Source of the DNA: Dehalococcoidia bacterium
Lineage (GTDB): Bacteria > Chloroflexota > Dehalococcoidia > Lucifugimonadales > JAAXIE01
Assembly: GCA_965197805.1 (NCBI GenBank)
Contig: OZ240229.1
Span: forward strand, 3,589,039 to 3,653,038
Length of the DNA: 64,000 nt
Direction of reading: 5' to 3'
Shown: positions 1 to 64,000 of the stretch, piece by piece
Layout of the letters: each line of letters opens with the position of its first letter
Position numbering within the stretch: the stretch's first letter is position 1
Translations under genes and position numbers: made by a program
The notes under the pieces: generated by a model
The model's input: only the letters and a program-made list of their open reading frames with translations
Told to the model about the DNA's origin: nothing
The model's database searches: none

Positions 1-208
1 GGGCCACATGTTCGGCTCCACCGGGCTGCAGCGTGTGTACCTGCACACCTTGGAGTGGAACGAGAGGGCGCAGAAGTGCTTCGGTAAATGCGGATTCACA
101 CCGGTGAAGACCGTGCGTCGCACCGGGTACGTCTTCCTTCAGATGGAAGTCCACAAGGAAGACTGGGAGCAACTACAAGCCACGCACCATCAGGAAGCCA
201 GCGCCTAG
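1..208 (+). CDS. GNAT-family N-acetyltransferase, C-terminal fragment (gene begins upstream of the window)
   Basis: ORF 8..208 reads LHTLEWNERAQKCFGKCGFTPV, typical of the C-terminal part of RimJ/RimL-type GNAT enzymes. The frame is open to the window edge. Confidence 0.6.
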   Translation, partial: GHMFGSTGLQRVYLHTLEWNERAQKCFGKCGFTPVKTVRRTGYVFLQMEVHKEDWEQLQATHHQEASA

Positions 209-459
209 CTACTTTTCCTCTTCCTCGCCTGTTGGCCCTCTAACCTCTCTAAAATCTCTCCATACTAGTCAGAGCAGTCCGATTTGCGATATCTTACGGA
301 TACAAATGTGGCATTGGCTTCTATCCACATTCAATCAATGAGGTCAATGACGCCGAAGCCGGTAGCGTCGACACGGAACACAAGAAACGCGCGGTGCTAC
401 TCAGGTCTTAGGTCACAACTCAACACTGAATCTACACCATACCGTGAGGAGTTTCACCG

Positions 460-1767
460 ATGATAACCAGAGATGAAAACGAGCTGTTGACACGCGTTGG
501 CCTAGGCACTGCCATGGGCGACCTGCTACGCCAGTACTGGACCCCCGTGGTGCTGTCGGATGAGGTAACGGCAGGCGACCGCACCAAGCGGGTGCGTCTC
601 ATGGGTGAGGACTTGGTGGTCTTCCGCACGAAGAACGGACAACCCGGGCTTATGGCGGAGCACTGCACCCACCGTCGCGCCTCCCTCTACTACGGACGCA
701 TCGAAGACTCCTGCCTCCGCTGCTCCTATCACGGATGGGCTTACTCACTGGACGGTCAGTGCATCGACATGCCCAACCAAGTGGCGGGCAGCCAGTTTGA
801 AGACAAGGTGCGCCACCCCGCCTACCCTTGTCGCGAGTCGGGAGGCGTCATCTGGGCCTACATGGGCCAGGAGGCAGACCCTCCCGACATGCCCGACCTA
901 GAGTGGTGCTTGGTGCCCGCCGACCATCTGCTGGTTACCAAGTTCTTCGTCGAGTGCAACTGGCTTCAAGCCATGGAAGGCGGCATCGACCCAGCCCACG
1001 TCTCCTTCCTCCATGCGCCTTTGGACACTACCAGCGATGCCCAGTTGCGCGAGCTGGATAAGGCGGAGGCTGGATTCGGTCTCACCATGACCATGGAGAA
1101 GGCTCCCCTGCTCGATACCTTGGACACCGACTACGGTGTCCTCATAGCCGCCGGGCGCAACGCGGGCAACGGAAACCGCTACTGGCGCATCACACAGTTC
1201 CACATGCCCTTCCACACAATGCCTCCCATCGAGGTGCAGGATGACCCCGTCTACCAAGCCCACATCTGGGTGCCGTCGGACGACCATAACATGGTCAACT
1301 GGTGCATCACGTGGAGCGCCACACGCCCCATCACCCAAGCCGAGCGTACTGCCATGGTCAACGGTTTGGGAATACACATCCTGGACTACGAACCACCCAC
1401 CAACGAAGCTTATGGCGACATCCGCCTCAGGGCCAACCACACCAACGATTACATGATGGACTGGAAGGCCCACCAGACAAGAGCCTTCTTTGGCGTGGCC
1501 GGTGTGGGTGCCCAAGACCGGGCCATCCAAGAAACCCAAGGCAAAATCTACGATCGCACCCAAGAGACTTTGGGCACCGCCGACATCGGCTTGGTACGAG
1601 TGCGACGCCAGTTGGTCAGTGCTGCCCTAGGGCTGCGCGAGGGTACTCCCGCCCCTGGTCTCGATGCCGCCAGCTACCGGATACGCCCCGCCTCGGTTGT
1701 GGTCTCGAGCGAGGCGTCTTGGTCCGAGGCGGCAGGGGGTGATTTGGTGTCGCAAGTTACAAGCTGA
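460..1767 (+). CDS. Rieske (2Fe-2S) non-heme iron oxygenase, alpha-only type (KshA/phthalate-dioxygenase-like)
   Basis: Rieske motif CTHRRASL...CSYHGWAY. Mononuclear iron motif NWLQAMEGGIDPAHVSFLH (D-x2-H-x4-H). GAGGAG sits 8 nt upstream of the ATG. Confidence 0.85.
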   Translation: MITRDENELLTRVGLGTAMGDLLRQYWTPVVLSDEVTAGDRTKRVRLMGEDLVVFRTKNGQPGLMAEHCTHRRASLYYGRIEDSCLRCSYHGWAYSLDGQCIDMPNQVAGSQFEDKVRHPAYPCRESGGVIWAYMGQEADPPDMPDLEWCLVPADHLLVTKFFVECNWLQAMEGGIDPAHVSFLHAPLDTTSDAQLRELDKAEAGFGLTMTMEKAPLLDTLDTDYGVLIAAGRNAGNGNRYWRITQFHMPFHTMPPIEVQDDPVYQAHIWVPSDDHNMVNWCITWSATRPITQAERTAMVNGLGIHILDYEPPTNEAYGDIRLRANHTNDYMMDWKAHQTRAFFGVAGVGAQDRAIQETQGKIYDRTQETLGTADIGLVRVRRQLVSAALGLREGTPAPGLDAASYRIRPASVVVSSEASWSEAAGGDLVSQVTS

Positions 1768-1857
1768 TGGTCGATTCCTTTCTAACAGAACGTAAGCATT
1801 TTGGAGATTTCCATAGGACCCCTGAACGCTTTATAGGGGGCAGATACCGCAATGAGG

Positions 1858-2103
1858 CTATCCGTCATCGGAAGTCTCTTCCCGATCAAACCGGTCCCGT
1901 CGTTCCTGTAATGTTTCCCCTTCATACAACCAAGTACAAAGTACCTGCCGCGCTGTGCTCCCACCCTTTAAGCTGTTGAGCTAACGTAAAGATCGCCCAC
2001 TCATTTCCGTTGTAACGGACGCGAGTCTTCTCGTTAACAACTTCGCATTCGATTTCATCATCGTCCACTCATTTCAGGATCGAACCAATCGGAATGCTGA
2101 CCA
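1858..2103 (-). pseudogene. Decayed C-terminal half of the T5orf172 gene
   Basis: Downstream of the TAA at 2104, the other frames read MVSIPIGSILK*VDDDEIECEVVNEKTRVRYNGNEWAIFTLAQQLKGWEHSAAGTLY and then WLYEGETLQERRDRFDREE. From memory this is the usual C-terminal domain of T5orf172 proteins. It needs two frameshifts and contains one in-frame TGA. Confidence 0.5.
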
Positions 2104-2568
2104 TTAAAATGTGAAATTTGGCCTCCTTGGAGGTTTTTCTCTCTCGATATCCTCAGTGTCTATTGCCGCCGGTCCTTCCGGGGTCACATCACTGATCTCG
2201 AGAAGCTTCAGAACTGCTTTCACCCTAAACGGCATGAGCCCTTCGAAAAACTCTCGATTCTCTCGCACTCTAAATTCGCCGAAAGCCGTATGCAGAGCCG
2301 CTCCTACGTTGCCATAGTTCTGGACCTCGGCAGCGTACTCGCAATCGAAAGCCCGCGACATGTTGGTGGAATCCAGTTCTTTCATCCGCCTCTGGACGTC
2401 GGCTGGGGAGTCGCCGCTAGTCTTACCTATCTTGATATAGCCTTGCATTGCTGGGTTGCTGAGCACATACACGATACCGTTATTATCAATGGCACCGGCG
2501 GACTGACCTACGACTGGCGGTTGTTGCGAGAGTGGTTCCTGTTCACCAAAGTTGGGCTGCTCAGCCAT
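2104..2568 (-). CDS. T5orf172 / GIY-YIG-superfamily domain protein (N-terminal domain intact)
   Basis: GIVYVLSNPAMQGYIKIGKT...VQRRMKELDST...FRVRENREFF matches the T5orf172 (MUG113-like) domain pattern. Confidence 0.7.
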   Translation of the reverse strand: MAEQPNFGEQEPLSQQPPVVGQSAGAIDNNGIVYVLSNPAMQGYIKIGKTSGDSPADVQRRMKELDSTNMSRAFDCEYAAEVQNYGNVGAALHTAFGEFRVRENREFFEGLMPFRVKAVLKLLEISDVTPEGPAAIDTEDIEREKPPRRPNFTF

Positions 2569-2620
2569 ACTTGCCCCCTCGCATTATCAGGCCGGGACTT
2601 AAGGCGACACTGGACGTCCC

Positions 2621-2833
2621 CTAGTAACCAAATTCAGGCTTATGCCCTCTAACTCTGTCTTGTCTGATCAATATCCACGAGGGAGTGTCAGGGCGGGCTG
2701 GGATGCCCTCCATAGCAGCTTCGCTGAGAATAACCCGCGCCTCGTCGTCCAGCGAGCGATTGTTTGCGAATGCTCGGAGTTCCAGCATTTCAATCACTTG
2801 TTTGCCCAAGCCCTCAACTTTGATAGCATCCAC
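2621..2833 (-). CDS. Arc/FitA-like ribbon-helix-helix antitoxin-type protein (no cognate PIN toxin present)
   Basis: AIKVEGLGKQVIEMLELRAFANNRSLDDEARVILSEA resembles the FitA/VapB RHH pattern (IRNLdd..L..rA..ngrS.E.E.R.IL). Confidence 0.55.
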   Translation of the reverse strand: MDAIKVEGLGKQVIEMLELRAFANNRSLDDEARVILSEAAMEGIPARPDTPSWILIRQDRVRGHKPEFGY

Positions 2834-2951
2834 AATATCCCTCAGCCCGTTGCTAACAACATGATGCCAAGTAGTTTAAGACAAAAGGGCTTGCTCAAGA
2901 TCCACCCCCCAAACGCGTCGTAAACTAGGGAGCAGCTAGCAGAGCCTGCCC

Positions 2952-3866
2952 CTAGCCGACTGACGTCGGGACTGGCGCAGGGTTGTAGAGTTCGACGCCA
3001 ATGGTGGCTGGGAAGACGTTGATGATCTCCTCCACTGTCCAGCGGCCGTTTTTGTGGATGGTCTTCACCGGCTCCGGCTCGTTCAGCAGGGCCACCAAGC
3101 CTTCAGTCACGTTGAATATACGACCGTTGACATGGGACGCCTCGTCCGAGGCCAGCCAAGTCACGAAGGGGGCTACGTCCTCGGCGACGCCACGCAGGCT
3201 ACCGCCGGGAGCGATGCCCCGGGCAGCCCGGAGCTGACGCGCCTCGTCGGGCACCTCGCCAATCATGCGGGTGGAGGCACTGGGGGAGATGGAGTTGACG
3301 GTGGCGCCGTAACGCCCAAGATCGCGAGCAGCGACACGAGTCAGCCCAGCGATGCCGTCTTTTGCAGCGCCGTAGTTGGCTTGGCCAGAGTTGCCGTAGA
3401 GGCCGGATGTGGAACTGAAGGTAATGAACCGGCCTGAACGCTGTTGCCGGAAAAGTATGGAGGCGTACTTCATGAGGGTGAAGGTGCCCTTGAGGTGAAC
3501 GGCGATGACGTCGTCCCACTCCTGCTCACCCAAGTTGAAGAGCATCCTGTCCCGTAGAATGCCATGGCAAGTGACCACGATATCCAGCTTGCCGAAGTTA
3601 TCGATGGCCATCTGCACGATTCTTTCGCCAGCATCCATGGTGGTCACTGATTCGTAGCAAGCCAGAGCCTCGCCACCAGCCTCCCGGATGAGGCCCACCG
3701 TCTGGTCGGCTTGGGCGACATCTTGGCCGCTGCCGTCGACATTCACGCCGGGGTCGACCACGACCACCTTGGCCCCCTCGGCGGCCATCAGCCGAGCCAC
3801 TCCTTGGCCGATTCCCCTGCCGGAGCCGGTTACGATTGCGGATTTGCCTTGCAAAAGGTTTGCCAT
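2952..3866 (-). CDS. SDR-family oxidoreductase, MFE-2-type 3-hydroxyacyl-CoA dehydrogenase-like
   Basis: GKSAIVTGSGRGIGQG Rossmann motif. NSGQANYGAAK catalytic Y-x3-K. About 50 aa C-terminal extension. Confidence 0.9.
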   Translation of the reverse strand: MANLLQGKSAIVTGSGRGIGQGVARLMAAEGAKVVVVDPGVNVDGSGQDVAQADQTVGLIREAGGEALACYESVTTMDAGERIVQMAIDNFGKLDIVVTCHGILRDRMLFNLGEQEWDDVIAVHLKGTFTLMKYASILFRQQRSGRFITFSSTSGLYGNSGQANYGAAKDGIAGLTRVAARDLGRYGATVNSISPSASTRMIGEVPDEARQLRAARGIAPGGSLRGVAEDVAPFVTWLASDEASHVNGRIFNVTEGLVALLNEPEPVKTIHKNGRWTVEEIINVFPATIGVELYNPAPVPTSVG

Positions 3867-3963
3867 ATCAGGTCAGCCCTCTAATATCTCTTGATTGAAT
3901 ACAGTATCCAGCATGGGTCCAACGTGCTCGGCTACAACGTGTGCCTCGTGATCATCAAAGCCC

Positions 3964-4884
3964 TTACTGCCTAGGTGGTTGTGCCGGGGCTGGGTTGTAT
4001 ATACCGTCGGTCAGGTACCCCCTCGCTTGGGGGGCAAGGGTATCCATGTCCCACCCGCCAGCGTTGTAGATGGAGCGGACCGGCCGTGGCTGGGACATGA
4101 GCGATACCTGCCCGCCGTAGACCAAGAAGGTCTGGCCATTGACGTTGGCAGCGTAGTCGCTGGCAAGGAAGGCAACGAAGGGGGCGACGTCTTCAGGGTC
4201 GTTGTCCAGCTCTCCCTCTGTGATGGAGGCCACGCCTCCGCGGGCGCGGGCGTCGCGAGCGGAATCGGGGACGGCCGCCACCATTCTGGTGCTGGCCCGG
4301 GGAGCAATGGAGTTGGCGGTGACACCGTAGCGGCCCATATCCTTGGCCGCTACCTTGGTGAAGCCGGCGATGCCCGACTTGGCGGCCCCGTAGTTGGCCT
4401 GCCCTGAGTTGCCCACCAATCCCGACTCGGAACTGAAGGTGATGATGCGCCCTGAACGCTGCTGCCGGAACAGGATGCAGGCATGCTTCACCACGGTGAA
4501 GGTGCCCTTGAGATGCACGTCGATGACGTCGTCCCATTCCTGCTCGGTCATGTTGAATATCATGCGATCTCGCAGGATACCGTGGCAGGTGACCACGATA
4601 TCCAGCTTGCCGTAGTTGTCGATGGCAGTCTGTACAATCTTCTCGCCTGCCTCCATGGTGACAACGGACTCGTAGCAGGGGATGGCCTCGCCTCCGGCAG
4701 CGCGAATGATTGCCACTGTCTCATCGGCTTGGGATACGTCTTGGCCGCTGCCGTCCACATTCACGCCGGGGTCGACCACTACCACCTTGGCGCCCTCGTC
4801 TGCCAATTGCTTGGCCACTCCTCGTCCGATGCCTCTACCGGAGCCCGTGACGATGGCAACTTTGTCCAGCAAGATGTCTGCCAT
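3964..4884 (-). CDS. SDR-family oxidoreductase, tandem paralog of 2952..3866
   Basis: Collinear with the neighbouring SDR (VAIVTGSGRGIGRG, GQANYGAAK). Start chosen at ATG 4884, with AGGAGG 7 nt upstream. The ORF track extends to 4920. Confidence 0.9.
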   Translation of the reverse strand: MADILLDKVAIVTGSGRGIGRGVAKQLADEGAKVVVVDPGVNVDGSGQDVSQADETVAIIRAAGGEAIPCYESVVTMEAGEKIVQTAIDNYGKLDIVVTCHGILRDRMIFNMTEQEWDDVIDVHLKGTFTVVKHACILFRQQRSGRIITFSSESGLVGNSGQANYGAAKSGIAGFTKVAAKDMGRYGVTANSIAPRASTRMVAAVPDSARDARARGGVASITEGELDNDPEDVAPFVAFLASDYAANVNGQTFLVYGGQVSLMSQPRPVRSIYNAGGWDMDTLAPQARGYLTDGIYNPAPAQPPRQ

Positions 4885-4952
4885 TAAGGTCCCTCCTGAC
4901 CGAACTGTGCGGTCACTCAACTGATTACACTAGGGTCTCATAGAACGGGTGG

Positions 4953-5381
4953 TCACTCCCGCGAGGGCAACTCCACTGTAGCCCTGCCGGGGGTTGTGAT
5001 CTGCCCTTCGCTGTCTTCCAACCATATCTCGCATTCGACTAGGTGGCGGGCCTCTTCCACGTACTTGCGGGTCACCTTGCCCTTGCAATACAGGGGCTTC
5101 CCTGGCTGGTCCATGCCTCGATACTGGCAGGACAGCTTGCGCAGGGTGCCACCCTCCCCGATCCAGTCGGTCATCAATTGCCCAAGGAAGGCATTCTTCA
5201 GGGCACCGTGCAGGATGGGGCCGGGAAGGTCGTTCCCGACGGCGAAGTCCTTGTCGTAGTGGATTTCATAGAAATCGCCCGATGCCCCAGCGTACCGCAC
5301 CAACTGTCGTGTGGTGGGATTCTTCACCAAGGTGGGCACTTCCATTCCTTCTTCTACGTCTTGCCACTGCAACTGGGCCAT
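4953..5381 (-). CDS. MaoC-like (R)-specific enoyl-CoA hydratase, hotdog fold
   Basis: RQLVRYAGASGDFYEIHYDKDFA...GPILHGAL is the MaoC dehydratase signature. Confidence 0.85.
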   Translation of the reverse strand: MAQLQWQDVEEGMEVPTLVKNPTTRQLVRYAGASGDFYEIHYDKDFAVGNDLPGPILHGALKNAFLGQLMTDWIGEGGTLRKLSCQYRGMDQPGKPLYCKGKVTRKYVEEARHLVECEIWLEDSEGQITTPGRATVELPSRE

Positions 5382-5387
5382 TGCCTG

Positions 5388-5432
5388 TCCCCCTCAACCT
5401 AACCCTCTCCCGCCTGGGAGAGGGGACTGCCT
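5388..5432. repeat. GC-rich palindromic intergenic element (REP-like), copy 1
   Basis: CCCTCAACCTAACCCTCTCCCGCCTGGGAGAGGGGAC. Its reverse complement contains GGGAGAGGGTTAGGTTGAGGG, also seen at 58453-58476. Confidence 0.7.
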
Positions 5433-5533
5433 TTTGGTTCTGTTGTGTGACCTCACCGGCTACGGGCAACTTCCGCCTATCGAAGTCCACAGCCTATGGA
5501 TAGTCGCCTCCGCTTCTCTTGTATGAAGCAGGG

Positions 5534-5992
5534 CTAGTATCTGATGAGCGTCGACTTCTGCGTTGCCACCACTTGGTCCAGTTGGTTGGTGTAGGTGGTA
5601 ACGGTGGAGACGAATATCATTGGCCCCAGCCGGCCTGCCCGCTCGGAGACATCGGTCACGCGGTTGATGGCCGTGATGCGGTCTCCGACCCGTACCGGCT
5701 CGGAATACTCCCAATCGCTGCCGCCGTCCAACACCCGTTGGAACTCCTCCTCGAAGGGGAGCGCCAATCGTTCTGTGCGCAGATTGCGCAGGAAGGTGGG
5801 GGTCGCGACGATGCCACCGTAGCGGCTGCGACGGGCGGCCACGTCGTCGGTCCACAGCGGATTGGCGTCCTCGATAGCCTCGGAGAACCGGGCGATGGCC
5901 CCCTTCTCGACCTCCAGCGTAACGGGCGGCGACTCCGTACCAATGGACTGGTTGCGGATCTCTTCGGTGATAACAGTTCCCTGGGAGGTCAA
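5534..5992 (-). CDS. MaoC N-terminal-type hotdog-fold protein (probable partner subunit of 4953..5381)
   Basis: Hotdog-fold-like sequence adjacent to the MaoC gene in the same operon. Its size and position match heteromeric hydratases. Confidence 0.75.
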   Translation of the reverse strand: MTSQGTVITEEIRNQSIGTESPPVTLEVEKGAIARFSEAIEDANPLWTDDVAARRSRYGGIVATPTFLRNLRTERLALPFEEEFQRVLDGGSDWEYSEPVRVGDRITAINRVTDVSERAGRLGPMIFVSTVTTYTNQLDQVVATQKSTLIRY

Positions 5993-6160
5993 GGCAACAC
6001 CTTCAGCAAGACATACGTTCAGCGGATGCGCGCCCGCAGTTTAAGGATGGCTACGAATGGGTGTCAAGGCGGCTCGTAGCTAAGGGCAGGACCTCTCGTT
6101 TGTTGGCGGGGTGGGACATAACGTGCTACCTTTTGAGATTGCGCAGCTATGGAGGGTGTG

Positions 6161-6296
6161 CCATGGTGTCCCATTCTTGTAGCTGGATGAGATACTGGTT
6201 GTATTTGCAAAAATGTTATTTACATCTGATTGTTGTCTCATTTGTCTCACCGCCAGCTTGGGTCGTATCTGAGACAGTGGAACCGTGGTGTCCCAT
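6161..6296. repeat. Word-array locus D: two copies of TGGTGTCCCAT plus scaffold words shared with loci A and B
   Basis: TGGTGTCCCAT at 6164-6174 and 6286-6296. The reverse complement of 6169-6186 is CCAGCTACAAGAATGGGA, identical to 14593-14610. The reverse complement of 6260-6273 is CTCAGATACGACCC, 13 of 14 identical to 59143-59156. Confidence 0.7.
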
Positions 6297-6520
6297 AGGG
6301 CGTCGGGGCAGGCAAGGGACTACCTTCTTTCTTCGTCGCCAGGGGCTCTTCCCCAAGGCCTCAAGGAACATGATATACCCAGGCAAGGTTACTGGGGCAA
6401 GGGCTGTTTGTCAGTGTCCAGTCCCCGTGTCGGGTACAGTGGCGGGCTGTCGCATGAGAACAGGTGGAAGGGTAGGGATATGAGATAGTCGAAAGGCCCT
6501 GTAGCGTAGCTGAAGGGGGC

Positions 6521-8695
6521 CTATAGCTTCTGTAGTGGGGCCATGCCCAGAAGCAGCTTCTTGATGCCGGTCTTCTCGTCGAAGGCGACGGTGGCCTGCA
6601 CATCGCCGTTGGCCACGACGGTGTTGATTACCATGCCCTCACCGAACATCTTATGGAGGACTTTGTCGCCCGGTTTGAGTTCCGTCTCTGGCTCGGCGGG
6701 TTCTGCTGGGGCCCACTTGCCCCAACCGGAGATGGACTGCTGCTGTTGTGGCCTTTCGGGTGCCTGCACCAAGTGTCTTGGGATGTCTTGTAGGAAGCGG
6801 GACGGGATGCTGGGGCCGCTGTTATATCCGAAACCACGACGGAAAGAGCGCACGAGGAAGATGCGGTCTTTGGCGCGGGTGATGCCCACGTAGCAGAGCC
6901 GTCGCTCCTCTTCCATCTGCTTTTCGTCATCGAAGGAGCGTATGTGGGGCAGCATCCCCTCCTCCATACCGACTAGGAAGACCACGGGAAACTCCAGCCC
7001 TTTGGCTTGGTGCAGGGTGATGAGGGTCATCCCCTCCTCGCCCTCCTCGTAGTTGTCCACATCGGCCACTAGGGCGAACCGTTCCAGCAAAGAGTTGAGT
7101 CCTTCCGGCGGGTCTTGGTCCTCGAATTCCTGGGCCACCGTCCGCAGCTCTATCACGTTCTCCCATCGCTCATCGGGGTGCTCCACCTTCTCCTGCAGGT
7201 ACTGCTGGTAGCTGATGCGCGCCAACAGAGTGTCCAGCAGTTCCACCACATCCAACTGTCGGCTGAGCTCGGCGAGGTCGTGGATGAGCTGGTAGAAGCC
7301 TTTCATCGTGGTCGTAGCCCGCACCCCCAAGGGGCTAGTGGCCTCGCCATTGGCCATCTGCTGGATGGCCGTGAAGATGGGGACGTCCTGATGCGCAGCC
7401 CAGCGTTCCAAGTCTTCCAGAGAACGTTGGCCGAACCCCCTCTGTGGCGTGTTGATGACTCGCCTCAGGCTCACCGCATCGTTGGGGTTGGCCAGCAGAC
7501 GCAGGTAGCACATCAGGTCCTTGACCTCTTGACGCCGGTAGAAACGAGTCCCGCCCACCAGCCGGTAGTGCGTCCCACGACGCAGGCAGGCTTCCTCCAG
7601 TAGGCGCGATTGGGCGTTGATGCGGTACATAACGGCGCAATCGCGGGCCGGTATCCCTTCTTCCTTCTCCAATCGGGCTGCCTGCGCCACCACAAAATCG
7701 GCTTCCTCCTCTGCGGTGTGGGCCTCGGCGACGATAATGGGAACGCCATCGCCTCGACCGGTGCTCAGCGGTTTCCGCAGGGACATGAGGTTGCCAGCGA
7801 TGACCCCTTGGGCGGCGGCTAGGATGTTGCCTGTGGAGCGGTAGTTCTCCACGAGGTTGACTGTCTTGGCTTCTGGGTATTCATTCTGAAAGCTTAGTAT
7901 GTTGCGTATGTCCGCGTTGCGCCAAGCGTAAATCGACTGGTCGGGATCTCCCACCACGCAGATGTTGCGGTGACCACCGGCCATCTGCGTGGCCAACTGA
8001 TACTGCACCACATTGGTGTCTTGGAACTCGTCGATCATCACGTACTGGAAGCGGGTCTGGTAGCGCTCCAGAACCTCAGCATCAGTGCGGAACAGTTGCA
8101 CCGCCTTCAGCAGCAGGTCGTCGAAGTCGACAGCGTTGTTGCGTGTCAACAGATCTTCATACCGCTGGTAGGCGCGGGAGGCCCGCTCCTCGAAGTAGTT
8201 GGCTGGGTTCAGTGCGAGGGTGCGCGGGTCGACCATGGTGCTCTTGGCCTTGGATATGACGGCCTGCACCGCCCGACGCGGGAACTGCTTGCTACTGAGG
8301 TCGGCCATCTCTATGGCCTCTTTCAGCACACTCCCTTGGTCGTCGTCATCGTAGATGGTGAAGCCAGGGTCGAGCCCGATACGGTCGCCTTCCCGACGCA
8401 GCACACGCACACAGAAGGAGTGGAAGGTGGACATGGCAACCTGCTGGGCGTCGGGACCAGCCAAGCGGTCCAGCCGCTCCTTCATCTCCCGGGCCGCCCG
8501 GTTGGTAAAGGTGACAGCTAGGATGCGGTAGGGACGAATGCCGTACCCGCCCATCAGGTAGGCGACGCGGTGGGTGATGACCCGCGTCTTGCCGCTGCCG
8601 GGGCCCGCCACGATGAGCAGTGGGCCTTCGGTTGTCTCCACCGCCTCCCGCTGCGCGGGGTTCAGACCTTCCAGTATGTTTCGGGTAGTAGTCAA
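6521..8695 (-). CDS. pcrA: ATP-dependent DNA helicase PcrA/UvrD
   Basis: Walker A AGPGSGKT, DEFQDT, and a collinear UvrD helicase motif set across 724 aa. Confidence 0.95.
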   Translation of the reverse strand: MTTTRNILEGLNPAQREAVETTEGPLLIVAGPGSGKTRVITHRVAYLMGGYGIRPYRILAVTFTNRAAREMKERLDRLAGPDAQQVAMSTFHSFCVRVLRREGDRIGLDPGFTIYDDDDQGSVLKEAIEMADLSSKQFPRRAVQAVISKAKSTMVDPRTLALNPANYFEERASRAYQRYEDLLTRNNAVDFDDLLLKAVQLFRTDAEVLERYQTRFQYVMIDEFQDTNVVQYQLATQMAGGHRNICVVGDPDQSIYAWRNADIRNILSFQNEYPEAKTVNLVENYRSTGNILAAAQGVIAGNLMSLRKPLSTGRGDGVPIIVAEAHTAEEEADFVVAQAARLEKEEGIPARDCAVMYRINAQSRLLEEACLRRGTHYRLVGGTRFYRRQEVKDLMCYLRLLANPNDAVSLRRVINTPQRGFGQRSLEDLERWAAHQDVPIFTAIQQMANGEATSPLGVRATTTMKGFYQLIHDLAELSRQLDVVELLDTLLARISYQQYLQEKVEHPDERWENVIELRTVAQEFEDQDPPEGLNSLLERFALVADVDNYEEGEEGMTLITLHQAKGLEFPVVFLVGMEEGMLPHIRSFDDEKQMEEERRLCYVGITRAKDRIFLVRSFRRGFGYNSGPSIPSRFLQDIPRHLVQAPERPQQQQSISGWGKWAPAEPAEPETELKPGDKVLHKMFGEGMVINTVVANGDVQATVAFDEKTGIKKLLLGMAPLQKL

Positions 8696-8708
8696 GAAGC
8701 TTGTCGGG

Positions 8709-8942
8709 CTACTCGGATTTTCCGTTGGCGGGAATGGACCGGAGTAATTTCGCTTTCAGCTCTTCCGACACTTCTGCCCCTTCCAACACCTTCTCCAACT
8801 CCGCCCGTGCCTCTGCTTGGGCTTGGGCACGACCTTCCGCCCGGCCCTTATCAAGTAGATGTTTCACTCTTCCCGGAACGAACAGCACCATGGCAACTAT
8901 CGCCTCCATCACGAGTATGGCAAACCCGGCGCTCCCGGCCAC
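8709..8942 (-). CDS. Small hypothetical membrane/coiled-coil protein upstream of pcrA
   Basis: N-terminal hydrophobic segment FAILVMEAIVAMVLFV followed by a charged A/E/R-rich tail. Ends 14 nt before the pcrA start. No recognisable family. Confidence 0.35.
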   Translation of the reverse strand: MAGSAGFAILVMEAIVAMVLFVPGRVKHLLDKGRAEGRAQAQAEARAELEKVLEGAEVSEELKAKLLRSIPANGKSE

Positions 8943-9204
8943 TGCCCCCCACTGTCGGCAATCGCGGGTCAGCTATCGCGCTCGCGTCCCACTGTAGCGG
9001 CCACCCCCACCATATCCAATAGCCCGTGAGAGGAAACAGGGCAAGGCCATTGCTCCGAGTGTATTTGCGGCGCGTTCCGGGTGTCAATGAAGGCGCGTCA
9101 CTCAGGGCTACTGACCCTACGTTTACAACCAACCCCGCTTATGCTACAACCCAACGAATAGATGGCATCCGTCGATACAAGTCGGCTGCCCCGGAGGTTT
9201 GCGC

Positions 9205-11154
9205 ATGGCGGAACAGCCTGCCAGCATCGAAGCCCTGTTGGAGGAGGACCGAGTCTTTCCTCCCTCCCCCGAATTCGTACGACAGGCCAACATCAACGAC
9301 CCTGGAGTATATGAAGAGGCGGAGCGTGATTTCGAGGGCTTCTGGGCCCGCTTCGCCGACGAGCTGAGCTGGTTTCGTAAGTGGGACAGCGTGCTGGAGT
9401 GGGACCCGCCCCATGCCAAGTGGTTTGTGGGGGCCAAGACAAATGTCTCCTACAACTGCGTCGACCGCCACCTTGCCACCAGGCGCAACAAGGCGGCCAT
9501 CGTGTGGGAGGGCGAGCCCGGCGACTGGAAGGTCTACACCTACTGGGACCTCTACCGCGAGGTCTGCCAGTTCGCCAACGTTCTCAAGAGCTTGGGCGTG
9601 GCCAAGGGCGACCGTGTGACCATCTACCTGCCCATGGTGCCCGAGTTGCCCATCGCCATGCTGGCCTGCACCCGAATCGGCGCAGCTCACAGCGTCATAT
9701 TCGGTGGCTTCAGCCCCGACTCCATACGCGACCGCATCGAGGACTCCCAGTCCAAGCTGCTGATTACCTCCGACGGAGGGTTTCGCCGGGGCAACATCCT
9801 TCCTTTGAAGCGGAACTGCGACGAGGCTATCACCGGCGACACCACCATCGAGCAGGTGGTGGTGGTACGACGCACCGGCCACGCCGACGACCTGATGCAG
9901 GCCGGACGCGACCGCTGGTGGCACGACCTGATGCAGGGCGCATCCCAGAAGTGCGAACCGGAACCCATGGATGCCGAGGACATGCTCTACATGCTTTACA
10001 CCTCAGGCACTACGGGCAAACCCAAGGGCATCGTCCACACCACAGCCGGATACATGGTGGGGACTTATGCCACTGCGAAATGGATATTCGACCTCAAGGA
10101 AGACGACGTCTACTGGTGCACTGCCGACATTGGGTGGGTCACTGGGCACAGCTACATCGTCTACGGCCCCCTCTCCAACGGGGCCACCACTGTGATGTAC
10201 GAGGGCTCTCCCGACTTCCCTGACCGCGACCGCTGGTGGTCTATCATCGAGAAGTACGGCTGCACCATCTGCTACACCGCTCCCACCGCCATACGCACCT
10301 GCATGCGCTGGGGCGAGGAGTACCCACAGAGACACGACCTCTCCAGCCTCCGACTTCTGGGCTCGGTGGGCGAACCAATCAATCCTGAAGCCTGGATCTG
10401 GTACCGGAAGAACATCGGGGCCGACCGCGTTCCTGTGGTGGATACTTGGTGGCAGACCGAGACGGGCATGATACTCATCGCCCCCCTTCCCGGCATAACT
10501 ACCCTCAAGCCGGGCTCGGCCACCCGCCCCTTCCCTGGGGTGCTGGCCGATGTGGTGGACGAAGCAGGAAACTCGGTCGGCCTTGGGTCTGGTGGATACC
10601 TTGTGCTCAAGCGACCGTGGCCTGCCATGCTGCGCACCATTTACGGAGACCCGGACCGTTATGTAGAGCAGTACTGGGCGCGTTACCCCAACATCTACTT
10701 CACCGCCGACGGCTCCAAGCGGGATGCCGACGGCGATTTCTGGCTGTTGGGCCGCGTGGACGACGTCATCAACGTATCGGGCCACCGCATCAGCACCATG
10801 GAAGTGGAGAGCGCTCTCGTCGACCACCACACCGTGGCCGAGTCTGCCTCCATCGGCAAGAGCCACGAAATCAAGGGTCAGGCTGTCGTCTCCTTCGTCA
10901 CCCTCAAGGAGGGCATTGACGGCACCGACGATCTGATGAACGAGTTGAAGCGCCATGTGGCCACCAAGATCGGGTCCATGGCCCGACCCGACGACATTTT
11001 CTTCACTGCCGAGCTTCCCAAGACCCGCAGTGGCAAGATCATGAGGCGCCTGCTGCGGGACGTGGCTGAAGGCCGGGCCTTGGGCGACACCACCACCCTC
11101 GCTGATCCAGGCGTGGTGGAAGCCCTAAAAGAGCAGTACGGCGACGAAGAGTAA
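9205..11154 (+). CDS. acs: Acetyl-CoA synthetase (AMP-forming)
   Basis: [14 protein letters not shown]-binding motif and full-length Acs collinearity. ATG 9205 has GGAGG 7 nt upstream. The ORF track starts at TTG 9199. Confidence 0.95.
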
Positions 11155-11217
11155 GCCCCTTCCCACTACCCATAATTGCCATGAAAATGGGATCAAAGGA
11201 GTCGGCCGGACCGAAAG

Positions 11218-11258
11218 TCCCTTCCCCCTAAGGGGGAAGGTTAGGATGGGGGTGGGTG
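11218..11258. repeat. GC-rich palindromic intergenic element (REP-like), copy 2
   Basis: TCCCTTCCCCCTAAGGGGGAAGG hairpin followed by TTAGGATGGGGGTGGG, the same hairpin-plus-GGTTAGG-tail layout as the other copies. Confidence 0.6.
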
Positions 11259-11363
11259 GACAATCGGCCTTTATCCTCGTACGTCGCCTTCACAAGACCT
11301 AGGCAATTCGTGTGGAGACCGGAATTCAGACGCCGACCAGCGACCAAACTAGGAGGTTAAGCC

Positions 11364-12047
11364 CTGGAAGTCGCCTCTCTACCCCTCAGCACCAACTGGA
11401 GCATCAACCGGGAGGAACTCCTCTCCCGGGACCACTTTCGCCGCCAAGACGAAAATGATGACCCTCTGTTCTACCAGCAGCCCCGTCTCTTGGTGCATAT
11501 AGACGACGGGGCCATCGCCGCCGTCTCCCACCTGCTGGGCCAACTCATACCGCCGGACTCCGAAGTTCTGGACCTGTTCAGCAGCTATCGCTCCCACTGG
11601 CCCAAGGACCATCCCAAGAAGAGTATGGTGGGCTTGGGCCTGAACGCGGTGGAGATGGAACACAACCACGACTTGGACGAGCACGTCGTCCAAGATGCCA
11701 ACGAGGACACCACGCTCCCCTTTGCCGACGCCAGCTTCGACGCGGTGATCATCACCGTCTCCATGCAGTACATCACCCATCCAGTGGAGACCTTCCGCGA
11801 AGTGAATCGCATACTGCGCCCAGGCGGCCGCTTCCTTGTTCTCTACTCCAACCGCATGTTCCACACCAAGGCGGTTTACATTTGGATGGTCTGCAACGAC
11901 CAGCAACGGGGCTGCCTAGTCGCCACCTACCTAGAGGAGGCAGGCAACTACACCGAACCCGAAGGCTTCTACGTCCCGCCCCAACCCGGCGACCACGGAG
12001 AGGGGTCCGACCCCATCTTCGCCGTGCTGGCCAGCAAGGCCGAATAG
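11364..12047 (+). CDS. Class I SAM-dependent methyltransferase (Methyltransf_11-like); start codon uncertain, possibly CTG
   Basis: Conserved ...DPLFYQQPRLLVHIDDGAI...VLDL...FDAVIITVSMQYI...LRPGGRFLV. Homology clearly extends upstream of the TTG at 11490. The only start-like codon after the stop at 11358 is CTG 11364, 7 nt after AGGAGG (11351-11356). Confidence 0.7.
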   Translation: MEVASLPLSTNWSINREELLSRDHFRRQDENDDPLFYQQPRLLVHIDDGAIAAVSHLLGQLIPPDSEVLDLFSSYRSHWPKDHPKKSMVGLGLNAVEMEHNHDLDEHVVQDANEDTTLPFADASFDAVIITVSMQYITHPVETFREVNRILRPGGRFLVLYSNRMFHTKAVYIWMVCNDQQRGCLVATYLEEAGNYTEPEGFYVPPQPGDHGEGSDPIFAVLASKAE

Positions 12048-12189
12048 CGAAGTCGACACTCCAAGCATGCCAACGAACGCGAGAAGACGTTGATGCGCCC
12101 ATATGTGTGGATGCAGAATTCTTGCTACAATGTCGACGAGGCTCCAAGGCCTCTCGGAATGAGATGATTGAAGCCTAAGGAGGAATTGC

Positions 12190-12462
12190 GTGGCTACCGT
12201 TGAGCGGCGGACCATTCCAGTCCGCTACCTCTCCCATGAAGAAGCACTGGCGGAATCCGAGGCCAAGCTACGCGTATACGAGCACCGCTACGAGATGTCC
12301 AGCGAAAAAATGGCCACCCTCCTCGAACTGGACGCAATCCGCCCCACCGCCGAGGTGCTTAAGTGGTACGTGGCCTATCAAGGGCTTCTCTTAATCCGCA
12401 AAAAGACCCCCACGACTGGAACTCCTGGGACCACTACCTCAACATCCACGAAACCCGACTGA
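12190..12462 (+). CDS. Small protein, putative antitoxin partner of the TumE-like gene
   Basis: GTG start 6 nt after AAGGAGG. Reads RYEMSSEKMATLLELDAIRPTAEVLKWY. The C-terminal T/P-rich tail looks like an out-of-frame reading of the next gene. Confidence 0.5.
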   Translation: MATVERRTIPVRYLSHEEALAESEAKLRVYEHRYEMSSEKMATLLELDAIRPTAEVLKWYVAYQGLLLIRKKTPTTGTPGTTTSTSTKPD

Positions 12463-12836
12463 GCCAACATCCATTTGTAGTCAGCGAGCCCGATACACTC
12501 TCGTTCGAGCACGAAGCCGGAGATATTATCTCGCTAACCGGCACAGTCTATTGCCGAAAGAACGCGATGCTGGAAGTAGTGAAGGCGTTCGAAACACGGC
12601 GGTCAGGAAACATCCTTCGCGTACGCTGCTACAGCTACGCTTACATCGGTTGGTTGCAGGGAGAACACCTCCTGCTCAAATACCATAACCTACACCGCGA
12701 CCACGACGAATATCACCATCGTATATATAACCCTGCCACCGGAGAAGAGGTCTTCCACGAAGTCCTAGAGCGCCGGCAGTTCCCCACCTTCTCAGAGGTG
12801 CTGGACGAACTACAGATCCTGACCCAAGACGTGTAA
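12363..12836 (+). CDS. TumE-like toxin family protein (DUF6516-like); true start unresolved
   Basis: LLLKYHNLHRDHDEYHHRIY...FPTFSEVLDEL resembles, from memory, the DUF6516 pattern (rYDN.pHh...HHkH...l.evl.ei). Overlaps the upstream ORF by 100 nt in another frame. Confidence 0.5.
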   Translation: MVRGLSRASLNPQKDPHDWNSWDHYLNIHETRLSQHPFVVSEPDTLSFEHEAGDIISLTGTVYCRKNAMLEVVKAFETRRSGNILRVRCYSYAYIGWLQGEHLLLKYHNLHRDHDEYHHRIYNPATGEEVFHEVLERRQFPTFSEVLDELQILTQDV

Positions 12837-12858
12837 GTCTACAAAGAAGGGCCCAACA

Positions 12859-13935
12859 ATGCTAGAACGATTCAAAGTCAAAGACGACCACGCGGTCCGT
12901 GTAGGCCCGGAACCCCTGCGCGAGACCGTGGCGGGAGTCTTCCAGAAGCTGGACGTACCTGCTGAGGACGCCCGGTTGGCGGCTGATGTGCTGGTGACCG
13001 CCGATTTGCGTGGCGTGGACAGCCACGGCGTATCCAACATGCTCCGCAGCTACGTCAATGGGTATAACCGCGGCGAGATTAACCCCAGACCACGGTGGAG
13101 CGTGGTGCGACAGACACCAGCCGCGGCCACCGTTGACTCCGACCGTGGCTTGGGCATCATCATCGCACCCAAGGCCATGGAGTTGGCCATGGACAAGGCC
13201 GACGACACCGGCATCGGCATGGTCACCATCAGCAATGGCCGGCATCTGGGCATGGCCTCTTACCACGCCATGATGGCCCTGCAACGCGACATGATCGGCA
13301 CCTGCATGACCAGCGCGCCCCCGCGAATGGTGCCCACCTTCGGCGCCGAGCCCCGGCTGGGGACGAACCCGATAGCCGTGGCCGCCCCCGCCAAGGAGGA
13401 GCCTCCCTTCGTTTACGATGCTGCTACCACAGTAGTAGCCCAGAACAAGATCGTGTTGGCCCGCAGGCTGGAGGCCATGATTCCGTCTGGCTGGCTGGCG
13501 GCCCCCGACGGGACTCCCATCCTCGACGAGTCCGACGGCAGCGCCGACGGCGGCTTGCTGCCAGTGGGCAGCACCCGCGAGGCTGGCTCCCATAAGGGAT
13601 ATGGCCTAGCCTGCGTGGTGGACATTATGTGCGGCCTGTTATCCGACGGCTCCTTCGGCATGTTCCCCGGCCGCCCCAACTTCAACCACATGGTCTCCGC
13701 CTACAAGATCGAGGCCTTCACCGACACTAACGAGTTCAAAGAGGCCATGGATCGCTTCCTTCGCACCCTGCGCGAAACACCCACCGCGCCCAGCGCTGAC
13801 CGCGTCCTCTTCCCCGGTTTGGCCGAAGCCGAAGCGGAGAGAGACCGCCAAGCCAATGGCATCCCCCTTCACGACGAAGTGGTCACTTGGATACGTGACC
13901 TCTGCGGCGAGTTGGGTGTCGTGTGTCGTCTCTGA
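12859..13935 (+). CDS. Ldh_2-family oxidoreductase (malate/L-lactate/sulfolactate dehydrogenase type 2)
   Basis: LVTADLRGVDSHGVSNML and HKGYGLA motifs typical of the Ldh_2 family. Confidence 0.85.
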   Translation: MLERFKVKDDHAVRVGPEPLRETVAGVFQKLDVPAEDARLAADVLVTADLRGVDSHGVSNMLRSYVNGYNRGEINPRPRWSVVRQTPAAATVDSDRGLGIIIAPKAMELAMDKADDTGIGMVTISNGRHLGMASYHAMMALQRDMIGTCMTSAPPRMVPTFGAEPRLGTNPIAVAAPAKEEPPFVYDAATTVVAQNKIVLARRLEAMIPSGWLAAPDGTPILDESDGSADGGLLPVGSTREAGSHKGYGLACVVDIMCGLLSDGSFGMFPGRPNFNHMVSAYKIEAFTDTNEFKEAMDRFLRTLRETPTAPSADRVLFPGLAEAEAERDRQANGIPLHDEVVTWIRDLCGELGVVCRL

Positions 13936-13954
13936 CGTCAGTGGCATCTCCCTC

Positions 13955-13984
13955 TTGACAGTCCGCGTACAAACGTTCTACTAT
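13955..13984 (+). promoter_or_regulatory. Candidate sigma70-type promoter (TTGACA-18-TACTAT)
   Basis: TTGACA at 13955-13960 and TACTAT at 13979-13984. Confidence 0.4.
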
Positions 13985-13997
13985 CTACTCATGTGCT

Positions 13998-14041
13998 GCG
14001 CCAGGGGACTGACCCCTGAAGGGTCCCTTGGCGTTTTCTTT
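13998..14041 (+). terminator. Conserved hairpin plus T-tract (intrinsic terminator or leader attenuator), copy 1
   Basis: GCGCCAGGGGAC...GTCCCTTGGCG stem followed by TTTTCTTTT. The core AGGGGACTGACCCCTGAAGGGTC (14003-14025) recurs at 58709-58731 with one substitution. Confidence 0.55.
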
Positions 14042-14116
14042 TCAGTCGCCTCTACCCCCTCAGTTAAGAAGGAAAGCTCCGGGAGACCCCACCGACACGT
14101 TCCAGGAGGAACTCCC

Positions 14117-14554
14117 GTGAGCAAGTCAACGCGACACGACACCCAGACGCCCGTCAACGAGATCGCTGACAACGGTACCTATGCCACCTTCCATGCCACT
14201 ACCCGGGCAGCCAAAAAGGAGAAATTCATCCAAGCTCATCACTGGGGTGCCACTGTCGCCGAAGCCGCCCGCTGGGCTGGCATCCCCATGTCCACCCTCT
14301 ACCGCTGGCGCGACAAAGACCCCAAATTCGCGCAGGCCTGGACCGAATCCCGCCGCAAACTCGTTGAGAGTCTCGAGAGGGAAGCCTTCCACCGTGCTGC
14401 CAACGGCAGTGACCGTATGCTCGCTTTACTCCTCAAGTCCTACAAGCCCCGCACCTACAACCAGCGACCATCCGCGCCCCACGACCCGCACCACAGGAGA
14501 AACGACCCTGCTGATGTCGCCAATCTCGTCGAGAGAATTCGTGCCTGGGCCTAA
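14117..14554 (+). CDS. Phage-type HTH protein, terminase-small-subunit-like
   Basis: ATVAEAARWAGIPMSTLYRWRDKDPKFAQAWTESRRKLVESLEREAFHRAANG is the pattern common in phage small terminase/HTH proteins. GTG 14117 has AGGAGGA 7 nt upstream. The longer ORF from 13856 overlaps the Ldh_2 gene. Confidence 0.55.
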   Translation: MSKSTRHDTQTPVNEIADNGTYATFHATTRAAKKEKFIQAHHWGATVAEAARWAGIPMSTLYRWRDKDPKFAQAWTESRRKLVESLEREAFHRAANGSDRMLALLLKSYKPRTYNQRPSAPHDPHHRRNDPADVANLVERIRAWA

Positions 14555-14560
14555 ACTCCC

Positions 14561-14773
14561 ATGCAAAAATGGGAATCCGGTTCAGATACGGCCCAGCTAC
14601 AAGAATGGGAAAATGGGAATCAAAACAGCTACGAAAAACAGCGCGCCAGATACGACTCGATTCCCATTTTGTATCTGGCAATGGGCAATCTACGGGAAGA
14701 GAATGGGAGATATCAGCCACGAAAATGGGAATGAAATGAGAATATCATTCCCATTTCTCGGGAATGGAATGGG
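14561..14773. repeat. Word-array locus A: about ten AATGGGAAT-type words in both orientations
   Basis: AATGGGAAT at 14568, 14612 and 14724. AATGGGAA at 14604. Variants at 14680, 14702, 14735 and 14762. Inverted ATTCCCATT at 14660 and 14747. CAGATAC at 14583 and 14647. CAGCTAC at 14594 and 14626. Inverted repeat GCCAGATAC/GTATCTGGC at 14645-14679. Confidence 0.85.
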
Positions 14774-14783
14774 CCCTCCAACT

Positions 14784-15218
14784 CTACAACGCCTTCCGCA
14801 TCTGGACATGCTCAATACCCGCCTCCATGAACACCTCCCCCTCCTCCACATACCCTTGGCGGCCGTAGAAGGCCTTCACGTAGGTCTGGGCATGGAGCGT
14901 GGCTTGGGTGAGGCCCAAGCGGCGGGCTTCCTGCTCCAGCCGCTCCATGATGATTGTGCCCACCCCAGCACGTCTGTGGGGTAAGTCCACTGCCATGCGC
15001 CCTATCCGCGCCTCACCATCGGGCAGCGCTACCAGCCGTCCCGTGCCTACAGGCAGCGGGCCCAATATGGCAAGGACATGAACGGCAGTGGAGTCGGCCC
15101 CATCCATCTCCTCCTCCACTGGTACGCTCTGCTCGTGGACGAACACGCGGATGCGGATGGCCTTGGCCGCCTCCATCTCGGAGTCGGTTTCCACCAGCTT
15201 GACGGTGACGCTGTCCAA
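14784..15218 (-). CDS. GNAT-family N-acetyltransferase
   Basis: RIGRMAVDLPHRRAGVGTIIMERLEQEARRLG acetyl-CoA binding motif. Start placed at TTG 15218, 12 nt after the upstream gene stop. The longer ORF to 15365 overlaps that gene. Confidence 0.75.
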   Translation of the reverse strand: MDSVTVKLVETDSEMEAAKAIRIRVFVHEQSVPVEEEMDGADSTAVHVLAILGPLPVGTGRLVALPDGEARIGRMAVDLPHRRAGVGTIIMERLEQEARRLGLTQATLHAQTYVKAFYGRQGYVEEGEVFMEAGIEHVQMRKAL

Positions 15219-15229
15219 GGGGACCTGCG

Positions 15230-16468
15230 CTACGAGGAGGCCGCTATCTCGCCGATGGCTGCCGTGGCCTGGGCCACCTCCTCCTCGGTGTTGAAGAAGG
15301 AGAAGGACAGGCGCACCGCAGGCGGGTAGCTTACCTGACGACAGACGATACCGTGTTCGTCCCACATCCGGTCGACGACCCCCGGCGGTTCTGCCCCTTC
15401 AACGGTGAAGGTGACCAGCCCGGAGCGTCCGGGGCCTTCCGAAGGTGAAGTGACCTGTACTCCTGGGATGTCGCCCAGTTGTCGCTTGGAAGCGTCGGAT
15501 AGGCTGAGAATCCGCTCTTCTATTTCCACCGTACCTGCGTCTAGGTTGAACTGCACCGCATCCACGAATCCAGCCCACAGAGGATGACTGGGATTGGTGG
15601 TCGGGAACTTCTCGATGGAGTCCAACTCCGCCTCGTAGTTCCCCAAGTGGTCGTGGAATGATGTGGACCGGCTGGAGACCCGTACAGGCCTGAGTTGCGG
15701 CACCAGATCACGGCGGACGAACAGCCCGCCTGTTCCCGACGGCCCCAGAAGCCACTTCTGGCCGGAGAAAGAGTAGAAATCCGGGTCCAGTTGCCGCATG
15801 TCCAAGGCGATGTGTCCCGCCCCTTGTGCCGAGTCCACCAACATCAGGATGCCGCGATCTTTGGTCAACTTACGTATGCCTTCCGCAGGCATCCGCAGAC
15901 CGGTGGAATATTGTATGTGGGAGAAGAAGACCATGCGCGTCTTGGGCGTTATCGCTGCTTCAATCTGGCGCAGTATGGAATCGTGCTCCTCGGCGGGGGC
16001 GAACTGTAGCACTTTCACCTGGACGCCGAACCGGTGGTTCAGCATCAGCGACGGCACCATCACTGACATGTGTTCCAGTGAACAGACGATGATCTCATCG
16101 CCCTCATTCCAGTCCAACCCGTTGAGGACGATGTTCAGCCCCTCGGTGGTGCTGGAAGTCAGGACGATCTCGTCAGGAGTGGCGTTGATGAGCCTAGCTG
16201 CCTGCTCCTTGGCTTTCACCATGTGCAGGCGGCCTGCGGCGAATACCTCGCGAGTGGTCGGACCGTCGAAGCTCTCGTACTCCATGCATTCCATGACGGC
16301 CTCTACGACGCCTCTGGGCGATGGCCCTTGCCAGCCGGTGTTCAGGTAGGTCAGCCTTTGGCACACCGGTATCTGGGCGCGTATCGCTTCTACGTCCACG
16401 AGAGTCACCTCCTCCAAGTGCCACCCGGCATTGCCGGGGTTTGGGAACGCTCCACAAGCTGGCGCCAT
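15230..16468 (-). CDS. Aminotransferase class V-fold PLP enzyme (cysteine desulfurase / selenocysteine lyase-like)
   Basis: FYSFSGQKWLLGPSGTGGLFV PLP-lysine region and overall class V collinearity. The exact start is uncertain. Confidence 0.8.
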   Translation of the reverse strand: MAPACGAFPNPGNAGWHLEEVTLVDVEAIRAQIPVCQRLTYLNTGWQGPSPRGVVEAVMECMEYESFDGPTTREVFAAGRLHMVKAKEQAARLINATPDEIVLTSSTTEGLNIVLNGLDWNEGDEIIVCSLEHMSVMVPSLMLNHRFGVQVKVLQFAPAEEHDSILRQIEAAITPKTRMVFFSHIQYSTGLRMPAEGIRKLTKDRGILMLVDSAQGAGHIALDMRQLDPDFYSFSGQKWLLGPSGTGGLFVRRDLVPQLRPVRVSSRSTSFHDHLGNYEAELDSIEKFPTTNPSHPLWAGFVDAVQFNLDAGTVEIEERILSLSDASKRQLGDIPGVQVTSPSEGPGRSGLVTFTVEGAEPPGVVDRMWDEHGIVCRQVSYPPAVRLSFSFFNTEEEVAQATAAIGEIAASS

Positions 16469-16577
16469 GATATCACAGGCTCTTGTGCTCCTACCGCGCC
16501 GCGTTGACGGTCTAGTTTGGGCTAGCTACAATCCCTATGCATTATTGAGACGCAATTCGTCATTTATGGGAGGCGTC

Positions 16578-17345
16578 ATGGCCTACGAGACCGTCTTGGT
16601 GGAACGTGATCAGGGAGTGGGCATCATAACCCTGAATCGGCCAGAGGTGCTCAACGCCATGAATTACCAGTTGGTGGGCGACCTCAACGGGGCCATCACC
16701 GAACTGGAAGACGACGATAGCATTGGGGCCATTGTCGTTACCGGCTCAGGCGAGAAGGCTTTCACTGCCGGGGGCGACATCCACGAGCAGCGCTCCGACC
16801 AGCACCGGCCCCCGGAAGAGATGGCCGAACGCAGCGAGATACGGGCCGGATGGTCTTGGCACCTGGCATCCTGCCGCAAGCCCACCATCGGGGCCATGAA
16901 CGGCTTGGCCTACGGTGGAGGCGGAGTGCTGGCAACCTCCCTCGACATGCGCGTTGGCTGCGAGCGCACTGTCTTCCGTTTCCTAGCCGCCGCCTACGGG
17001 CGCCTCAACACCACTTGGACTCTACCCATGATCGTCGGCTGGCCCATCGCGAAAGAGTTGCTAATGACAGGCCGTCATGTGCAGCCTGATGAGGCCTACC
17101 GGCTGGGTCTGCTGAACCATCTCGTACCCGCCGATCAAGTGATGGACAAGGCCATGGAGATTGGCGTTGCCATCGCTGGTCACCGCCCGGAGTCCATTCA
17201 AGGCATCAAGATGATGCTGACCGAGGACATCGGCTCCACTTGGCGGGACATGTGGCACCGCGAGAAGGAATACCTCCGCCAGATGGAGTCTTGGACCATC
17301 GAGCAGTCCTTCACCGATTTCCTCGCCCGCCGCGGCCGCGATTAG
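16578..17345 (+). CDS. Enoyl-CoA hydratase/isomerase (crotonase) family protein
   Basis: ITLNRPEVLNAMN...VVTGSGEKAFTAGGDI...GLAYGGG crotonase motifs. ATG 16578 is preceded by GGAGG. Confidence 0.9.
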   Translation: MAYETVLVERDQGVGIITLNRPEVLNAMNYQLVGDLNGAITELEDDDSIGAIVVTGSGEKAFTAGGDIHEQRSDQHRPPEEMAERSEIRAGWSWHLASCRKPTIGAMNGLAYGGGGVLATSLDMRVGCERTVFRFLAAAYGRLNTTWTLPMIVGWPIAKELLMTGRHVQPDEAYRLGLLNHLVPADQVMDKAMEIGVAIAGHRPESIQGIKMMLTEDIGSTWRDMWHREKEYLRQMESWTIEQSFTDFLARRGRD

Positions 17346-17591
17346 GGCTTCTTGCCAGCGGGGCAAGTGACGGTCACATAGGGGGGCCCGGGGAGCCGAA
17401 CTCTCCCATAGGCGGATCATACGGTCTAGGGAAAGGCTGTGGTCTCTCAAGAATCGCGTGAGGCGAAACTCGCGGGTTCCAGCGTGAGATTTTACGACCC
17501 AGCGTGGCCGACCGACAGGTAGCGAAACCCCGGGTTGCCTCGCCCTTCTCCCGGTTCACTGAGGTCCCGCTTGAATCAGCCCGCTTTGCCC

Positions 17592-18542
17592 CTACTCCTT
17601 GGGAAACTGCGGGATCACATCTCGGGCGAACTTCTCCATGGTGGCGACTAGACTGTCGATGGTCTCGCTGTGCAGGTCGGGCAGGCTATAGAAGGTATCC
17701 ATCACCAGATGGTGGACTCCAAGGTCTTGGAAACGCCCCACCGATTCCACGATGCGGGGTGCGGTGTCCACCAGGGGCCACGTTTCGGGCATGCCGTGGG
17801 AGGGCATGGTGGCCTCGATGCGGCTGCCGGGGGTCTCGTCCATCACTTTCATCGGGTGGCGTGCCGCCAGCTTGATGCTGTTGGGATCGCGCCCTACTCT
17901 TTCGGCCAGCTCTCGCAGGCGAGGGATGCTCTCTTCCAGCAACCGAAAACTGGGGCGAGTGGGACCCCATGCGTCACCCAACTCGGCGGCGCGTCGCAGG
18001 GAGCGGCGACTGCCCCCGCCAACCCATATGGGAGGATAGGGATCCTGGTAAGGGGGCGGGTAGGACTGCACGCCTGAGAAGTCGAAGAACTTCCCCTCGA
18101 AGTTCACCGGATCCACCGTCCAAGCATGTCGCAGGGCTTGGATTGCCTCATCGGTGATGGCGCCACGGTCCTCCCATGACGCGTTGAGGCACTCGAACTC
18201 CCGCTTTGCCACTCCAACACCCACGCCGAGGATGAGTCGCCCCTTGGAAAGCTGGTCGACCGTCGCGGCTACCTGAGCGGTATGAAGAGGGTGGCGCAGG
18301 GGCATGATGACGATGCTGGTGCCCAGCTGCACCCGTTTAGTGACGGATGCGACATACCCCAGAACGGTGAACATATCGTAGTAGCCCTTGCCGAACCGCT
18401 CTACCATATCGTCGGGGACCACAACGTGGTCGCTCACCCAGACTGAATGGAAGCCCATGGCCTCGGCCTCTTGCGCAATGCGGATAATGCCGTCGGGGTC
18501 GGCGACATCACGATAGTGGGGCAGCATCACTCCGAACTTCAC
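17592..18542 (-). CDS. LLM-class (luciferase-like) flavin/F420-dependent oxidoreductase
   Basis: MKFGVMLPH...GFHSVWVSDHV...LSKGRLILGVGVG is typical of the LLM family. Confidence 0.85.
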   Translation of the reverse strand: MKFGVMLPHYRDVADPDGIIRIAQEAEAMGFHSVWVSDHVVVPDDMVERFGKGYYDMFTVLGYVASVTKRVQLGTSIVIMPLRHPLHTAQVAATVDQLSKGRLILGVGVGVAKREFECLNASWEDRGAITDEAIQALRHAWTVDPVNFEGKFFDFSGVQSYPPPYQDPYPPIWVGGGSRRSLRRAAELGDAWGPTRPSFRLLEESIPRLRELAERVGRDPNSIKLAARHPMKVMDETPGSRIEATMPSHGMPETWPLVDTAPRIVESVGRFQDLGVHHLVMDTFYSLPDLHSETIDSLVATMEKFARDVIPQFPKE

Positions 18543-18985
18543 CGCGAAACCTCCTGATGTATGGTTGGCGCTTTCTCCAAGATGGACCGCGCGAGCAGGG
18601 CAGCCGTGGCCCAGTGAACCACGGTCACGGGTGCCAGATAATACTCCACCCTAGGCCCGCTCACTACCGCCCAGCTTGTTGCCACCAGTCCCAACCCGAC
18701 GGCTGCGATAACTCCAGCTGCGATAAACAACGCCATGGCCAAGGGGGGATGGAAGACTGCCATTAGCGCTGCAACAGCGCCCACCAAGGCCCCAACGGCC
18801 ACTACGCTCTGCAGGATGTACTGCAACCTCTCAACGGTGTCCAACTCTTCGGGTGTGTAACTGTTGAGACCAATGGACGTGGCGATGAGAATACTCATGA
18901 TGAACCCGTACAGCCCCACCAAGCAACTGAAGACAAGGCCGACCCGCCTGCGGGCAAGCAGGCGGCTTATTAGATGGCCGTCCAT
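18539..18985 (-). CDS. Small integral membrane protein (four predicted hydrophobic segments)
   Basis: From ATG 18985 the sequence is hydrophobic (VGLVFSCLVGLYGFIMSILIA...). Its stop overlaps the LLM start (ATGA). Its start overlaps the SDR stop by 16 nt, which suggests operon coupling. The Arg-rich N-terminal extension of the ORF track is discounted. Confidence 0.5.
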   Translation of the reverse strand: MDGHLISRLLARRRVGLVFSCLVGLYGFIMSILIATSIGLNSYTPEELDTVERLQYILQSVVAVGALVGAVAALMAVFHPPLAMALFIAAGVIAAVGLGLVATSWAVVSGPRVEYYLAPVTVVHWATAALLARSILEKAPTIHQEVSR

Positions 18986-19752
18986 CCGCCGTCGACTATC
19001 AAGTGGTGTCCCGATGTGGCGCTGGCCGAAGGGCTGGCGAGGTACACGCAGGCGCCCACCAGTTCTTCCGGCTGCATGCGGCGCCCCAAGGGCATGTGGG
19101 CCTCCAAGTCGCGCTCCAACTCTTCCTCGGTGCGGACGTCTGTCTCCAGCAGGCCAGGGGTCACGGTGGGGCCAGGGCCGATGGCATTGACGGTGACCCC
19201 CAATGCCGTCCACTCCAAGGCCAGCACCTTGGTCAGGTTCACCACGCCGCCCTTGCTGGCGCAGTATGCCGAGCGGTTCAAAGCACCCACTGTGCCCAAC
19301 TGCGACGCGATATTGATGACACGTCCGCTGCCGCGGGGCACCATATGGCGAGCGGCGGCTTGGGCACAGAAGAAGAGTCCTTTCAGGTTGGTGTCCACGA
19401 CCCGGTCCCAGTCATCCTCGCTAACCTCCAAAGCTGGCCTGCGCACTCGCACTCCGGCGTTGTTCACCAAGATGTCCAGTTGCCCAAAGTCCTGCACCAA
19501 TCGGTCTATAGACTGACGCATGGCAGGCACGTTCAGGACGTCGACCTCGTACGTTCCACTGCTGCGGCCCATGGCCTCGATTTCGGCTTGGACGCCACGG
19601 GCTTCCTCCAAACGCTGCGCCATATCGGAGACGGCCACGTCCGCTCCGGCTTCAGCCAACCCCAAGGCGAGAGCTCGCCCTATTCCACGCGCAGAACCGG
19701 TCACCAAGGCTACCTTGCCTTCTAGGCTCAACCCCGAATATGCCATGACCAT
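18970..19752 (-). CDS. SDR-family oxidoreductase (FabG/gluconate 5-dehydrogenase-like)
   Basis: VALVTGSARGIGRA, NNAG, and YCASKGG catalytic Y-x3-K. Confidence 0.9.
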   Translation of the reverse strand: MVMAYSGLSLEGKVALVTGSARGIGRALALGLAEAGADVAVSDMAQRLEEARGVQAEIEAMGRSSGTYEVDVLNVPAMRQSIDRLVQDFGQLDILVNNAGVRVRRPALEVSEDDWDRVVDTNLKGLFFCAQAAARHMVPRGSGRVINIASQLGTVGALNRSAYCASKGGVVNLTKVLALEWTALGVTVNAIGPGPTVTPGLLETDVRTEEELERDLEAHMPLGRRMQPEELVGACVYLASPSASATSGHHLIVDGGWTAI

Positions 19753-20046
19753 CTCCTGAGGCGTGAATGCGTCATTATACCAGCATGAGTCTCGTTCCCT
19801 TGGAAGGAGGCTTTCAAGCAGCCCACAGGCTCAGTGCCATTGTTTCGAAAGTAGGCACGCATCCCCAACAGCCCATGGACGTGCGTCCCCCCATTGGTTC
19901 GTCCAGAGCGGAGTACGAGGGCGCGCGAGCAGCAATCCGCGGGCAAGATGTCGAATATCCTGTGGAGGGCATGTCGTCGGGGGTTCTATGTGAGCGGTGT
20001 ATAATGCAATTTGTTGCACAGGCCGTCCCCAGAGGAGGTGCGCGCC

Positions 20047-20829
20047 ATGGCTCAGTTGGATTTCTCCCCGTTAGACCGCCCTGATATCTCTCAAAACTCC
20101 TTCTTTCCCCGGCGCAACCGGACCCGCGCCCCTGCAGGGGCCGAGGACCACCAAGTGGAGGTCGCCCCAGGCGTGAACCTTTCCTGCCGGTTCTTCCCCT
20201 GCGATGCGGAACGGCCCACCATCCTGTTCTTCTACGGCAACGGCGAGACCACGGCTGACTACGACAATATCGCCCCCATCTACAACCAAGTCGGCCTCAA
20301 TTTCTTCGTGGCCGACTACCGCGGATACGGTCAGAGTGGCGGATCTCCCTCTTTCTGTTCCATGCAAGCCGATGCCCACTTGGTGCTGGAACACCTGCGT
20401 AGTGCCTTGGAGACAGCAGAACACTCCCCGGACATCTTCGTCATGGGCCGGTCCATGGGCCGACACCCTGCCTTCGAGCTGGCAGCCAACGCTTCCGACA
20501 ACCTGTCGGGGCTGATTGTAGAGAGCGGACGTCCCACTCTGGGCCAATTCGTACAAGGGCTGGACCCGGCCACCGGGGAATCGCTGGAAGAGGCTTACCG
20601 GCAGATGGTGACGAGCGTGTCCCTACCAGTACTGGTAATACACGGCGAGGTCGACACCCTTGCGCCACTGCACCAAGCCGTGGAGATGTTCCACGCCTTC
20701 ACTTCACCTGCCAAGCGCCTGCTGACCATACCCCGGGCCGGACACAACGACCTGCTGTATGTCGGCATCAACGAGTATTTCGGGGCAATCCACGAGTTCG
20801 TAGACGACAACCGCCCGGCCCAAAGCTAG
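20047..20829 (+). CDS. Alpha/beta hydrolase
   Basis: GRSMG nucleophile elbow and an HG...D...H arrangement. ATG 20047 lies 8 nt after GAGGAGG. The ORF track starts at 20011. Confidence 0.8.
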   Translation: MAQLDFSPLDRPDISQNSFFPRRNRTRAPAGAEDHQVEVAPGVNLSCRFFPCDAERPTILFFYGNGETTADYDNIAPIYNQVGLNFFVADYRGYGQSGGSPSFCSMQADAHLVLEHLRSALETAEHSPDIFVMGRSMGRHPAFELAANASDNLSGLIVESGRPTLGQFVQGLDPATGESLEEAYRQMVTSVSLPVLVIHGEVDTLAPLHQAVEMFHAFTSPAKRLLTIPRAGHNDLLYVGINEYFGAIHEFVDDNRPAQS

Positions 20830-20853
20830 GCCCAACGCTCAGGCCCAACGCTC
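20815..20853. repeat. Tandem triplication of the hydrolase gene terminus (GGCCCAAMGCT x3)
   Basis: GGCCCAAAGCT at 20815 (last codons before the TAG). GGCCCAACGCT at 20829 and 20842, as a 13-bp unit AGGCCCAACGCTC x2. Confidence 0.85.
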
Positions 20854-20864
20854 AGGGAGGTCCA

Positions 20865-21620
20865 ATGCCACTGGAAGGGAAGACGGCTCTAATCACCGGC
20901 TCTGGCCGCAACATAGGACGGGCGACAGCCCTCACCTTGGCCAAAGAGGGCGTCAACGTGGTGGTCAACGCCCGCACCAATCAGGCCGAGGTCGACGCCG
21001 TAGCCGAGGAAGTCCGCAGCTTGGGCGTGCGAGCCCTGCCGGTGTTGGCGGATGTCGCAGATAAGGCTTCAGTGGACTCCATGGTCTCCCAAGCTTTGGA
21101 GGAATTCGGGGGCATCGACATCCTCGTAAACAACGTGGCCATTCGCCCCCACCGCCCCTTCCTCGAAGTGACCTTGGACGAGTGGGTCAGAATCCGCAGC
21201 ATCATATTGGACGGGGCCATCTATTGCAGCCAAGCCGCCATACCATCCATGGTCGAGAAGGGTTGGGGCAGGGTCATCTACATGACTGGCTCCGGGACCT
21301 ATCGCGGTGGCGGCAACCGGGCGCATGTGTCAGCCGCCAAGATGGGGCTGGCTGGCTTGGCCCGTTCCCTGGCTTTAGAGATGGCACCCCACAATATAAC
21401 GGTAAACGTCATATCGCCTGGGACCATCGACACAGTCCACGAGGCTTCGTGGTACCCCGAGGGTGTGCCCGAGTCCCGCGCCCACTCCGAGGTGCCTCTC
21501 GGGCGGGCAGGTTGGCCGGAAGAGATTGCAGGTGCCTGTCGCTATCTAGCCTCGGATGATGGAGCCTACGTCACCGGTCAGACTCTCCACGTAAACGGCG
21601 GCCTGTTCCTAGGCTGGTAG
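20865..21620 (+). CDS. SDR-family oxidoreductase (FabG-like)
   Basis: TALITGSGRNIGRA, NNVA, and HVSAAK catalytic region. GGGAGG RBS. Confidence 0.9.
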   Translation: MPLEGKTALITGSGRNIGRATALTLAKEGVNVVVNARTNQAEVDAVAEEVRSLGVRALPVLADVADKASVDSMVSQALEEFGGIDILVNNVAIRPHRPFLEVTLDEWVRIRSIILDGAIYCSQAAIPSMVEKGWGRVIYMTGSGTYRGGGNRAHVSAAKMGLAGLARSLALEMAPHNITVNVISPGTIDTVHEASWYPEGVPESRAHSEVPLGRAGWPEEIAGACRYLASDDGAYVTGQTLHVNGGLFLGW

Positions 21621-21657
21621 TCAGTAGGCTGGTAGTCAGCAGGCTGGTAGTTAGTAG
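21611..21657. repeat. 15-bp tandem repeat x3 containing the SDR stop codon (AGGCTGGTAGTCAGY)
   Basis: AGGCTGGTAG at 21611, 21626 and 21641. Each copy carries an in-frame TAG (21618, 21633, 21648). Confidence 0.9.
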
Positions 21658-22325
21658 ACCTGCAACTCCTTGAGGTCGGACGCGACCGCCAAGTCGGCAT
21701 CAGTGACTTCCTGTACCTCTTCCGGAGTATAGCCGGGAGCGATTTCCCGGAGCACGAAGCCTTGGGGCGTGAGCTCAATAAGGCCGAGGTTGGTGCACAC
21801 CAGCTTCACCACGCCAACTGCCGTGAGGGGCAGGTTGCACCGCTTCAGCAGGCGTGGCTCCCCTTCGCGGGTGGTGTGTTCCATGGCTACATACACCCGC
21901 TTGGCTCCTACGGCTAGGTCCATGGCTCCGCCAATGCCACCGCCCTTGCGCCCCAGCGTCTTCCAGTTGGCGAAGTCCCCGTTCTCTGCGACCTCGTAGG
22001 CACCGAGCACCGTCACATCGACATGCCCCCCGCGTATGAGCGCGAAAGAGTCGGCGTGGTGAACAATGGCCGCCCCGGGGTTGAGCGTGACGTTCTGACC
22101 ACCAGCGTTCACCAAGTGGGGGTCTTCTTCTCCTTCGGGACTGAGCTCTCCATATCCGATGACCCCATTCTCTGACTGGAAGATGATCTCCCGTTCGACG
22201 TGTTTGTAGTTGGAGCAGAGGGTGGGGATGCCGATGCCGAGGTTGACCACCCAGTCATCCTGGAACTCCATGGCCAACCGGCTGGCCATAGTCTGCCGGT
22301 CAATGGGTTTCTTCTCAGTAGCCAT
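21651..22325 (-). CDS. scoB: 3-oxoacid CoA-transferase subunit B
   Basis: FQSENGVIGYG (SENG active-site glutamate motif) and full collinearity with CoA-transferase family I beta subunits. Confidence 0.9.
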   Translation of the reverse strand: MATEKKPIDRQTMASRLAMEFQDDWVVNLGIGIPTLCSNYKHVEREIIFQSENGVIGYGELSPEGEEDPHLVNAGGQNVTLNPGAAIVHHADSFALIRGGHVDVTVLGAYEVAENGDFANWKTLGRKGGGIGGAMDLAVGAKRVYVAMEHTTREGEPRLLKRCNLPLTAVGVVKLVCTNLGLIELTPQGFVLREIAPGYTPEEVQEVTDADLAVASDLKELQVY

Positions 22326-22360
22326 AACTCCCTCTTCCTATCGTCACTCCGCGAGCCCCT

Positions 22361-23077
22361 CTAGTTCACCCGCGCCGCCGCGTGCCATATCCCATCCGCC
22401 GGTATTTTGACCAAGCGCTGCACATAGATGCCGGGCAGGTGCACATGGTCAGGGTCGAAGGCGCCGACTTCCAAGAAGTCCTCCTCCACCTCGACAATGG
22501 TGGTGGTGGCCGCCATGCCCATGATGGGGTTGAAGTTACGAGATGAGAGTCTGAACTGCAGGTTGCCCGCCTCATCTGCGCGATATGCACGAAGCAGGGC
22601 ATAGTCGGCTCGCAGCGGATATTCCAGAACATGCATGCGTCCGTTGAGTTCGCGGTGCTCCTTGCCCTCGGCCGTTTCTGTACCCACTCCTGTGGGCGTG
22701 TAGAAAGCCCCGATACCCGCGCCAGCAGCACGTATGCGCTCTGCCAGCGTCCCTTGGGGCACCAGCTCCGCCTCTATCTCACCCGCCTCATTCAGCTTCT
22801 CGAAAGCCAAGGCACGGGAGGGGTGAGGGGCTGCCGTGAAGGCGCATACCATCTTGCGCACCCGCCCGTCCTCGATGAGCTTGCCTACATCGAAGAGGCC
22901 GTCGTATCCGCCGTGGTTGTTGCAGATGCCCGTGAGGTCCTTGGCGCCCTGCCGGTGCAGGGCGGCCAGCAGGTTGCGTGGCACACCGACCCCGGCGAAC
23001 CCAGGCACCATGATAGTAGCGCCATCGGGGATATCCGCCACCGCCCCATCGAAGCTGTCAAGAACCTTACTCTTCAT
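22361..23077 (-). CDS. scoA: 3-oxoacid CoA-transferase subunit A
   Basis: MKSKVLDSFDGAVADIPDGATIMVPGFAGVG is the typical N-terminus of alpha subunits. Start taken at ATG 23077. Confidence 0.9.
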   Translation of the reverse strand: MKSKVLDSFDGAVADIPDGATIMVPGFAGVGVPRNLLAALHRQGAKDLTGICNNHGGYDGLFDVGKLIEDGRVRKMVCAFTAAPHPSRALAFEKLNEAGEIEAELVPQGTLAERIRAAGAGIGAFYTPTGVGTETAEGKEHRELNGRMHVLEYPLRADYALLRAYRADEAGNLQFRLSSRNFNPIMGMAATTTIVEVEEDFLEVGAFDPDHVHLPGIYVQRLVKIPADGIWHAAARVN

Positions 23078-23314
23078 GGCAACGGACCCCCAGTACCTCG
23101 CACGGATGTCCTGCATAGTAGCGCACTAGGCGAGCGGTTGCCAGAGTAGGGAGGCAGGCCATCTCGAGGTCAGACACTTTGTGTCTCTGAGGTCTGTCGT
23201 GCGGACTCTGGGCGACCCAACGGTAAACTTGCACTCCGACAACGAACACTGCTTACCGGCACTAGCGATCGGCGCAGCACGATGGACCAAGTCTCCCCGA
23301 TGGATTCGCAGAAA

Positions 23315-24490
23315 TTACCCGTTGCCCAGCAGGTTAAGGTACTTGTAGGCCGACCCAGTGTTCAGTAAGACCGTAGTACCCTCGGGGTCCAGTTCCCCCG
23401 ACGCCAGAAGCCGCTTGGAGGCTACCAGAGTGGCGGCCCCTTCGGGGCAGGCGAACACACCCTCCGCTGCTGCCATCTCCCTCATCGCATCCACCATCTC
23501 TGAGTCCGCGACGGTGAGGGCCGTGCCGCCTGTCTCGCGAATCGCCTCCAAGACCAAGTAGTCGGCAAATGGATGTGGCACCCTCAGGCCGTCGGCCACT
23601 GTATGGGGATTGGGCCACGCCTGCGACGCCTCAGCCCCCGATTGATACGCGTGGACCACAGGCTGGCATCCCTCGGCCTGCACTGCGATGAAACGCGGCA
23701 ACCTGCCTTCCACCCAACCGAGTTCCAGCAATTCATGGTAGCCCTTATACATACCGATGATCCCAGTGCCCCCGCCCGTGGGGTAGATGATGGCGTCGGG
23801 CATTCGCCATCCCAACTGCATGGCAATTTCCAACCCCATAGTCTTTTTGCCCTCGGCCCGATAGGGCTCCTGCATGGTAGAGAGGTCGAACATCCCTTCT
23901 TCAGCAGCCCTAGCGCGAGAGAGGACTCCTGCATCGCCGATATGGCCGTCCACCAAGTTGAGCTCCGACCCCAAGGTGATGCATTCCAGCTTGTTGCCAT
24001 CAGGGGCATCCTGCGGCATGTAGACGTGGGCCTCCAAGCCGCCCCGGGCGGCATACGCCGCCATGGCCCCGGCCGCGTTGCCAGCCGAGGGCATGATCAA
24101 GCGGGTCAGCCCGACCTCTTTGGCCTTGGAGACAGCGGCGGCCAGCCCGCGGGCCTTGAACGTGCCCGTGGGGTTCAGCCCTTCGTCCTTGATATACAAG
24201 CTCGGCATCCCCAGCGATTCACCCAATCTCTGGGCGTGCAGCAGGGGCGTCCCACCCTCGCCCAAGGTGATGATGTCTTCAGGGCGCGACGCTGGCAGCA
24301 GCTCGGAGAAGGCCCACATACCCGCCTGCCGGCCTTCAACAGCCTCTCTCTGCACCTCGCGCTTCAGCCGTTGTAGGTCGTACCGGGCAAGCAGTACTTT
24401 GTTGCAAGCGGTGCAGGTACGAATCGGCTTATCGTGGGGATACGTCGCCCCACACACACTGCATTCCAAGTGTTCCAAGTAGCTGAACAT
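23315..24490 (-). CDS. thrC: Threonine synthase
   Basis: N-terminal zinc ribbon CSVCGATY...CTAC, PLP lysine motif NPTGTFKARG, and full-length collinearity. Confidence 0.9.
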   Translation of the reverse strand: MFSYLEHLECSVCGATYPHDKPIRTCTACNKVLLARYDLQRLKREVQREAVEGRQAGMWAFSELLPASRPEDIITLGEGGTPLLHAQRLGESLGMPSLYIKDEGLNPTGTFKARGLAAAVSKAKEVGLTRLIMPSAGNAAGAMAAYAARGGLEAHVYMPQDAPDGNKLECITLGSELNLVDGHIGDAGVLSRARAAEEGMFDLSTMQEPYRAEGKKTMGLEIAMQLGWRMPDAIIYPTGGGTGIIGMYKGYHELLELGWVEGRLPRFIAVQAEGCQPVVHAYQSGAEASQAWPNPHTVADGLRVPHPFADYLVLEAIRETGGTALTVADSEMVDAMREMAAAEGVFACPEGAATLVASKRLLASGELDPEGTTVLLNTGSAYKYLNLLGNG

Positions 24491-24543
24491 GTAGTTGACC
24501 TGCCTATGGGAGATGGTAAGTCCTGTGAAATCCGGTCTGCGAG

Positions 24544-24861
24544 CTACTCTGGCGAGTGCGCTACCACCGTACTGAGCCTATCGGCCAGACGCTCCTCTGC
24601 AGACTCCAGGTCGTACTGGCTTTGCAGTCCCATCCAGAAACCAGCGGAATTGCCGAAGAATCGTGACAACAGCAGGGCCGTCTCTGCTGTGATTGAGCGC
24701 TCACCCCTAACGATGGAGTGAATCCGGCGCGGGTCGACGCCGATGGCCTTGGCCACCCGGTACTGCGTGATGTTCATCGGCAGGAGGAACTCTTCGTTGA
24801 GGATTTCTCCAGGGTGGATGGGGGACAGTTTCTCCGGGCTCTGCATTGTCGTGATGCTCAT
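24544..24861 (-). CDS. higA: HigA-family antitoxin (XRE HTH)
   Basis: IHPGEILNEEFLLPMNITQYRVAKAIGVDPRRIHSIVRGERSITAETALLLSRFFG is the canonical HigA pattern. Confidence 0.85.
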   Translation of the reverse strand: MSITTMQSPEKLSPIHPGEILNEEFLLPMNITQYRVAKAIGVDPRRIHSIVRGERSITAETALLLSRFFGNSAGFWMGLQSQYDLESAEERLADRLSTVVAHSPE

Positions 24862-24887
24862 GATCGTTCTTCTTTCTCATTCCGTTC

Positions 24888-25169
24888 CTAGTGGTAGTCC
24901 ACTATTTCCACCAGTGGCGCATCTCCTTTGCTCCACACAAAGCAGATGCGCCACTGGTCATTGATACGGATGCTGTATTGCCCGTCTCTATACCCTTGAA
25001 GAGCCTCCAAACGGTTTCCCGGCGGCACTCTCAAGTCATTCAGGTCTTGAGCGTTGTTCAGCATCATAAGCTTTCGTTGTGCCCGCTTCTGGATATCGTG
25101 AGCAAGCTTACGGACCCGCCGACGCTCGGCAACCGTCTGGGTGTCTCTGTCTCGATAGCTCCTGATCAC
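24888..25169 (-). CDS. higB: HigB-family toxin (RelE/ParE superfamily, plasmid maintenance killer protein)
   Basis: IRSYRDRDT...LNDLRVPPGNRLEALQGYRDGQYSIRINDQWRICF. The toxin-first order is typical of higBA. GTG 25169 is preferred over the TTG at 25211. Confidence 0.8.
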   Translation of the reverse strand: MIRSYRDRDTQTVAERRRVRKLAHDIQKRAQRKLMMLNNAQDLNDLRVPPGNRLEALQGYRDGQYSIRINDQWRICFVWSKGDAPLVEIVDYH

Positions 25170-25363
25170 AGACTCGTAGTAGTACTTGACGCTATTAGTG
25201 TCAACCGCCAAGGACTATCCCGTCAAGCAGGCTAGGGCTCACAGTGCCAAAAGGGCAACCTGGTTGTTGACAACGGGGCAACAACTAAGCTATCTCATTC
25301 TCTTGTGCTCATTGGCCCATTCTCTTGTGCCTATTGGCTCATTCGGGCGCTACGGAGGCAATC

Positions 25364-26902
25364 ATGAAATACGACGTGATCGTGGTCGGAGCCGGGTCGG
25401 CGGGGTGTCCGCTGGCGGCACGGCTGTCCGAGGACCCCAGCCTGTCGGTGCTGCTTCTGGAAGCGGGGCCCCACTATCCCGACTTCCAGCACCTCGCCGA
25501 CGACCTGAAGTACGGCGAGACCCGTGACGCCGAGGCCGACGGAGCCCCGCACAATTGGGCCATGCGGGGCACCATCAACCCGGTTCAGGGCGAGATTCAT
25601 GTCGCCGAGGGCAAGGTCGTTGGCGGGTCGGGGGCCATCAACGGGCAGGTGTTCCTGCGCGGTCTGCCTGAAGACTACGATGACTGGGCCTCCCGGGGTA
25701 ACGACGAATGGGGTTATCTGAACGTCCTGCCCTACCTGCGCAGGCTGGAATCCGACCAGGATATTCGGGACGACTTCCACGGCGTAGACGGTCCGGTACC
25801 TGTGTTGCGTCGCCCCACCGAACCATCCCTTCCCATCCAAGCCGCCTTCCGTCAGGCGTGTCTCGCCTCCGGCTTCTCCGAGGTCGCCGACATGAACGGC
25901 CCAGGCCCTTACGGCCTCAGCTACATTCCCATGAACAACCCCGAGGGCATCCGCATGAGTACTGCCCTCACTCACCTGAACCCGGTGCAGCACCGGATGA
26001 ATCTGACCATCAGGGGTAACGTACAGGCCCGGCGGGTCGTGTTCGATGGCAAGAAGGCCGTTGGCGTGGAGGTCGAGAGCAACGGTAAGGTGTTCGTCGT
26101 GGAGGGCGAACAAATCGTGCTGAGCGCCGGAGGCATCCGCTCGCCTCACCTGATTATGCTGTCTGGCGTCGGCCCAGCAGACCAGTTGCGCGACGTGGGC
26201 ATACCCTTGGTGCACGATTCGCCCGGCGTAGGCCAGAACCTGAAGAATCACCCCTCGGCCAGCGTATCGCTGCGGGTGAAACCGGGTGTGGCTCTGCACC
26301 TCGACATCACCAAGTCCCGCTTCGCCCTGCGCTACACGGCCACCGCCTCCAGTACTCCCAACGACATCATGGTGATGACCAACTCGGTGTTCTCCACCCT
26401 CAGCGGCGACACCATGCCGGAAGACACTTTCCGAATTGCATGTGCCTTGGAGATGCCCGCCAGTGTGGGAGAGGTGCGAATCGTATCAGCCGATCCTCGT
26501 GTCCAACCCTACTTCAACTACCACTACTTGGAAGACCCTTGGGACCGCGAGCGTCTGCGCGAAGGGCTGCGATTCGTCCGCCAGCTGGTTGAGCACCCCA
26601 CCTACCAGGAAATCGTCGCACAGTGGATCAACCCCACCGAGGAGGAGCTGGCTGACGACGACAAGCTGGATGCTTATCTGTTCCGCACCGTAGGCACCTC
26701 GCGACACTATTCCTGCACATGCCGCATGGGCTCGGATTCCGACCCCATGGCCGTGGCCGACCAGTACTGCCGGGTGCGAGGTGTAGAGAACCTGCGAATC
26801 GCCGACTGCTCCGTCCTTCCCCAAATCACCCGCGCGAATACGAACGCCACCGCCATACTGGTCGGCGAACGAGTCGCGGACTGGATCAAGGAGGGCAAGT
26901 AG
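25364..26902 (+). CDS. GMC-family FAD oxidoreductase (choline dehydrogenase-like)
   Basis: YDVIVVGAGSAGCPLAARLSE FAD motif and a C-terminal GMC signature region. ATG 25364 lies 5 nt after GGAGG. Confidence 0.9.
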   Translation: MKYDVIVVGAGSAGCPLAARLSEDPSLSVLLLEAGPHYPDFQHLADDLKYGETRDAEADGAPHNWAMRGTINPVQGEIHVAEGKVVGGSGAINGQVFLRGLPEDYDDWASRGNDEWGYLNVLPYLRRLESDQDIRDDFHGVDGPVPVLRRPTEPSLPIQAAFRQACLASGFSEVADMNGPGPYGLSYIPMNNPEGIRMSTALTHLNPVQHRMNLTIRGNVQARRVVFDGKKAVGVEVESNGKVFVVEGEQIVLSAGGIRSPHLIMLSGVGPADQLRDVGIPLVHDSPGVGQNLKNHPSASVSLRVKPGVALHLDITKSRFALRYTATASSTPNDIMVMTNSVFSTLSGDTMPEDTFRIACALEMPASVGEVRIVSADPRVQPYFNYHYLEDPWDRERLREGLRFVRQLVEHPTYQEIVAQWINPTEEELADDDKLDAYLFRTVGTSRHYSCTCRMGSDSDPMAVADQYCRVRGVENLRIADCSVLPQITRANTNATAILVGERVADWIKEGK

Positions 26903-27019
26903 TGGCGCTAAGGTGTGAGGGAGGGTGAGCCTCTACTACACGCTATTGGGCGGTCCGCGATCCGATTGACACCCTTCCGGCATCGCCATAGAATGGCCCC
27001 GCTTTAACAACTTAATAAG

Positions 27020-27185
27020 CAGTCCCGGGTACCCACAGGGTTTAAGAGGGAAGGCGGTGTGAGACCGCCGCGGTAGCGCCACTGTAATTGGGGAGCGGGC
27101 CGGCAACAATCCACTGTTCCATTAGGGATGGGAAGGGGCCGGGCCCGTAGTGATCCATGAGCCAGGAGACCTGCCCGGGAAAGCG
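27020..27185 (+). promoter_or_regulatory. Cobalamin (B12) riboswitch
   Basis: AAGAGGGAAGGCGGTGTGAGACCGCC...GCCACTGT...B12 box GAGCCAGGAGACCTGCC. The P1 helix pairs CCCGGGT (27024) with CCCGGG (27174). Lies upstream of a BtuF-like operon. Confidence 0.85.
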
Positions 27186-27255
27186 GAGCCCTACTCTGCG
27201 CGTGACGGAGTCGGCTCTCGGAACGCCTGCGGCGGCTTCAGCCAATGCCTTTCCG

Positions 27256-27288
27256 AAACCCGGCTCTAACAGGGGCCGGGTTTTTTGT
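27256..27288 (+). terminator. Riboswitch expression-platform intrinsic terminator
   Basis: AACCCGGC-loop-GCCGGGTT followed by TTTTTGTTG. Confidence 0.6.
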
Positions 27289-27356
27289 TGCCCATTTGCG
27301 TTGCCACCTGTTGCTCAGCGTAAGGGCCTCCGAGAGCAGTAAGGAGGCTGTGTCAA

Positions 27357-28418
27357 ATGCGACTCATCGGACCACTGGTCGGTCTTACCCTGATGGTCAT
27401 CCTGATGGCAGGATGCGGCGGCGCCTCCACCCCTGCCCCCACTGTGGCCGCAACACCCACCGCGCCGACGCCAAGCTCCATCCCTGCTCGTACTGCCGCT
27501 CCCACGGCCACCAGCACTCCCATCACCGCCCGGCCGATGCCCACCAGCACTCCGGCGCCGACACCGACGCCGGGCACGCCCACGCCTGTGCCCCCGACAC
27601 CCGCGCCTACCCCCAGTCTCTTCCCTGTCACCATCATGGATAGCAATGGCGACCAGATTACCTTCGACGCGCCTCCCGAACGCATCATCGCCTTTGACTC
27701 GGCCGCTGTCGAAATCCTCTACGCCTTAGGCGAGGAACACCGCATCGTGGGTACCCATACCTTCGTCGATTACCCACCGGAGACGGCCGACATACCCCGG
27801 GTGGGTGACGCCTTCAACATGGACTTCGAGCAGCTCGTGGCCCAGGAACCAGACTTGGTCTACGTCTTCTTCGACCGTTTTGTGCCCGAGTTGCAAGACC
27901 TTGGCCTCAAGGTGCTCTACGTCGAGTCGCTCAACCACAACCTGGAAGAGGCCATGGAGCACTTCCGCCTCTGGGGCAGCATCATAGGGAACCCTGGTGC
28001 AGCTGACGACGAGATATCCGATATACAGGCGCGCATCCAAGCCATTGAGGACTCCCTAGCCGACGTGGGACAGGGACCCAGGGTCTACCACCACGGGTTC
28101 GACTTCTGGACGCCGGGCGGAGACACCCTGATGGCCCGCATCTATGAGTTGTTGAAGGCCGAGATGGTGACGACGGACATCGAGGGCTACGCCCAGATAT
28201 CCCCTGAAGAGCTGGTGCTCCGCGACCCCGAGGTCATCGTCACCAACGAGTTCAACCAACAACAGGTGCTGGACTCCGACGCCCTAGCCGGAACCACGGC
28301 AGTCCAGCAGGGCGCCGTGGTTCTGACCCAGCGCGGCTCCCTGGACGTAGCGGGGACCAGGCTGGTGGATGCCATCGAGGAGCTGGCCGAGCTTCTCTAC
28401 CCCGAAAGGTTCTCTTAA
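27357..28418 (+). CDS. BtuF/FecB-type periplasmic-binding lipoprotein (cobalamin/siderophore ABC transporter)
   Basis: Lipobox LMAGCGG, a Pro/Thr-rich linker, then a class III SBP fold pattern (IIAFDSAAVEILYALG). Its position behind the B12 riboswitch supports the call. Confidence 0.85.
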   Translation: MRLIGPLVGLTLMVILMAGCGGASTPAPTVAATPTAPTPSSIPARTAAPTATSTPITARPMPTSTPAPTPTPGTPTPVPPTPAPTPSLFPVTIMDSNGDQITFDAPPERIIAFDSAAVEILYALGEEHRIVGTHTFVDYPPETADIPRVGDAFNMDFEQLVAQEPDLVYVFFDRFVPELQDLGLKVLYVESLNHNLEEAMEHFRLWGSIIGNPGAADDEISDIQARIQAIEDSLADVGQGPRVYHHGFDFWTPGGDTLMARIYELLKAEMVTTDIEGYAQISPEELVLRDPEVIVTNEFNQQQVLDSDALAGTTAVQQGAVVLTQRGSLDVAGTRLVDAIEELAELLYPERFS

Positions 28419-28421
28419 GAA

Positions 28422-29519
28422 ATGAATTTGGGCTTTCTTGTAGGAAGGTCGACCGCCAAGAGCGCCTCCCCAGCCATGGCTGTGCCTCTTGGCTTAGCCT
28501 ACCCATGGCTGCGCCTAGCCGCCGGGTTGGTGGTGCTGGTGGTCATTGGAATACTGGCCATAGCCATCGGCTCGGTCTACATCCCGCCTTGGACCGTGGC
28601 GCGAATCCTGCTCGATGCGGCGCCAGTGATGGACATATCGCAGACTTGGCCCGATGCCTGGGGTACCATCGTGTGGCAACTACGCTTTCCCCGCATCATC
28701 CTGGCCGGGATGGTGGGTGCGGCGCTTGCCGTATCCGGGGCCACCTACCAAGGGCTGTTCCGTAACCCCTTGGCCGACCCCTTCTTTCTGGGCGTGGCCG
28801 CCGGGGCCGCCCTCGGGGCCTCTCTGGTGCTCCTCACCAGCGTACCCGTCTATTTCGGAGGCTTCAGCCTGCTGCCCCTGGCGGCCTTCGCCGGGGCCAT
28901 TGCCACTGTTTCCGTCACGTACGGCGTCGTTCGCCGCTCAGGCGGTCTCCCCCTCACCTCCCTGATTCTGGCCGGCGTAGCCATGTCGTCCTTGGTTACC
29001 GCGGTCACCAGTCTTCTCATTATTCGCAGCGACCCGGACGTGAAGCCGCTGCTGGGCTGGCTCATGGGCGGTTTCATCGGCAGCCAATGGGACGACATCT
29101 ACACCATCTTGCCCTATGTCGTGCCCGGCACCCTGGTGATGATGGCCTACTCCCGCATCCTGAACACCTTCCAACTCACGGAGGAAGAAGCGCGCCAGTT
29201 GGGGGTAAACGTCGAGCGGACCAAACTGCTGCTCGTCGCCCTAGCCTCTCTAACCGCCGCGGCTGCTGTATCGGTTTCGGGCATAATCGGGTTCGTCGGG
29301 ATCATCGCCCCCCATGCCGTGAGGATGGTGTGGGGCAACGACCATCGCTTCCTGCTGCCCATGTGCCTGCTGGTGGGAGCCGGTTTCCTCATACTGGCCG
29401 ACCTGACGGCCCGCACCATCGCCAGCCCCAGCGAGTTGCCCGTGGGCATCGTCACCGCCTTCTGTGGAGCGCCTTTCTTCCTGTACTTACTGCGTCGCAG
29501 CAGGAGCTTCAGCTTTTGA
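28422..29519 (+). CDS. FecCD/BtuC-family ABC transporter permease
   Basis: Multi-pass hydrophobic protein with the FecCD signature ...GIIGFVGIIAPH.... Confidence 0.9.
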   Translation: MNLGFLVGRSTAKSASPAMAVPLGLAYPWLRLAAGLVVLVVIGILAIAIGSVYIPPWTVARILLDAAPVMDISQTWPDAWGTIVWQLRFPRIILAGMVGAALAVSGATYQGLFRNPLADPFFLGVAAGAALGASLVLLTSVPVYFGGFSLLPLAAFAGAIATVSVTYGVVRRSGGLPLTSLILAGVAMSSLVTAVTSLLIIRSDPDVKPLLGWLMGGFIGSQWDDIYTILPYVVPGTLVMMAYSRILNTFQLTEEEARQLGVNVERTKLLLVALASLTAAAAVSVSGIIGFVGIIAPHAVRMVWGNDHRFLLPMCLLVGAGFLILADLTARTIASPSELPVGIVTAFCGAPFFLYLLRRSRSFSF

Positions 29520-30352
29520 ACACCGCCCCCACTCTCCAGCTGGAAGACATCTGGTTCTCGTATGGACGCTCTCATGTCCTCAATGGAATCGACCTGCAGG
29601 TCGCTCCCGGTGAGATGGTAGGGCTGGTTGGTCCCAACGGCACGGGCAAGAGCACCCTCCTGAACATCGCCAGCCGTACTTTAAACCCGCAGCGAGGTCG
29701 TGTGCTGCTGGGCGGTGTCGATGTGCAACAGCTTTCCCCCAGAAAACGGGCATCGAAAGTGTCCATGGTTCCCCAGTCGCCAGCCGTCCCCACTGGCTTC
29801 AACTGCATGGAGGTCGTGCTGATGGGGCGCAACCCCCATCTGGGGCTTCTCCAGTGGGAGCGGCCTCGCGACCTGGAGATCGTCCGTCACGCCATGGAGT
29901 TAACCGGCACCGACGAGTTTGCATCCCGGCCCATCTCGTCCCTCTCAGGCGGCGAGAGGCAACGCGTCTTCATCGCCCGGGCCTTGTCCCAAGGAGCGCC
30001 CCTGCTGCTGCTGGACGAGCCCACTGCTCACCTCGACATCGGCTACCAGCCAGCCGTCCTCGACCTCATCCAGAAAGTGCGGACTGAGATGGGCGTTAGC
30101 GTTCTCGCTGCGATGCACGACATCTCCTTGGCTGCCCAGTACTGCCAGCGCATAGCCGTCCTGCACGGAGGCTCCGTCTACGCGCTAGGCACCCCCGAAG
30201 AAGTGGTCACCGCCGACGTGGTCTCCCAAGCCTTCGGGACCGAAGTCGCCATCAGCCGTCACCCGGTCCACGGCACTCCCGTAGTGCTCCCCATCGGCAA
30301 GAACGCCCGCACCATCGACTGCCCTCTGGCCTCAACCAGCGACCTCTGCTAG
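29516..30352 (+). CDS. ABC transporter ATP-binding protein (BtuD/FepC-like)
   Basis: Walker A GPNGTGKST, signature LSGGERQRV, Walker B LLLLDEP. The TTG 29516 start overlaps the permease stop. The N-terminal extension of the ORF track (from 29087) overlaps the permease and is discounted. Confidence 0.9.
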   Translation: MNTAPTLQLEDIWFSYGRSHVLNGIDLQVAPGEMVGLVGPNGTGKSTLLNIASRTLNPQRGRVLLGGVDVQQLSPRKRASKVSMVPQSPAVPTGFNCMEVVLMGRNPHLGLLQWERPRDLEIVRHAMELTGTDEFASRPISSLSGGERQRVFIARALSQGAPLLLLDEPTAHLDIGYQPAVLDLIQKVRTEMGVSVLAAMHDISLAAQYCQRIAVLHGGSVYALGTPEEVVTADVVSQAFGTEVAISRHPVHGTPVVLPIGKNARTIDCPLASTSDLC

Positions 30353-30384
30353 CCCTCATGCCCCTTGCCCACTACCGGACGCCA

Positions 30385-31515
30385 TCACCGGGTGAACTGA
30401 GTCATCACCCCGAGGTTGGCCTCAAGTGTGTCGCCGTTGACCAAGACCAGCCCTTCTTGCACCAGCGTACGGATATCGCGCTGCAGTGTTTTACTGGAAA
30501 CGCCCTTGTACAAGAACGACAGCTGTCCTTGCCCCGCCCTGAGGGTCTTCAGTGATAGCGGACGGTCTGCCACACCTACCAGTAAGCCAAGTTGTCTCTC
30601 GCCGGCGCGACTCCCCAATCTGCCAGCCGACGCGAGAGTCTCCCGTGCGAAGTCGCGAAAGGATATCACCGTGACCTCGTCCAGCACCTCTCGGTGGACG
30701 GCTTCCAACTCCTCCTCCAGCCCCCGCAACGCGAACATTACGAAAGGACTCAAGTCCGGGTCGCTCACGAACCTCACATGATCTAGCATTGACACGTACT
30801 CGGGTCGATTGCGGTAATAGTAGTTGGCTAGGGAGTAGTACCCCCGCGCATTTACCCCAGCCTGGTATAGTAAATAGCTCTCCACAGCCCTAGACGTGCG
30901 ACCGTTTCCATCTCCGAAAGGATGAATGCTGATAACGTAGAAGTGGGCTACTATGGCTCTTATCACGGGATTCCAATGGGCGGCGGAGCCAGAGTTAAAC
31001 CACTTGAAGAACTCCGCCATCAGTGCCCTCACCGCGTCGCCTTCCCTCGGAGGTAGATATGTGCCTGCCTGAACGGGAAACGTGCGATATCGGCCGGGAG
31101 TGTTGTTAGGGTAGCCAATATCTTTCGTGATGGTCCTGTGGAAGTGTCGCACCAGTTCCTCCGTTAGAGGGGCAGATGGCTCAGCCCTCAGCCTCTCGGC
31201 GACGTAGCGCATGACTTGGTCGGCATTGCGTACCTCTTGCTCATCCCGAGCTCGGCCTTCCGGAAGAACACGCCTCTCCGTAGGAGTGTCCAGGATGTCC
31301 TGCACCTCCTCTTCGGATACCTCGGTGCCCTCGATACCTGTGGTCCCTCGCACCGCTCGCATGATGTTTAGGCTATCGAGCCGGTTTTGGACAAAGGGTG
31401 GGATGGGTATACCCCGAATCACCGACGCCATCGCGTCCACCTTGAACAGCAGCCTCAGACACTCCGGGTCTGCCATGTCCACTCGCATATCAAAGTGGAC
31501 ATCCCAGCGTGGCAT
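30385..31515 (-). CDS. Class II Fic-family protein (AMPylase-type) with C-terminal winged-helix domain
   Basis: Fic motif HPFGDGNGRTSR. N-terminal inhibitory-helix motif TTGIEG ([ST]xxxE[GN]). Start taken at ATG 31515 (GAGGAG upstream). The first 13 codons of the ORF track coincide with operator palindromes. Confidence 0.85.
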   Translation of the reverse strand: MPRWDVHFDMRVDMADPECLRLLFKVDAMASVIRGIPIPPFVQNRLDSLNIMRAVRGTTGIEGTEVSEEEVQDILDTPTERRVLPEGRARDEQEVRNADQVMRYVAERLRAEPSAPLTEELVRHFHRTITKDIGYPNNTPGRYRTFPVQAGTYLPPREGDAVRALMAEFFKWFNSGSAAHWNPVIRAIVAHFYVISIHPFGDGNGRTSRAVESYLLYQAGVNARGYYSLANYYYRNRPEYVSMLDHVRFVSDPDLSPFVMFALRGLEEELEAVHREVLDEVTVISFRDFARETLASAGRLGSRAGERQLGLLVGVADRPLSLKTLRAGQGQLSFLYKGVSSKTLQRDIRTLVQEGLVLVNGDTLEANLGVMTQFTR

Positions 31516-31528
31516 GGGAACTCTCCTC

Positions 31529-31626
31529 TGGACATTGTCCAGGACAATGTCCACCAGTACTTCATAGTTATATCATATCTGATAATTATGGACATACTTG
31601 TGGACAATGTCCACACGAATGTCCAC
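31529..31626. promoter_or_regulatory. Operator array upstream of fic: TGGACAWTGTCCA palindromes
   Basis: TGGACATTGTCCA at 31529-31541. GGACAATGTCC at 31542-31552. GTGGACAATGTCCAC at 31600-31614. AATGTCCAC at 31618-31626. TGGACAT at 31589. CAGTAC at 31554 and GTACTG at 31633 flank the array. Confidence 0.6.
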
Positions 31627-31821
31627 TAATGTGTACTGCTGAACGGCCCGGATCACAGCGATTTGCAGGCCCCAACTTCCTCCAGCGGGCCCTGACCCCC
31701 CAACACCCCGGTAACAAATACCGTACAGACGTTCTATAATAACGCTGGAGCGTGCTGGAACTGACCCCAAAGTTGGCGTGTCTCCTTCTGTTCAGTAGCT
31801 AACCCTCTTGACACTCTCACC

Positions 31822-31850
31822 TTGACATATACGTACATATATTCTATAAT
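31822..31850 (+). promoter_or_regulatory. Consensus sigma70 promoter TTGACA-17-TATAAT
   Basis: TTGACA at 31822-31827, a 17-nt spacer, and TATAAT at 31845-31850. A second TTGACA lies at 31808. Confidence 0.6.
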
Positions 31851-31950
31851 TCTAGTATCTCATAGGTTCTGGCCTCTGAGACCCGTCAGTCTGCCTGTAG
31901 TAGACCTGACCCGCCCCTGTTGTCCTGAAGACCAAAAGAGGTAAACCCTG

Positions 31951-32115
31951 ATGCCCAAAACCGCCCCTTCTCTGGTCAAGAGTGTGAAAGTCGTTGTCTC
32001 CGTCTCACCCGCTGAATACCAGCGGTGGAAACGCCTCGCCATCCAAAACGAGATGCGTGTCCCTGAGTTCGTGCGCTACCTCGTAGGCCAAGCCGCCCGC
32101 AAACTGGAGCAATAG
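31951..32115 (+). CDS. Small ribbon-helix-helix (CopG/Arc-type) protein, 54 aa; below the ORF-track size cutoff
   Basis: Hand translation gives MPKTAPSLVKSVKVVVSVSPAEYQRWKRLAIQNEMRVPEFVRYLVGQAARKLEQ. This fits beta-strand plus two helices with an RHH-like pattern. AGAGG lies upstream. Confidence 0.55.
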   Translation: MPKTAPSLVKSVKVVVSVSPAEYQRWKRLAIQNEMRVPEFVRYLVGQAARKLEQ

Positions 32116-32116
32116 G

Positions 32117-32476
32117 ATGTCCTGCTTCTTGAAACCGCCCGGCCCTGCCGTGAGTCCCGTGCAAACCCGATGGCACGTAACCCTTCCCGCGCTTCACATG
32201 CCCATGCGGCCACAATTCGAAATTCCCCCGGCTCCCGCCTTGGCCAACTCAAAGCTGGCTCCTAGCTGCGCCGTCACCAATGCCGCTGCAATAGTACCCA
32301 TCGGTATTGCCACGGATATATCAACAGTAGTTAACCGGAGCTGTACGGCATATCTAACGGATTACTACGGGAATACTACGAACATGGGGCCAACGCCGCC
32401 CCGTGGCCGCGCCCTCGGCAATGCCTCTCCTCGCCCAGTCCCACCCCGCAAGTTCCAAAGTGGGCCCCTCTGCTAG
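32117..32476 (+). CDS. Hypothetical ORF immediately after the RHH gene (possible partner; may be non-coding)
   Basis: The ATG lies 1 nt after the RHH stop. Pro-rich ends and no recognisable family. Confidence 0.2.
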   Translation: MSCFLKPPGPAVSPVQTRWHVTLPALHMPMRPQFEIPPAPALANSKLAPSCAVTNAAAIVPIGIATDISTVVNRSCTAYLTDYYGNTTNMGPTPPRGRALGNASPRPVPPRKFQSGPLC

Positions 32477-32536
32477 ACGAGTGCATCCGTTCCTGATACC
32501 CTGACGCCTACCTAACTTTCCGTACGAGGAGAGGCC

Positions 32537-34837
32537 ATGACCACCTATGCCGGCGCACCCATGAAGCGGTTCGAGGATCCCCAGCTTGTCCAAGGCAAGG
32601 GCAGCTTTGTCGACGACAAAGTGCTGCCGGGCATGCTTCATGCCGCTGTGCTGCGCAGCCCCCATGCATATGCGCTGATACGCTCCATCGACACCTCCAA
32701 GGCGGAAGCGCTGCCGGGAGTCGTACAGGTGGTCACATCCGCGGACATTCCAGGGCTGGAGACCATACCGCCACGGCAGACGGAGCGGCTTGATGACATG
32801 AAGTCGCCCCGCCATCCCGTCCTTGCGGAAGGGAAGGTATGTTACGTCGGTCAGGCGGTGGCAGCGGTGCTTGCCGAGAGCCGATATGTGGCACGGGACG
32901 CGTTGGAACTGATACAAGTCGATTATGAGCCGCTGCGCCCGGTGATGGACCCCTACGAGGCAGTCTCTCCCGATTCCAAGCCCATCCACGAGGACATCGG
33001 CAGCAACGTTGCCGTCCGCATGCAGGTGGGCCGTGGGGATGTGGATGTGGCGTTGGCCGAATCTGACAAAGTAATCCGCGAGCGGTTCCACGTTCCGCGT
33101 TTGGCCCCCAATCCCATGGAGGGCCGTGCCCTCATCGCCGACTACCAGCCCGGCAACATGGTGCTGGAATTGTGGACTTCCACCCAGGTGCCTCACAAGG
33201 CCAAGAGCTTCCTCGGCCCCCTGCTCAAGCGTCCTGACATACACCTTCGCGTGCTAGCCCCCGATGTGGGCGGTGGATTCGGTCAAAAGGTGGAGCTATG
33301 GCCTGAAGAGATCCTTTTCTCCCACTTGGCCATTCAGATCGAGCGTCCCATCAAGTGGATAGAAGACCGTTGGGAGAACGTACTGGCCTACCAAGCCCGA
33401 GGCTACCACGGCGAGGTGGAGGCAGGCGTCAAGAGCGACGGCACCATTCTGGGTATGCGCTTCCGGATGATCGCGGACTTAGGAGGCTACTACCTGACCT
33501 CGACTGCCGGTCCTGCCTATAACACCATCCGTCGCGTCAACGGCCCCTACGCCATCCCGAACATGGATGTTTCCGTGGACTGCGTCATCACCAACCGGCC
33601 ACCCACAGGCCCCTACCGGGGTGCCGGAGCACCCGAGGGTGCCTTCATGATGGAGCGGACCCTAGACCTGATCGCACAAGAATTGGACATGGACCCAGCC
33701 GAAGTACGACGGCAAAACTTCGTGGCAGACGATGCCTTCCCCTACACCACCGGCACCGGGCTTATCTACGACTCAGGCCAGTTCGGCTTGGCTCTGGACA
33801 GGGCACTGGAGATGGGCGAGTACTCACGCTACCGCGAGGCCCAGAGGAACCGCAAGCCGGGGGACCCACTAATCGGCATCGGTGTCTCCACTGTGGTGAA
33901 GGCATCCGGGGGCATCGGCGAAATGCGCGATAGCGCTGCCGTGGTGCAGGTGGACGCGTCTGGAACGGTCCGGGTGCATACGGAGGTCTCCCCTCACGGT
34001 CAAGGCACCGAGACCACTTTCTCTCAGATCGTGGCCGACGAGTTGGGTCTCGCGCCGCAGCAGATACAAATCCTCCACGGCAACAGCGACATACCCGAAA
34101 AAGGACTCGGCACCTTCGCCAGTCGGGGCCTCTCGGTGGGCGGCTCAGCCATGCTCCTCGGGATCCGCGACGCGAAACAGAAGCTGGCAGCCATAGCTGC
34201 CCACATACTGGAGTGCGCACCCGAAGACATCGTCTTCGAGGATGAAAAGGTGATTAACGGGAAGGACCCGGAGCAGGTTATGTCCTTCCAGGAAGTCGCC
34301 TCTGAAGCCCACCGTCCCGACAGGCTTCCGCCGGGCATGGAGCCTGGGCTGGAGTTCAAGAGTTCCTTCTCCATGCCGGAGAACCCCTTCGGCTTTGGGG
34401 CCCACGTGGCCGTGATACAGGTCGACCCCGACACTGGGGCCATCTCCTTCCTCAATTACTCGGCCGTCCACGATACAGGTCGGGTAATCAACCCCAAGAT
34501 AATGGAGGGCCAGCTGCACGGCGGATTGGCCCAAGGTTTGGGTCAAGGGCTCATGGAAGGCATGATTTACGACGAGAACGGTCAGCCCCTGACCAGTAAC
34601 TTCTTGGACTACTCCATGCCCACCGCTGAGGATATGCCTCCGCTGCACATGGACAGCATCGAGACCCTCTCGCCCGTGAACCCCCTAGGGGTCAAGGGAG
34701 GGGGCGAGCTTCCCACGGTAGCCAGCCCCGTAGCCGTGGCCAACGCCTTGGTCGACGCCCTCTCCCGGACATCGGTGCAACACATGGACGCGCCCGTGAC
34801 ACCGGAGAAGGTGTGGCGCGCCTTCCAAGACGAGTAG
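32537..34837 (+). CDS. Xanthine dehydrogenase-family molybdopterin-binding subunit (form II CoxL/aldehyde oxidase-like)
   Basis: 766 aa with an XDH large-subunit layout. The active-site loop reads PYRGAGAPE (AYRGAGR-type, not the AYXCSFR of true CODH). Confidence 0.9.
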   Translation: MTTYAGAPMKRFEDPQLVQGKGSFVDDKVLPGMLHAAVLRSPHAYALIRSIDTSKAEALPGVVQVVTSADIPGLETIPPRQTERLDDMKSPRHPVLAEGKVCYVGQAVAAVLAESRYVARDALELIQVDYEPLRPVMDPYEAVSPDSKPIHEDIGSNVAVRMQVGRGDVDVALAESDKVIRERFHVPRLAPNPMEGRALIADYQPGNMVLELWTSTQVPHKAKSFLGPLLKRPDIHLRVLAPDVGGGFGQKVELWPEEILFSHLAIQIERPIKWIEDRWENVLAYQARGYHGEVEAGVKSDGTILGMRFRMIADLGGYYLTSTAGPAYNTIRRVNGPYAIPNMDVSVDCVITNRPPTGPYRGAGAPEGAFMMERTLDLIAQELDMDPAEVRRQNFVADDAFPYTTGTGLIYDSGQFGLALDRALEMGEYSRYREAQRNRKPGDPLIGIGVSTVVKASGGIGEMRDSAAVVQVDASGTVRVHTEVSPHGQGTETTFSQIVADELGLAPQQIQILHGNSDIPEKGLGTFASRGLSVGGSAMLLGIRDAKQKLAAIAAHILECAPEDIVFEDEKVINGKDPEQVMSFQEVASEAHRPDRLPPGMEPGLEFKSSFSMPENPFGFGAHVAVIQVDPDTGAISFLNYSAVHDTGRVINPKIMEGQLHGGLAQGLGQGLMEGMIYDENGQPLTSNFLDYSMPTAEDMPPLHMDSIETLSPVNPLGVKGGGELPTVASPVAVANALVDALSRTSVQHMDAPVTPEKVWRAFQDE

Positions 34838-34887
34838 CTCGACAAAGATAGTGCCGGACTTCTCGCAGACCGCATTCCCCTCATGCA

Positions 34888-35268
34888 GTGCCGGAGGCGA
34901 AAATGGCTCAAGTAAGATACATCGTAGATAATGTAGATGAGGCGGTCGCCTTTTATGTCTCGAAGCTTGGCTTTGAGCTGCAACAGCAATTCGGCGATGC
35001 TATCGGCATTTTGAAACATGGCGACTTGACGCTATTGGTTTCAGGGCCAAAGGCATCAGCTTCCAGACCAATGCCGGATGGCGCCATACCTGGTCCCGGA
35101 GGCTGGGGCAGGTTCATGTTAATCGTCGAGGATTTGGATGCGGTCGTCTCAAAGCTCAAGGACGATGGTGTAGAGTTTAGAAACGACATCGTGGAGAATG
35201 CTGACCGCAGACAAATCCTTTGCAAAGACCCCTCTGGCAACGTAGTCGAGCTCTTTCAATCAGGCTAG
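34888..35268 (+). CDS. VOC-family (glyoxalase/bleomycin resistance/dioxygenase) protein
   Basis: IVDNVDEAVAFYVSKLGFEL...DPSGNVVELFQ is the typical VOC pattern. Confidence 0.8.
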   Translation: MPEAKMAQVRYIVDNVDEAVAFYVSKLGFELQQQFGDAIGILKHGDLTLLVSGPKASASRPMPDGAIPGPGGWGRFMLIVEDLDAVVSKLKDDGVEFRNDIVENADRRQILCKDPSGNVVELFQSG

Positions 35269-35327
35269 AAACTGCATTGATACCGGGTCGGGAAGCGTAA
35301 CAAACGCCACCAACGGTTCACCGAAAC

Positions 35328-35403
35328 GTCCCAGTAGCTCAGGGGATAGAGCAGCTGCCTTCTAAGCAGCGGGTCGCGGGTTCGAATCCTGCCTGGGACG
35401 CCA
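35328..35403 (+). tRNA. tRNA-Arg (anticodon TCT), CCA encoded
   Basis: Hand-folded cloverleaf. Acceptor GTCCCAG/CTGGGAC, D arm GCTC..GAGC, anticodon stem GCTGC/GCAGC with loop CTTCTAA, T arm GCGGG-TTCGAAT-CCTGC, discriminator G, then CCA. Total 76 nt. Confidence 0.95.
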
Positions 35404-35420
35404 CCTCAGCTACGAAATAT

Positions 35421-35455
35421 CTTGGGACCACCCATCGCTCAAGGGTGGTCCCAAG
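35421..35455 (+). terminator. Perfect 13-bp hairpin downstream of tRNA-Arg
   Basis: CTTGGGACCACCC-ATCGCTCAA-GGGTGGTCCCAAG. There is no clear T-tract. Confidence 0.45.
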
Positions 35456-35629
35456 GGCAAAGAGTCGCCGGGTCGGGCGGCTTTTCTTATGCCACGAGGC
35501 ATATCCGACACGCTGCCTGCCCTCGCTCGTGAGTCCGGTTGCGACCCCCTCCTGCTTGCCTGACAGACAATTCTCGGAATCGAGGCAAGTACGTGACATG
35601 GCTACTAGATCGAGAGTGCGGAGCCGGAA

Positions 35630-35975
35630 AGTGGACGCAGGAAATCTGGAACTCGCCGGGTTGACGAAGCAGTTCGAGATCCACAACAAATCGGATGGCA
35701 AGTCCCACCGGACGGTGGAGTGGTACAACGAGGTCCTGGACATATTCATGGGCTAGCTAGGGGCGGAAGGGATGTCCACCTGCCTCGATGACCTGGGCGA
35801 GGATGAGGTCAGGCACTTCATCCTCCATCTCCAGGGACGGGCAGGCCTGCGGGGGCAGGCGTCAAGCCACACGGTAAACAACTAGGTCAGGGCGTTACGG
35901 CTTTCTTAAACTGGTTGCACGTACAGGGTTACACCGAGTGCCACAGACTGGAAAAACTGAAGGTCCCCGAGGTGC
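35630..35975 (+). pseudogene. Tyrosine recombinase/integrase remnant (N-terminal SAM-like domain only)
   Basis: KSHRTVEWYNEVLDIFMG*LGAEGMSTCLDDLGEDEVRHFILHLQGRAGLRGQASSHTVNN*VRALR, then a frameshift to AFLNWLHVQGYTE.HRLEKLKVPEV. In-frame TAGs at 35754 and 35883. The catalytic domain is absent. Lies next to a tRNA. Confidence 0.65.
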
Positions 35976-35976
35976 G

Positions 35977-36796
35977 TCAGTCGTCCACCGTGTCCTGCAC
36001 CTCGGTGAGTGTGACGCTCTTCTCGCTATCGCCGCTGTTGAAGAAGGCGCAGAAGCAGTCGGGGGTGAACTCGTAGTCCTCGGTGGTGACCCCGTCCTGG
36101 TGGTTCCTGTAGAGGTTTATGATGACGGTCCGCTCGGGGTCGGAGCTGAGCGTCACCTTGACCGTCACCGTGCTCCCCTCGGCCACCGAGTAGGCGGACT
36201 TCTCGAACGACACGGAGACCTGTGGGTCCTCGTCGTCGGTCACCGTCACGTCCACGTCGTCGATGTCGGCGTTGTTGTAGTCGGTGTCGGTGGAGGTCGC
36301 CGTGTGGGTCACCGTGGCCGTGTCGTCCGCGGCGTCGGTATCCTGGGCAGCGGAGACGGTCACCGTCTGCTCGTCGTCCCAGTTGGACGTGGTGAAAGTC
36401 AGGGTTGCCGGCGATGAGGTCACCTCGGTATTGTCCGTGGGGTCCTCGACCGTCACCACCACGTTGGCCGAGGGCTTGCTGTCCAGTACCACCGTGTAGG
36501 TCTCTTCCATCCCCCTCGTCCACCGTGATCCCCGCAGTGTCGTCATCGGTGATGGAGACGGTGGTCTCGTCGGTCATGCCCTCGGTGATCCTGTCGGTGA
36601 GGCTGGACTGCGGCTCCAGCCTCACCTTCTCCGTGTCCTCGTCCACATCGTCGTCGGCTGCGGTGAAGGTGATGGTCTTCTCCGTGTCGGCTGCCCCGAA
36701 GTCCACGCTGGCAGGCACCGAATAGTCGGTGTTGGAAGCTCCGTCGTTGGTCTTGGTGATGGGGAGGCCGGGATTCGATATGCCGAGATCCTGCAC
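35977..36796 (-). pseudogene. Calx-beta repeat protein fragment (5'-truncated and frameshifted)
   Basis: Two overlapping ORFs read as consecutive Calx-beta-type modules (…TITFTAADDDVDEDTEKV…ITDDDTAGITVDEG / EETYTVVLDSKP…VSFEKSAYSVAEGSTVTVKVTLS…). The frame switches near the C-run at 36511-36515. A stop lies just upstream of the first codon, and there is no signal peptide. Confidence 0.65.
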
Positions 36797-36973
36797 GATT
36801 GCCTTGATGTAGGGGGCAAATTCATCTTCCTGTCAGCACAAAAAGGCTTTTCCACCTGCCCCGCCAACAGTTTACAGCAGTTGACAGAAGCCGAATCACT
36901 GTTTTAGACTCCGACCGCTTCCACCATAGTCTAGGCACACTATGGAGATAAATCAGAATCTGGAGAAAGTGAC

Positions 36974-38764
36974 ATGAATAGTTTTCGCTATACCAGCATC
37001 TTGTTCCCCATAGGTGTGCTGATCGTGTTCTTGCTCCTAATAGCTGTTGCTTGTGGCGAATCGGCTGAACCGACGTCCACAGCCACGCCAGAACCCGTAG
37101 CAACGACGGCTTTCGACCCACCCCCAACGGCGGCCACCCCCACGTCATCTCCCGCCCCGGTGCCCACTTCGGCTCCTCCGACAACGTCTACGGTAAGCCG
37201 GCTGATAGTAGCCAACATACCTCCCCAGCCTGAAGCTCTGGATCCGTCATTGATCGGAACCTTCGAGCAGTTCCAGTTCTTGCCCATGATGGACAATCTA
37301 TTGGGTTTCAACCACAAGACTGGAGTTGTCGAAGGACGGGCTGCTAAGAGCTGGACGGGTAGCCCCGACGGTAAGACATGGACTTTCGAGCTCAACGAAG
37401 ACGTCCCTTTCCACTTTGGAAAAGGAACGATGACTTCCGCGGACTGGAAGGCTACTTTTGACTTCTTAATTCGGGACGAAAGCCTGGTTTCGAGGAAAAG
37501 GTTCTACAAGCTAAAGTTCGGTTTGTCCCCAGATTCGCCGGGTCCAGTCCCGGACGGGATAATCGACACTTCAGACCCGAATGTCTTGGTATTCAATCTG
37601 GCCGAGACCGATGCACGATTCTTCTACGACATGACCGACTATTTCGAAGCGGTCGCTTTAAGCAAAACTCAACTGGCAGAGCCCTACGACGAGTGGACGA
37701 AGACGCCGGCGGGCATAGGCTCTTTCCAGCTACTGGAGGCCAACGTCGGCGAAAACCGCATTTTCGAGAATGCTCCGGGGACCCACTATTTCCAAGAGCC
37801 GGCCTTTGAAGAACTCCAAATCATCTTCGTTCTCGAACCTTCAACTAGGCTTGCCATGCTCCTAGGAGAGCAGGCCCACATTGCCGACCTGCCTCGAGAG
37901 CTGGCTGAGGAGGGGGAAGAGCAGGGGTTGAAGCAGTGGCTGACCACCTTGGCGCCCTCAGTGGTGTTTGGAGTGTTTGGTGGCAACTTCGCGGGCCCGC
38001 CGCTGGAAAATGGTGACCCAGACTACTCCTTCCCGTTGTACAACTCCGAGCTGCCGTGGACCAAGAAGGAAGTGCGGCAAGCCATGAACATGGCGATCAA
38101 CCGGGATGAGCTTATTGAGGAACTCTTCGCAGACTCAGCCATCCCCATAATTGGCCCGCCCATGTGGTGGCCGAGGAACAATGGTTGGAACCCCCAATGG
38201 GTGGAAGACTTCCCAGATCTGTATCGGTATGATCCCGTAGCCGCCAAGGAACTGCTTGCTGAAGCTGGCTACCCCGATGGATTCACCGCCGAGTGGAAGG
38301 CATTTGCTCGACCCGGTGTACCTTGGAGGGAGCTTGTTGAGGCCCATGTCGGTTACATGAGGGAAATAGGAATCAACCTGAACGTTGAGGAGATGGAGTT
38401 TCAGGAGTTCCGCAACCAGTACCGGCAATTCAATCATAGTGGCTGGGGCTTCTGGTGGACTGCTCAGGAGAACCTGCCGTCCACCCGGTTCGGGTTCCAC
38501 CACAATATGCGCCGTAATCAGCAGCAGTGGTACGTGACGGAAGCGCTCCAGAGAAACTTCGACAAACTCGAGACCACTGTGCCAAAAGACGAACGCCATG
38601 CCATATTGAAAGAAATGGGCGATGAACTGTTCTATGATTTCGCTCTGATGCCCTTGGCCGCTGTTAGACCGAGATATGTAGCCAACACCAGCGTTGTGGC
38701 CGAATTCTTGACGACGGGCCTTAACGGAGTCCGTGACTTGGAGTTTGTGGTCCCGGCGCGGTAG
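36974..38764 (+). CDS. ABC transporter substrate-binding lipoprotein, family 5 (peptide/nickel, DppA/OppA-like)
   Basis: Signal peptide with lipobox IAVACGE, a Pro/Thr-rich linker, and SBP_bac_5-like collinearity. It is the first gene of a five-gene ABC operon. Confidence 0.9.
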   Translation: MNSFRYTSILFPIGVLIVFLLLIAVACGESAEPTSTATPEPVATTAFDPPPTAATPTSSPAPVPTSAPPTTSTVSRLIVANIPPQPEALDPSLIGTFEQFQFLPMMDNLLGFNHKTGVVEGRAAKSWTGSPDGKTWTFELNEDVPFHFGKGTMTSADWKATFDFLIRDESLVSRKRFYKLKFGLSPDSPGPVPDGIIDTSDPNVLVFNLAETDARFFYDMTDYFEAVALSKTQLAEPYDEWTKTPAGIGSFQLLEANVGENRIFENAPGTHYFQEPAFEELQIIFVLEPSTRLAMLLGEQAHIADLPRELAEEGEEQGLKQWLTTLAPSVVFGVFGGNFAGPPLENGDPDYSFPLYNSELPWTKKEVRQAMNMAINRDELIEELFADSAIPIIGPPMWWPRNNGWNPQWVEDFPDLYRYDPVAAKELLAEAGYPDGFTAEWKAFARPGVPWRELVEAHVGYMREIGINLNVEEMEFQEFRNQYRQFNHSGWGFWWTAQENLPSTRFGFHHNMRRNQQQWYVTEALQRNFDKLETTVPKDERHAILKEMGDELFYDFALMPLAAVRPRYVANTSVVAEFLTTGLNGVRDLEFVVPAR

Positions 38765-38936
38765 CCTAGGGAAGTTCGTTTTGTTGTACCGATAGTGAAT
38801 GCACAAAGGCAGGTAGGGCAACTCCTCTACCTGCCTTTGTCTAGGGGCAAGAGGGAGCCTCTGGCACCCGACCTGTCAGACTAGCCAAGGCTGGCTCGGC
38901 TCCGGGGAGAGTTCAGGTTAATACAAGGGGCACCCC

Positions 38937-39875
38937 GTGCAGCGATACATCCTGATTCGCCTCGCCCAGTCTGTCCTAACGCTGTTGATAATCAGCATAG
39001 TCGTCTTTGGCTTGGCACGATTGTCAGGAGACCCGATCAACGTCCTGACCTCAGACGACATGTCGGAGCAGGATCTTCAGCAGGTCAAGGAGAACTGGGG
39101 ACTGGATAAGTCCTACCCCGAGCAATACTGGCTCTTCCTCGCCAACGCAGTACAAGGGGATTTTGGTAAGTCTCTGAGATTCAAAGGGCATACCGCCATA
39201 TCTCTGATCAAACGCCGTCTGCCCGCTACCCTCGAGCTTACGGCGGTCGCTCTCGGCTTCGGCGTCCTCTTGGCCATACCCATCGGAGTACTGTCTGCGG
39301 TGAAGAAGGACACGCCTTTCGATTACGGCGCAAAGATTTTTGGCCTGTTGGGGCAATCTGTCCCCAGCTTCTGGCTGGGCATAGTGCTGATATGGGTATT
39401 CGGGGTGACCCTGGGTTGGCTGCCTGTGAGCCTGCGGGATGAGGGCAACATCTTCCAGCGCTTGGATCATATCGTGTTGCCTGCCTTCACGCTGGGCTAC
39501 TTCTCAGTCGCCGCGTTAATGCGCCTGACCCGCTCCGCTATGCTGGAAGTGCTGGACAGCGAGTATGTGAAAACGGCGCACCTCAAGGGCCTACCCCAAT
39601 GGAAGGTGCTTTGGAAGCATTGCCTCCGCAATGCAGCCATCGGCCCATTAACATACCTTGGAATACTGACGGGCATCGTGCTCACTGGGGCTGTAGCTAT
39701 CGAGACGGTTTTTGCTTGGCCGGGCTTGGGGCTATTGATCGTGCAATCGGTGCAAGCAAGGGATTTCCCAGTAGTGCAAGCGCTGGCGCTTTGGGGTGCT
39801 CTCGGGGTAATTGCGATAAACCTGATGGTAGATATCTCCTATGCCTATCTCGATCCTAGAATACGTTATAGATAG
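38937..39875 (+). CDS. ABC transporter permease (DppB/OppB-like)
   Basis: MQRYILIRLAQSVLTLLIISIVVF N-terminus and a BPD_transp_1 pattern. Confidence 0.9.
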   Translation: MQRYILIRLAQSVLTLLIISIVVFGLARLSGDPINVLTSDDMSEQDLQQVKENWGLDKSYPEQYWLFLANAVQGDFGKSLRFKGHTAISLIKRRLPATLELTAVALGFGVLLAIPIGVLSAVKKDTPFDYGAKIFGLLGQSVPSFWLGIVLIWVFGVTLGWLPVSLRDEGNIFQRLDHIVLPAFTLGYFSVAALMRLTRSAMLEVLDSEYVKTAHLKGLPQWKVLWKHCLRNAAIGPLTYLGILTGIVLTGAVAIETVFAWPGLGLLIVQSVQARDFPVVQALALWGALGVIAINLMVDISYAYLDPRIRYR

Positions 39876-39908
39876 TCGTACTGAAGAACGCCGGAAGGGA
39901 ATGTCCTG

Positions 39909-40826
39909 ATGGCTATAACAATCTTACAAGAGCAGCCGTGGTACAGTGCCGAAAGGCTCTGGCGTGCGTTAGCAGTGGTCCGGCGATGGCCTCTGATCCC
40001 CTTGCTATTGATCTTGGTACTGGTGGTAATGCCGGCAGTCCTTGCTGATGTTCTTGCTCCCCATGATCCTGAAATTGGAAAGCTGAGCGAACGACTTACT
40101 CCTCCCTTCTGGGCAGGAGATCAGGAGGTGGCAGAAGAGGGGGAGGGCATCAGATACCTTCTGGGCACTGATCGTTCTGGAAGAGACATCTTCAGTCGGA
40201 TGATGCACGGGGCTAGAGTATCACTGATGGTTTCTCTACTGGCCATATCCGCCGGGGGCATCGTTGGTACCACACTGGGCGTGCTGGCCGGTTACTACGG
40301 CGGAATAACGGACCATTTCATAATGCGCATAGTAGACGCCTTTCTCGCTTTCCCTTTCATACTACTGGCGTTGGTGCTGGTCTCGATATTTGGCAGTAGT
40401 TTCTCCACCGTGGTAGTTACGATAGGGATTTTGCTGTGGGCCCGGTTTGCCCGACTGGCTCGGGGCGAGGCGCTTACCGTAAAGCCTAGGGACTTTGTTA
40501 CCCGGGCCAAAGCCTCTGGGTGCTCCGACTTCCGCATAATGACACGACACATCTTTCCCAACATTGTGAACCCGATCCTGGTGGTCGCGACCCTTGAGGT
40601 GGGGCATGTGATATTGTTGGAATCCACACTTAGTTTCCTCGGAGCAGGCCTACCGATCCCCACTCCGGCTTGGGGCCTGATGGTGGCGGAGGGTCGAGAC
40701 CTAATTGTGGCTAACTGGTGGGTCTCTTTCTTTCCCGGCATTGCCATCCTGCTCACGGTGTTATCGATGAATTTGGCGGGAGACTGGCTAAGAGATAGGC
40801 TGGACCCGAAGCTGAGACAGTTGTGA
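39909..40826 (+). CDS. ABC transporter permease (DppC/OppC-like)
   Basis: LGTDRSGRDIFSRMMHGARVSL is the conserved DppC motif. Confidence 0.9.
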   Translation: MAITILQEQPWYSAERLWRALAVVRRWPLIPLLLILVLVVMPAVLADVLAPHDPEIGKLSERLTPPFWAGDQEVAEEGEGIRYLLGTDRSGRDIFSRMMHGARVSLMVSLLAISAGGIVGTTLGVLAGYYGGITDHFIMRIVDAFLAFPFILLALVLVSIFGSSFSTVVVTIGILLWARFARLARGEALTVKPRDFVTRAKASGCSDFRIMTRHIFPNIVNPILVVATLEVGHVILLESTLSFLGAGLPIPTPAWGLMVAEGRDLIVANWWVSFFPGIAILLTVLSMNLAGDWLRDRLDPKLRQL

Positions 40827-41815
40827 GCATGGACGATTTCGATCGCGATCGCCCCATACTTGAGGTTGACAACCTCTGCACGTATTTTTTCAACCGACGT
40901 GGTGTGGTTAAAGCTGTCGACGGAGTCAAGTTTCACTTGAGGCAGGGTGAAACTCTGGGTATCGTGGGCGAATCCGGCTGTGGCAAGACCATGACAGCCC
41001 TATCGCTGTTGCGCCTTGTACCCCGGCCGGCAGCACGCATCGTGGACGGGGCGGTGCGGCTATATGGAGAGGACCTGCTATCCCTTAGCAACGACGAGAT
41101 GCGGAGGGTTCGAGGGCGCAAGATTGCGATGATCCTCCAAGACCCCCAAACGTCGCTCAACCCGGTGTTTAATATCAGTAACCAGCTAATAGAAGCCTTC
41201 GGGATGCGGTTCAAGGGTGATAAGCAGTCCATGATCCAGCGGGCCATTGAGGCCTTGCGAAATGTAAGGGTGGCGGCGCCTGAAAGTCGCTTGAGAGATT
41301 TCCCTCACCAGATGAGCGGCGGGATGAAACAGCGGGTATTTGGCGCCATGGCAGTAGCCCAAGAGCCGGGGGTGGTAATAGCCGATGAACCTACCACCGC
41401 GCTGGACGTGACCATTCAACTGCAGTACCTCCGTCTGTTGAAGGAGATTCAGGCGCAAACAGGGCTCGCCATCATATTCATCACCCACGACTTCGGGATT
41501 GTGGCGCGCATGTGCGACCGGGTAGCTGTGATGTATGCCGGCCGCATTGTGGAGAATGGGCCTGTCAGAGATGTATTTAACCACCCGTCGCATCCTTACA
41601 CACAGGCTTTGATGGCATCGGTGCCCGACATGGAGGAGCCCCCGGAACGCCTCTACTCTATCGAGGGCCAGCCACCTGTACTGATGGATCTTCCCGATGG
41701 CTGCCGCTTTGCTCCACGATGCCCTCACGCAACGGACCGATGTAACGCCGAGTACCCCCCTAGCTTCACAGTCAGGCCAGAACACACAGCAGATTGCTGG
41801 AAAATGGAAGAATAG
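40823..41815 (+). CDS. ABC transporter ATP-binding protein (DppD/OppD-like)
   Basis: Walker A GESGCGKT, signature MSGGMKQRV, Walker B VIADEPTT, and the C-terminal oligopeptide domain CRFAPRCP. Confidence 0.9.
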   Translation: MSMDDFDRDRPILEVDNLCTYFFNRRGVVKAVDGVKFHLRQGETLGIVGESGCGKTMTALSLLRLVPRPAARIVDGAVRLYGEDLLSLSNDEMRRVRGRKIAMILQDPQTSLNPVFNISNQLIEAFGMRFKGDKQSMIQRAIEALRNVRVAAPESRLRDFPHQMSGGMKQRVFGAMAVAQEPGVVIADEPTTALDVTIQLQYLRLLKEIQAQTGLAIIFITHDFGIVARMCDRVAVMYAGRIVENGPVRDVFNHPSHPYTQALMASVPDMEEPPERLYSIEGQPPVLMDLPDGCRFAPRCPHATDRCNAEYPPSFTVRPEHTADCWKMEE

Positions 41816-42783
41816 TGGAACATGCCCTGATCGAAGTCAAAAATCTGAAGAAATACTTCCCAGTCACCCGGGGCTTGATCCTCATGAAAACCGTCGGCTA
41901 TGTTCAGGCCGTTGATGGGATCAGCTTCACAATAGGTGATAAAGAAACGTTGGCGTTGGTTGGTGAGTCCGGCTGTGGCAAAACCACTACTGCCAAGTTG
42001 ATGCTTCGTCTCGAACAACCCACTTCAGGACAGATTTATCTCCAAGGTCAGGACATTCAGGAGTTGACCGGGCAGGAACTGAAGGACCTCCGTTCCGATG
42101 TTCAACCCGTGTTTCAGGACCCGTGGTCTTCACTGAGCCCGCGAATGAAAGTAAAAGATATTGTAGCGGAGCCTCTGGTTGTAAACCGGCAGATGACTCG
42201 CCAAGAAGTAAAGGACCGAGTAGATGAGGTGCTGGTACAAGTGGGCCTCAACCCAGCACAGGGGGAGCTCTATCCACACGAGTTCAGCGGCGGCCAGCGG
42301 CAACGAATTGCAGTGGCCAGTGCGCTTGCATCGTATCCCAAGCTAATGATTCTCGACGAGCCCGTGTCAGCGCTGGACGTTTCGATACGAGCCCAGGTGA
42401 TGAATCTGCTCAAGGACCTTCAGGGACAATACGAGGTCAGCTATATGCTGGTGGCCCACAATCTGGCTACGGTAAGGTACATGGCCCATAGGACAGCCGT
42501 AATGTACCTAGGTCAGTTTGTAGAATATTCTTCCACCACAGATCTCTTTGAAAACCCTCTGCACCCATATACCAAGGCGCTGTTTTCGGCAGCGCTTCCT
42601 TCCCATCCCGATGTTAATCGGGAAGAAATCGTCCTATCTGGTGAGGTCCCTTCTCCCATCAATCCGCCGTCAGGCTGCCGGTTTCATCCACGATGTCCAA
42701 TGGCGATGGAAAGATGTAGTGTGGACATTCCCGAACCCAAAGAGGTGGCGACAGGCCACACCGTTAGCTGCCACCTATATTAG
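41794..42783 (+). CDS. ABC transporter ATP-binding protein (DppF/OppF-like)
   Basis: GESGCGKTT, FSGGQRQRI, LILDEPVSALD, and CRFHPRCP. Confidence 0.9.
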   Translation: MLENGRIVEHALIEVKNLKKYFPVTRGLILMKTVGYVQAVDGISFTIGDKETLALVGESGCGKTTTAKLMLRLEQPTSGQIYLQGQDIQELTGQELKDLRSDVQPVFQDPWSSLSPRMKVKDIVAEPLVVNRQMTRQEVKDRVDEVLVQVGLNPAQGELYPHEFSGGQRQRIAVASALASYPKLMILDEPVSALDVSIRAQVMNLLKDLQGQYEVSYMLVAHNLATVRYMAHRTAVMYLGQFVEYSSTTDLFENPLHPYTKALFSAALPSHPDVNREEIVLSGEVPSPINPPSGCRFHPRCPMAMERCSVDIPEPKEVATGHTVSCHLY

Positions 42784-42846
42784 AGGCCTTTTGTTCCAGA
42801 TATGTCCTTGGAAGTTATCAAGTATCACGGCAAAGGAGGCAACAGT

Positions 42847-43446
42847 ATGCTATGGCTAAGGGGTGTTAGCGACGACCAAGCCGAAGGCTATGTCAAAGAA
42901 GTGTTCGACCGGTACCGGGAAACGCGGGGTGCAGTGCCTGCATTGTCTCGTGTGCTCGCACTTAGACCCGATGTGCTACGAGGACGGGAAACTCTACGTA
43001 ATGCGGTATGCGATGAAGCGACCACTCTGGGAAGGCGCCGCGAGGAGCTTCTGAATTTCTATGGAGCGACGCTAGGCGTCTGTACCGGTTGAGTGATGAA
43101 TCACGGAGAGTTGCTCCGTAAGGCTTCGGATACAGACAAGAAAGCAGTTGCAGCAATTGGTGCCGACTTCAGGACGTCCGAATTAGATCACCAGGACAAG
43201 ACCATGCTGGCTTTCGCTGAGAAACTTACCTTTGACCACACTCATGTGACCAAGCAAGACTTAGAAGGTCTGCGAGAGGTTGGCTTCAGCGACGAGAATA
43301 TCCTGGAAATCATAGCCTCTGTAGCCTTCAGGAATTTCAGTAACCGGCTGAATGTCGGCTTGGGCTTAGATGACCCTGACAACCTGCCGGAGTTAGACCC
43401 AGATCTGAACGAGATGTTGGTGACGAGGGAAGCTGTAAGCGCCTAA
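42847..43446 (+). CDS. AhpD/carboxymuconolactone decarboxylase (CMD)-family peroxidase-related protein with in-frame TGA at 43090-43092 (candidate selenocysteine, motif C-T-G-U)
   Basis: ORFs 42802..43092 and 43093..43446 are in the same frame, separated only by TGA. Together they give about 199 aa, the normal length for this family. The TGA sits at the second position of the CxxC redox motif (GVCTG[TGA]VMNH). AAGGAGG lies 7 nt before ATG 42847. Confidence 0.7.
43103..43119 (+). promoter_or_regulatory. SECIS-like hairpin downstream of the TGA
   Basis: ACGGAG-AGTTG-CTCCGT starts after a 10-nt gap from the TGA (first stem base 11 nt downstream of its last base). Confidence 0.45.
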
Positions 43447-43705
43447 GCTCTGAGGTACTGTTTGAGGAGGCGCTTTCCTACCGTAACGGGCCACAACGGG
43501 CAAAGATGCCTACCCTCAGGGCGGCGGGTTTACATCGGTAACTTGTCGGTCCACGTAGCACTTGGCATTGAGTGTAGTTGCCTCAATTGAGGCTAGGGTG
43601 GTCTGAGATTGACAATAAAGTTCAAGATATAACAAGAACTTAGGATTGGTGGCTGCTTGCCGCAAAATCCCAAATCTGCGCAAGTGAGCCTAAGAAGGGA
43701 GTAGC

Positions 43706-44764
43706 ATGTCTTACATTTTTGCAGGTCTGGCTGGAGACACGAGCCCCGGCATCGAATGGGTCGAGAAGCATATGGGAATGAAGATGACAGTCAGTAGCGG
43801 GCTGTTCCGGAGGCCTTTTGGCGAGGGTAGCTGGGAAGCGATTACCAGCGGCCTTCCAGAGCGCCCCGAAATAAGAGCGATTACGGTACACCCGACCAAT
43901 CCCGATACGGTTTACGTCGCCACTCAGGATGGGCCATACCGCACCGATGATCATGGAGACCACTGGGAGCGGGTAGATGTTCCCAGTCATGGGCTTCCCA
44001 TGTGGTCACTCCTATTCCACCCTAGGGATCCCAACGTAATGTATGCCGGCTACGAGAACTGTGAGATATACCGGAGCGAAGATGGTGGCGAGCGCTGGAA
44101 CCAACTGCCAGTCAGTGTTCGTTTCCCCCAAATTACCATGCCTCCCAGAGGCATACCAGCCAAGCGGGTCCTCATGATGAGTGCGAGCGCCTCCGATCCA
44201 GACCAGTTGTTCGCGTCCCTTGAAGTTGGAGGTCTTATCCGTTCCCTCGATGGCGGTGATCACTGGGAGAACCTGAGTGACGGCCAGTATCTTTCTGATG
44301 ACACAGTGGATATGCATGGTGTGCTTGCGAGCCGGTTCCGGCCCGACACCGTGATCAGCATCTGTCGAGTGGGTATGTTCCGAAGCACGGACAAGGGAGA
44401 CCACTGGGAGAACGTACCTATCGAAAGCTTGAACCCCCACAAAGGCACAACCTACTGCCGGTCTATCCGCGAGGTGCCAGGAAACCCCCGCAGTATCTGG
44501 GTGTCTGCTGGCGGAGATTTTGAGAGCCCCGTGGGCGGTCTGTTCCATAGCGAAGACGGGGGCCTGAGCTTCGACCGGGTAGATATTGGCTACGAACCGA
44601 ACAGCACTCTCTTCGGGGTAGCCATAGACCAGCGAAACCCCCGTAACATTTGCTGCGCTTCGAAAAATGGCCAGGTGTTCGCCAGTAGCGACAGCGGAAA
44701 GACATGGACCGACCATCCATTGCCCGCGGGTTCATCCCAGGTCTATTGTCTGGCCACCGCCTGA
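43706..44764 (+). CDS. BNR/Asp-box repeat beta-propeller protein (sialidase-fold / Ycf48-like)
   Basis: Repeated Asp-boxes: TDDHGDHWE, SEDGGERWN, SLDGGDHWEN, STDKGDHWEN, SEDGGLSF, SSDSGKTWT. The exact start is uncertain. Confidence 0.7.
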   Translation: MSYIFAGLAGDTSPGIEWVEKHMGMKMTVSSGLFRRPFGEGSWEAITSGLPERPEIRAITVHPTNPDTVYVATQDGPYRTDDHGDHWERVDVPSHGLPMWSLLFHPRDPNVMYAGYENCEIYRSEDGGERWNQLPVSVRFPQITMPPRGIPAKRVLMMSASASDPDQLFASLEVGGLIRSLDGGDHWENLSDGQYLSDDTVDMHGVLASRFRPDTVISICRVGMFRSTDKGDHWENVPIESLNPHKGTTYCRSIREVPGNPRSIWVSAGGDFESPVGGLFHSEDGGLSFDRVDIGYEPNSTLFGVAIDQRNPRNICCASKNGQVFASSDSGKTWTDHPLPAGSSQVYCLATA

Positions 44765-44858
44765 CATTCAAACTGACGAAGCTAACGGTTACAAATGGGC
44801 CGGTAAGCCATCAGGCTTACCGGCCCTCTTAGTTCCCGGTACTTCAAAGGGCGGAGTG

Positions 44859-45923
44859 TTACGCATTCACCTGCGGTTCCAAGTAGTCCTTTGGCTTGTT
44901 GTATATCTGGAGGCGGCTCCGTTGGCAGTCCACTATGAGAAGCCTGTCTTTCACGGCGTCGAAGGTAATTCCGGTTGGTAAAGCAAACCGCCATTCCGAC
45001 TCAACATGGTGGGCACGACGCCGCGCCCTAGCGTAGTCCGGATTGGTATCGATTGCCTGCTGGGCCCATTTGGATAACTGCTGGGCATCACCCGTTAGCT
45101 TGGCAATGTACCGTCCATCCGAGGCATAAATTAGCACCCTGCCTGGATGGTAGTCGTTATCCCCCCAGTCGCAGACATACACATCCCCATCTGGGTCCAC
45201 AGCTACTCCTGTGGGCAGGTGTAGCTGTCCGTGACGATTGGTTGGCCCGCCAAACTCGGCCACCGCCTCGCCATTGCTCGTATATTTTTGCACCCTGTGG
45301 TTCCTGTGATCGGCCACGTACACGTATCCCTCGCCGTCCACAGTGATCCCCCAAGGCGAATCGAGCTCCCCAGAACCGCTGCCCTGTGTCCCCCACCGGG
45401 TGAGAAGCGCGCCAGCCTTGCTGAATTTCCCAATCTGATGGCTGCGGCCATCAGCTACATAGAGATTGCCTTGCCCATCTATACCAAGTCCTGAGGCGCC
45501 GTGCTCTCCTTCGTCCCCGTCGTCCAGTGTGCTCCATTGCCGCAGGAACGTTCCGTCCTTCTCAAAGACCGATACCCGGTTTAGCCATTCATCAGTGACG
45601 TAGATCTTCTCGTCGTGATCGACAACGATTCCGGCTGGCCAGATAAGCTGTCCGTCTCCGACTCCATATGTGCCGAATTCCCCCAAGAACTCTTCGTCAC
45701 CAGGCGTTGTGCCTATATTGAGTTTCCCAATCCGAGCCCCCGCTCCAGTTTCACTCCAGTGTACGTTGCTGGTTGTTTCAGTTCCCCTGCTAAGGACATA
45801 TACCGTATCCCCAGCGCCTACAGCCACTCCCGCCGGGTTGGAAAACCCAATCCCAGACTGGGCGCTTCGCCCAACGCTATGGCTGTAGTCATACACTCGT
45901 CCTGCCGCGAATTGAGTAACCAT
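44859..45923 (-). CDS. NHL-repeat six-bladed beta-propeller protein
   Basis: Repeated P.G(I/V)(A/V)VD..G..YV(A/C)D....R(V/I).(V/K)(F/Y) modules. Confidence 0.8.
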   Translation of the reverse strand: MVTQFAAGRVYDYSHSVGRSAQSGIGFSNPAGVAVGAGDTVYVLSRGTETTSNVHWSETGAGARIGKLNIGTTPGDEEFLGEFGTYGVGDGQLIWPAGIVVDHDEKIYVTDEWLNRVSVFEKDGTFLRQWSTLDDGDEGEHGASGLGIDGQGNLYVADGRSHQIGKFSKAGALLTRWGTQGSGSGELDSPWGITVDGEGYVYVADHRNHRVQKYTSNGEAVAEFGGPTNRHGQLHLPTGVAVDPDGDVYVCDWGDNDYHPGRVLIYASDGRYIAKLTGDAQQLSKWAQQAIDTNPDYARARRRAHHVESEWRFALPTGITFDAVKDRLLIVDCQRSRLQIYNKPKDYLEPQVNA

Positions 45924-46077
45924 TTCCCTCTCCCGTTATCGTGATGCGTCAGGAGTCAAGAGGCTGAGGAGAATCAGCCAACGCAACTGACGTTCTATGG
46001 CCAGGGCCAACAAGCTAGGTCATGCTTCGGTAGCAAATAGTCCACGGGCCCCTAGGGCGTATGGACCGACCCTTGCC

Positions 46078-47220
46078 CTAGAGAAAACTCGGCTTCTCGA
46101 AGTTGCCTTCCACTATGGGAACGGCGTCCAAGCCCAGCCAGTCTTCGAGGAGGGTGGTATACAGTCCCCTGAAGTCTAGGTTGGGGACCAGATCGCCCTG
46201 CTCCATATCGCCCGGCCTCATCGATGGATACTCACTGTACTGGCCGCCCTTGACCTTATCTCCGGCAATGAAAGCCACCCCGCCGGCTCCGTGGTCCGTT
46301 CCGGATCCGTTATCACGCACCCGTCGGCCGAACTCGGTGAACATCAGCAGGACCACGTTCTCGCTCGCATTGTGCTCCCTCAGGTCGTCAAAGAAGCTTT
46401 CCACCCCTTGCGACACATCCTTCCATAGCTTGTCGTGGGCTCCTACTTGGTTTGAGTGTGTATCAAAGGGGCCGTGATCACAGTAAAAGATGCGGGTACC
46501 GAGGTTGGCTAGATGAATCTGCGAAATCCCCTTGAGCTTCTTGGCGATGGTAGTCTCCGGATACTCCACATTGGAACTGTACATGCCCGGCACTTCGCTC
46601 AGGATGTCAGCGCCTTGCAGAGTATCCAGTCCTGTCTGCCCAAGGTATTCCATTGTTGCAGTGCTACCCATGTGGGGAGAATACAGACGAGCGAACTTAT
46701 CCAAAATCCTGGACCTCTGGCGTTGTTCCGAAATGCCTGGGAGAAGACCATAGGTGTCCAAGTCGTCGACACAAGCCACGGGCACACCGGTCAGGGCCAT
46801 GGCGCGGAACAGGGCCGGCCCAAAGCTAACACCTGTCAGCACATTCTCCTTGTTAGGGTCAATCTCCCGGATTGCCCGGCCCAGCCAACCCTCAGTCCCC
46901 AGTTTGTCGGGCTCGCATGTGTGCCAGATGTCCATAGAACGGAAGTGGGACCGCGGCGAGTTGGCATACCCGACTCCGTGGATAATGGCCAAGTCTCCTC
47001 GATCGTACAGGTTCTTGATCGGGCCCATCTCAGGATGCAGGCCTACTTCATCGTCAAGGGGGAGCACTCTGTCCAGTGGAACGCCGACATCGCGCCGGTT
47101 CTCCTCGTATAGCGAGTTAGCATAAGGCACCACTGTGTTTAAGTAATCATTACCCCCGCTCAACTGGAGCACTACCAGCACGGGGTCTTTGTTCGAACTT
47201 GTCATTGACGCCCTCCTCAC
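46078..47220 (-). CDS. DUF1501 domain protein (sulfatase-fold)
   Basis: LVVLQLSGGNDYLNTVVP...FDTH...GTDHG pattern is characteristic of DUF1501. Confidence 0.85.
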   Translation of the reverse strand: MRRASMTSSNKDPVLVVLQLSGGNDYLNTVVPYANSLYEENRRDVGVPLDRVLPLDDEVGLHPEMGPIKNLYDRGDLAIIHGVGYANSPRSHFRSMDIWHTCEPDKLGTEGWLGRAIREIDPNKENVLTGVSFGPALFRAMALTGVPVACVDDLDTYGLLPGISEQRQRSRILDKFARLYSPHMGSTATMEYLGQTGLDTLQGADILSEVPGMYSSNVEYPETTIAKKLKGISQIHLANLGTRIFYCDHGPFDTHSNQVGAHDKLWKDVSQGVESFFDDLREHNASENVVLLMFTEFGRRVRDNGSGTDHGAGGVAFIAGDKVKGGQYSEYPSMRPGDMEQGDLVPNLDFRGLYTTLLEDWLGLDAVPIVEGNFEKPSFL

Positions 47221-47226
47221 TTGTTC

Positions 47227-48630
47227 TTAGGCGTATTGGTACTCTCGCAACGCGACAATCAGTTGCAACAGCTCCGCTATTCTTTGGGTAGAAGCCTCAG
47301 AGGCCTCTTCACTACCCCAGCGGAAGTCACCGCCTTCTTTGGAGTAGTCAATTAGCTCCTGACGGCTTTCAGGGTCGACTTCCAAGGAGCCGAGGTACTC
47401 GAGGCAGCTGTCCACCACTTGGTCGCTGCTCTCGACGACCCCCTCTCGTATTCTCGAGACGATGGAGCTGACGCCTGGTCGCGTAGTGTCGCCTACCAAA
47501 TTGGCAGTGAAGTTGATACGCCGCATAAGAGACCCGCTGTTGATCCATTCTGTCCCGGTGTGCCAGCCCTCCACGCTCGGGGGATTCAGAAGGTCCTGCC
47601 CCATATAGGCTGGCTGCCTGGCTAGGTCACCGAGCCCCGGCGCAGGAAATTCAGCACCGCCCACCAATCTCAGCGTGCCCACCACTACCTCTGCCGGGTT
47701 CTTCAGACGGGCGAACCGTGCCTCCTTGAAAAAGTCAGAATTGAACATTGCCCGCAGCACCGAACGGAGATCGTAGTTGGACTCGACAAACACCTTGCAC
47801 ATCATGTCGATGGCCGCTGGGTCTCTGGGCGGAGTTACCGACCAGGCGGGCACCTGCGGCTCGTCTGCAACGAAAAAGTTGTACAGATGGCGCACCACGA
47901 ATTGGGCAGTAGCAGGCTGCTTGCAAACTATATTGATTATGTCCTCGCCATTGAACTCCCCAGTCTCACCAAGGAACGTCTTTATCCCGTCGTCGTGGTC
48001 TTCAGGCTTGTATTCGAAGAACCAGTCATGGCGCCCAATAGGGTCTCTGGGTAGCTTTGGGGCAATAGTCCATCCGGTAAACGCCCTCGAAGCCTCCCGT
48101 ACGTCCACCTCGGTGTAGTTCCCTACGCCCATACTGAACAGCTCCAGCAGCTCGCGGCCCCAGTTCTCGTTCACCGCATAGGAATGGTTTTCGCAATTGT
48201 CCAGCCAATAGATCATGGCCGGGTTTTTGGCGAGAGCAACTAGGAGGTCACGAAAGTTATTCATTCCTTTTTCACGGAAGAGCACAATCATGTCCATTAC
48301 TTCGTCGTAGTGGTCCACCTTGGAGACTCCAGCCGAGAATACCCCGTGCCAGAATAGCGCCATCTTCTCCTCAAGCGGGCGCATAGTGTTTAGCATGCCA
48401 TACATCCACTCGGCCGCCCCCATTCCAGCCATCGTTCCTGGACGCCAAGTCCACGGGTGATAGCGCAATACCTCGGCCCGGTCTATCGGCTTTTGCTCTT
48501 CAGGGCGCAGCAACTCTTCGACGGTTGCCTCGTATCCCTTGGCAGCGCGGACTTCCAACTCGTCCCGTGTAGCACCAAATCCAGCTCGCCGCATCAGATG
48601 GGCCATCAGGGCAACATCCTGGTTAGCCAT
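47227..48630 (-). CDS. DUF1800 domain protein
   Basis: HLMRRAGFGAT..ELE...FWHGVF pattern. The DUF1800-DUF1501 gene pair is a conserved arrangement. Confidence 0.85.
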   Translation of the reverse strand: MANQDVALMAHLMRRAGFGATRDELEVRAAKGYEATVEELLRPEEQKPIDRAEVLRYHPWTWRPGTMAGMGAAEWMYGMLNTMRPLEEKMALFWHGVFSAGVSKVDHYDEVMDMIVLFREKGMNNFRDLLVALAKNPAMIYWLDNCENHSYAVNENWGRELLELFSMGVGNYTEVDVREASRAFTGWTIAPKLPRDPIGRHDWFFEYKPEDHDDGIKTFLGETGEFNGEDIINIVCKQPATAQFVVRHLYNFFVADEPQVPAWSVTPPRDPAAIDMMCKVFVESNYDLRSVLRAMFNSDFFKEARFARLKNPAEVVVGTLRLVGGAEFPAPGLGDLARQPAYMGQDLLNPPSVEGWHTGTEWINSGSLMRRINFTANLVGDTTRPGVSSIVSRIREGVVESSDQVVDSCLEYLGSLEVDPESRQELIDYSKEGGDFRWGSEEASEASTQRIAELLQLIVALREYQYA

Positions 48631-48965
48631 AACTCATTCCTCCCTGCGGATGTTACGAAATTCGAAAGTCTTGTTGGCGTGGTTACCTCACGATAATAAC
48701 CCACCCATCTATGGCAGGCAAGCCACCATATTTACCCATTTGTTCCACCGGAGGGTAGCGTGAATACCTATCGCGCCCGCCTGAAAGAGTACCTCTTTGG
48801 CCCAGCCCTTTGAAGAGGCCATCCCAGCTGACGGCCCATATCGATCCTGCCTGCGACTTCACCAACTGCACCCCAGCCCCCAACAATCCTGAGCTCGATA
48901 CTCCAGCCGCGACGGTCCGACCTTTTTCGGGCATCCAAGTTTTGGAGTCTTCCCTGTGTCGAATG

Positions 48966-49771
48966 TACAATCACAGTCAGGTTCTGACACCCAAAGCGTC
49001 GATCAGAAAACTGATCTCGTGCGGAGGTCGAACAGATCGTACAGTCCACCCTAGCGGGAATTCCTGCCCCGGAACCCGCCTCGCCCGCGACGATGTGCAG
49101 CAGGTGATGGAGGCCTCGATTGCGAGGATTCCTGAGCTTGAACCTAGTAGGACCAGCGACGATGTCGTCAAGATAGTGGAGAAGATGGCGTCTATCGATG
49201 TTGGGCTCACTACCGAGGAAGCCGACAGGATAGTGCAGGCGAGACTGGCGAATTTGCCTCGACCTGAACCCGGGCCCGCACAGGACGATGTCGAAGAGAT
49301 TGTGGGGGCGGCCATAGCCGAGGTAGCCGAACCCGAACCGAGGCTCACTCGCGAGGAGGTCGGACGTATATCCCGAATGCTGTGGCGTCCGTCCCCCCCA
49401 AGTCAGCACTTGCCGACTACACCAAGTTCTTCGTCGAAAACGCCATCAGCCGGTACGATTCGGAGGGGCTCAACGTTACCCTCGCATACTACAATCGACC
49501 CGAGAGCGCTGATGGCCAGTGGTTCGCGTTCATTGCAGACGGCAATGGCAAGATCGTCGGCCACTACAATCCCGGAATGCTGGGAACAGGCCTTGATGAC
49601 CTGCTTGGGACGGACTCATTCACGGGCAGCCCGGGTGGCGCTTGGGTGACCGATACGGATGTTAACCCAGAGACCGGCAAGCCTGAGTCCATGAATGCAT
49701 GGGTCGTCAGCCACGACGGACTGGTCTTCGGCTCAGGCTGGGACCACGGCCACGTGAGTGAAGAAAACTGA
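48966..49771 (+). pseudogene. Protein with about five tandem 22-24 aa modules followed by a Cache-like extracellular sensor domain; one frameshift; start unresolved
   Basis: Modules are RDDVQQVMEASIARIPELEP / SDDVVKIVEKMASI / TEEADRIVQARLANLPRPEP / QDDVEEIVGAAIAEVAEPEP / REEVGRI-. The frame then shifts by -1 near 49374-49378 into NAVASVPPKSALADYTKFFVENAISRYDSEG...WFAFIADGNGKIVGHYNPGMLG (sCache_2-like). Confidence 0.45.
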
Positions 49772-50019
49772 AGCCCAACCGACTCCTAGAAACCTTGGCC
49801 CAGGTGCAGGACATTGAGATTCGTAACCCTCTCTGGTTCGTCTGGGCCTGCGAGCCATCTGCAGGTCACGCTGGCCGGAACGCCGGAGTAGTCCGAATCG
49901 GTGGCTCCGCCTTGATTCGTCTCCGTTAGGGGGATGGCCACCGTGCGTTCCGGGTCGGGCGCTGAGGGTGATCATCACCGACTGCGTGCCGCCTTCGGCG
50001 ACGGTGTAGGCGCTGGCCG

Positions 50020-50330
50020 TTCAGGTCATCGGCAACCTCCTGTCCAACGCCGCGCGGCACTCCCCGGAATCGTCGGTAATCACGGTGGTCGCAGTGCGGG
50101 AGAGCGTCCACGTAGAGATTTCGGTGGCCGATGAAGGGAGGGGGGATTCCCGCCTAGGACTTGCCCCACCTGTTCCGGAAGTTCTCTCGCGTCGAGCCAG
50201 ACGGTCAGGAGGAAGACACTGGCCTGGAGCTGGCGATCCGCAAGGCGATTATCGAAGCCCACGGGGGGCGCATCTGGGCCGCGAGCGACGGCCCAGGCTC
50301 GGGAGGCGCGGTTCACCTTCACGGTCCCGG
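50020..50330 (+). pseudogene. Sensor histidine kinase remnant (HATPase_c domain only)
   Basis: QVIGNLLSNAARHSPESSVITVVAVRESVHVEISVADEGRG, then an extra G in the G6 run (50140-50145). An in-frame TAG at 50155 sits where a sense codon is expected (IPA*DLPHLFRKFSRV...DTGLELAIRKAIIEAHGGRIWA). A further frameshift precedes ARFTFTVP. Confidence 0.6.
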
Positions 50331-50383
50331 CGGTCGAAGAGGCGGCAACCGAGCGCCATTGGCCTGCCCCAAGTGAGCAGCAA

Positions 50384-51064
50384 CAGGAGAGGAAGGGACA
50401 GCCCATCCTAGTGGTGGACGACGATCCGGAGACGATCCGGTACGTCCGGAAGCCGCTGTCCGAGGCTGGCTTCGACCCGATAGTCACCGCTGATCCGAAG
50501 GAGGTGCTTCTTCAGGTGGAGAACCGTCCTCACTTGGTCTTGCTCGACCTGATGCTGCCCGGCACAGACGGCATCGAGCTGATGCGGGACATCTTCGGCA
50601 TCGCCGACGTGCCGGTGATCTTCCTCTTTGCCTACGGCCGCGATCGGGTGGTTGCCCTAGCCTTCGAGATGGGTGCCGCCGACTACATCGTCAAACCATT
50701 CTCGCCCACCGATCTGGTGGCGAGGATCAGGGCAGCCCTGCGCAGGCAGGCGGAGCCGCACTAGCCCGAACCGTCGGAACCTTACATGCTGGGCGACCTG
50801 ACCATGTACTACGCCGGACGCCCCGTGCAGTTGACCTACATCGAATGCCGCCTGCTCTTGGAGCTCTCCGTCGACACCGGACGAGTCTTGACCCACGGCC
50901 AGTTGCTGCGAAGGGTATGGGGTCCCAGAGAAGCCAGCCGACCTGCGCTCCCTCCGCACTCACTTACGAGGGCTCCGCCGCAAGCGGGGGAAGACGCCAG
51001 CAACCCCACCTACATCTTTGCCGAACCGCGAGTTGGCTACCGCATGGCGAAGGGCGAAGGGTAA
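50384..51064 (+). pseudogene. OmpR-family response regulator, inactivated
   Basis: The REC domain ILVVDDDPETIR...LLDLMLPGTDG...DYIVKPFS is intact but has no upstream start. TAG at 50762 lies in the linker. In the winged-helix domain, two compensating frameshifts (about 50927 and about 50985) scramble LLRRVWGP[EKPADLRSLRTHLRGLRRK]GEDASNPTYIF. Confidence 0.65.
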
Positions 51065-51332
51065 AAAAGGAGGAGGCATCAGAGAACTGAACGGTGGTAA
51101 GCGTCCACCATGACACCTCTTGTTGCGGGGAACTGGACGACATCACGATCGTGCCACTATCTGCATGAAGTTTTAACTAGTGCTTGGTGGATTCCTGGGG
51201 TACGCCTCGTTCGATTCTGGGTGTGGGGATAACATAACCGGACGACGGTTCCCAAGGGACGTCTCACCGTGCAATAGAACCAGCTGGGCCTCTTGTGCAC
51301 AGAGATACGGACTATGCGTGGCTGCTGCCGGC

Positions 51333-52187
51333 CTACCCGCCCGGTGTAGGGGACCAGTTGTAGATCCTCGCCAAAGTCCCGCCCATGAGTGTCGTACGCT
51401 CTGAGTCGGAAAGCTCGTCGGTGACTCGAAACGCTTCGACCCCTTGCTCGTACGTCAGGAGATTCACAGCGCGGGTCCAATCTGTGCCCCACATGCAGCG
51501 GTCGAGGCCGAACGCGTCGAATATCCTGCGCAGGGGCTCCCAGATGTCTGGGTAGGGGTATGGCTGATGGGCCAGGGTGCAGGCGCCGGAAATCTTGATG
51601 GCTACGTTGTCGCATTCTGCAAGCGCAAGCACGTTGGCCATGTCGGAAAAGGGTTCAGGTGGCGCTGGTGGCTCCATGGGCTGGGCTATGCCCAAATGAT
51701 CAATCACTATTTGGGTGTCCGGGTTGCGGCGGGCCAGCTCACGCAGGAGAGGCAGCTTGCCTGAACTCATCACGTTTATGGGAATGCCAGCTCGGCCACC
51801 GGCAGCGAATATGCTGTTGATACCTGGGTCGTCCGCTTCATATGGCTGGGCCGTAAGCATGACACGGGCCCCGACCACACCCAACCTCGCGGCCCACTCG
51901 GCCACGTCGTAGGCGACCGTTGTCGATTGCGGATCGAACGGCCTGATCAGGCCGAATCTGCCGGGGTGTTTGGCGTATACCTCAAGGGCGTAGGTAGGGT
52001 CGTAGCGATACATACTGAACGGCGAGACCAGCAGTGCCCCGTCGACGCTGACTGCATCCATTGCCGCCACCATATCGTCGCCGCTGACCTCATTAGGCCC
52101 TACCAAGGTCCCAGCCCATGGGCGTCCAGGATGGTTGCGCTCATAGGAGTGTACCTGCGAGTCAATCGTTAGAGTGCGAGCCTCCAT
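51333..52187 (-). CDS. Amidohydrolase_2-family metal-dependent hydrolase/decarboxylase (ACMSD/LigI-like)
   Basis: IDSQVHSYE...(His-x-His type start)...VIDHLG...WGTDW motifs. ATG 52187 is preceded by GAGGAG. Confidence 0.85.
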   Translation of the reverse strand: MEARTLTIDSQVHSYERNHPGRPWAGTLVGPNEVSGDDMVAAMDAVSVDGALLVSPFSMYRYDPTYALEVYAKHPGRFGLIRPFDPQSTTVAYDVAEWAARLGVVGARVMLTAQPYEADDPGINSIFAAGGRAGIPINVMSSGKLPLLRELARRNPDTQIVIDHLGIAQPMEPPAPPEPFSDMANVLALAECDNVAIKISGACTLAHQPYPYPDIWEPLRRIFDAFGLDRCMWGTDWTRAVNLLTYEQGVEAFRVTDELSDSERTTLMGGTLARIYNWSPTPGG

Positions 52188-52536
52188 CGTCTCTCTCCTC
52201 GTGGTTTCTCTTGTTGTGCGGGGATGTCGGTGGCATGGGGATGCCGATTTGGCTTTGTCTCGACTCCCCAAGATTCTCGTCTGGGATACGCCAGTTTAAC
52301 ACCCGAAGTATGTTCCGATGTTGATATTGTGTGTGCGTGACCGGCTCAGCCATTCTCTAGCTACAGACGGCTCTTCTGGATATGGAATGGGGAAGACCTA
52401 GTGGAAAGCCTGTTGGATATCTCCGGGTGGAGGACTATCATAGTGCGTCGCTCTGGTATGGGAGTAAGAATCCATCCGTGATACAAGGGTGCCTCCTGTT
52501 TTGGCCTGGCACTCTGTACAGAGTAGGTGAAAGCCG

Positions 52537-54033
52537 ATGAGATGGGGCTTCGGGGTGCTTCTGGCGTTCGCAGCTCTGACGGTCTTGGTTGTGGGATGCG
52601 GCGGGGAAGATTCCATGATGACACAGAGAGACTCTGTGGAATCCGGCGCAATGGCTGAGGAAGGTGCGCTGCCTCGTGGGTTAGGCGACATGTCGGGAGG
52701 ACAAGATGCTCCTACGGCAGCTCGCGCTCAAGTGACACTCATCAGCCAGTCATTAGATGCTCTTGCGGCGACTCCAGCTGCGGCGACTCCAGCTCCTGCG
52801 GCAATTCCCGCTCCAGTGACAGTTTCCAACCAGTCAGGCGATGCGGGTAGCGGTGGTGGAAGGGTGCAAACGGCGCCTCTGCCCCAGAGTCGTATCATCG
52901 TACATACAGCGCGCATCTCCCTAGTGTTGGAGGACGTGGCTGGTACGGTGGACCGCATAGCCGGGGTTGCCCAAGGACTCGGTGGCTGGGTGGTCAGCTC
53001 CGACCGGACAGCGGAGCATACTGGCAGCGTGGCGATTCGTGTCCCTGCCGAGTCTTTGGATGAGGCTTTCCGGCAAGTGGAGGCGTTAGCCCTTGAAGTG
53101 GAGTCCCGCGCCGTAACCAGTGAGGATGTGACCGACGAGTATGTCGACAGCCAGTCCCGCCTTGCCAGCATGCGGGCTACCGAGGAGCGGTTGCTTTCCT
53201 TTTTGGAGCAGGCGCAGAACGTCGAAGACGCCCTGCTCGTGCAGAAGGAGATTTCCCAGTTGCAACGAGAGATTGAGCAGGTGCAGGGCAGGCTGAACTT
53301 CCTGTCACAGACTGCCGCCTTCTCTCTCATCGAAGTCTACCTGAAGCCCACCTCGGAGACTCTGGGCGTAGACGCTGGGGAAGATATGTCGGTGAGGGTG
53401 GGACAGGTGGCCCGTTTTCGTGCATCATTCCGGGCGCCGTCTGATATCGACGAGTTCTCCTTCACTTGGGACTTCGGCGATGGGACCTCGACTCCCGGCG
53501 GTGGCAGCGTGCTGCGGCCCGAGGGGCACCGGGTGACGGCCACGGTGAACCACACCTATGAGGACGACCGCGATTCGCCCTATATCGTGGCGGTGCAACT
53601 GCAGGGGACGGGAGAGGGCGGAATCGCGGAGGGTTCCGACTCAATTGAGGTTGCGGTGCGCGAGGTGCCCACCATTGAGGTGTTCGCTGGGGAGAACCTG
53701 ACGGCAGAAGAGGGCGAGGATATCGACTACAGTGCCTCGTTCACACGCCCCTCGGAATTGTGGGACTACGAGTACCAGTGGGACTTCGGCGACGGGTCGC
53801 CTACGGTGACAGGGAGTCCCTCTGAGGGGGGCGAGGGGAGCACACGCGTGGAAACGTCCCACGCCTTCCGCGATCATCGGCGTGCTGCCTACACGGTGAC
53901 CCTCAAAGTGACGGCCATGAGCGACGCGGGACAGGTCTCAGGGACAGACGAGTTCTCGGTGCGTGTAACCGAGTCCGAGGGTCTGCTGGTCTGGGGCTGG
54001 GATGTTGGGGAAACGGCTTGGTTCAGAACCTAA
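52537..54033 (+). CDS. Lipoprotein with a DUF4349 domain followed by two PKD-like domains
   Basis: Lipobox LVVGCGG. The DUF4349 core is IIVHTARISLVLEDV...VAIRVPAESLDEAF...VTDEYVDSQSRLASMRATEERLLSFLEQA.... This is followed by FTWDFGDGTS...HTYEDD and YQWDFGDGSP...YTVTLKVT (PKD signature WDFGDG). Confidence 0.75.
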   Translation: MRWGFGVLLAFAALTVLVVGCGGEDSMMTQRDSVESGAMAEEGALPRGLGDMSGGQDAPTAARAQVTLISQSLDALAATPAAATPAPAAIPAPVTVSNQSGDAGSGGGRVQTAPLPQSRIIVHTARISLVLEDVAGTVDRIAGVAQGLGGWVVSSDRTAEHTGSVAIRVPAESLDEAFRQVEALALEVESRAVTSEDVTDEYVDSQSRLASMRATEERLLSFLEQAQNVEDALLVQKEISQLQREIEQVQGRLNFLSQTAAFSLIEVYLKPTSETLGVDAGEDMSVRVGQVARFRASFRAPSDIDEFSFTWDFGDGTSTPGGGSVLRPEGHRVTATVNHTYEDDRDSPYIVAVQLQGTGEGGIAEGSDSIEVAVREVPTIEVFAGENLTAEEGEDIDYSASFTRPSELWDYEYQWDFGDGSPTVTGSPSEGGEGSTRVETSHAFRDHRRAAYTVTLKVTAMSDAGQVSGTDEFSVRVTESEGLLVWGWDVGETAWFRT

Positions 54034-54278
54034 TGGTGGAGTCTATCGAAGAAACCGAGGATGCGCTACGTCGACTCAACCTCGGCTCACCTTGGGGTAA
54101 TGACTTGAAGGTATCTGAACAGTTCTTATCTCCTGTATTTGAATCTTTCTACGAGAAATCTGGAATGTCAATCACCTCCAAGTCCAACTATTATTTCCTG
54201 ATTGATTACCTGGACGCCAGCGAAATCGATCTCGAAGTCACAAACGTGCTAGATGCCATTTACAATGTTTCCATTTGA
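54018..54278 (+). CDS. Hypothetical ORF in an AT-richer patch (possibly a gene remnant)
   Basis: Composition visibly differs from the flanks. No recognisable family. Overlaps the end of the previous gene. Confidence 0.2.
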   Translation: MVQNLMVESIEETEDALRRLNLGSPWGNDLKVSEQFLSPVFESFYEKSGMSITSKSNYYFLIDYLDASEIDLEVTNVLDAIYNVSI

Positions 54279-54398
54279 ACGAATATTGAATCGCTATCTC
54301 GTTTATCCACTCCCGACAAGCGAGAGGTCTACATACAGTCGGATGATGCTGGCGAAGTCGTGGCCATAAGGCGCACACTAGCCGTACCGTACCGTATC

Positions 54399-55325
54399 TC
54401 ACCCCACCTCGCCTTGGACCCAGGCGCGGATTAGGTGGTGGGCGATGGCTAGGGGTTCGGGGATGGTTAGGAGTTCGCTGTCCTTGCGCAGGGCGCGTTC
54501 TACTTCGTCGCGGGGGAACCATTGGACGTCGGCCATTTCGCCGTAGTCGATGGAGATGTCGGTGGTGGCGGCTTCGGCGTGGCTGCCTATCATCAGGGAG
54601 TAGGGGAAGGGCCAGGGTTGGGAGGAGTGGTAGCGCACGTTGCGGACTTGGACGCCGGCTTCCTCCATTATCTCTCGGGCGACGGCTTCCTCCATGGACT
54701 CGCCTTGGTCCAGGAAGCCCGCTAGGGCCGAGTAGCGGTTGGTGGGCTGGCGGCGGCCCGCGGAGCGTCCCATCAGGCAGCGGTCGCCATCCAGTACTAA
54801 GCAAATCACGACGGGGTCGGTGCGGGGGTAGTGCTCCGTCTCGCATTGGGAGCACTGGCGGACCTGCCCGCCTCTCTTCATGAAGGTGGGGTGGCCGCAG
54901 ATGGAGCAGAAGCCGTGGCGGCTGTGCCAGATGACTTGGGAGCGGGCTTGGGCGACCATCCCGGTCTCGGCGTCGCTGAGGAGAGCGGTAACGGAGCGGG
55001 CATCGACGTACCGGAGACCACTAGTCTCCAAGTTTTTTTCAGTAGCTGAGACGTCGACGGTGAAGTAGGCAACGCCGTCCAGCGACCCCAAGAATAGAGG
55101 CTCAGCGGTAACTTGCAGACGCGATACCTCTTCGGAAGTCAGCCATGCAAGGGCGTCAGTCTCTCTGGGAGAGGCAGGTGCGTCCAAGACCGGCACGTTG
55201 GAGTCCTTCAGCGGGAGGAACCTGCTGGAGGGGTTGACCGCCATGTCGGCGAGCCATTGGTCGTCGCGTCTTTCGCGGTCGCCGCGGTCGAGGGGGTTTC
55301 TGGAGTAGACGTGCGCCATGCCCAA
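54399..55325 (-). CDS. nudC: NAD(+) diphosphatase (NADH pyrophosphatase), Nudix family
   Basis: Zinc ribbon CSICGHPT...CSQCETEHYPR followed by the Nudix box GFLDQGESMEEAVAREIMEEAGV. Confidence 0.85.
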   Translation of the reverse strand: MGMAHVYSRNPLDRGDRERRDDQWLADMAVNPSSRFLPLKDSNVPVLDAPASPRETDALAWLTSEEVSRLQVTAEPLFLGSLDGVAYFTVDVSATEKNLETSGLRYVDARSVTALLSDAETGMVAQARSQVIWHSRHGFCSICGHPTFMKRGGQVRQCSQCETEHYPRTDPVVICLVLDGDRCLMGRSAGRRQPTNRYSALAGFLDQGESMEEAVAREIMEEAGVQVRNVRYHSSQPWPFPYSLMIGSHAEAATTDISIDYGEMADVQWFPRDEVERALRKDSELLTIPEPLAIAHHLIRAWVQGEVG

Positions 55326-55448
55326 TTGGTTGCTCCTTTGGTCCGTAACCCCTGCTGAATGGCGGGGCCAAGTTCGTTCGGGTTAGTGTAAGCGAAGAGG
55401 CCTACGGGCGGTACGCCTGTTGCTGGGAAATCGTCGGGGTTTTGACGA

Positions 55449-55694
55449 GTGGCGCATGCAGGCGTCTTCTGTGGCATCTCCTCCGGCTGCAACGTGGCCG
55501 CCGCCAACAAGCTGGCCGCGGCCCTGCCCGACTCCAAGGTTATCGTGACCATGATCAACGACACCGGCATGCGCTACTTCTCCACGCCCCTCTTCGGACA
55601 CGAAGCCTTCGCTGACATCCCCGACCGCCCCCACTCAGTACGCGAATCCGACACCCTCGAGCTCGCCCGCCGCAACCTGCACATAGTGCATTAG
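55449..55694 (+). pseudogene. Cysteine synthase (CysK/CysM) C-terminal fragment
   Basis: GVFCGISSGCNVAAANKLAAALPDSKVIVTMINDTGMRYFSTPLF is the C-terminal ~80 aa of PLP-dependent cysteine synthases. The N-terminal ~230 aa are absent. Confidence 0.6.
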
Positions 55695-55740
55695 GCCTCA
55701 TAGTTGTCGCTCGATCAAGACTGTGAAACTACGCGAGCAG

Positions 55741-56904
55741 TCATTCGAGAATCTTGGTATATGGCTGCTTATCGATAATTGCAGCTTGCACTTTAGCTCG
55801 TAGGAAATCCTTTAGACTACCGTCTCTCTCCAGTAAGCGTACTAATTCATCAAGCCCACAGAGCACGATAACCTTAGCAGGCTGCGGAAAAACCTTCTCG
55901 CTAACCAGCAAACGGAATATCTTTGACGATAAGGCAGCATAAATCATGAAAACTGCTGCGATACGTTAATATGATTACAGGCTATTGATGAATTGCGTCG
56001 TCCTAGATTATGCCTCTCCCGTCACATCGAGTTGCGACACCCATTTCCCGCAGCCTGTTAGTACCCAATATCTCTTTACATTGTTCGATCGCCGGAGTTG
56101 TGTATCCACTATACGAGATAAGTAGCCCACGGCTTTCGCTCCGGGCGAATACTCGAACTAGATGCTCCGCTACATCCGGTTTTCCAACTGGATTATTAAG
56201 CCACTTCATTTCGACGAGGTATATGTGGCCCTCGAACTCAATCACTCCGTCGATTTGCTCAACTACGCCTTTGCCCGATTCAGATCCACGCCTAAACGAC
56301 TCTCGCACAAGAATCCCAGCAGCCTTAAAGAATCGATTGAGAACTTCTTCAAGGAGCCTCCCTCGTTCTTGGGCGTCTTCTATTCCGAAGAGGTGGTAGA
56401 AGTCCTCACGGATAGCTAGCAAAAGGTCTTGCTGCTTACGAAGTGCTTCTGCCTTACGGCGCTGGTCTTCTCGGTGTCTGTACAGTTTTGCATCGCGCTC
56501 TTGGCGCATTCTTGTAAAGGAATCCTTAGTATCAGTAACGCTTCGAACTCGGGCAACCAGGCCTTCAGCCTCGAGACGGTCGTTCTCTCAGCACCGAGAG
56601 AAGTCGTCGAATTCAACAACTCGCTTCAATACACCCGACGTTGACGCAAAGCCCCATCTCCGGCCTCATTTAGCCGTGAGAGCACTGTCCGTGCTATATC
56701 GAACTTGTTAATGCTTTCGCGGTCGATGTTGAGCTCCGATTGGAGGTCGGAGAACATGACGCTTTGCACACCGGCACCGCGAAAAAAGAATAGGACGTCG
56801 CGCTTCGATCGAAATAGGCGAGGAATGGTATCCACCAACAGTTGAAAGAGCTCTGGAGGGTATTGATACCTCTCATCCAATCCCTTGACGCCACCACTAT
56901 CCAC
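55741..56904 (-). pseudogene. Mrr-like PD-(D/E)xK restriction endonuclease-family gene, fragmented into at least three ORFs
   Basis: Pieces are 56904-56626 (..ELFQLLVDTIPRLFRSKRDVLFFFRGAGV..) and 56509-56003 (..VEQIDGVIEFEGHIYLVEMKW.., a D/ExK core). Between them is a frame change plus an in-frame TGA (FSRC*END). The tail 55947-55741 is in a third frame. The patch is AT-richer than its flanks. Confidence 0.6.
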
Positions 56905-56942
56905 AGTCTGAAGCTCCTCATTAGGACATTCGGTCTATTGTA

Positions 56943-57659
56943 TTACCCGCCGGCCGCCACCTGCTTCGCCCCCTCCGCCTGCTGCACAACACCCCAGATG
57001 TCTTGAGGCAACTCCGCGCCGCGCTCTTCACCCAACACCCCCGCCCGGTCCCGCGCTTCGGCAGCGTCGATTGCTGCAAAGTCCGACACCAGCAAGCCGA
57101 GGCCGTCCACCATGCGGACGCGGTAGTTGAAATAGGCCGATATGTGAGCGATATCCAAAATGTCCCGGTCCGTCCAGCCCACATCCCGCAGCTTCTGGAC
57201 ATCATCCTGAGTCATGGCCGATGGCGTGAGGGTCAGCTTTTCGGCCCATTCCAGCATGGCCCGTTCCCCCTCGGTGAGGTCGGCCTTCCTCCAGTCGTTC
57301 TGAATATACTCGGCGGTGAGATCGTCGCCGCCAACCCTACGCAGGGCCCCTGCGTGGGACACCGCTCAATAGCGGCAGTTGGCAGTCAGTGAGGTGACCG
57401 TAGCGATCATCTCCCGCTGTGCAGGGGTCAAGCCAGATGGCCCGCGCATGATGTCCATCATGAACTCGCGGGCGTGGAGCATCGCCTGTGGCTGTAGGCT
57501 GGAAAGCTCGGGAGGTGTCACGGGACGCTCCATCCCCGGCGCTGCCTCCCCGTAGGTCTCGCCCATGCGCTCATTGAGTTCCGCCATCTTGTCGTAGGCG
57601 GCCTTCAACTCGCCCTCGGCCCCGCTCTCCCTGATTACATGAATCCACGGCATAGCCAC
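56943..57659 (-). CDS. AhpD/CMD-family protein, second paralog with in-frame TGA (57368-57366) at the redox motif (C-R-Y-U); candidate selenoprotein
   Basis: ORFs 57659..57366 and 57362..56943 are in the same frame. The junction reads TSLTANCRY[TGA]AVSHAGAL, so the TGA takes the second Cys position of CxxC...H. The C-terminal half (MLEWAEKLTL...DVGWTDRDILDIAHISAYFNY) is the normal continuation of CMD proteins. Confidence 0.7.
57335..57358 (-). promoter_or_regulatory. SECIS-like hairpin downstream of the TGA
   Basis: The minus-strand RNA CCCACGCAGG-GGC-CCUGCGU(A)GGG forms a 10-bp stem with a bulged A and a G-rich loop. It starts 8 nt after the TGA. Confidence 0.45.
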
Positions 57660-57682
57660 CCCCTTCTCCGAGTCTGAGTCGC

Positions 57683-58231
57683 CTAAGCCTTCAGCCTGCG
57701 GGCCGTATCCAGCACCGTAGCCATTGCTTGGTCAAGAAGCTCTCCCAACGAGGCGTCGATGATCGCGCCGTCGGGACTGATGGCTTGGTCCACATGGGGC
57801 AGCAGGACTCGTGGCGTCGTTACAACCCATCCGCCCTCCGACTCGATGCTGGAGACAAGGTGCTCTGCCATTCGTATCGATCCCGATCGCCCTGGTGTGC
57901 ACCCCATCACGTAGAACACCTGCCCCGGCATCACGTTGGGCGCACGACAGGCCCACTCCACCACGTTCTTCATCACCGCAGGAATGGTGCTGTTGTACTC
58001 CGGTGCCGTCAGCACCACGGCATCTGCTCCGGCTATGGCATCGCGCAACTCCCTGACCGAGGCCGGAAACTCGCCTCCCACTTCCAAGGCCGGGCTGTAC
58101 AGGGGCACCGGAGTAAGGTCGAACTCCTCCGCCTCCACGCCCTGCTTTCTCACGGCATCCATGGCCAGCTTCAGCAGCTTAAGGTTCCACGAGCCCTGAC
58201 GCAGGCTCCCGGCAATTCCTACTACTCCCAA
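57683..58231 (-). CDS. NADPH-dependent FMN reductase family protein
   Basis: GIAGSLRQGSWNLKLL...VVLTAPEYNSTIPAVMKNVVEW is the FMN_red pattern. It lies upstream of, and co-oriented with, the CMD paralog. Confidence 0.85.
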   Translation of the reverse strand: MGVVGIAGSLRQGSWNLKLLKLAMDAVRKQGVEAEEFDLTPVPLYSPALEVGGEFPASVRELRDAIAGADAVVLTAPEYNSTIPAVMKNVVEWACRAPNVMPGQVFYVMGCTPGRSGSIRMAEHLVSSIESEGGWVVTTPRVLLPHVDQAISPDGAIIDASLGELLDQAMATVLDTARRLKA

Positions 58232-58405
58232 TTGATGTCCTCCTAGGTGGGCCGTTGCATTGGACCCACTAAGTTCTCATGTATCGTCGAATGTATGTCA
58301 TCAGCAAGCATACCATGGAGATGCGGCCTCGTATGCCATGCGCCTATCCAGTGCCTGACCGCACCCCTCGAAGTGCGCCGCCCCCGCGCAGGCAGACCTT
58401 CGCGT

Positions 58406-58477
58406 ACCCCTCCCCTTAAGGGGTCTGTCCCAGAATATCCCCTGTCCCCCGGCGGGAGAGGGTTAGGGTGAGGGGGG
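58406..58477. repeat. GC-rich palindromic intergenic element (REP-like), copy 3
   Basis: CCCCTCCCCTTAAGGGG hairpin, then CCCCGGCGGGAGAGGGTTAGGGTGAGGGGGG. Confidence 0.65.
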
Positions 58478-58668
58478 AAAATGTCAAATACCAACGCTCT
58501 TTGCTTTTGATGACGATATCAGTAGAGTCTCCATAACAATCTCACCTCAATCGTCTCCCATCGAGGTAAGGGAGAGACCAACGCCCGAATTGTGAGGCGG
58601 CCTCTTCAGGGGGCCCCAAGGTGAAGGTCAGGATGTGGTTGGCAGGGCACCCCCATGACATCAGCCAA

Positions 58669-58750
58669 TTGACACCCACACCCCCTCCCGGTAACCTCAA
58701 AACAAGGCAGGGGACTGACCCCTCAAGGGTCACCCCTGCCTTTATTCTTG
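58669..58750 (+). promoter_or_regulatory. Candidate promoter (TTGACA-17-TAACCT) followed by the conserved hairpin plus T-tract, copy 2
   Basis: TTGACA at 58669-58674 and TAACCT at 58692-58697. The hairpin GGCAGGGGACTGACCCCTCAAGGGTCACCCCTGCC spans 58707-58740 and is followed by TTTATTCTT. No annotated gene lies upstream on this strand. Confidence 0.4.
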
Positions 58751-58788
58751 CCCGCGAATCAGCGGTGGCAGGATGAGCGGAAATGAAG

Positions 58789-59172
58789 AATCGGCGGAAA
58801 TCAGAACAAGTTTTCAAAGCTGCGCCAGATACAACTGTCGGAACAATCGGAACAACTCCAGATACAAAAACTTCTTTCCAGCTACAACCATGTTCCGATT
58901 GCCAGCTACGAATCGTGCCCTTTGGCTGACGCCCTTCCACACGGCACCCATTATGACAAAGCTCTCTCAGATACGGCCAAGGCCTAAATGTGACGTGCTG
59001 CACTTGCAAAAAATCTCGCCAATCGGAACAAGCTTGCAAGCAGGCTCACATACTACCGTCGGAACAATCGGAACCTCTCCGATACCCGCTACCGCTGCAG
59101 GTGCAAAAACCCTCCTCTTTCGGAACAGGCCTGCAAAGCTGACTCAGATACGACCGTCGGAACATTCGGAAC
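58789..59172. repeat. Word-array locus B: AATCGGAAC/GTCGGAACAWTCGGAAC words
   Basis: The 17-mer GTCGGAACAATCGGAAC occurs at 58837 and 59058, and GTCGGAACATTCGGAAC at 59156. Each is preceded by CA(G/C)ATACNACYG. AATCGGAAC at 59021, TCGGAAC at 59120, inverted GTTCCGATT at 58892. CAGATAC at 58826, 58859, 58968 and 59145. CAGCTAC at 58879 and 58903. Confidence 0.85.
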
Positions 59173-59277
59173 ACTCCCCGCGATGATGAGGCGGACTGCT
59201 GGCATAAAGGCACTATGTGGAGTATCGTATGGGCTCTACGGCAAGGCTCGCCCTATAACACATCAGGAGGCGCGATA

Positions 59278-60534
59278 TTGGCTACCGACGTACGAGAAAT
59301 GGTCGACGTTAAGCAGGGTCTCTTGGACCGGCGCATCTTCAACGATCGGGAGATATACGACCAGGAACAGGAAGCCATCTTCTCCAAGTGCTGGCTCTTC
59401 CTGTGCCACGAGTCCTCCATCGCCAATCCCGGCGACTTCTTCTCTACCTACATGGGCGAAGACCCCGTGCTGGTCACCCGTGGCCAAGACGGCAACATCC
59501 ACGCCTTCCTCAATGTCTGTCGTCACCGCGGGAACCGCGTCTGCCGCGCCGATGCCGGCAATGCGTCCGCCTTTGTGTGCGCCTACCACGGCTGGACCTA
59601 CGGCACCGACGGCAAGCTCATCGCGGTGCCCAGCCTCAAAGAGGCCTATTACGACGAGCTTGACACCTCCAAGTGGGGCCTCGCTCCCGTGGCCCAACTG
59701 GAGAACTACAAGGGGCTGGTCTTCGCCACCTTCGACCCCAACGCCCCCCCTCTGCTTGACTACCTCGGCGACATGGCTTGGTACCTCGATGCCTTCTTTG
59801 ACCGCCGAGAGGGAGGGATCGAGGTGATCGGCGGCATGCACCGCTGGGTTGCCCCCTGCAACTGGAAGCTGCCTGCCGAGAATTTCGCCAGCGACGCCTA
59901 CCATCTGGGCTGGACCCACCTCTCTGCCATACGCACCTCCTTCAGCCGCAGTTCAAGCGCCACCTCCAGCGGCATCGGCCACGCCATCTCCCCCGGTCAC
60001 GGCCATGGCATCGGCGCCGTCGGGCCTCAGGACGTTGTCGACGTAGCGCTACCCGAAGTACTCGAGTACGAGCACTCCATCCTCCCGGAGATACGCGAGC
60101 GCTTGGGAGCGAGGGTCGATATGATCAAGCCCGTAGTGGGCAATGTCTTCCCCAACTTTGCCCTGCTGCGTGGCTCGGCCCGCACCTTCCGCGTGTGGCA
60201 CCCCCGCGGCCCCGACAAGACCGAAATCTGGGCGTGGGTCTACGTGGACAAGGATGCTCCCGATGAAGTCAAGAAAGCCTACCGCCTAGCGGCTACCCGC
60301 ACCTTCAGTCCCAGTGGCACCTTCGAGCAGGATGACATGGACAACTGGCAGGGCGTGACCGACGCTGCCCGTACTACCGTATCCCGCAGGATTCCGATGA
60401 ACATGGGAATGGGCATCGGCCACGAGGGCTACCGCGAGGACTTGGGGGCCCTCACCAGCGATTACCGCTTCTCCGAGAGCAATCACCGCTCCTTCTACGG
60501 CCACTGGGCTGAGTTGATGGCGGCTGCGGAGTGA
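59278..60534 (+). CDS. Aromatic ring-hydroxylating oxygenase alpha subunit (Rieske)
   Basis: Rieske motif CRHRGNRV...CAYHGWTY. Iron motif NFASDAYHLGWTH. TTG 59278 lies 7 nt after AGGAGG. The ORF track begins at 59215. Confidence 0.9.
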   Translation: MATDVREMVDVKQGLLDRRIFNDREIYDQEQEAIFSKCWLFLCHESSIANPGDFFSTYMGEDPVLVTRGQDGNIHAFLNVCRHRGNRVCRADAGNASAFVCAYHGWTYGTDGKLIAVPSLKEAYYDELDTSKWGLAPVAQLENYKGLVFATFDPNAPPLLDYLGDMAWYLDAFFDRREGGIEVIGGMHRWVAPCNWKLPAENFASDAYHLGWTHLSAIRTSFSRSSSATSSGIGHAISPGHGHGIGAVGPQDVVDVALPEVLEYEHSILPEIRERLGARVDMIKPVVGNVFPNFALLRGSARTFRVWHPRGPDKTEIWAWVYVDKDAPDEVKKAYRLAATRTFSPSGTFEQDDMDNWQGVTDAARTTVSRRIPMNMGMGIGHEGYREDLGALTSDYRFSESNHRSFYGHWAELMAAAE

Positions 60535-60590
60535 TCACCCTGTCTCCACAAGGGGACTCGCCAGCAGAAGGGTGCTCGCGAGCATAAAGA

Positions 60591-61949
60591 ATGTCGGCTC
60601 TAAACGTTCTAAACGCGCCATCACAATGGCTTAGCCGGGCCATCCCCTTCCACTACGTGTGGGTGATAGTAGCCGCCCTTGCGACGGCCCAGATGATCGG
60701 TTTGGCAGTGGGCTGGGCCGCTGGCGTCTTGGTGACGCCTCTACAGGATGAATTCGGCTTCAAAATAGAGGAAATAGGCCTCTCCTTTGGCCTCTTCTAC
60801 CTAGCTGCCGCCTTCTTCGCTCCCATCGCCGGTTGGATGGGCGACCGGTTCGGCGCCCGCAGGGTGATGCTCCTCAGCGCGGTCCTCTACGTCATCACCT
60901 TGGTGTTGGTGGCGTTCATGGACCACCTGTGGAGCCTCTACTTTTCCTTCGGAATACTGCGTGGCATTGCACAAGTCATCTTCATGGTCCCTCTGATGGC
61001 CGGGGTGGCGTTGTGGTTCAACCGACGTCTCGGCCTCGGCACGGGGGTGCTATGGGCCGCCTCCGGCATCGGGTCGGCCGTGTTCGCCCCGTTACTGCCC
61101 TTCATGGTAGGCAACCTAGGCTGGCAGAACTCCTTCCTGTTGATATGCGCCGTACTGGGCGCCTCCCTGCTGCTGCTGGCGATACCCCTACGCAACACCC
61201 CCGAAGAGATGGGCTTGAAGCCCTACGGATGGGTAGTTGGCGACGAGGCCCGGCAGAAGGCAAGGAAGTCCATTGAGAAGATGCGCCTCAAGGTGTTCAA
61301 CCAGCATGTGCGCCGCACCAAGGCCTTCTGGAATCTGCCCTGCATCCACGGCCTGGGATGCGCCGGGCATGGCATCATCATGCTTTTCGTCGTGCCCCTA
61401 GCCGTCGACGACCGCGGCATCAGCCTCGGCACGGCTGCCTTCACCCTCACCATCATCTCCTCGGTGAGCATCATAAGCCGGTTCGTGACCCCGATCCTTT
61501 GCGAGCGCAAGGGCACCAAGCTGGTGATGGCAACCTGTCTGCTGCTACAGGGCCTTCCTGTGGTGATGCTGTTCTGGGCCGATAGCGCTTGGGAGTTCTT
61601 CCTCTTCTCCGCCATATTCGGCCTCGGCTTTGGGGGCGAATGGACGGGCTACCTAGTCATAAACCGCCAGTACTATGGCAACGGGCCCATGGGCACCCTG
61701 TACGGCTTCCAGAACGCAGGTTCGCTCATGGCTCACGCTTTCGTCAGTTGGGCCGCCGGGATGATGATCGCCCTCACCGGCTCCTATACCGCCATCCTCA
61801 TATTCAGCTTGCTCACCAGCCTAGGCGGGGCTGTCATGGTCATGGCCTTGGAGTCCACCTCCCACCGCCTCATCCCCTCCAACTGGGAAGACGACCTCCC
61901 CGCCGAAGCCCGCTCCAGCCCTCCCTCCGTCGCCATGGCCGACGACTGA
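60591..61949 (+). CDS. MFS transporter
   Basis: Twelve hydrophobic segments and an MFS loop motif GWMGDRFGARRV. Confidence 0.85.
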   Translation: MSALNVLNAPSQWLSRAIPFHYVWVIVAALATAQMIGLAVGWAAGVLVTPLQDEFGFKIEEIGLSFGLFYLAAAFFAPIAGWMGDRFGARRVMLLSAVLYVITLVLVAFMDHLWSLYFSFGILRGIAQVIFMVPLMAGVALWFNRRLGLGTGVLWAASGIGSAVFAPLLPFMVGNLGWQNSFLLICAVLGASLLLLAIPLRNTPEEMGLKPYGWVVGDEARQKARKSIEKMRLKVFNQHVRRTKAFWNLPCIHGLGCAGHGIIMLFVVPLAVDDRGISLGTAAFTLTIISSVSIISRFVTPILCERKGTKLVMATCLLLQGLPVVMLFWADSAWEFFLFSAIFGLGFGGEWTGYLVINRQYYGNGPMGTLYGFQNAGSLMAHAFVSWAAGMMIALTGSYTAILIFSLLTSLGGAVMVMALESTSHRLIPSNWEDDLPAEARSSPPSVAMADD

Positions 61950-61966
61950 CCATGGCCGACGACTGA
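61933..61966. repeat. Perfect 17-bp tandem duplication containing the MFS stop codon (CCATGGCCGACGACTGA x2)
   Basis: 61933-61949 is identical to 61950-61966. Confidence 0.95.
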
Positions 61967-62060
61967 GGGGTGGGTGGTGTCGCTCTAGCTGGTATCTCCG
62001 CCAAGTGTGCGTCAATTTACAATGGCTGTTTGCATCCTGTTTCTTGTGGATAAGTGAAGT

Positions 62061-63540
62061 ATGCGAACAGGGGCAGAGTACAAAGAGAGTTTGCGCGATG
62101 GGCGCGACGTATGGGTGATGGGCGAAGGCCCGGTGGCAGACGTCACCACAGACCCGGCGACCTCGGCCATGGTGAATGAGTACGCTGCATGGTATGACCG
62201 CCACTTCGACCCCGTCGGCCCCGTCGGCCCCGTCGGCCCCGTCCGCCCTGTCGGCCCTGTCGGATGCACCCGGCCAGCGGCAGCCTGTTGCCTTCACGCC
62301 GCCTGAGACGTCTGCGGATTTGAGGCGCTTGGGGAAGGCAATCAGTGCAGTCCATTCCCTGGCCGGGGGAAACATGACTCACACCCCAGGCTACGGGGCC
62401 TTGATTGCCTTGGGGTTCCTGAATGTTCTCAAGCGGCTGAACCACTCCTCCGAGGAGATTGAGGCGGCTGAGGCGTATCTGGAATCTCTGGCTGGCAGCG
62501 GCAGGTTTCTCACCTTCGCCGGAGCTGGGACACTGATTGGGACACGGCTCCGCGAAACTGAGAGTGAGCGGGCGGCGCTCCGTGTGGTTAGCGAGACCGC
62601 TGAGGGCATCGTGCTGAGTGGCAAGCTCCAGATGCACACCAGTACGCCCTTCGCCGAGGACGTGCTCATCACCTGCAGGGATGAGTTGCCACCGGGCAGC
62701 GGCAGGTTCCTGTGGTTCATCGTGCCGGTGAACTCCCCCGGCATGCGGGTGGTGGCCCGCCGGCTCGCCGCCAAGCACGACAATCCCTTTCTAGCGCCCT
62801 TGAGCAGCCGGTTTGATGAGCTGGACGCCATGCTCTGGCTGGAGGACGTTTTCGTCCCTCGCTCTCGGATTTTTGCCGCCGAACCTCTGCTGCGGAACCT
62901 GTCTGGGCGCCATTCGCTGGTATCCTGGCTTCTCTGGCATCACAGCTACGGCTGGCTCGCCAAGGCCGAATTGACCCTCGGCCTCGCCCTTGCCTTGGCT
63001 GAAGTCATGGGGTTAAAGGGCAATCCCCAGACAATCGAGCAGTTGGTCGAGCTGACCGTCAGCGTCCAGACCACTCGCACCTGCATGACAGCAGCGGAAC
63101 TGGACCCGGAGACGACGGTGGGCGGGCATGCCCTGCCTAACCAGCTCCACTTGGCCGCTGCAGGGATCAACACCCTCAGAGTGCGCCAGCGGATGACTGA
63201 AATCCTGCGTGGCCTTCCCGGTTCGTCCTTGGTCAACGCCCCTGCCGACACCGACTTCGCAGACCCGAGGATGGCTGCCGAACTGGAAGATGCCTTTGGC
63301 GGGGGCGGCTACACTGCCATGCAAAGAGCGGCCCTCTTACAGCTCACCTGGGACCAAGTTTCGTCGGGGTTGGACGGACGAGAATCAGCCTTCGAGCTCC
63401 ATGCCAGCGGCGGGCTGGAAGTATGGCGACGCCGCTTATGGGTCTGGTTCGAACGCTGCAACGAACTCGCCAACGGCGTCCAGCACCTCCTCGAGATAGC
63501 CAGACCGCCCATCGACCTGACCAACCTCCAGAAATTCTAG
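62061..63540 (+). pseudogene. HpaB-family (4-hydroxyphenylacetate 3-monooxygenase / 4-hydroxybutyryl-CoA dehydratase-like) gene, reading frame broken at a 9-bp microsatellite
   Basis: The N-terminus MRTGAEYKESLRDGRDVWVMGEGPVADVTTDPATSAMVNEYAAWYDRHFDP (frame of 62061) is the canonical HpaB start. The rest of the family-like sequence (..QPVAFTPPETSADLRRLGKAI.. to the end) is in the frame of 62176. The switch lies within or next to 62221-62274. Confidence 0.7.
62221..62274. repeat. 9-bp microsatellite, six units (CCCGTCGGC x3, CCCGTCCGC, CCTGTCGGC, CCTGTCGGA)
   Basis: Counted directly in the sequence. It encodes (PVG)n in one frame or (SAP)n in another. Confidence 0.95.
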
Positions 63541-63609
63541 AACGCACCACCGACCCGAATACCACCCCAATGAGGCATACTCTGAGAAACCAACTCATCG
63601 TAAAGTGAA

Positions 63610-63652
63610 ACGACCTCCCCGCCGAAGCCAGCCGTCGCTATGGCCGACGACT
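63610..63652. repeat. Distal direct repeat of the MFS gene 3' end
   Basis: ACGACCTCCCCGCCGAAGCC (63610-63629) is identical to 61891-61910. ATGGCCGACGACT (63639-63651) is identical to 61935-61947 and 61952-61964. Confidence 0.9.
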
Positions 63653-63664
63653 AGTTGTGTGGGG

Positions 63665-64000
63665 TTAGATTATCCGAAGAATGTGGTGGAATATCTCTTG
63701 AACGAAATCATCCCATGCTGCTTGGTCGTGCAGGATATGGTAGAGAGAGAAGTCCCTTCTCATGCGTAGTTCATTCAATCGCCTTCGCATTTCAGGGGTG
63801 ACTACGCCCAGGACTGCGAAGTTCTGCGCCCTGGCAGGGGTTTCGTCGAAGCTCTTCTGTACAGCCCCCAGACGTTCCAAGGCGCCCGCAGGGTCAGTGC
63901 CACTCTTGATTTCTATGGTGGACACGGTCCCCCAGTCGCCATTCGAGGCTAGTCTTTCAAAGTAGATATCCGGCTCAGACGCATACACCATCCGTAGAGC
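63665..64000 (-). CDS. PD-(D/E)xK nuclease-fold protein, probable type II restriction endonuclease C-terminal part (gene may continue beyond the window)
   Basis: EPDIYF...(22 aa)...IEIKSGTDPAGALERLGAVQKSF fits a PD...ExK catalytic core. From memory it resembles XcyI/Cfr9I-type enzymes, which I cannot verify here. Confidence 0.4.
   Translation of the reverse strand, partial: ALRMVYASEPDIYFERLASNGDWGTVSTIEIKSGTDPAGALERLGAVQKSFDETPARAQNFAVLGVVTPEMRRRLNELRMRRDFSLYHILHDQAAWDDFVQEIFHHILRII

Follow-up and report, generated by a model that had tools for sequence, protein, structure and literature searches.

Locus D, an intergenic locus in the 528-bp gap between pcrA (stop 6521) and the FAS1_DH/MaoC operon (start 5992) of the window (i.e., the whole 64-kb stretch of DNA analysed), is probably a degenerate, gene-less ("orphan") member of a lineage-specific family of small terminase (TerS) recognition arrays of sponge/marine-type Dehalococcoidia, which are predicted to be TerS-binding, pac-type arrays; we place the probability of this reading at roughly 0.55. 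A phage DNA-packaging recognition site is the most likely ancestry of the locus, and its two opposed cores, decayed boxes and mismatched arm most likely denote a non-functional cassette relic, since the boxes have decayed and no terS is present. As a relic, locus D would itself carry little functional weight.

The initial annotation had described a dispersed element family with common words, and the matches on which it was based were recovered. An 18-mer (CCAGCTACAAGAATGGGA) shared by loci D and A was exact at 6169-6186(-) and 14593-14610(+), its only two copies in the window, where no further matches were found at up to three mismatches (0.01 expected from shuffles). Likewise, the reverse complement of 6260-6273 (CTCAGATACGACCC) matched 59143-59156 of locus B (CTCAGATACGACCG) at 13 of 14 positions, and the locally repeated word ATGGGACACCA was present twice on the minus strand of locus D (6164-6174 and 6286-6296). 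Moreover, AG[AC]TAC[GA]A occurred 15 times in 64 kb, with 12 of the 15 within loci A, B and D, which together cover less than 2 kb. Such clustering greatly exceeds what chance would give, and counts were also above expectation for CAGCTACRA (6 found against 0.62 expected), TCAGATACGRC with at most one mismatch (7 against 1.3), and TGCAAAAA (6 against 0.83); the shared words cluster in loci A, B and D, and in a fourth locus (E) that lies some 4 kb beyond the window. The word reported 3' of a tRNA gene was indeed present (CAGCTACGA at 35407-35415, just 3' of tRNA-Arg(TCT), 35328-35403), but a single CAGCTACGAA is at chance level (0.62 9-mers expected per window), and it lacks both the array architecture and a profile match. 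An integrase remnant suspected next to this tRNA was not confirmed: the 52-aa ORF at 35598-35753 and its neighbours gave no Pfam integrase match.

The "scaffold words" of the initial annotation are the conserved boxes, and its "locally repeated words" the variable recognition words, of small-terminase-associated arrays. These arrays have a common architecture, in which a direct double 7-nt word is followed by a 36-39-nt spacer with two CAGMTACRA boxes, in direct orientation and 20-21 nt (two helical turns) apart, and then by the same word inverted; in an intact member an upstream box (YCAGATACGRCC) comes first, the word is 7-8 nt long, and further word copies usually lie close by. The word differs between loci, yet it alters in concert across all copies of one locus. 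Six independent cores were found, each with a different word, a stem of 8-12 bp, and the two boxes in a loop of 36-39 nt; reversed-sequence controls (402 kb) yielded no such cores. Of the 12 arm pairs in alignment A4, which is gap-free, 7 were compensatory and none was one-sided, a value reached by 0 of 500 shuffles; no G-U intermediates were seen among these arm pairs, and slid registers of the alignment all collapsed.

Furthermore, a profile HMM built from units of other genomes only, with no window sequence, was run on the 64-kb window and matched just locus A (1e-23), unit B1 (1.4e-6) and locus D (6276-6186(-), 1e-5). The initial annotation would have given up the family had no further copies existed; copies were found at locus E and in other genomes (locus E in L001, L026, L027, L028, L086, L087, L088; terS genes in L080, L084, L090). 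These findings support the view that loci A, B and D are homologous members of one dispersed family. The family was reached only through ENA/NCBI assemblies, via the TerS protein: a 17-mer searched in viral contigs gave eight coding matches, all chance, and a 29-nt two-box pattern gave one chance match in viral contigs and 43 unrelated ones in JGI metagenomes.

The features of the three loci are listed in Table 1. In core 1 of locus D, the 16-mer TGAGACAAATGAGACA is identical in a terS-linked array of L028 (872-887), the two decayed boxes have CAGCTACGAAAAA and CCAGATACGAC as their aligned counterparts in array A and lie inside the profile match, and the right arm occupies the position of the inverted word in intact cores. 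The order of a box plus CAAGCTG also occurs in the tandem units upstream of the true terS P0022 (L086, 3740-3800), and the upstream word is placed as the single upstream word of array A and of units B2 and B3. Core 2 forms inverted repeat I1 and gave a weak second profile match (6186-6155, E=0.07). The segment at 6394-6426 resembles GGGGACTGACCCCAAACAGGTCGGCCCC upstream of terS in L087 and might, very tentatively, be a candidate hairpin remnant. Arrays were missing from the maoC regions of relatives L002-L013, and homology to L002-L005 starts again at about 6068-6074. Between the window and L001, locus D is 100% identical, which is uninformative because it sits in a 1.25-kb block with zero differences.

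Table 1. Features of loci D, A and B (positions in the window).
Feature	Positions	Strand	Details
Locus D core 1, direct double word	6232-6249	-	TGAGACAAA/TGAGACAAC, aligned as word-a/word-b
Locus D core 1, spacer	6197-6230	-	Two decayed boxes, ATCAGATGTAAAT (6218-6230) and GCAAATACAACC (6197-6208)
Locus D core 1, right arm	6188-6194	-	TATCTCA, inverted word with one mismatch to TGTCTCA
Locus D upstream box ("box0")	6261-6272	-	TCAGATACGACC, then CAAGCTGG (6253-6260)
Locus D upstream word copy	6286-6296	-	ATGGGACACCA, 13 nt (6273-6285) before box0
Shared 18-mer	6169-6186	-	CCAGCTACAAGAATGGGA: box (CCAGCTACAAG) plus word start (ATGGGACAC); junction of cores 1 and 2
Locus D core 2	6112-6173	+	Opposite orientation; word TGGGACA (6112-6118), inverted word TGTCCCA (6167-6173)
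Locus D core 2, box-like words		+	GCTACCTT (6125-6132) and CAGCTATGG (6144-6152); GCTAs 21 nt apart
Possible degenerate remnant of cassette 5' hairpin, locus D	6394-6426	-	GGGGACTG...ACAAACAG..CCCTTGCCCC
Sigma-70-type promoter of FAS1_DH/MaoC operon	6038-6067	-	TTGACA-18-TAAACT
Stand-alone small-terminase-like HTH gene	14117-14554	+	145 aa; recognition helix MSTLYRWR
Locus A, intact array	14555-14783	+	Word AATGGGAAT (at least 7 copies, both strands)
Locus A core	14610-14670	+	box0 TCAGATACGGCC upstream, at 14582-14593
Locus A cassette head	13955-14043	+	Promoter TTGACA-18-TACTAT (13955-13984), hairpin GCCAGGGGACTGACCCCTGAAGGGTCCCTTGGC (14000-14032), T-run
Locus B cassette head	58669-58750	+	Promoter TTGACA-17-TAACCT (58669-58697), hairpin AAGGCAGGGGACTGACCCCTCAAGGGTCACCCCTGCCTT (58704-58742), T-run
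Locus B arrays	58801-59173	+	Word TCGGAAC (9 copies); profile E=1.4e-6
Locus B units		+	Full core B1 58844-58901; partial units B2 59022-59075 and B3 59120-59173

Array A lies directly 3' of the stand-alone gene, whose product matched the PHROG 4044 terminase small subunit (5.5e-17) and PHROG 4102 (2.2e-8), with a Pfam Sf6_terminase match below the Pfam cut-off. Its AF2 model (mean pLDDT 70, core 80-88) has a TerS fold, with an N-terminal HTH followed by long helices; the top PDB matches were Sf6 gp1 (3HEF) and phBC6A51 (probability 0.9, with a weak E-value), and the top BFVD matches were terminase small subunits (E=7e-4). No terL was found beside this gene or its relatives in L024-L028 and L088, all of which stand alone, and within the window no other terS or terL was detected. 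Gene-plus-array modules occupy the same locus in L024, L025 and L027, and other loci in L026, L028 and L088. The window gene is a TerS homologue with a putative packaging role of its own, so named because only paralogues of 42-48% identity precede terL, namely P0018 (48%), P0015 (45%), P0031 (43%) and P0022 (42%).

In prophage-like clusters of related Dehalococcoidia, P0018, P0015, P0022, P0023 and P0031 are directly upstream of TerL, which was identified by a PHROG 2 scan (about 1e-32) for P0018, P0015 and P0022, and for P0023 and P0031 is deduced from a 500-510-aa product overlapping the terS stop; P0018, P0015 and P0031 are in addition followed by a portal gene (PF04860). The full architecture was found inside the 5' coding sequence of terS P0015 (L084) and P0031 (L090), and partly in that of P0018 (L080; E=2e-8 with a model lacking P0018), and three tandem array units are located upstream of terS P0022 (L086). 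Hence arrays in or adjoining the terS of a terS-terL-portal module, as for a pac site, are found among the homologues of locus D, but not at locus D itself. Moreover, the promoter-hairpin unit of the locus A type also precedes prophage terS in L080 and L087. A mobile-element, i.e., phage, origin of the dispersed array family is supported by these contexts.

The array word also tracks the recognition helix of the adjoining TerS, so that xS|T helices go with TGGGA and xA|T helices with TGAGA, across nine modules of which about six are independent. Helix MS|T was paired with ATGGGAA, KS|T with TGGGACT, VA|T with ATGAGAA (two modules), RA|T with TGAGACA (two independent modules), and RT|T with ATGGCACA. 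For KA|T, TGAGAC was predicted ahead of retrieving the locus, which then showed TGAGACC/TGAGACT/AGTCTCA. Among the points against the TerS reading, the orphan arrays (B, D, E and L087) carry words other than that of the only terS-like gene observed in the window, this stand-alone paralogue lies next to no terL, and its dN/dS is high (0.61).

In the mechanism that we propose, the HTH recognition helix of an oligomeric TerS would read the words, and therefore helix and words would co-evolve. The invariant boxes between the words may provide a common site, for terminase cleavage/assembly or for a host factor, and the TerS-array complex would mark the packaging start. The arrays inside or just upstream of the terS 5' end lie where pac sites of headful phages lie. 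The window genome holds one array behind a stand-alone terS paralogue (A) and the gene-less arrays B, D and E (the latter just outside the window). Like the prophage packaging operon, these arrays apparently follow a promoter and hairpin leader of this type, and locus D was most likely left behind between pcrA and the maoC-type operon.

The main rival is that the arrays are operators of terS-derived transcription factors, stand-alone TerS-like HTH proteins having been recruited as regulators, with the words as operators and the boxes as a promoter-proximal or co-regulator site, by which arrays including D would control downstream catabolic operons through roadblock or activation, possibly with antitermination at the terminator-like hairpin. 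We consider this unlikely. In its favour, in six of seven contexts the array points at a downstream catabolic or transport gene, which fits regulation at least as well (D, maoC operon; B, Rieske oxygenase; E, luciferase-like monooxygenase; L026, DLH; L028 and L088, amidohydrolase; L087, permease), and the B and L087 arrays are each placed between the gene and a good sigma-70 promoter, with partial units B2 and B3 upstream of the Rieske oxygenase gene. Box-like words also flank the maoC-operon promoter on both sides of its -35 element (AGCTACGAG at 6073-6081, -, and GCTACGAATGGG at 6050-6061, +). Furthermore, several species retain the stand-alone module, with no terL, in one syntenic slot, the module's non-coding parts are strongly constrained, and genomes carry several TerS paralogues. 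However, the same architecture lies inside the coding 5' ends of terS genes with terL and portal, where a host-gene operator would be senseless. No gene follows downstream of array A, as the adjacent GNAT gene runs convergently. In L002-L005 the corresponding promoter regions lack arrays, and the boxes of locus D are decayed.

A further and more doubtful proposal is functionless debris, where the window loci would be decaying leader or 5'-end fragments of prophage packaging operons and the words would be kept in concert by slippage or gene conversion within each array rather than by selection. Locus D is visibly degenerate, the slot of array A in L003 is reduced to GGAAT-type words and one box, close relatives lack arrays, and a search for terS pseudogenes in D, B, E and the L003 slot gave nothing significant (best E=0.14, just 5' of array E), in agreement with gene-less fragments at D, B and E. 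Against debris, array A and its promoter-hairpin are 99-100% conserved while dS is 0.18-0.43. In the comparison of the window with L024, identity is 99.6% for array A and 98.9% for the promoter plus hairpin, against 81-91% for flanking genes, and dS is 0.18 in the terS-like gene and 0.43 in the neighbouring Ldh_2 gene, indicating strong constraint on array A and its promoter-hairpin. Moreover, the words follow the recognition helix in independent modules, the out-of-sample prediction held, and four copies in about 70 kb, each exactly array-only, would be odd for random deletion.

It is about as doubtful, if not slightly more so, that the arrays are working, re-addressable packaging signals, for which stand-alone TerS paralogues would use 7-nt addresses read by two or three helix residues and resident prophage or GTA-like terminases would initiate headful packaging at chosen chromosomal sites. 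If true, this would represent a built-in targeted transduction of metabolic genes, with packaging pointed into catabolic clusters, governed by a simple protein-DNA recognition code.

A structured RNA, in which arrays are transcribed as leader, 3' UTR or sRNA and the paired arms expose the two boxes in a large loop, e.g., for protein binding, is quite improbable. The strong compensatory change in a 12-bp helix, the fixed orientation relative to neighbouring genes, and the position of arrays downstream of promoters (B, L087) or in the would-be 3' UTR of a terS-like mRNA (A) would fit such an RNA; but there were no G-U or one-sided changes in 84 cells, unpaired direct word copies alter in concert as well, and boxes and words also occur inverted (GTATCTGG, D core 2, L087 units). 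Rfam 15 gave no covariance-model match at the gathering score; relaxing the threshold to E<=5 for the three loci returned nothing but noise.

Relic arms or attachment sites of integrative elements, the origin suggested initially, or a MITE-like transposable repeat, are scarcely credible: the family derives from prophage DNA, and loci D and A do occupy slots variable among related genomes, so that the mobile-element part of that suggestion stands, but loci A, B, D and E have no integrase, tRNA gene or target-site duplication, no coincidence with tRNA genes was found, and copies share no common terminal inverted repeats, termini or duplications at module borders, with six different core words, unlike transposed copies.

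Locus D as a putative orphan TerS recognition array has counterparts among known packaging sites. The pac site of P1 has flanking hexamer repeats inside pacA, and that of P22 is inside gene 3. In SPP1/SF6, pac (boxA/B/C direct repeats) resembles the arrays in that short repeated motifs flank a central region, and in lying over the promoter/leader and 5' end of the small-terminase gene (PMC4737164). In these phages, little preference for pac repeats was seen with the DNA-binding domain of TerS in isolation, and therefore word-specific readout is not a given for TerS (PMC4737164). Pac sites and, putatively, the arrays have as their partner a TerS that carries an HTH at its N terminus. The arrays differ in their exact conserved geometry (double word, two boxes 21 nt apart, inverted word), in a readable helix-to-word correlation, and in having copies also away from terminase genes and behind stand-alone terS paralogues.

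Lambda cosB (R3-I1-R2-R1) is the binding site of gpNu1, and IHF bends the DNA between its inverted R sites. Like the arrays, whose words are putative TerS sites, it combines inverted and direct TerS-binding repeats with a spacer holding a site for another factor, and adjoins the small-terminase gene; in contrast, neither a cosN-like nicking site nor an IHF consensus turned up in the arrays, their spacer boxes are direct repeats of different sequence, and in some terS genes they form part of the coding sequence. Pseudo-pac sites and satellite TerS are known from SaPI-type redirection of packaging, and share with the arrays chromosomal packaging-signal-like sequences and terS paralogues apart from terL. 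However, the arrays do not resemble one another by chance, being homologous copies that differ in their specificity words, and the stand-alone terS has no island genes (integrase, replication, capsid-size) alongside. Iteron/heptad operators of plasmid Rep/omega-type regulators also have direct and inverted short words by the gene of the reader protein, with words varying among relatives. The arrays likewise combine direct and inverted words next to the gene of a putative reader, with words that differ between relatives; they diverge in that the reader is a TerS homologue rather than a Rep/RHH protein, in the conserved two-box spacer, and in the absence of replication genes.

To our knowledge, pac sites are known for just a handful of model phages, and how TerS locates pac is still debated. 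In this context, an uncultured lineage offers a crisp, alignable site whose words shift with single helix residues (S with G, A with A), and whose copies occur within terS genes as well as dispersed in front of host catabolic genes. Confirmation would provide a readable TerS-DNA code, make packaging starts and transduction hot spots predictable from Dehalococcoidia sequence alone, and supply a test case for the retention of "orphan" packaging signals by bacteria or satellites. For annotation, the array family would account for puzzling AT-rich, repeat-laden intergenic islands.

Other candidates were rejected. All three plus-strand frames of array A stay open for ~175 nt, and its 57-aa and 56-aa ORFs had no family matches; the TGGGAA-to-TGAGAA change gives in-frame TGA stops in L026 and L027, and therefore the arrays are not conserved coding sequence, though they share homology with the region that encodes the N terminus of TerS. 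A CsrA-type sponge RNA, an RCR nick site (TACTACGAC-like) and REP/RAYT (GTAG) were discarded for inconsistent hairpin placement, occurrence in both orientations and lack of partner genes. As a promoter, the scaffold words would combine a TTGCAA/TGCAAA -35 with a GATACG/CATACT -10, but at spacings that do not agree (17, 9 and 35 nt); for sigma-54, GG-N10-GC is one position out of register, and the ECF-type GGAAC...CGTC gave no match; canonical TTGACA/TATAAT promoters are present elsewhere in the window.

Words of the type AG[AC]TAC[GA]A occur 15 times in the 64 kb of the window, and 12 of these matches fall within three intergenic loci totalling less than 2 kb (A, B and D, the last being the feature under study); moreover, CAGCTACRA, TCAGATACGRC and TGCAAAAA are each 5-10x above expectation. 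This clustering is real and well above chance. The initial annotation had grouped the three loci as one dispersed family, and the likenesses on which it drew were reproduced: the exact 18-mer CCAGCTACAAGAATGGGA is found only in D and A, with 0 additional matches at up to 3 mismatches (0.01 expected), ATGGGACACCA is repeated within D, and the reverse complement of 6260-6273 in D (CTCAGATACGACCC) equals 59143-59156 in B (CTCAGATACGACCG) at 13/14 positions. Further copies, whose absence was to count against the family, were looked for and exist, and the grouping is upheld.

The core of these arrays comprises a word of 7-8 nt as a direct double copy (period 8-9 nt), a spacer of 36-39 nt with two direct boxes (consensus CAGMTACRA, CAG-to-CAG distance 20-21 nt) and an inverted copy of its word, usually preceded 5' by an upstream box, YCAGATACGRCC, and extra word copies. 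When two boxes enclosed by perfectly matching inverted arms of 7 bp or more (loop 28-48 nt) were sought mechanically, nine instances were obtained, six of them independent and carrying six different words (AAAATGGGAATC, AAATGAGAAT, AAAATGAGAAA, TGAGACAC, ATGCCAGAG and CAATCGGAACA), against 0 instances in 402 kb of reversed-sequence controls. Together with array E, just outside the window, four arrays are present here in ~70 kb.

Locus D contains these elements in decayed form, with a second core in opposite orientation, and its 16-mer TGAGACAAATGAGACA is identical in a gene-linked array of another genome (L028). A profile HMM trained exclusively on units from other genomes matched the window in exactly three places, namely A (E=1e-23), B1 (E=1.4e-6) and D (E=1e-5; 6276-6186(-), with a weak second match at 6186-6155), while matches of an all-unit HMM against 458 kb of Dehalococcoidia sequence were confined to the described loci and none was obtained on reversed sequence. 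As judged from these HMM matches, D is a true but degenerate member of the array family.

Arrays, their parts and associated features (window coordinates unless stated)
Feature	Position	Strand	Content
Locus D, intergenic	5993-6520		clustered AG[AC]TAC[GA]A matches
Locus A, intergenic	14555-14783		clustered AG[AC]TAC[GA]A matches
Locus B, intergenic	58770-59214		clustered AG[AC]TAC[GA]A matches
D, word	6296-6286	minus	ATGGGACACCA
D, spacer	6285-6273	minus	13 nt
D, box	6272-6261	minus	TCAGATACGACC, then CAAGCTGG
D, double word	6249-6232	minus	TGAGACAAATGAGACAAC
D, spacer	3' of double word	minus	two decayed boxes, ATCAGATGTAAAT and GCAAATACAACC
D, right arm	6194-6188	minus	TATCTCA, one mismatch
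D, shared 18-mer	6169-6186, 3' of right arm	minus	box and beginning of another word
D, word, second copy	6164-6174	minus	ATGGGACACCA
D, second core	6112-6173	plus	TGGGACA, two box-like words 21 nt apart, TGTCCCA
A, shared 18-mer	14593-14610	plus	CCAGCTACAAGAATGGGA
A, TerS-like gene	14117-14554		145 aa
A, cassette head	13955-14043		promoter, hairpin, T-run
B, cassette head	58669-58750		promoter, hairpin, T-run
Array E	L001 19050-19240		word ATGCCAC/ATGCCAG
E, full core	L001 19123-19177

The window belongs to a metagenome-assembled genome of Dehalococcoidia (Chloroflexota), whose nearest genomes in GTDB are likewise Dehalococcoidia MAGs. Locus D is flanked by the pcrA stop (6521, minus) and by a FAS1_DH/MaoC/SDR operon, which starts at 5992 (minus) and has a sigma-70-type promoter at 6067-6038. 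In relatives with acs-pcrA-maoC synteny (L003 and L005), homology ends at the pcrA end and returns at ~6071, so 6075-6520 is a variable slot; the slot of A is likewise variable. The pcrA-maoC gap of these relatives (L003 8324-9921 and its L005 equivalent) holds a 370-aa reverse-strand ORF and a second copy, 110 bp long, of the pcrA 3' end (L003 9535-9645, 75% identical to window 6525-6638), which marks the slot as a rearrangement hot spot. D is 100% identical in L001 (ENA contig ERZ25067264:ctg835997, from a strain 97.5% identical to that of the window), an identity that is uninformative because a 1.25-kb block around D holds no differences at all. The SNPs that separate these two strains fall in marked clumps, suggestive of recombination blocks, and a segment of ~1.2 kb is replaced (window 1771-2951, L001 7168-8000).

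Array A begins 6 bases past the stop of a gene whose product matches PHROG 4044 'terminase small subunit' (5.5e-17) and whose AlphaFold model (core pLDDT 80-88) finds its best structural matches in Sf6 gp1 and other small terminases (TerS). Homologues of 47-79% identity, as well as P0027 (51% identity over 58% of the query), have a homologous array directly 3', either in the syntenic slot of A (L024, L025 and L027) or at other loci (L026; L028 and L088, both upstream of an amidohydrolase). A profile search with this protein returned ~55 clusters at E<1e-32, nearly all from ENA assemblies of the lineage, with at least two paralogues (P0022 and P0023) on one chromosome. Five paralogues (P0018, P0015, P0022, P0023 and P0031) are ordinary terS genes, each overlapping the beginning of the gene for a terminase large subunit of 480-600 aa (PHROG 2, ~1e-32, in the three of five scanned), and a portal gene follows P0018, P0015 and P0031. 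One and the same P0018 TerS recurs in at least 23 contigs (37 index blocks) drawn from numerous samples (L073-L082, e.g., L080 2640-6432), in most places shown within HicB / GIY-YIG ... Zn-ribbon ORF / terS / terL / portal, with different genes upstream in L073, L075 and L082 and terL apparently split in several assemblies; this has the look of a prophage or GTA-like conserved cluster of very wide occurrence.

The entire architecture recurs inside true terS genes: in codons 6-31 of P0015 (CAGATACAAC, TGGGACTAATGGGACT, GGATACGGAAAAA...CCAGCTACAACGAA, ATTCCCA) and in P0031 (CAGATACAACCG, TGAGACCAATGAGACT, CCAGATACGAAAAA...CCAGATACGACGAA, AGTCTCA). In P0018, codons 18-26 contain the two boxes at a distance of 21 nt, and the gene is matched at E=2e-8 by a model built without it. 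The word GTGAGACA is carried by three tandem units 5' of terS P0022, in an arrangement, CAGATACGGC...CCAAGCTGA, that is also present in D; the 208-aa gene called over them (L086 3378-4004) is probably spurious, arising from stop-poor repeats. Furthermore, prophage packaging genes (L080 and L087) are preceded by a sigma-70 promoter, a hairpin (GGGGACTGACCCC...GGTC...CCCC) and a T-run, and the same head stands 5' of the stand-alone terS-like gene of A and, with no intervening gene, directly 5' of the arrays of B. Arrays in terS 5' ends and this common head mark the window loci as copies of a phage packaging-operon leader and 5' region.

The commonest word of each array tracks the two residues that precede the invariant TLYRWR of the HTH recognition helix: MS-T accompanies ATGGGAA (window, L024/25), KS-T TGGGACT (P0015), VA-T ATGAGAA (L026 and L027, an orthologue of A), RA-T TGAGACA (independently in stand-alone L028 and the true terS of L086) and RT-T ATGGCACA (L088, an orthologue of L028). 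For P0031, with helix KA-T, TGAGAC was predicted before the locus was fetched, and the gene carries TGAGACC, TGAGACT and AGTCTCA. At word position 3, Ser corresponds to G and Ala to A in direct and inverted copies alike (~six independent modules), indirect evidence that TerS reads the words. The DNA-binding domain of SF6 TerS, in contrast, has weak measured specificity (PMC4737164).

We consider it somewhat better than an even chance (about 0.55) that the family represents TerS-recognition arrays of the headful-packaging (pac) type, with D a decayed orphan copy. TerS would bind the words, the boxes would provide a shared site for cleavage, for assembly or for a host factor, and the arrays would mark where packaging starts. 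The main rival, in which stand-alone TerS homologues are transcription factors and the arrays their operators, is unlikely; a downstream catabolic or transport gene is pointed at in 6/7 array contexts, and the B and L087 arrays lie between promoter and gene, but there is no target gene for A, and terS coding sequence itself also contains the architecture. That the arrays are pure debris is decidedly improbable. Between the window and L024, array A differs at 1 position in 229 nt and its promoter and hairpin at 2 in 181 nt, whereas dS is 0.18 and dN 0.109 in the terS-like gene that separates them and dS is 0.43 in the neighbouring Ldh_2 gene; conservation ~40-100x above that of synonymous sites close by, in two distinct non-coding patches, is an argument that intact arrays are under selection. 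In the more distant L027, array A retains 69% identity, and all copies of its word have changed.

It is very improbable that the arrays are structured RNA. In a nearly gap-free alignment of seven cores (A4), the 12-bp arm pairing comprises 86% paired cells, with both-sided change in 7 pairs and one-sided in 0, values reached by 0/500 shuffles and collapsing in all slid registers. However, no G-U intermediates occur in the pairing, direct, unpaired word copies also change in concert, and boxes and words alike are seen inverted, observations that favour sites in double-stranded DNA over a helix in RNA; an Rfam search of the arrays gave no match. Att arms or MITEs are scarcely credible, and the tRNA-linked relic arms of integrative elements suggested initially were not borne out, as CAGCTACGA, indeed present 3' of tRNA-Arg at 35407, is a single chance-level 9-mer without profile match, and the supposed integrase remnant is a 52-aa ORF (35598-35753) without Pfam matches. 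A GC-rich hairpin (35415-35452) lies behind the tRNA-Arg(TCT) (from 35328). DNA-pattern scans of public collections returned chance matches only. The element family is real and lineage-specific, and undescribed as far as the tools and libraries used show; on sequence grounds it is best named a variant of phage pac/TerS recognition sites, and locus D is most likely a relic of this family.

In array A, 14556-14731(+), ~175 nt, contains no TAA/TAG/TGA in any plus-strand frame (~10 expected, estimated by hand from ~42% GC) and holds overlapping ORFs of 57 and 56 aa; one frame reads NSYEKQRARYDSIP, resembling a true TerS N-terminus, NSYEKKRSSYDAG. Array E is found ~4 kb beyond the left end of the window, 5' of a gene for a luciferase-like monooxygenase, and its 12-mer CTGGCATAAAGGC also occurs at 59199-59211, just 5' of a Rieske gene. 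The Rieske oxygenase probably starts at ATG 59229 (GGAG six bases upstream) and not at ATG 59215; the 439-aa product of the latter has no record in the gene collection. A cobalamin riboswitch (27010-27192, 117 bits) precedes ORFs starting at 27245/27357. Palindromic words distinct from the array family (TGGACATTGTCCA / GGACAATGTCCAC, at least four copies, 31500-31640) lie where a Fic-domain gene (30385-31554, minus) begins, in what looks like an operator region, with strong TTGACA/TATAAT promoters beyond them at 31730-31850. Finally, a 9-nt unit, CCCCGTCGG, is present in three tandem copies at 62210-62240, overlapped by ORFs 62176..63540 (+) and 62143..62778 (-).

Follow-up and report, generated by a model that had tools for sequence, protein, structure and literature searches.

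Why should one short word be repeated, in both orientations, immediately behind a lone helix-turn-helix (HTH) gene at 14561-14773 of the DNA analysed here, a stretch of 64 kb that we call the window? The words lie in a 229-nt intergenic stretch (14555-14783), which is the entire gap between the HTH gene, whose stop is at 14554 on the plus strand, and a convergent GNAT acetyltransferase gene, which ends at 14784 on the minus strand. The array begins 7 nt past the stop of the HTH gene, and its GC content is 47-50% compared with 59% in the window. Its parts are as follows, with their counterparts in L012, a locus of orthologous synteny in another genome (other loci are numbered likewise).

14561..14773, plus strand: the whole word array, non-coding, A-rich on this strand and homologous to arrays elsewhere
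14568..14576, plus strand: variable word 1, an exact AATGGGAAT; L012 has AATGAGAAA at the orthologous position
14583..14600, plus strand: constant words CAGATAC (14583) and CAGCTAC (14594); CAGCTAT and CAGCTAC in L012
14604..14620, plus strand: tandem doublet AATGGGAA-AATGGGAAT with an 8-nt period; a position-matched doublet is found in 12 of 12 arrays (8-9 nt)
14626..14653, plus strand: constant core CAGCTACGAAAAACAGCGCGCCAGATAC, a pair of AGMTAC words 20-21 nt apart plus an A-tract, with fixed spacing
14660..14668, minus strand: inverted variable word ATTCCCATT, 5-6 nt past the second AGMTAC, complementing the direct word of its locus
14671..14677, minus strand: inverted constant word GTATCTG, which pairs with 14645-14653 as a 9-bp inverted repeat; not conserved in the family
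14714..14755, plus strand: second unit with CAGCCAC, AATGGGAAT (14724), AATGAGAAT (14735) and inverted ATTCCCATT (14747-14755)

Exact copies of AATGGGAAT start at 14568, 14612 and 14724 on the plus strand and at 14660 and 14747 on the minus strand, and these five are all the exact copies in the window. Two more copies in the array are one-off, AATGGGAAA at 14604 and AATGAGAAT at 14735, and the remaining one-mismatch matches in the window (n = 9) are isolated and dispersed. The 8-mer AATGGGAA is found six times in the 229-nt stretch, counting both strands, against a maximum of four in 1000 dinucleotide-preserving shuffles. An earlier note on this DNA had counted about ten words here; the cluster is upheld with a smaller count of seven words, five exact and two one-off. 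The copies that it had listed as exact or one-off at 14680 (AATGGGCAA), 14702 (AATGGGAGA) and 14762 (AATGGAATG) are each at least two-off; the former two do not track the word change in the orthologous L012 array, and the last has no aligned counterpart there. The interleaved constant words (CAGATAC at 14583 and 14647, GTATCTG at 14671, CAGCTAC at 14594 and 14626) and the 9-bp inverted repeat GCCAGATAC/GTATCTGGC (14645-14653 / 14671-14679) lie just where they had been placed, and a degenerate CAGCCAC is present at 14714. The spacing of the variable words is uneven (36, 8, 48, 64, 11 and 12 nt). In L012, the words of the second unit are represented by AGTGAGAAA, AATGAGAAA and TTTCTCATT.

What kind of protein is encoded next to the words? 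The adjacent HTH protein is a member of a phage small-terminase (TerS) family.

14117..14554, plus strand: orphan TerS-family gene, 145 aa, GTG start, with AGGAGG at 14104-14109

PHROG 4044 ('terminase small subunit') matches the protein with E=5.5e-17 and PHROG 4102 with E=2.2e-8, and two Pfam matches remain below their cut-offs, Sf6_terminase with 19.6 bits (cut-off 27) and HTH_Tnp_1_2 with 20.8 bits (cut-off 27.9). A sequence search of the PDB with the family profile gave no meaningful match. The AF2 model built from the family alignment is all-helical with a core pLDDT of ~90, and shows the N-terminal HTH and the long oligomerisation helices of the TerS fold. Its best six fold matches in the PDB are all TerS gp1 of Sf6 (probability 0.99-1.0, TM 0.39-0.46, E 0.06-0.24), a modest similarity, and many of the top fold matches in BFVD are named terminase small subunit.

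The genomic position of the homologues points in the same direction. The family comprises ~55 proteins (E<1e-32), followed by a gap before weaker matches. The relatives P0018, P0015, P0022, P0023 and P0055 (42-51% identity) directly precede a large ORF in the TerL position, which was called as TerL by PHROG 2 (E ~1e-32 to 1e-35) in the three loci tested (L023, L028 and L029) and has the same position elsewhere. The order terS-terL-portal (Phage_portal) is found in L018-L027 and L032, and the order terS-terL in L028, L029, L031, L033 and L035. In Brevundimonas phage Polewnik, the family match is located just 5' of the annotated terL, overlapping its first bases. Among the matches listed in the protein scan of genome contigs there was one true relative, from a Dehalococcoidia MAG, and the IMG/VR scan with the protein alignment found no relatives. 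Thus the homologues stand immediately before terL in a head-morphogenesis module, and the window gene does not: there is no TerL or portal gene in the 64-kb window, and therefore we regard this terS as an orphan. It is a TerS member by descent, outside any working module. The C-terminal helix motif LVExVRxW is common to the orphan TerS and the terL-preceding relatives, and its retention would fit a kept contact with a TerS partner.

The identity of the neighbour and the flanks dispose of several other roles. No integrase is encoded within 5 kb of the gene and its array, and the genes on either side have metabolic roles (Ldh_2, GNAT, aminotransferase, enoyl-CoA hydratase); the integrase arm-type sites proposed earlier were dropped on the first ground, and a phage satellite of the PICI/PICMI type on both. 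Iterons, also proposed, and with them an iteron-type origin, were rejected for the irregular spacing of the words and for the neighbour, which is TerS-like and not Rep, there being no Rep gene.

Upstream of terS we found a promoter and a structured leader.

13955..13984, plus strand: sigma-70-like promoter TTGACA-18 nt-TACTAT at the start of the cassette, the sole promoter-like site in 13800-15000
13998..14044, plus strand: leader stem-loop with the invariant GGGGACTGACCCC and then GTTTTCTTTTC, intrinsic-terminator-like, between the promoter and the ribosome-binding site of terS

Promoter, terminator-like leader, terS and array thus make up a cassette of 0.8 kb (~13955-14757). A TTGACA...GTTCTAnnAT stretch is kept 5' of terS in L012, L025, L028, L029, L032 and L035, with a CATGACAT box just 5' of the -35 element in most loci. 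The leader folds with -24.2 kcal/mol, and its equivalents in L011, L025, L035 and Locus B (a second, related array in the window, described below) with -23 to -37 kcal/mol; a 13-nt core of it is invariant in nine loci and the outer stem varies compensatorily. Promoter and leader hairpin are also kept 5' of terS in the terL-carrying loci and in Locus B. A scan of JGI metagenomes with the leader pattern gave 0 matches. Late operons of phages that are controlled by antitermination have such a layout, with a terminator behind the late promoter. This arrangement suggests that expression of the orphan terS may depend on a late regulator supplied by a phage.

The array is one member of a family. We compared 12 arrays, namely those of the window (Locus A, treated so far, and Locus B) and those of L011, L012, L013, L014, L028, L029, L030, L032, L034 and L035. 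All 12 have the same order of elements: a doublet of the variable word with a period of 8-9 nt, 5-6 nt, the AGMTAC core, 5-6 nt, and the inverted word. The constant core reads AGMTAC-R-AAA, with AGMTAC repeated at a distance of 20-21 nt, AGMTAC being invariant or nearly invariant over the 12 arrays, and in longer arrays a composite CAGMTAC-N3-4-word repeats. The variable word, on the other hand, is specific to the locus.

Window Locus A: AATGGGAAT
Window Locus B: RTCGGAACA
L011: AATGAGAAT
L012: AATGAGAAA
L013, L030, L034 and L028: (A/G)TGAGACA
L014: AATGGCACA
L029: AATGTCACA
L032: (A/G)TGGGACT
L035: ACACTACCA

TCGGAACA also counts among the locus-specific words of the family. Locus B has no terS and contains nine direct RTCGGAACA, one inverted TGTTCCGAT and six CAGMTAC.

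58654..59180, plus strand: Locus B, sister array without terS, with a CATGACAT/TTGACA box and a GGGGACTGACCCC leader hairpin

An orphan terS plus array is found in three contexts. The first is Ldh_2 / cassette / GNAT (the window, L009/L010 and L012), the second Fer4 / cassette / DLH hydrolase (L011), and the third DUF433 or unknown / cassette / amidohydrolase (L013, L014, L030 and L034). A large array lies directly 5' of terS in L028. In L025, L032 and L035 the array core is coding, within the first ~35 codons of terS. The array of L029 has no terS and lies on the minus strand behind its own TTGACA-17-TATAAT promoter. One genome probably holds two or more orphan cassettes that differ in their words, that of the window and one of the L011 type (P0004), in addition to a solo array. 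A scan of IMG/VR with the array-core pattern gave 23 matches, on phage contigs of 31-54% GC, and the word doublet and inverted word were present in none of these 23; in JGI metagenomes the core pattern gave at least 120 matches, and among the matches listed none had the doublet and the inverted word together.

The family also tells against a gene in the array. The 57-aa ORF at 14561-14734 was rejected as coding, for it is open only in the arrays with GGG words, and the matching frame is stopped in six sister arrays (L011, L012, L013, L014, L030 and L029). The earlier note had considered that homologous regions in relatives might be clearly coding in one frame; this was not seen, and no frame is kept across the arrays. 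Two further proposals of that note were a MITE bounded by AAATGGGAAT/ATTCCCATTT and a GGA-rich protein-sponge RNA. The array does have inverted words at its ends (14567-14576 and 14747-14756) and its words are rich in GGGAA, as these proposals would have it. However, there is no target-site duplication and no second copy in the 64-kb window, sister arrays keep the layout but not the words, and GGA is absent from the words AATGTCACA, ACACTACCA and AATGGCACA of homologous arrays. We therefore consider both to be extremely improbable. A sponge of the CsrA/Rsm type was rejected likewise, on the GGA-free words and the lack of an Rfam match.

How do the words evolve? Over 11 tested positions the inverted word complements the direct word of its own locus in 79.5% of cells, compared with 27-41% in slid controls, and 0 of 500 shuffles reached the observed values; at nine of the 11 positions, changes occur on both sides. 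Between the window and L012, 7 of 7 word positions have changed from GGGAAT to GAGAAA and the spacers drift. Within the amidohydrolase context, L014 has GGCACA in all its words versus GAGACA in L013, L030 and L034. Direct copies without a partner co-vary as well, and Locus B has nine direct words versus one inverted. Because all copies change together, and a hairpin would explain only the paired ones, the copies seem to have a common sequence-specific reader.

Paired change is also what an RNA element would give, in which the array is transcribed as the 3' UTR of terS or from its own promoter and the direct words pair with the inverted one. Besides the both-side changes at nine of 11 positions in the doublet/inverted-word helix, this reading could call on folding that is better than that of shuffles for both strands (z = -4.6 and -3.9), on the arrays of L029 and Locus B behind promoters, on the lack of an ORF kept across the family, and on the strand bias of the words, which are mostly direct, a bias conserved relative to terS. 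Yet the partnerless direct copies, as in Locus B, co-vary too, G-U pairs are almost absent (wobble in at most 3 of ~105 paired cells in the direct/inverted comparison), and the sole mismatch in L013 and L014 is A-C on the plus strand. A conserved CAGATAC/GTATCTG hairpin was tried and rejected, since Locus B, L013, L014 and L029 lack the inverted repeat or have mismatches in it; in Locus B, CAGCTAC is direct on both sides and not inverted. Moreover, no terminator was found in a scan 3' of the array, Rfam gave no match over the array or the leader, at the gathering threshold or with permissive E-values, and the array sequence is protein-coding in L025, L032 and L035. Elsewhere in the window, Rfam matched one cobalamin riboswitch and one tRNA. 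We regard the RNA reading as quite unlikely. Most likely the array is made up of words that are bound as double-stranded DNA and is no gene, and a structured RNA is unlikely.

A candidate for the reader is TerS itself. Its T-L-Y-R-W-R helix is invariant in the closest relatives and nearly so in the wider family alignment, and the two or three residues before it differ with the word: M-S goes with AATGGGAAT, V-A with AATGAGAAT and AATGAGAAA, R-A with TGAGACA, R-T with AATGGCACA and K-S with TGGGACT. The pairing of R-A with TGAGACA is found in the loci of the amidohydrolase context and also in L028, whose TerS is of another clade (77% identical to that of L025 and 50-58% to those of the amidohydrolase context). 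The TerS proteins of the window and L010 are 79% identical overall, with identical HTH and identical words. This tracking of word by residue points to TerS as the reader; with few independent and phylogenetically linked lineages, it is suggestive and not proof. The invariant helix might target AGMTAC, and the variable words might be read by another part of TerS or by another protein.

This room for a second reader, left by an invariant recognition helix and varying words, is also an argument for an operator array, with which the TerS homologue or a trans-acting host or phage protein would control transcription, by autoregulation or as a roadblock between terS and GNAT, and not packaging. An HTH gene with adjacent direct and inverted words does resemble a repressor-operator layout; in addition, the window has no terL, and the array fills the gap between convergent genes. 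The array is, however, 3' of the gene and away from its promoter, and arrays of this type are in the position of pac where terL follows terS. The neighbours differ (GNAT, DLH hydrolase, amidohydrolase), and thus there is no common regulated target. PADLOC and NCBIfam gave no match for the TerS homologue, to a regulator or otherwise. Control of transcription is accordingly, in our opinion, rather improbable.

Is the cassette maintained, or is it decaying? The first ~35 codons of terS in L025, L032 and L035 share homology with the array core, and the SYE frame of the window array still reads NSYEKQRARYDSIP, which resembles the N-terminus of these TerS proteins. This homology makes it plain that the array stems from the 5' end of a terS gene. 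It could then be an inert relic, a decaying 5' fragment of terS with an in-gene pac, left without function by an eroded prophage. The loci form a graded series that would suit such erosion, from the full module through terS and terL only (L028 and L035) and terS plus array to leader plus array only (Locus B and L029). Moreover, the dN/dS of the orphan terS versus its relatives is relaxed (0.25-0.60), and that of neighbouring genes is lower (0.04-0.12).

Other observations speak for retention. The orphan terS has an undamaged reading frame in each of three contexts, its dN/dS being 0.25-0.60. Cassette and synteny are both preserved across genomes at least 21% apart in DNA (window versus L012) and in four species-level relatives of the amidohydrolase context. 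Since divergence, all word copies have changed together, an outcome that is not produced by neutral decay. Polymorphisms avoid the words: the array cores of L009 and L010 differ by eight substitutions, none of them in the AGMTAC hexamers or the ATGGGAA cores. The arrays of the window and L010 are even 100% identical between strains that are 87% identical overall. We did not accept this identity as proof of purifying selection; because the identity extends 79 nt into the GNAT gene, recombination is at least partly behind it. L008 is a different mosaic, and the region evidently recombines among strains. Taken with the points on both sides, an inert relic seems unlikely to us.

The explanation that we favour, and hold to be somewhat probable, is that the words of 14561-14773 bind TerS as a pac-type array, which is kept with terS as a minimal orphan cassette. 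Pac-type sites for the HTH protein of 14117..14554 were among the candidates of the earlier note, and they gained ground with the recognition of this protein as a TerS homologue and of arrays in or beside terS in the terminase-linked relatives. A pac site is expected in or next to terS, where the array indeed is, and the in-gene or directly upstream position in the terminase-linked relatives is that of pac in P22 and SPP1. As far as the compared loci can tell, the cassette descends from a packaging module of prophages in Dehalococcoidia-like genomes, and the array most likely marks a chromosomal spot able to recruit phage packaging machinery.

The pac reading would work as follows. TerS oligomers would bind the variable words via the HTH, with the residues just before the T-L-Y-R-W-R helix differing according to the word, and the AGMTAC words and the A-tract would shape or bend the TerS-DNA complex. 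In the phage, the complex of TerS and array would recruit TerL, upon which the DNA would be cut and headful packaging would start. The window has no terL, and therefore the orphan cassette would either borrow the TerL of a related phage or serve otherwise. In the former case it may be a long-lived element that needs this TerL and diverts packaging to the chromosome; in the latter, the TerS-DNA complex may be retained for another purpose.

Several observations stand against the pac reading. In the orphan cassettes the array is 3' of terS, not inside it or 5' of it. The recognition helix is invariant although the words vary. Neither terL nor a portal gene was found in the 64 kb, and the array of L029, directly behind its own promoter, would also suit a transcribed RNA. 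In addition, published work on SF6/SPP1 found little sequence specificity in the binding of pac repeats by the isolated DNA-binding domain of TerS (PMC4737164), which counts against it as well.

Comparison with known packaging systems places the pac reading in perspective. In phage P1, pac consists of clustered copies of a short word flanking a central segment, which are needed for recognition by the terminase, and its hexamers are Dam-methylation sites. Our array shares the clustered short words with P1, but PacA is unrelated and no methylation motif is evident here. In cosB of phage lambda, three R words for the HTH of gpNu1 lie beside its own gene, some of them inverted, with a bend between them; as a cos system, lambda also has an IHF site and is nicked at a separate site. 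Here, unlike lambda, there is no evidence for cohesive ends or IHF. The pac of SPP1/SF6 is similar in that an array tied to terS has repeated words and an A-rich, probably bent centre. On the other hand, SPP1 has three kinds of box, all of them direct repeats (PMC4737164), whereas one variable word is present here five to ten times in both orientations together with the constant AGMTAC, and the window array is 3' of an orphan terS without terL.

In P22, pac is embedded in terS, as is the array in L025, L032 and L035. Generalized transduction starts from chromosomal look-alikes of pac (PMC10996546; PMC11260489). P22 has one pac sequence of ~22 bp, and pseudo-pac sites are matches by chance, unlike the full array with its own terS found here. 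Chromosomal elements of the SaPI/PICI and PICMI types redirect helper packaging to their own DNA via terS and pac (PMC10803314), and in lateral transduction packaging begins at an in-situ pac inside the chromosome (PMC8575950). Satellites differ from our cassette in that they are at least 5 kb long and carry an integrase together with regulators and att sites; our 0.8-kb cassette has one gene, no integrase and no recognisable ends. Repeated words in or next to terS are thus known already. The two-word grammar and the strict layout of doublet plus inverted word appear new, and what appears chiefly new is that terS-plus-site cassettes and solo arrays survive in a chromosome without terL.

A bolder proposal goes beyond the pac reading. 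The orthogonal terS-array pairs and the solo arrays around one chromosome of ~3.7 Mb might be phage-switched 'packaging beacons' that capture the TerL of a phage, a tentative proposal that we consider doubtful at present. With a promoter of the phage-late type and a terminator leader, they would be turned on only upon induction of, or infection by, a related phage. If true, this would result either in high-frequency unidirectional transduction of host DNA, as a built-in form of lateral transduction, or in sabotage of phage packaging, as a decoy defence.

Finally, to our knowledge, only a few model phages have known packaging sites, such sites are difficult to detect in a sequence, and the mechanisms of gene transfer are almost unknown in this phylum. 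From comparative data alone, a two-word grammar marks the terS region of an uncultivated prophage group of the Dehalococcoidia type, and a minimal terS-plus-site cassette can outlive its phage, in several copies with different specificities. If TerL is still recruited, these cassettes would be natural launch sites for chromosomal transduction or decoys for packaging, and they would also offer a direct handle on how a small terminase reads its site.

Between the promoter and the small terminase gene (terS) of the Locus A cassette lies a leader stem-loop, which is kept in loci of related genomes where terS directly precedes the large terminase gene (terL) and in orphan loci without terL as well. 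The element has no Rfam entry, and may serve as a regulated terminator of the antitermination type. A second copy belongs to Locus B, a sister array in the window, and the leader is also part of two cassettes without a portal gene in related genomes.

Window 13998-14044, second copy 58704-58750: leader stem-loop with T-run, whose outer stem covaries while its 13-nt core, GGGGACTGACCCC, is invariant
Window 58654-59180: Locus B, another member of the array family to which Locus A belongs
L028 1700-4401 and L035 2125-4446: portal-less cassettes with leader, small Zn-ribbon ORF, terS and apparently intact terL

Locus B has a CATGACAT/TTGACA box and the GGGGACTGACCCC hairpin with its T-run. No terS comes after the hairpin; instead, about 380 nt are filled with words, the short repeats of these arrays (nine direct RTCGGAACA, one inverted word and six CAGMTAC), and the locus stops a short distance upstream of a Rieske-type oxygenase gene. 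In the L028 and L035 cassettes, host metabolic genes directly follow terL and the portal gene is absent. The 208-aa ORF of L028 is a fusion, made by the gene caller, of the Zn-ribbon ORF and a 400-nt array.

Other repeats and elements were also observed. One of the window's intergenic spacers (11215-11255) contains a 40-nt palindromic repeat, AGTCCCTTCCCCCTMAGGGGGAAGGTTAGGATGGGGGTGG, which recurs within the terL and portal ORFs of prophage loci L018-L032 (around 3919-3958 and 4785-5067). Short GTCGAAGG(R)CCTGTCC repeats in spacers adjoining cassettes (L011 5535-5580; L014 2690-2745) may represent another dispersed family. At window 35328-35900, no more than 3 nt separate tRNA-Arg(TCT) from a downstream copy of the arrays' constant word, TCAGCTACGAAA; a hairpin and then frame-broken integrase-like ORFs come next, and this region may be a scar left by an integrated element. 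A cobalamin riboswitch (RF00174, 117.5 bits) was found at 27010-27192.

A variable islet lies between the methyltransferase and Ldh_2 genes (window 12190-12836; 2048-3709 in the sister-strain loci L001, L002 and L005). In the window it carries a 90-aa ORF (a weak PADLOC match to PDC-M44A) and a 157-aa ORF; these are replaced in the sister strains by an ORF of 248 aa and a DNA methyltransferase of the D12 class (Dam-like).

The 64% paralogue of the window TerS, P0004, is encoded in a cassette (L011) with AATGAGAAT words and another gene context. Each of the two proteins is recorded on a contig whose length is exactly 3,682,742 bp, and thus one genome probably harbors several cassettes with differing word specificities. 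The identity of window 13700-15300 to L008, L009 and L010 is mosaic: L008 is ~100% identical across terS and the array versus ~85% in the flanks, and L010 is identical in the leader and 14558-14862, with 51 differing positions within terS (86-94% identity). This sequence mosaicism indicates that pieces of the cassette recombine frequently among co-occurring strains.

Follow-up and report, generated by a model that had tools for sequence, protein, structure and literature searches.

The segment 42847..43446 of the 64-kb stretch of DNA analysed here (the window) is very probably one gene, hereafter the first gene, which encodes a 199-aa AhpD-like thiol/selenol oxidoreductase of the TIGR01926 family and in which the in-frame UGA at 43090-43092 is decoded as Sec by means of a bacterial SECIS element. 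We infer that Sec is actually inserted and that the genome has the Sec machinery; the substrate of the first protein and its reductant in vivo are likewise inferred. The features on which this reading is built, together with those of a second AhpD-like gene in the window, are collected in Table 1.

Gene layout and start codon

The ORFs 42802..43092 and 43093..43446 lie in a common frame, and the TGA is the sole interruption between them. The earlier note had described two ORFs in one frame which were parted only by this TGA, with a read-through product of about 199 aa, and had expected the gene to be mis-annotated as two short genes. The layout was confirmed, the product is exactly 199 aa when read from ATG 42847, and public gene calls do cut the gene into an 81-aa and a 116-aa product. 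ATG 42847 is likely the start codon, because it is preceded at close distance by a Shine-Dalgarno-like AGGAGG, the N-termini of homologues read MLWLR or MLRLR, and the public upstream product is 81 aa long.

Table 1. Positions of the two predicted AhpD-like selenoprotein genes, their catalytic codons, candidate SECIS elements and adjoining genes in the window
Feature	Position	Strand	Remarks
Two oligopeptide/dipeptide-type ABC transporter ATPase genes	40823..42783	+	ORFs directly upstream of first gene, 63-nt gap
Shine-Dalgarno-like AGGAGG	42834..42839	+	Read from sequence; 7 nt upstream of ATG 42847
AhpD-like (TIGR01926) selenoprotein gene, predicted (first gene)	42847..43446	+	199 aa and TAA stop, TGA read through
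Glu67 codon GAG	43045..43047	+	12 residues before Cys79; position of AhpD proton-relay Glu
Cys79 codon TGT	43081..43083	+	First residue of C-x-x-U; column invariant in alignments
In-frame TGA, predicted Sec82 codon	43090..43092	+	Aligned with second Cys of CxxC
His86 codon CAC	43102..43104	+	H of CxxUxxxH, invariant column; last two bases open the hairpin
Candidate bacterial SECIS of first gene	43103..43119	+	Stem ACGGAG/CUCCGU of 6 bp, loop AGUUG, starts 11 nt after TGA
Second AhpD-like (TIGR01926) selenoprotein candidate	56943..57653	-	236 aa; start alternatively GTG 57659
Candidate SECIS of second gene	57339..57355	-	Stem ACGCAGG/CCUGCGU of 7 bp, loop GGC, spacing 17 nt, dG -9.6 kcal/mol
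In-frame TGA, predicted Sec96	57366..57368	-	Sole interruption of second gene; same catalytic position
NADPH-dependent FMN reductase gene	57683..58231	-	Pfam FMN_red 106.7 bits; ends 24-30 nt upstream of second gene

Family membership and active site residues

For HMM scoring of the first protein, a Cys was put in at position 82. The protein matched the NCBIfam family TIGR01926 ("peroxidase-related enzyme") with 111 bits against a cutoff of 81.8 (E = 5e-32), and the match covered profile positions 2-173 of 178. Its score against Pfam CMD (PF02627) was 21.9 bits, which is below the cutoff of 23 and consistent with similarity at the superfamily level only. The AhpD/CMD-like family proposed in the earlier note was right as to the superfamily and is narrowed here to TIGR01926. 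NF053654 (YciW-related) and NF041238 (AhpD_rel_CFYUT) belong to the same superfamily and follow the same CxxU logic, but membership of the first protein in either was rejected, since its scores of 47.4 bits and 21.3 bits were far under the respective cutoffs of 310 and 175.

The best solved relative is DR1765 of D. radiodurans (6K40, E = 5e-20), which aligns with residues 8-174 of the first protein, and the alignment is unbroken across the TGA. Four structural genomics entries with the description "uncharacterized peroxidase-related protein" (2OYO, 3C1L, 2PRR and 2PFX) also align as one domain, over about residues 8-174. Since 6K40 and the other solved relatives align continuously, the TGA is located centrally within one domain, and the read-through protein is predicted to be a single AhpD-like helical domain over its whole length. 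DR1765 and the four structural genomics entries share the all-helical AhpD-like domain of about 190 aa and the Glu...CxxCxxxH site with the first protein; they have Cys at the second position of the motif, whereas Sec is predicted for the first protein.

The motif of the first gene is GVCTG*VMNHG, i.e., C79-T-G-U82-V-M-N-H86, and the TGA column corresponds to the second Cys of the solved AhpD-like proteins, as in RCVYCAVSHG. The spacing between the proton-relay Glu and the first Cys of AhpD is known from Glu118/Cys130 in M. tuberculosis and Glu36/Cys48 in PA0269 (PMC3141380). With E67, C79, U82 and H86 all at AhpD spacing, the first protein would have the full AhpD-type set of active-site residues, U replacing the second Cys.

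The TGA codon in relatives of the first gene

The aligned codon was surveyed in the best 80 loci of the family, one genome being taken per species. It was TGA in 26/80 and TGC or TGT in 54/80, and no other codon was found (0/80). The position given to the TGA by the earlier note, the second Cys of CxxC-x3-H, is thus occupied by Cys or TGA in all 80 of these loci, and the homologues continue past this position. The TGA forms came from Dehalococcoidia, Betaproteobacteria/Burkholderiales, Acidimicrobiia, Caldilineaceae and Krumholzibacteriota MAGs, and metagenome contigs contributed 10 further TGA forms. Of the relatives with a name, those nearest to the first gene belong to Burkholderiales/Betaproteobacteria MAGs (64-66% identity) and Dehalococcoidia MAGs (62%). 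Few close relatives came from the metagenome scan, in which only the loci L086 and L087 had more than 50% identity. Relatives with as little as about 30% identity, and from different phyla, still have the TGA. The restriction of the column to TGA or Cys and the retention of the TGA go far beyond chance.

When 5.8 billion proteins were searched, two Cys forms of full length were retrieved (P0001 and P0002), which are 55-58% identical to the first protein and carry G-S-C-I/T-G-C-V-I-P-H-G. They are the nearest full-length Cys forms to the sub-clade of the window gene, which has the motif G-x-C-T/Y-G-U-V/T-M/L-N-H-G and consists mostly of recent long-read MAGs. The same search returned about 20 fragments of about 116 aa which start with M-N-H-G, i.e., at the same cut site. 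In the loci L001, L002 and L004, an 80-81-aa ORF has its TGA end 3 nt upstream of the MNHG fragments. The exact 116-aa C-terminal product was present on at least 22 contigs.

Read-through or recoding without Sec, by a near-cognate Trp or Cys at the UGA or by reassignment of UGA (codes 4 and 25), is very unlikely as an explanation of these data. Among the database homologues, P0032 has W and P0108 has G in the TGA column, as this reading would allow; most simply, these residues are the source's own translation of TGA by code 4 or 25. In the window, however, TGA is the terminator of 10/35 of the longest stop-to-stop ORFs, so that it is an ordinary stop there and not reassigned. Decoding as Sec is also favoured by the SECIS-like hairpin, which is conserved with compensatory changes (see below), and by the fact that the family is already catalogued as a selenoprotein family.

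Yet less probable is a split enzyme, in which translation stops at the TGA and starts again at GTG 43093 or ATG 43096 (termination-reinitiation), and the 81-aa and 116-117-aa products form a non-covalent pair. The GTG and ATG directly after the TGA make re-initiation formally possible, the sequence TGA-GTG-ATG is kept in the closest relatives of the first gene, and gene callers yield exactly the 81-aa and 116-aa products. However, the protein would be broken within the CxxCxxxH active-site helix of a fold that has one domain only, and the catalytic second Cys would be lost altogether. Moreover, the more distant TGA forms lack a start codon behind the TGA (e.g., TGA-CTC-ACG and TGA-GTA-TTG), and a simple gene split does not predict a strict Cys-or-TGA column in the best 80 loci. 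We thus prefer a single gene with Sec encoded by the TGA.

Selection on this gene was followed within its own population in eight independent contigs, which came from five JGI samples and one ENA sample (at least six samples). The contigs differed from the window gene by 5-19 nt per 600, and the TGA was present in 8/8. Their codon changes, 5-18 synonymous versus 0-1 non-synonymous, were spread across both halves of the gene. In the comparison with the 91%-identical orthologue of locus L001, there were 26 synonymous and 8 non-synonymous codon differences upstream of the TGA, and 35 and 9, respectively, downstream of it. These patterns indicate strong purifying selection on both halves of the first gene, within the population as well as between species.

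A gene that is intact except for an in-frame stop resembles the outcome of a recent nonsense mutation, in this case of a Cys-form AhpD-like gene. A pseudogene is nevertheless scarcely credible, given the purifying selection on both halves, the conservation of the TGA at low identity and in several phyla, and the paralogue in the window with the same TGA feature. A sequencing or assembly error that hides a true TGT or TGC, for which the low coverage of the source long-read contig (labelled 12x) might speak, is practically negligible, because the TGA recurs in the eight independent JGI/ENA contigs despite their other nucleotide differences. Eight contigs with the TGA and with changes that are nearly all synonymous rule out both of these explanations, and also settle in favour of TGA the earlier question of a TGT or TGC at this site.

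Candidate SECIS of the first gene

A 6-bp hairpin had been pointed out downstream of the TGA, at the site of bacterial SECIS elements. The hairpin is present at that place and barely agrees with the published consensus. The bSECIS consensus, as quoted in PMC13188914, has an apical loop of 3-9 nt and an upper stem of 4-16 bp. One of the first two loop nucleotides is a G, mostly with a G or U after it, the distance from UGA to loop is 16-37 nt, and the MFE is <= -7.5 kcal/mol (PMC13188914). In the loop of the first-gene hairpin, a G is at position 2 and is followed by U. The UGA-to-loop spacing is 16 nt and the dG is -7.5 kcal/mol (-8.3 kcal/mol with one flanking base on each side), and the hairpin thus falls within the consensus, at its limit for both spacing and energy.

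Taken alone, this hairpin is weak evidence and not beyond chance: 6.3% of all UGA trinucleotides in the window precede a hairpin which passes the same SECIS criteria. An Rfam scan of the window gave no match to the candidate SECIS and found only a cobalamin riboswitch and a tRNA. Folding energy was rejected as a SECIS test because it does not discriminate. The value for the hairpin region was unremarkable against shuffles (z = 0.32), and GC-richer Cys forms fold equally well or better. Some Cys homologues form identical basal pairs in this region because H-G...V/L-R is conserved in the protein.

The hairpin was then compared among relatives. In the expected range, 25/25 distinct TGA forms of the genome scan had a stem of 6 bp or more, versus 25/55 Cys forms. 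In the group to which the window gene belongs, the stem is paired at every position in 11/11 distinct relatives, and the variation consists of G-U variants and of one G:C pair that is swapped to C:G in the paralogue and L022. In the Acidimicrobiia-type subfamily, which has the hairpin CGGCGC-GGUCU-GCGCCG, one pair is GC, CG, AU or GU at synonymous Arg third positions, and the covariation score of this subfamily was reached by 0/500 shuffles. The L004-type subgroup has a more distal hairpin, GCUUUC-CGUGCY-GAAAGC, as its conserved element, and this hairpin persists despite a Gly-to-Ser change by which the proximal stem is lost. The stem counts, together with the pairing and covariation in the relatives, show that SECIS-like hairpins with a G(G/U) loop are conserved among the TGA forms of the family, the covariation giving modest support.

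Second AhpD-like gene

The product of the second AhpD-like gene of the window scored 138 bits against TIGR01926. Its motif is A-N-C93-R-Y-U96-A-V-S-H100, and Glu81 is located 12 residues before Cys93. The hairpins of the two genes are in register, each opening at the second base of the His codon. The closest database homologues of the second gene are split N-/C-terminal fragments, along with a few full-length Cys forms. That the two paralogues both carry TGA at the same catalytic position is the best sign within the window that the organism decodes Sec. A scan of the window for in-frame TGA with nearby Cys gave no convincing candidate beyond the two AhpD-like genes, and the other in-frame-TGA hits were rejected as selenoprotein genes because they were in non-coding frames.

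The FMN reductase gene upstream is probably co-transcribed with the second selenoprotein gene candidate. This arrangement is a single instance, as it was seen in none of the other fetched loci.

Proposed mechanism

In the mechanism that we propose for the first gene, the hairpin within the coding sequence would bring SelB and its Sec-tRNA(Sec) to the UGA for the insertion of Sec82. Sec82 would then complete the AhpD proton-relay site with Cys79, His86 and Glu67 in the folded domain. The selenolate may attack a peroxide or an oxidised partner protein, and Cys79 would resolve the intermediate as a selenenylsulfide. An external reductant would regenerate the active site, which would thus cycle between the selenol/thiol and the selenenylsulfide states. 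We take the second Cys of M. tuberculosis AhpD (Cys133), whose position is that of Sec here, to be the nucleophile that attacks AhpC; this would fit the placement of Sec at the second Cys position.

DR1765 is the closest homologue that has been characterised; according to the summary in PMC8945050, D. radiodurans without this protein is sensitised to H2O2, and the cysteines of CxxC matter for complementation. These genetic data are the sole functional data for a close homologue of the first protein, and they bear on it indirectly.

It is conceivable, though quite unlikely, that both AhpD-like proteins belong to Sec-dominated sub-clades with a dedicated electron supply that has so far gone undescribed. 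If so, a flavin reductase and a Sec-AhpD would form a peroxide- or disulfide-reducing couple, replacing the lipoamide/AhpC system known for AhpD. The couple is suggested because the second gene is apparently co-transcribed with the NADPH-dependent FMN reductase. The first gene follows a peptide ABC transporter operon.

Comparison with known AhpD-like proteins

AhpD-like proteins with CxxU were reported as a new selenoprotein family from the Sargasso Sea, with 27 sequences assigned to COG2128 (Zhang, Fomenko and Gladyshev 2005, PMC1088965). In the GOS data, the AhpD-like family ranked fourth in abundance among the prokaryotic selenoprotein families, with 299 Sec sequences and 902 Cys homologues (Zhang and Gladyshev 2008, PMC2398784). 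The table of a 2026 review has the entry "AhpD-like protein, TIGR01926, CxxU" (PMC13188914), and the AhpD-like selenoprotein family serves as the worked example in BSepDB. The statement in the earlier note that AhpD-like families appear in selenoproteome surveys was borne out by all three publications.

With the family "AhpD-like 1" (COG2128/TIGR01926), the first gene shares the HMM family, a CxxU motif with Sec for the second Cys, a SECIS-like hairpin downstream within the CDS, and many Cys homologues. It does not differ from this family in kind, and its hairpin is short and weak by the standard of the bSECIS consensus. Judged at the level of sequence, the first gene agrees with the known AhpD-like CxxU selenoprotein family in every criterion.

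The residues E118, C130, C133 and H137 of M. tuberculosis AhpD correspond to E67, C79, U82 and H86 of the first protein, with the same spacing. The two proteins nevertheless have only distant sequence similarity, and the topology of the chain differs (PMC3141380). M. tuberculosis AhpD is the reductant of AhpC, whereas the first gene has no adjacent ahpC. In the case of DR1765, a role in H2O2 tolerance has genetic evidence, whereas the first protein is known here from its sequence.

What is new is one more member of a family that has been catalogued since 2005, and the knowledge of selenoproteins and of AhpD chemistry is unchanged. The value of the finding is in annotation. Both genes are stored publicly as fragment pairs (81 + 116 aa and about 97 + 139 aa), and gene calling has split dozens of relatives likewise. 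If the fragments were merged as AhpD-like proteins with Sec, the selenoproteome counts for this lineage would be corrected, the 64-kb window alone having at least two selenoprotein candidates.

Sec machinery and gene neighbourhood

ARAGORN found no tRNA-Sec in the window or in locus L166; the only tRNA in the window is tRNA-Arg(TCT). SelA, SelB and SelD gave no Pfam match in 30 of the larger ORFs of the window and no true hit in six-frame tblastn searches with the E. coli queries against the window and all fetched loci (518 kb). The 10 kb upstream of the window had no Sec machinery either. The window is part of an 849-kb contig (ERZ25072076:ctg245456), and proteins identical to those of the window are also encoded on contigs of 1.8 Mb and 3.68 Mb.

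The neighbours of the first gene are the ABC transporter ATPase genes on the upstream side and a gene for a BNR/Sortilin-type protein on the downstream side, ahpC being absent from both positions. A promoter/terminator scan of the ATPase genes found neither element between the genes or after them. ABC_tran/oligo_HPY neighbours also flank the relative in locus L001, and the neighbours of other relatives differ again. Many of the surrounding genes encode luciferase-like monooxygenases, Rieske/ring-hydroxylating oxygenases and short-chain dehydrogenases, which is at most a hint of lifestyle.

A second AhpD-like gene with an in-frame TGA

The window contains a second gene of the TIGR01926 AhpD-like family, which also carries an in-frame TGA at the CxxU position, and its SECIS-like hairpin matches that of the first gene in register. 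The gene lies directly downstream of a gene for an NADPH-dependent FMN reductase. The coordinates of these and the other features of the window are listed in the table.

Features of the window
Feature	Position	Strand	Remarks
Class-V aminotransferase	15230-16468	-	Pfam family
Cobalamin riboswitch	27010-27192	+	Rfam RF00174, 117.5 bits
Peripla_BP_2/FecCD/ABC_tran transporter operon (ORFs)	27357-30352	+	Downstream of the riboswitch
Molybdopterin-dependent hydroxylase large subunit	32537-34837	+	Xanthine dehydrogenase/CO dehydrogenase type
tRNA-Arg(TCT)	35328-35403	+	Sole tRNA of the 64-kb window
Second AhpD-like gene	56943-57659	-	TIGR01926
In-frame TGA of second gene	57366-57368	-	Context ANCRY-U-AVSH
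SECIS-like hairpin of second gene	57339-57355	-
NADPH-dependent FMN reductase	57683-58231	-

In the protein database search, the nearest homologues of the second gene were fragmented too. Two full-length homologues had neither Sec nor Cys in the aligned column: P0032 (JGI) has a Trp (HCRFWTVAH) and P0108 (NCBI) a Gly (GCAYGVRHH). At this position the source pipeline probably translated a TGA, using genetic code 4 or 25; the two entries would therefore probably represent hidden selenoprotein genes. Another database protein, P0015 (ENA, 251 aa), is a chimera of a Rieske domain and pieces of an AhpD-like protein in the wrong order (…AVCDEATTPGRRREEGDHTHVT…), and is probably the product of a misassembled or frameshifted contig.

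Position of the SECIS-like hairpin in the family

One subgroup of the TGA forms (loci L004, L009-L015, L087, L167 and L168) has the motif C-Y/F-G-U-T-M/V-N-H-G/S-Q-A-F-R-A-E-S. The conserved hairpin of this subgroup is more distal (GCUUUC-CGUGCY-GAAAGC, with a spacing of 24 nt), and where Gly is replaced by Ser the proximal stem is gone. The position of the SECIS has therefore moved within the AhpD-like family.

Other genes in the window

No tRNA-Sec was found within the 64-kb window. The Pfam family of the class-V aminotransferase includes cysteine desulfurases and selenocysteine lyases among its members. The transporter operon presumably encodes an uptake system for B12 or a corrinoid.
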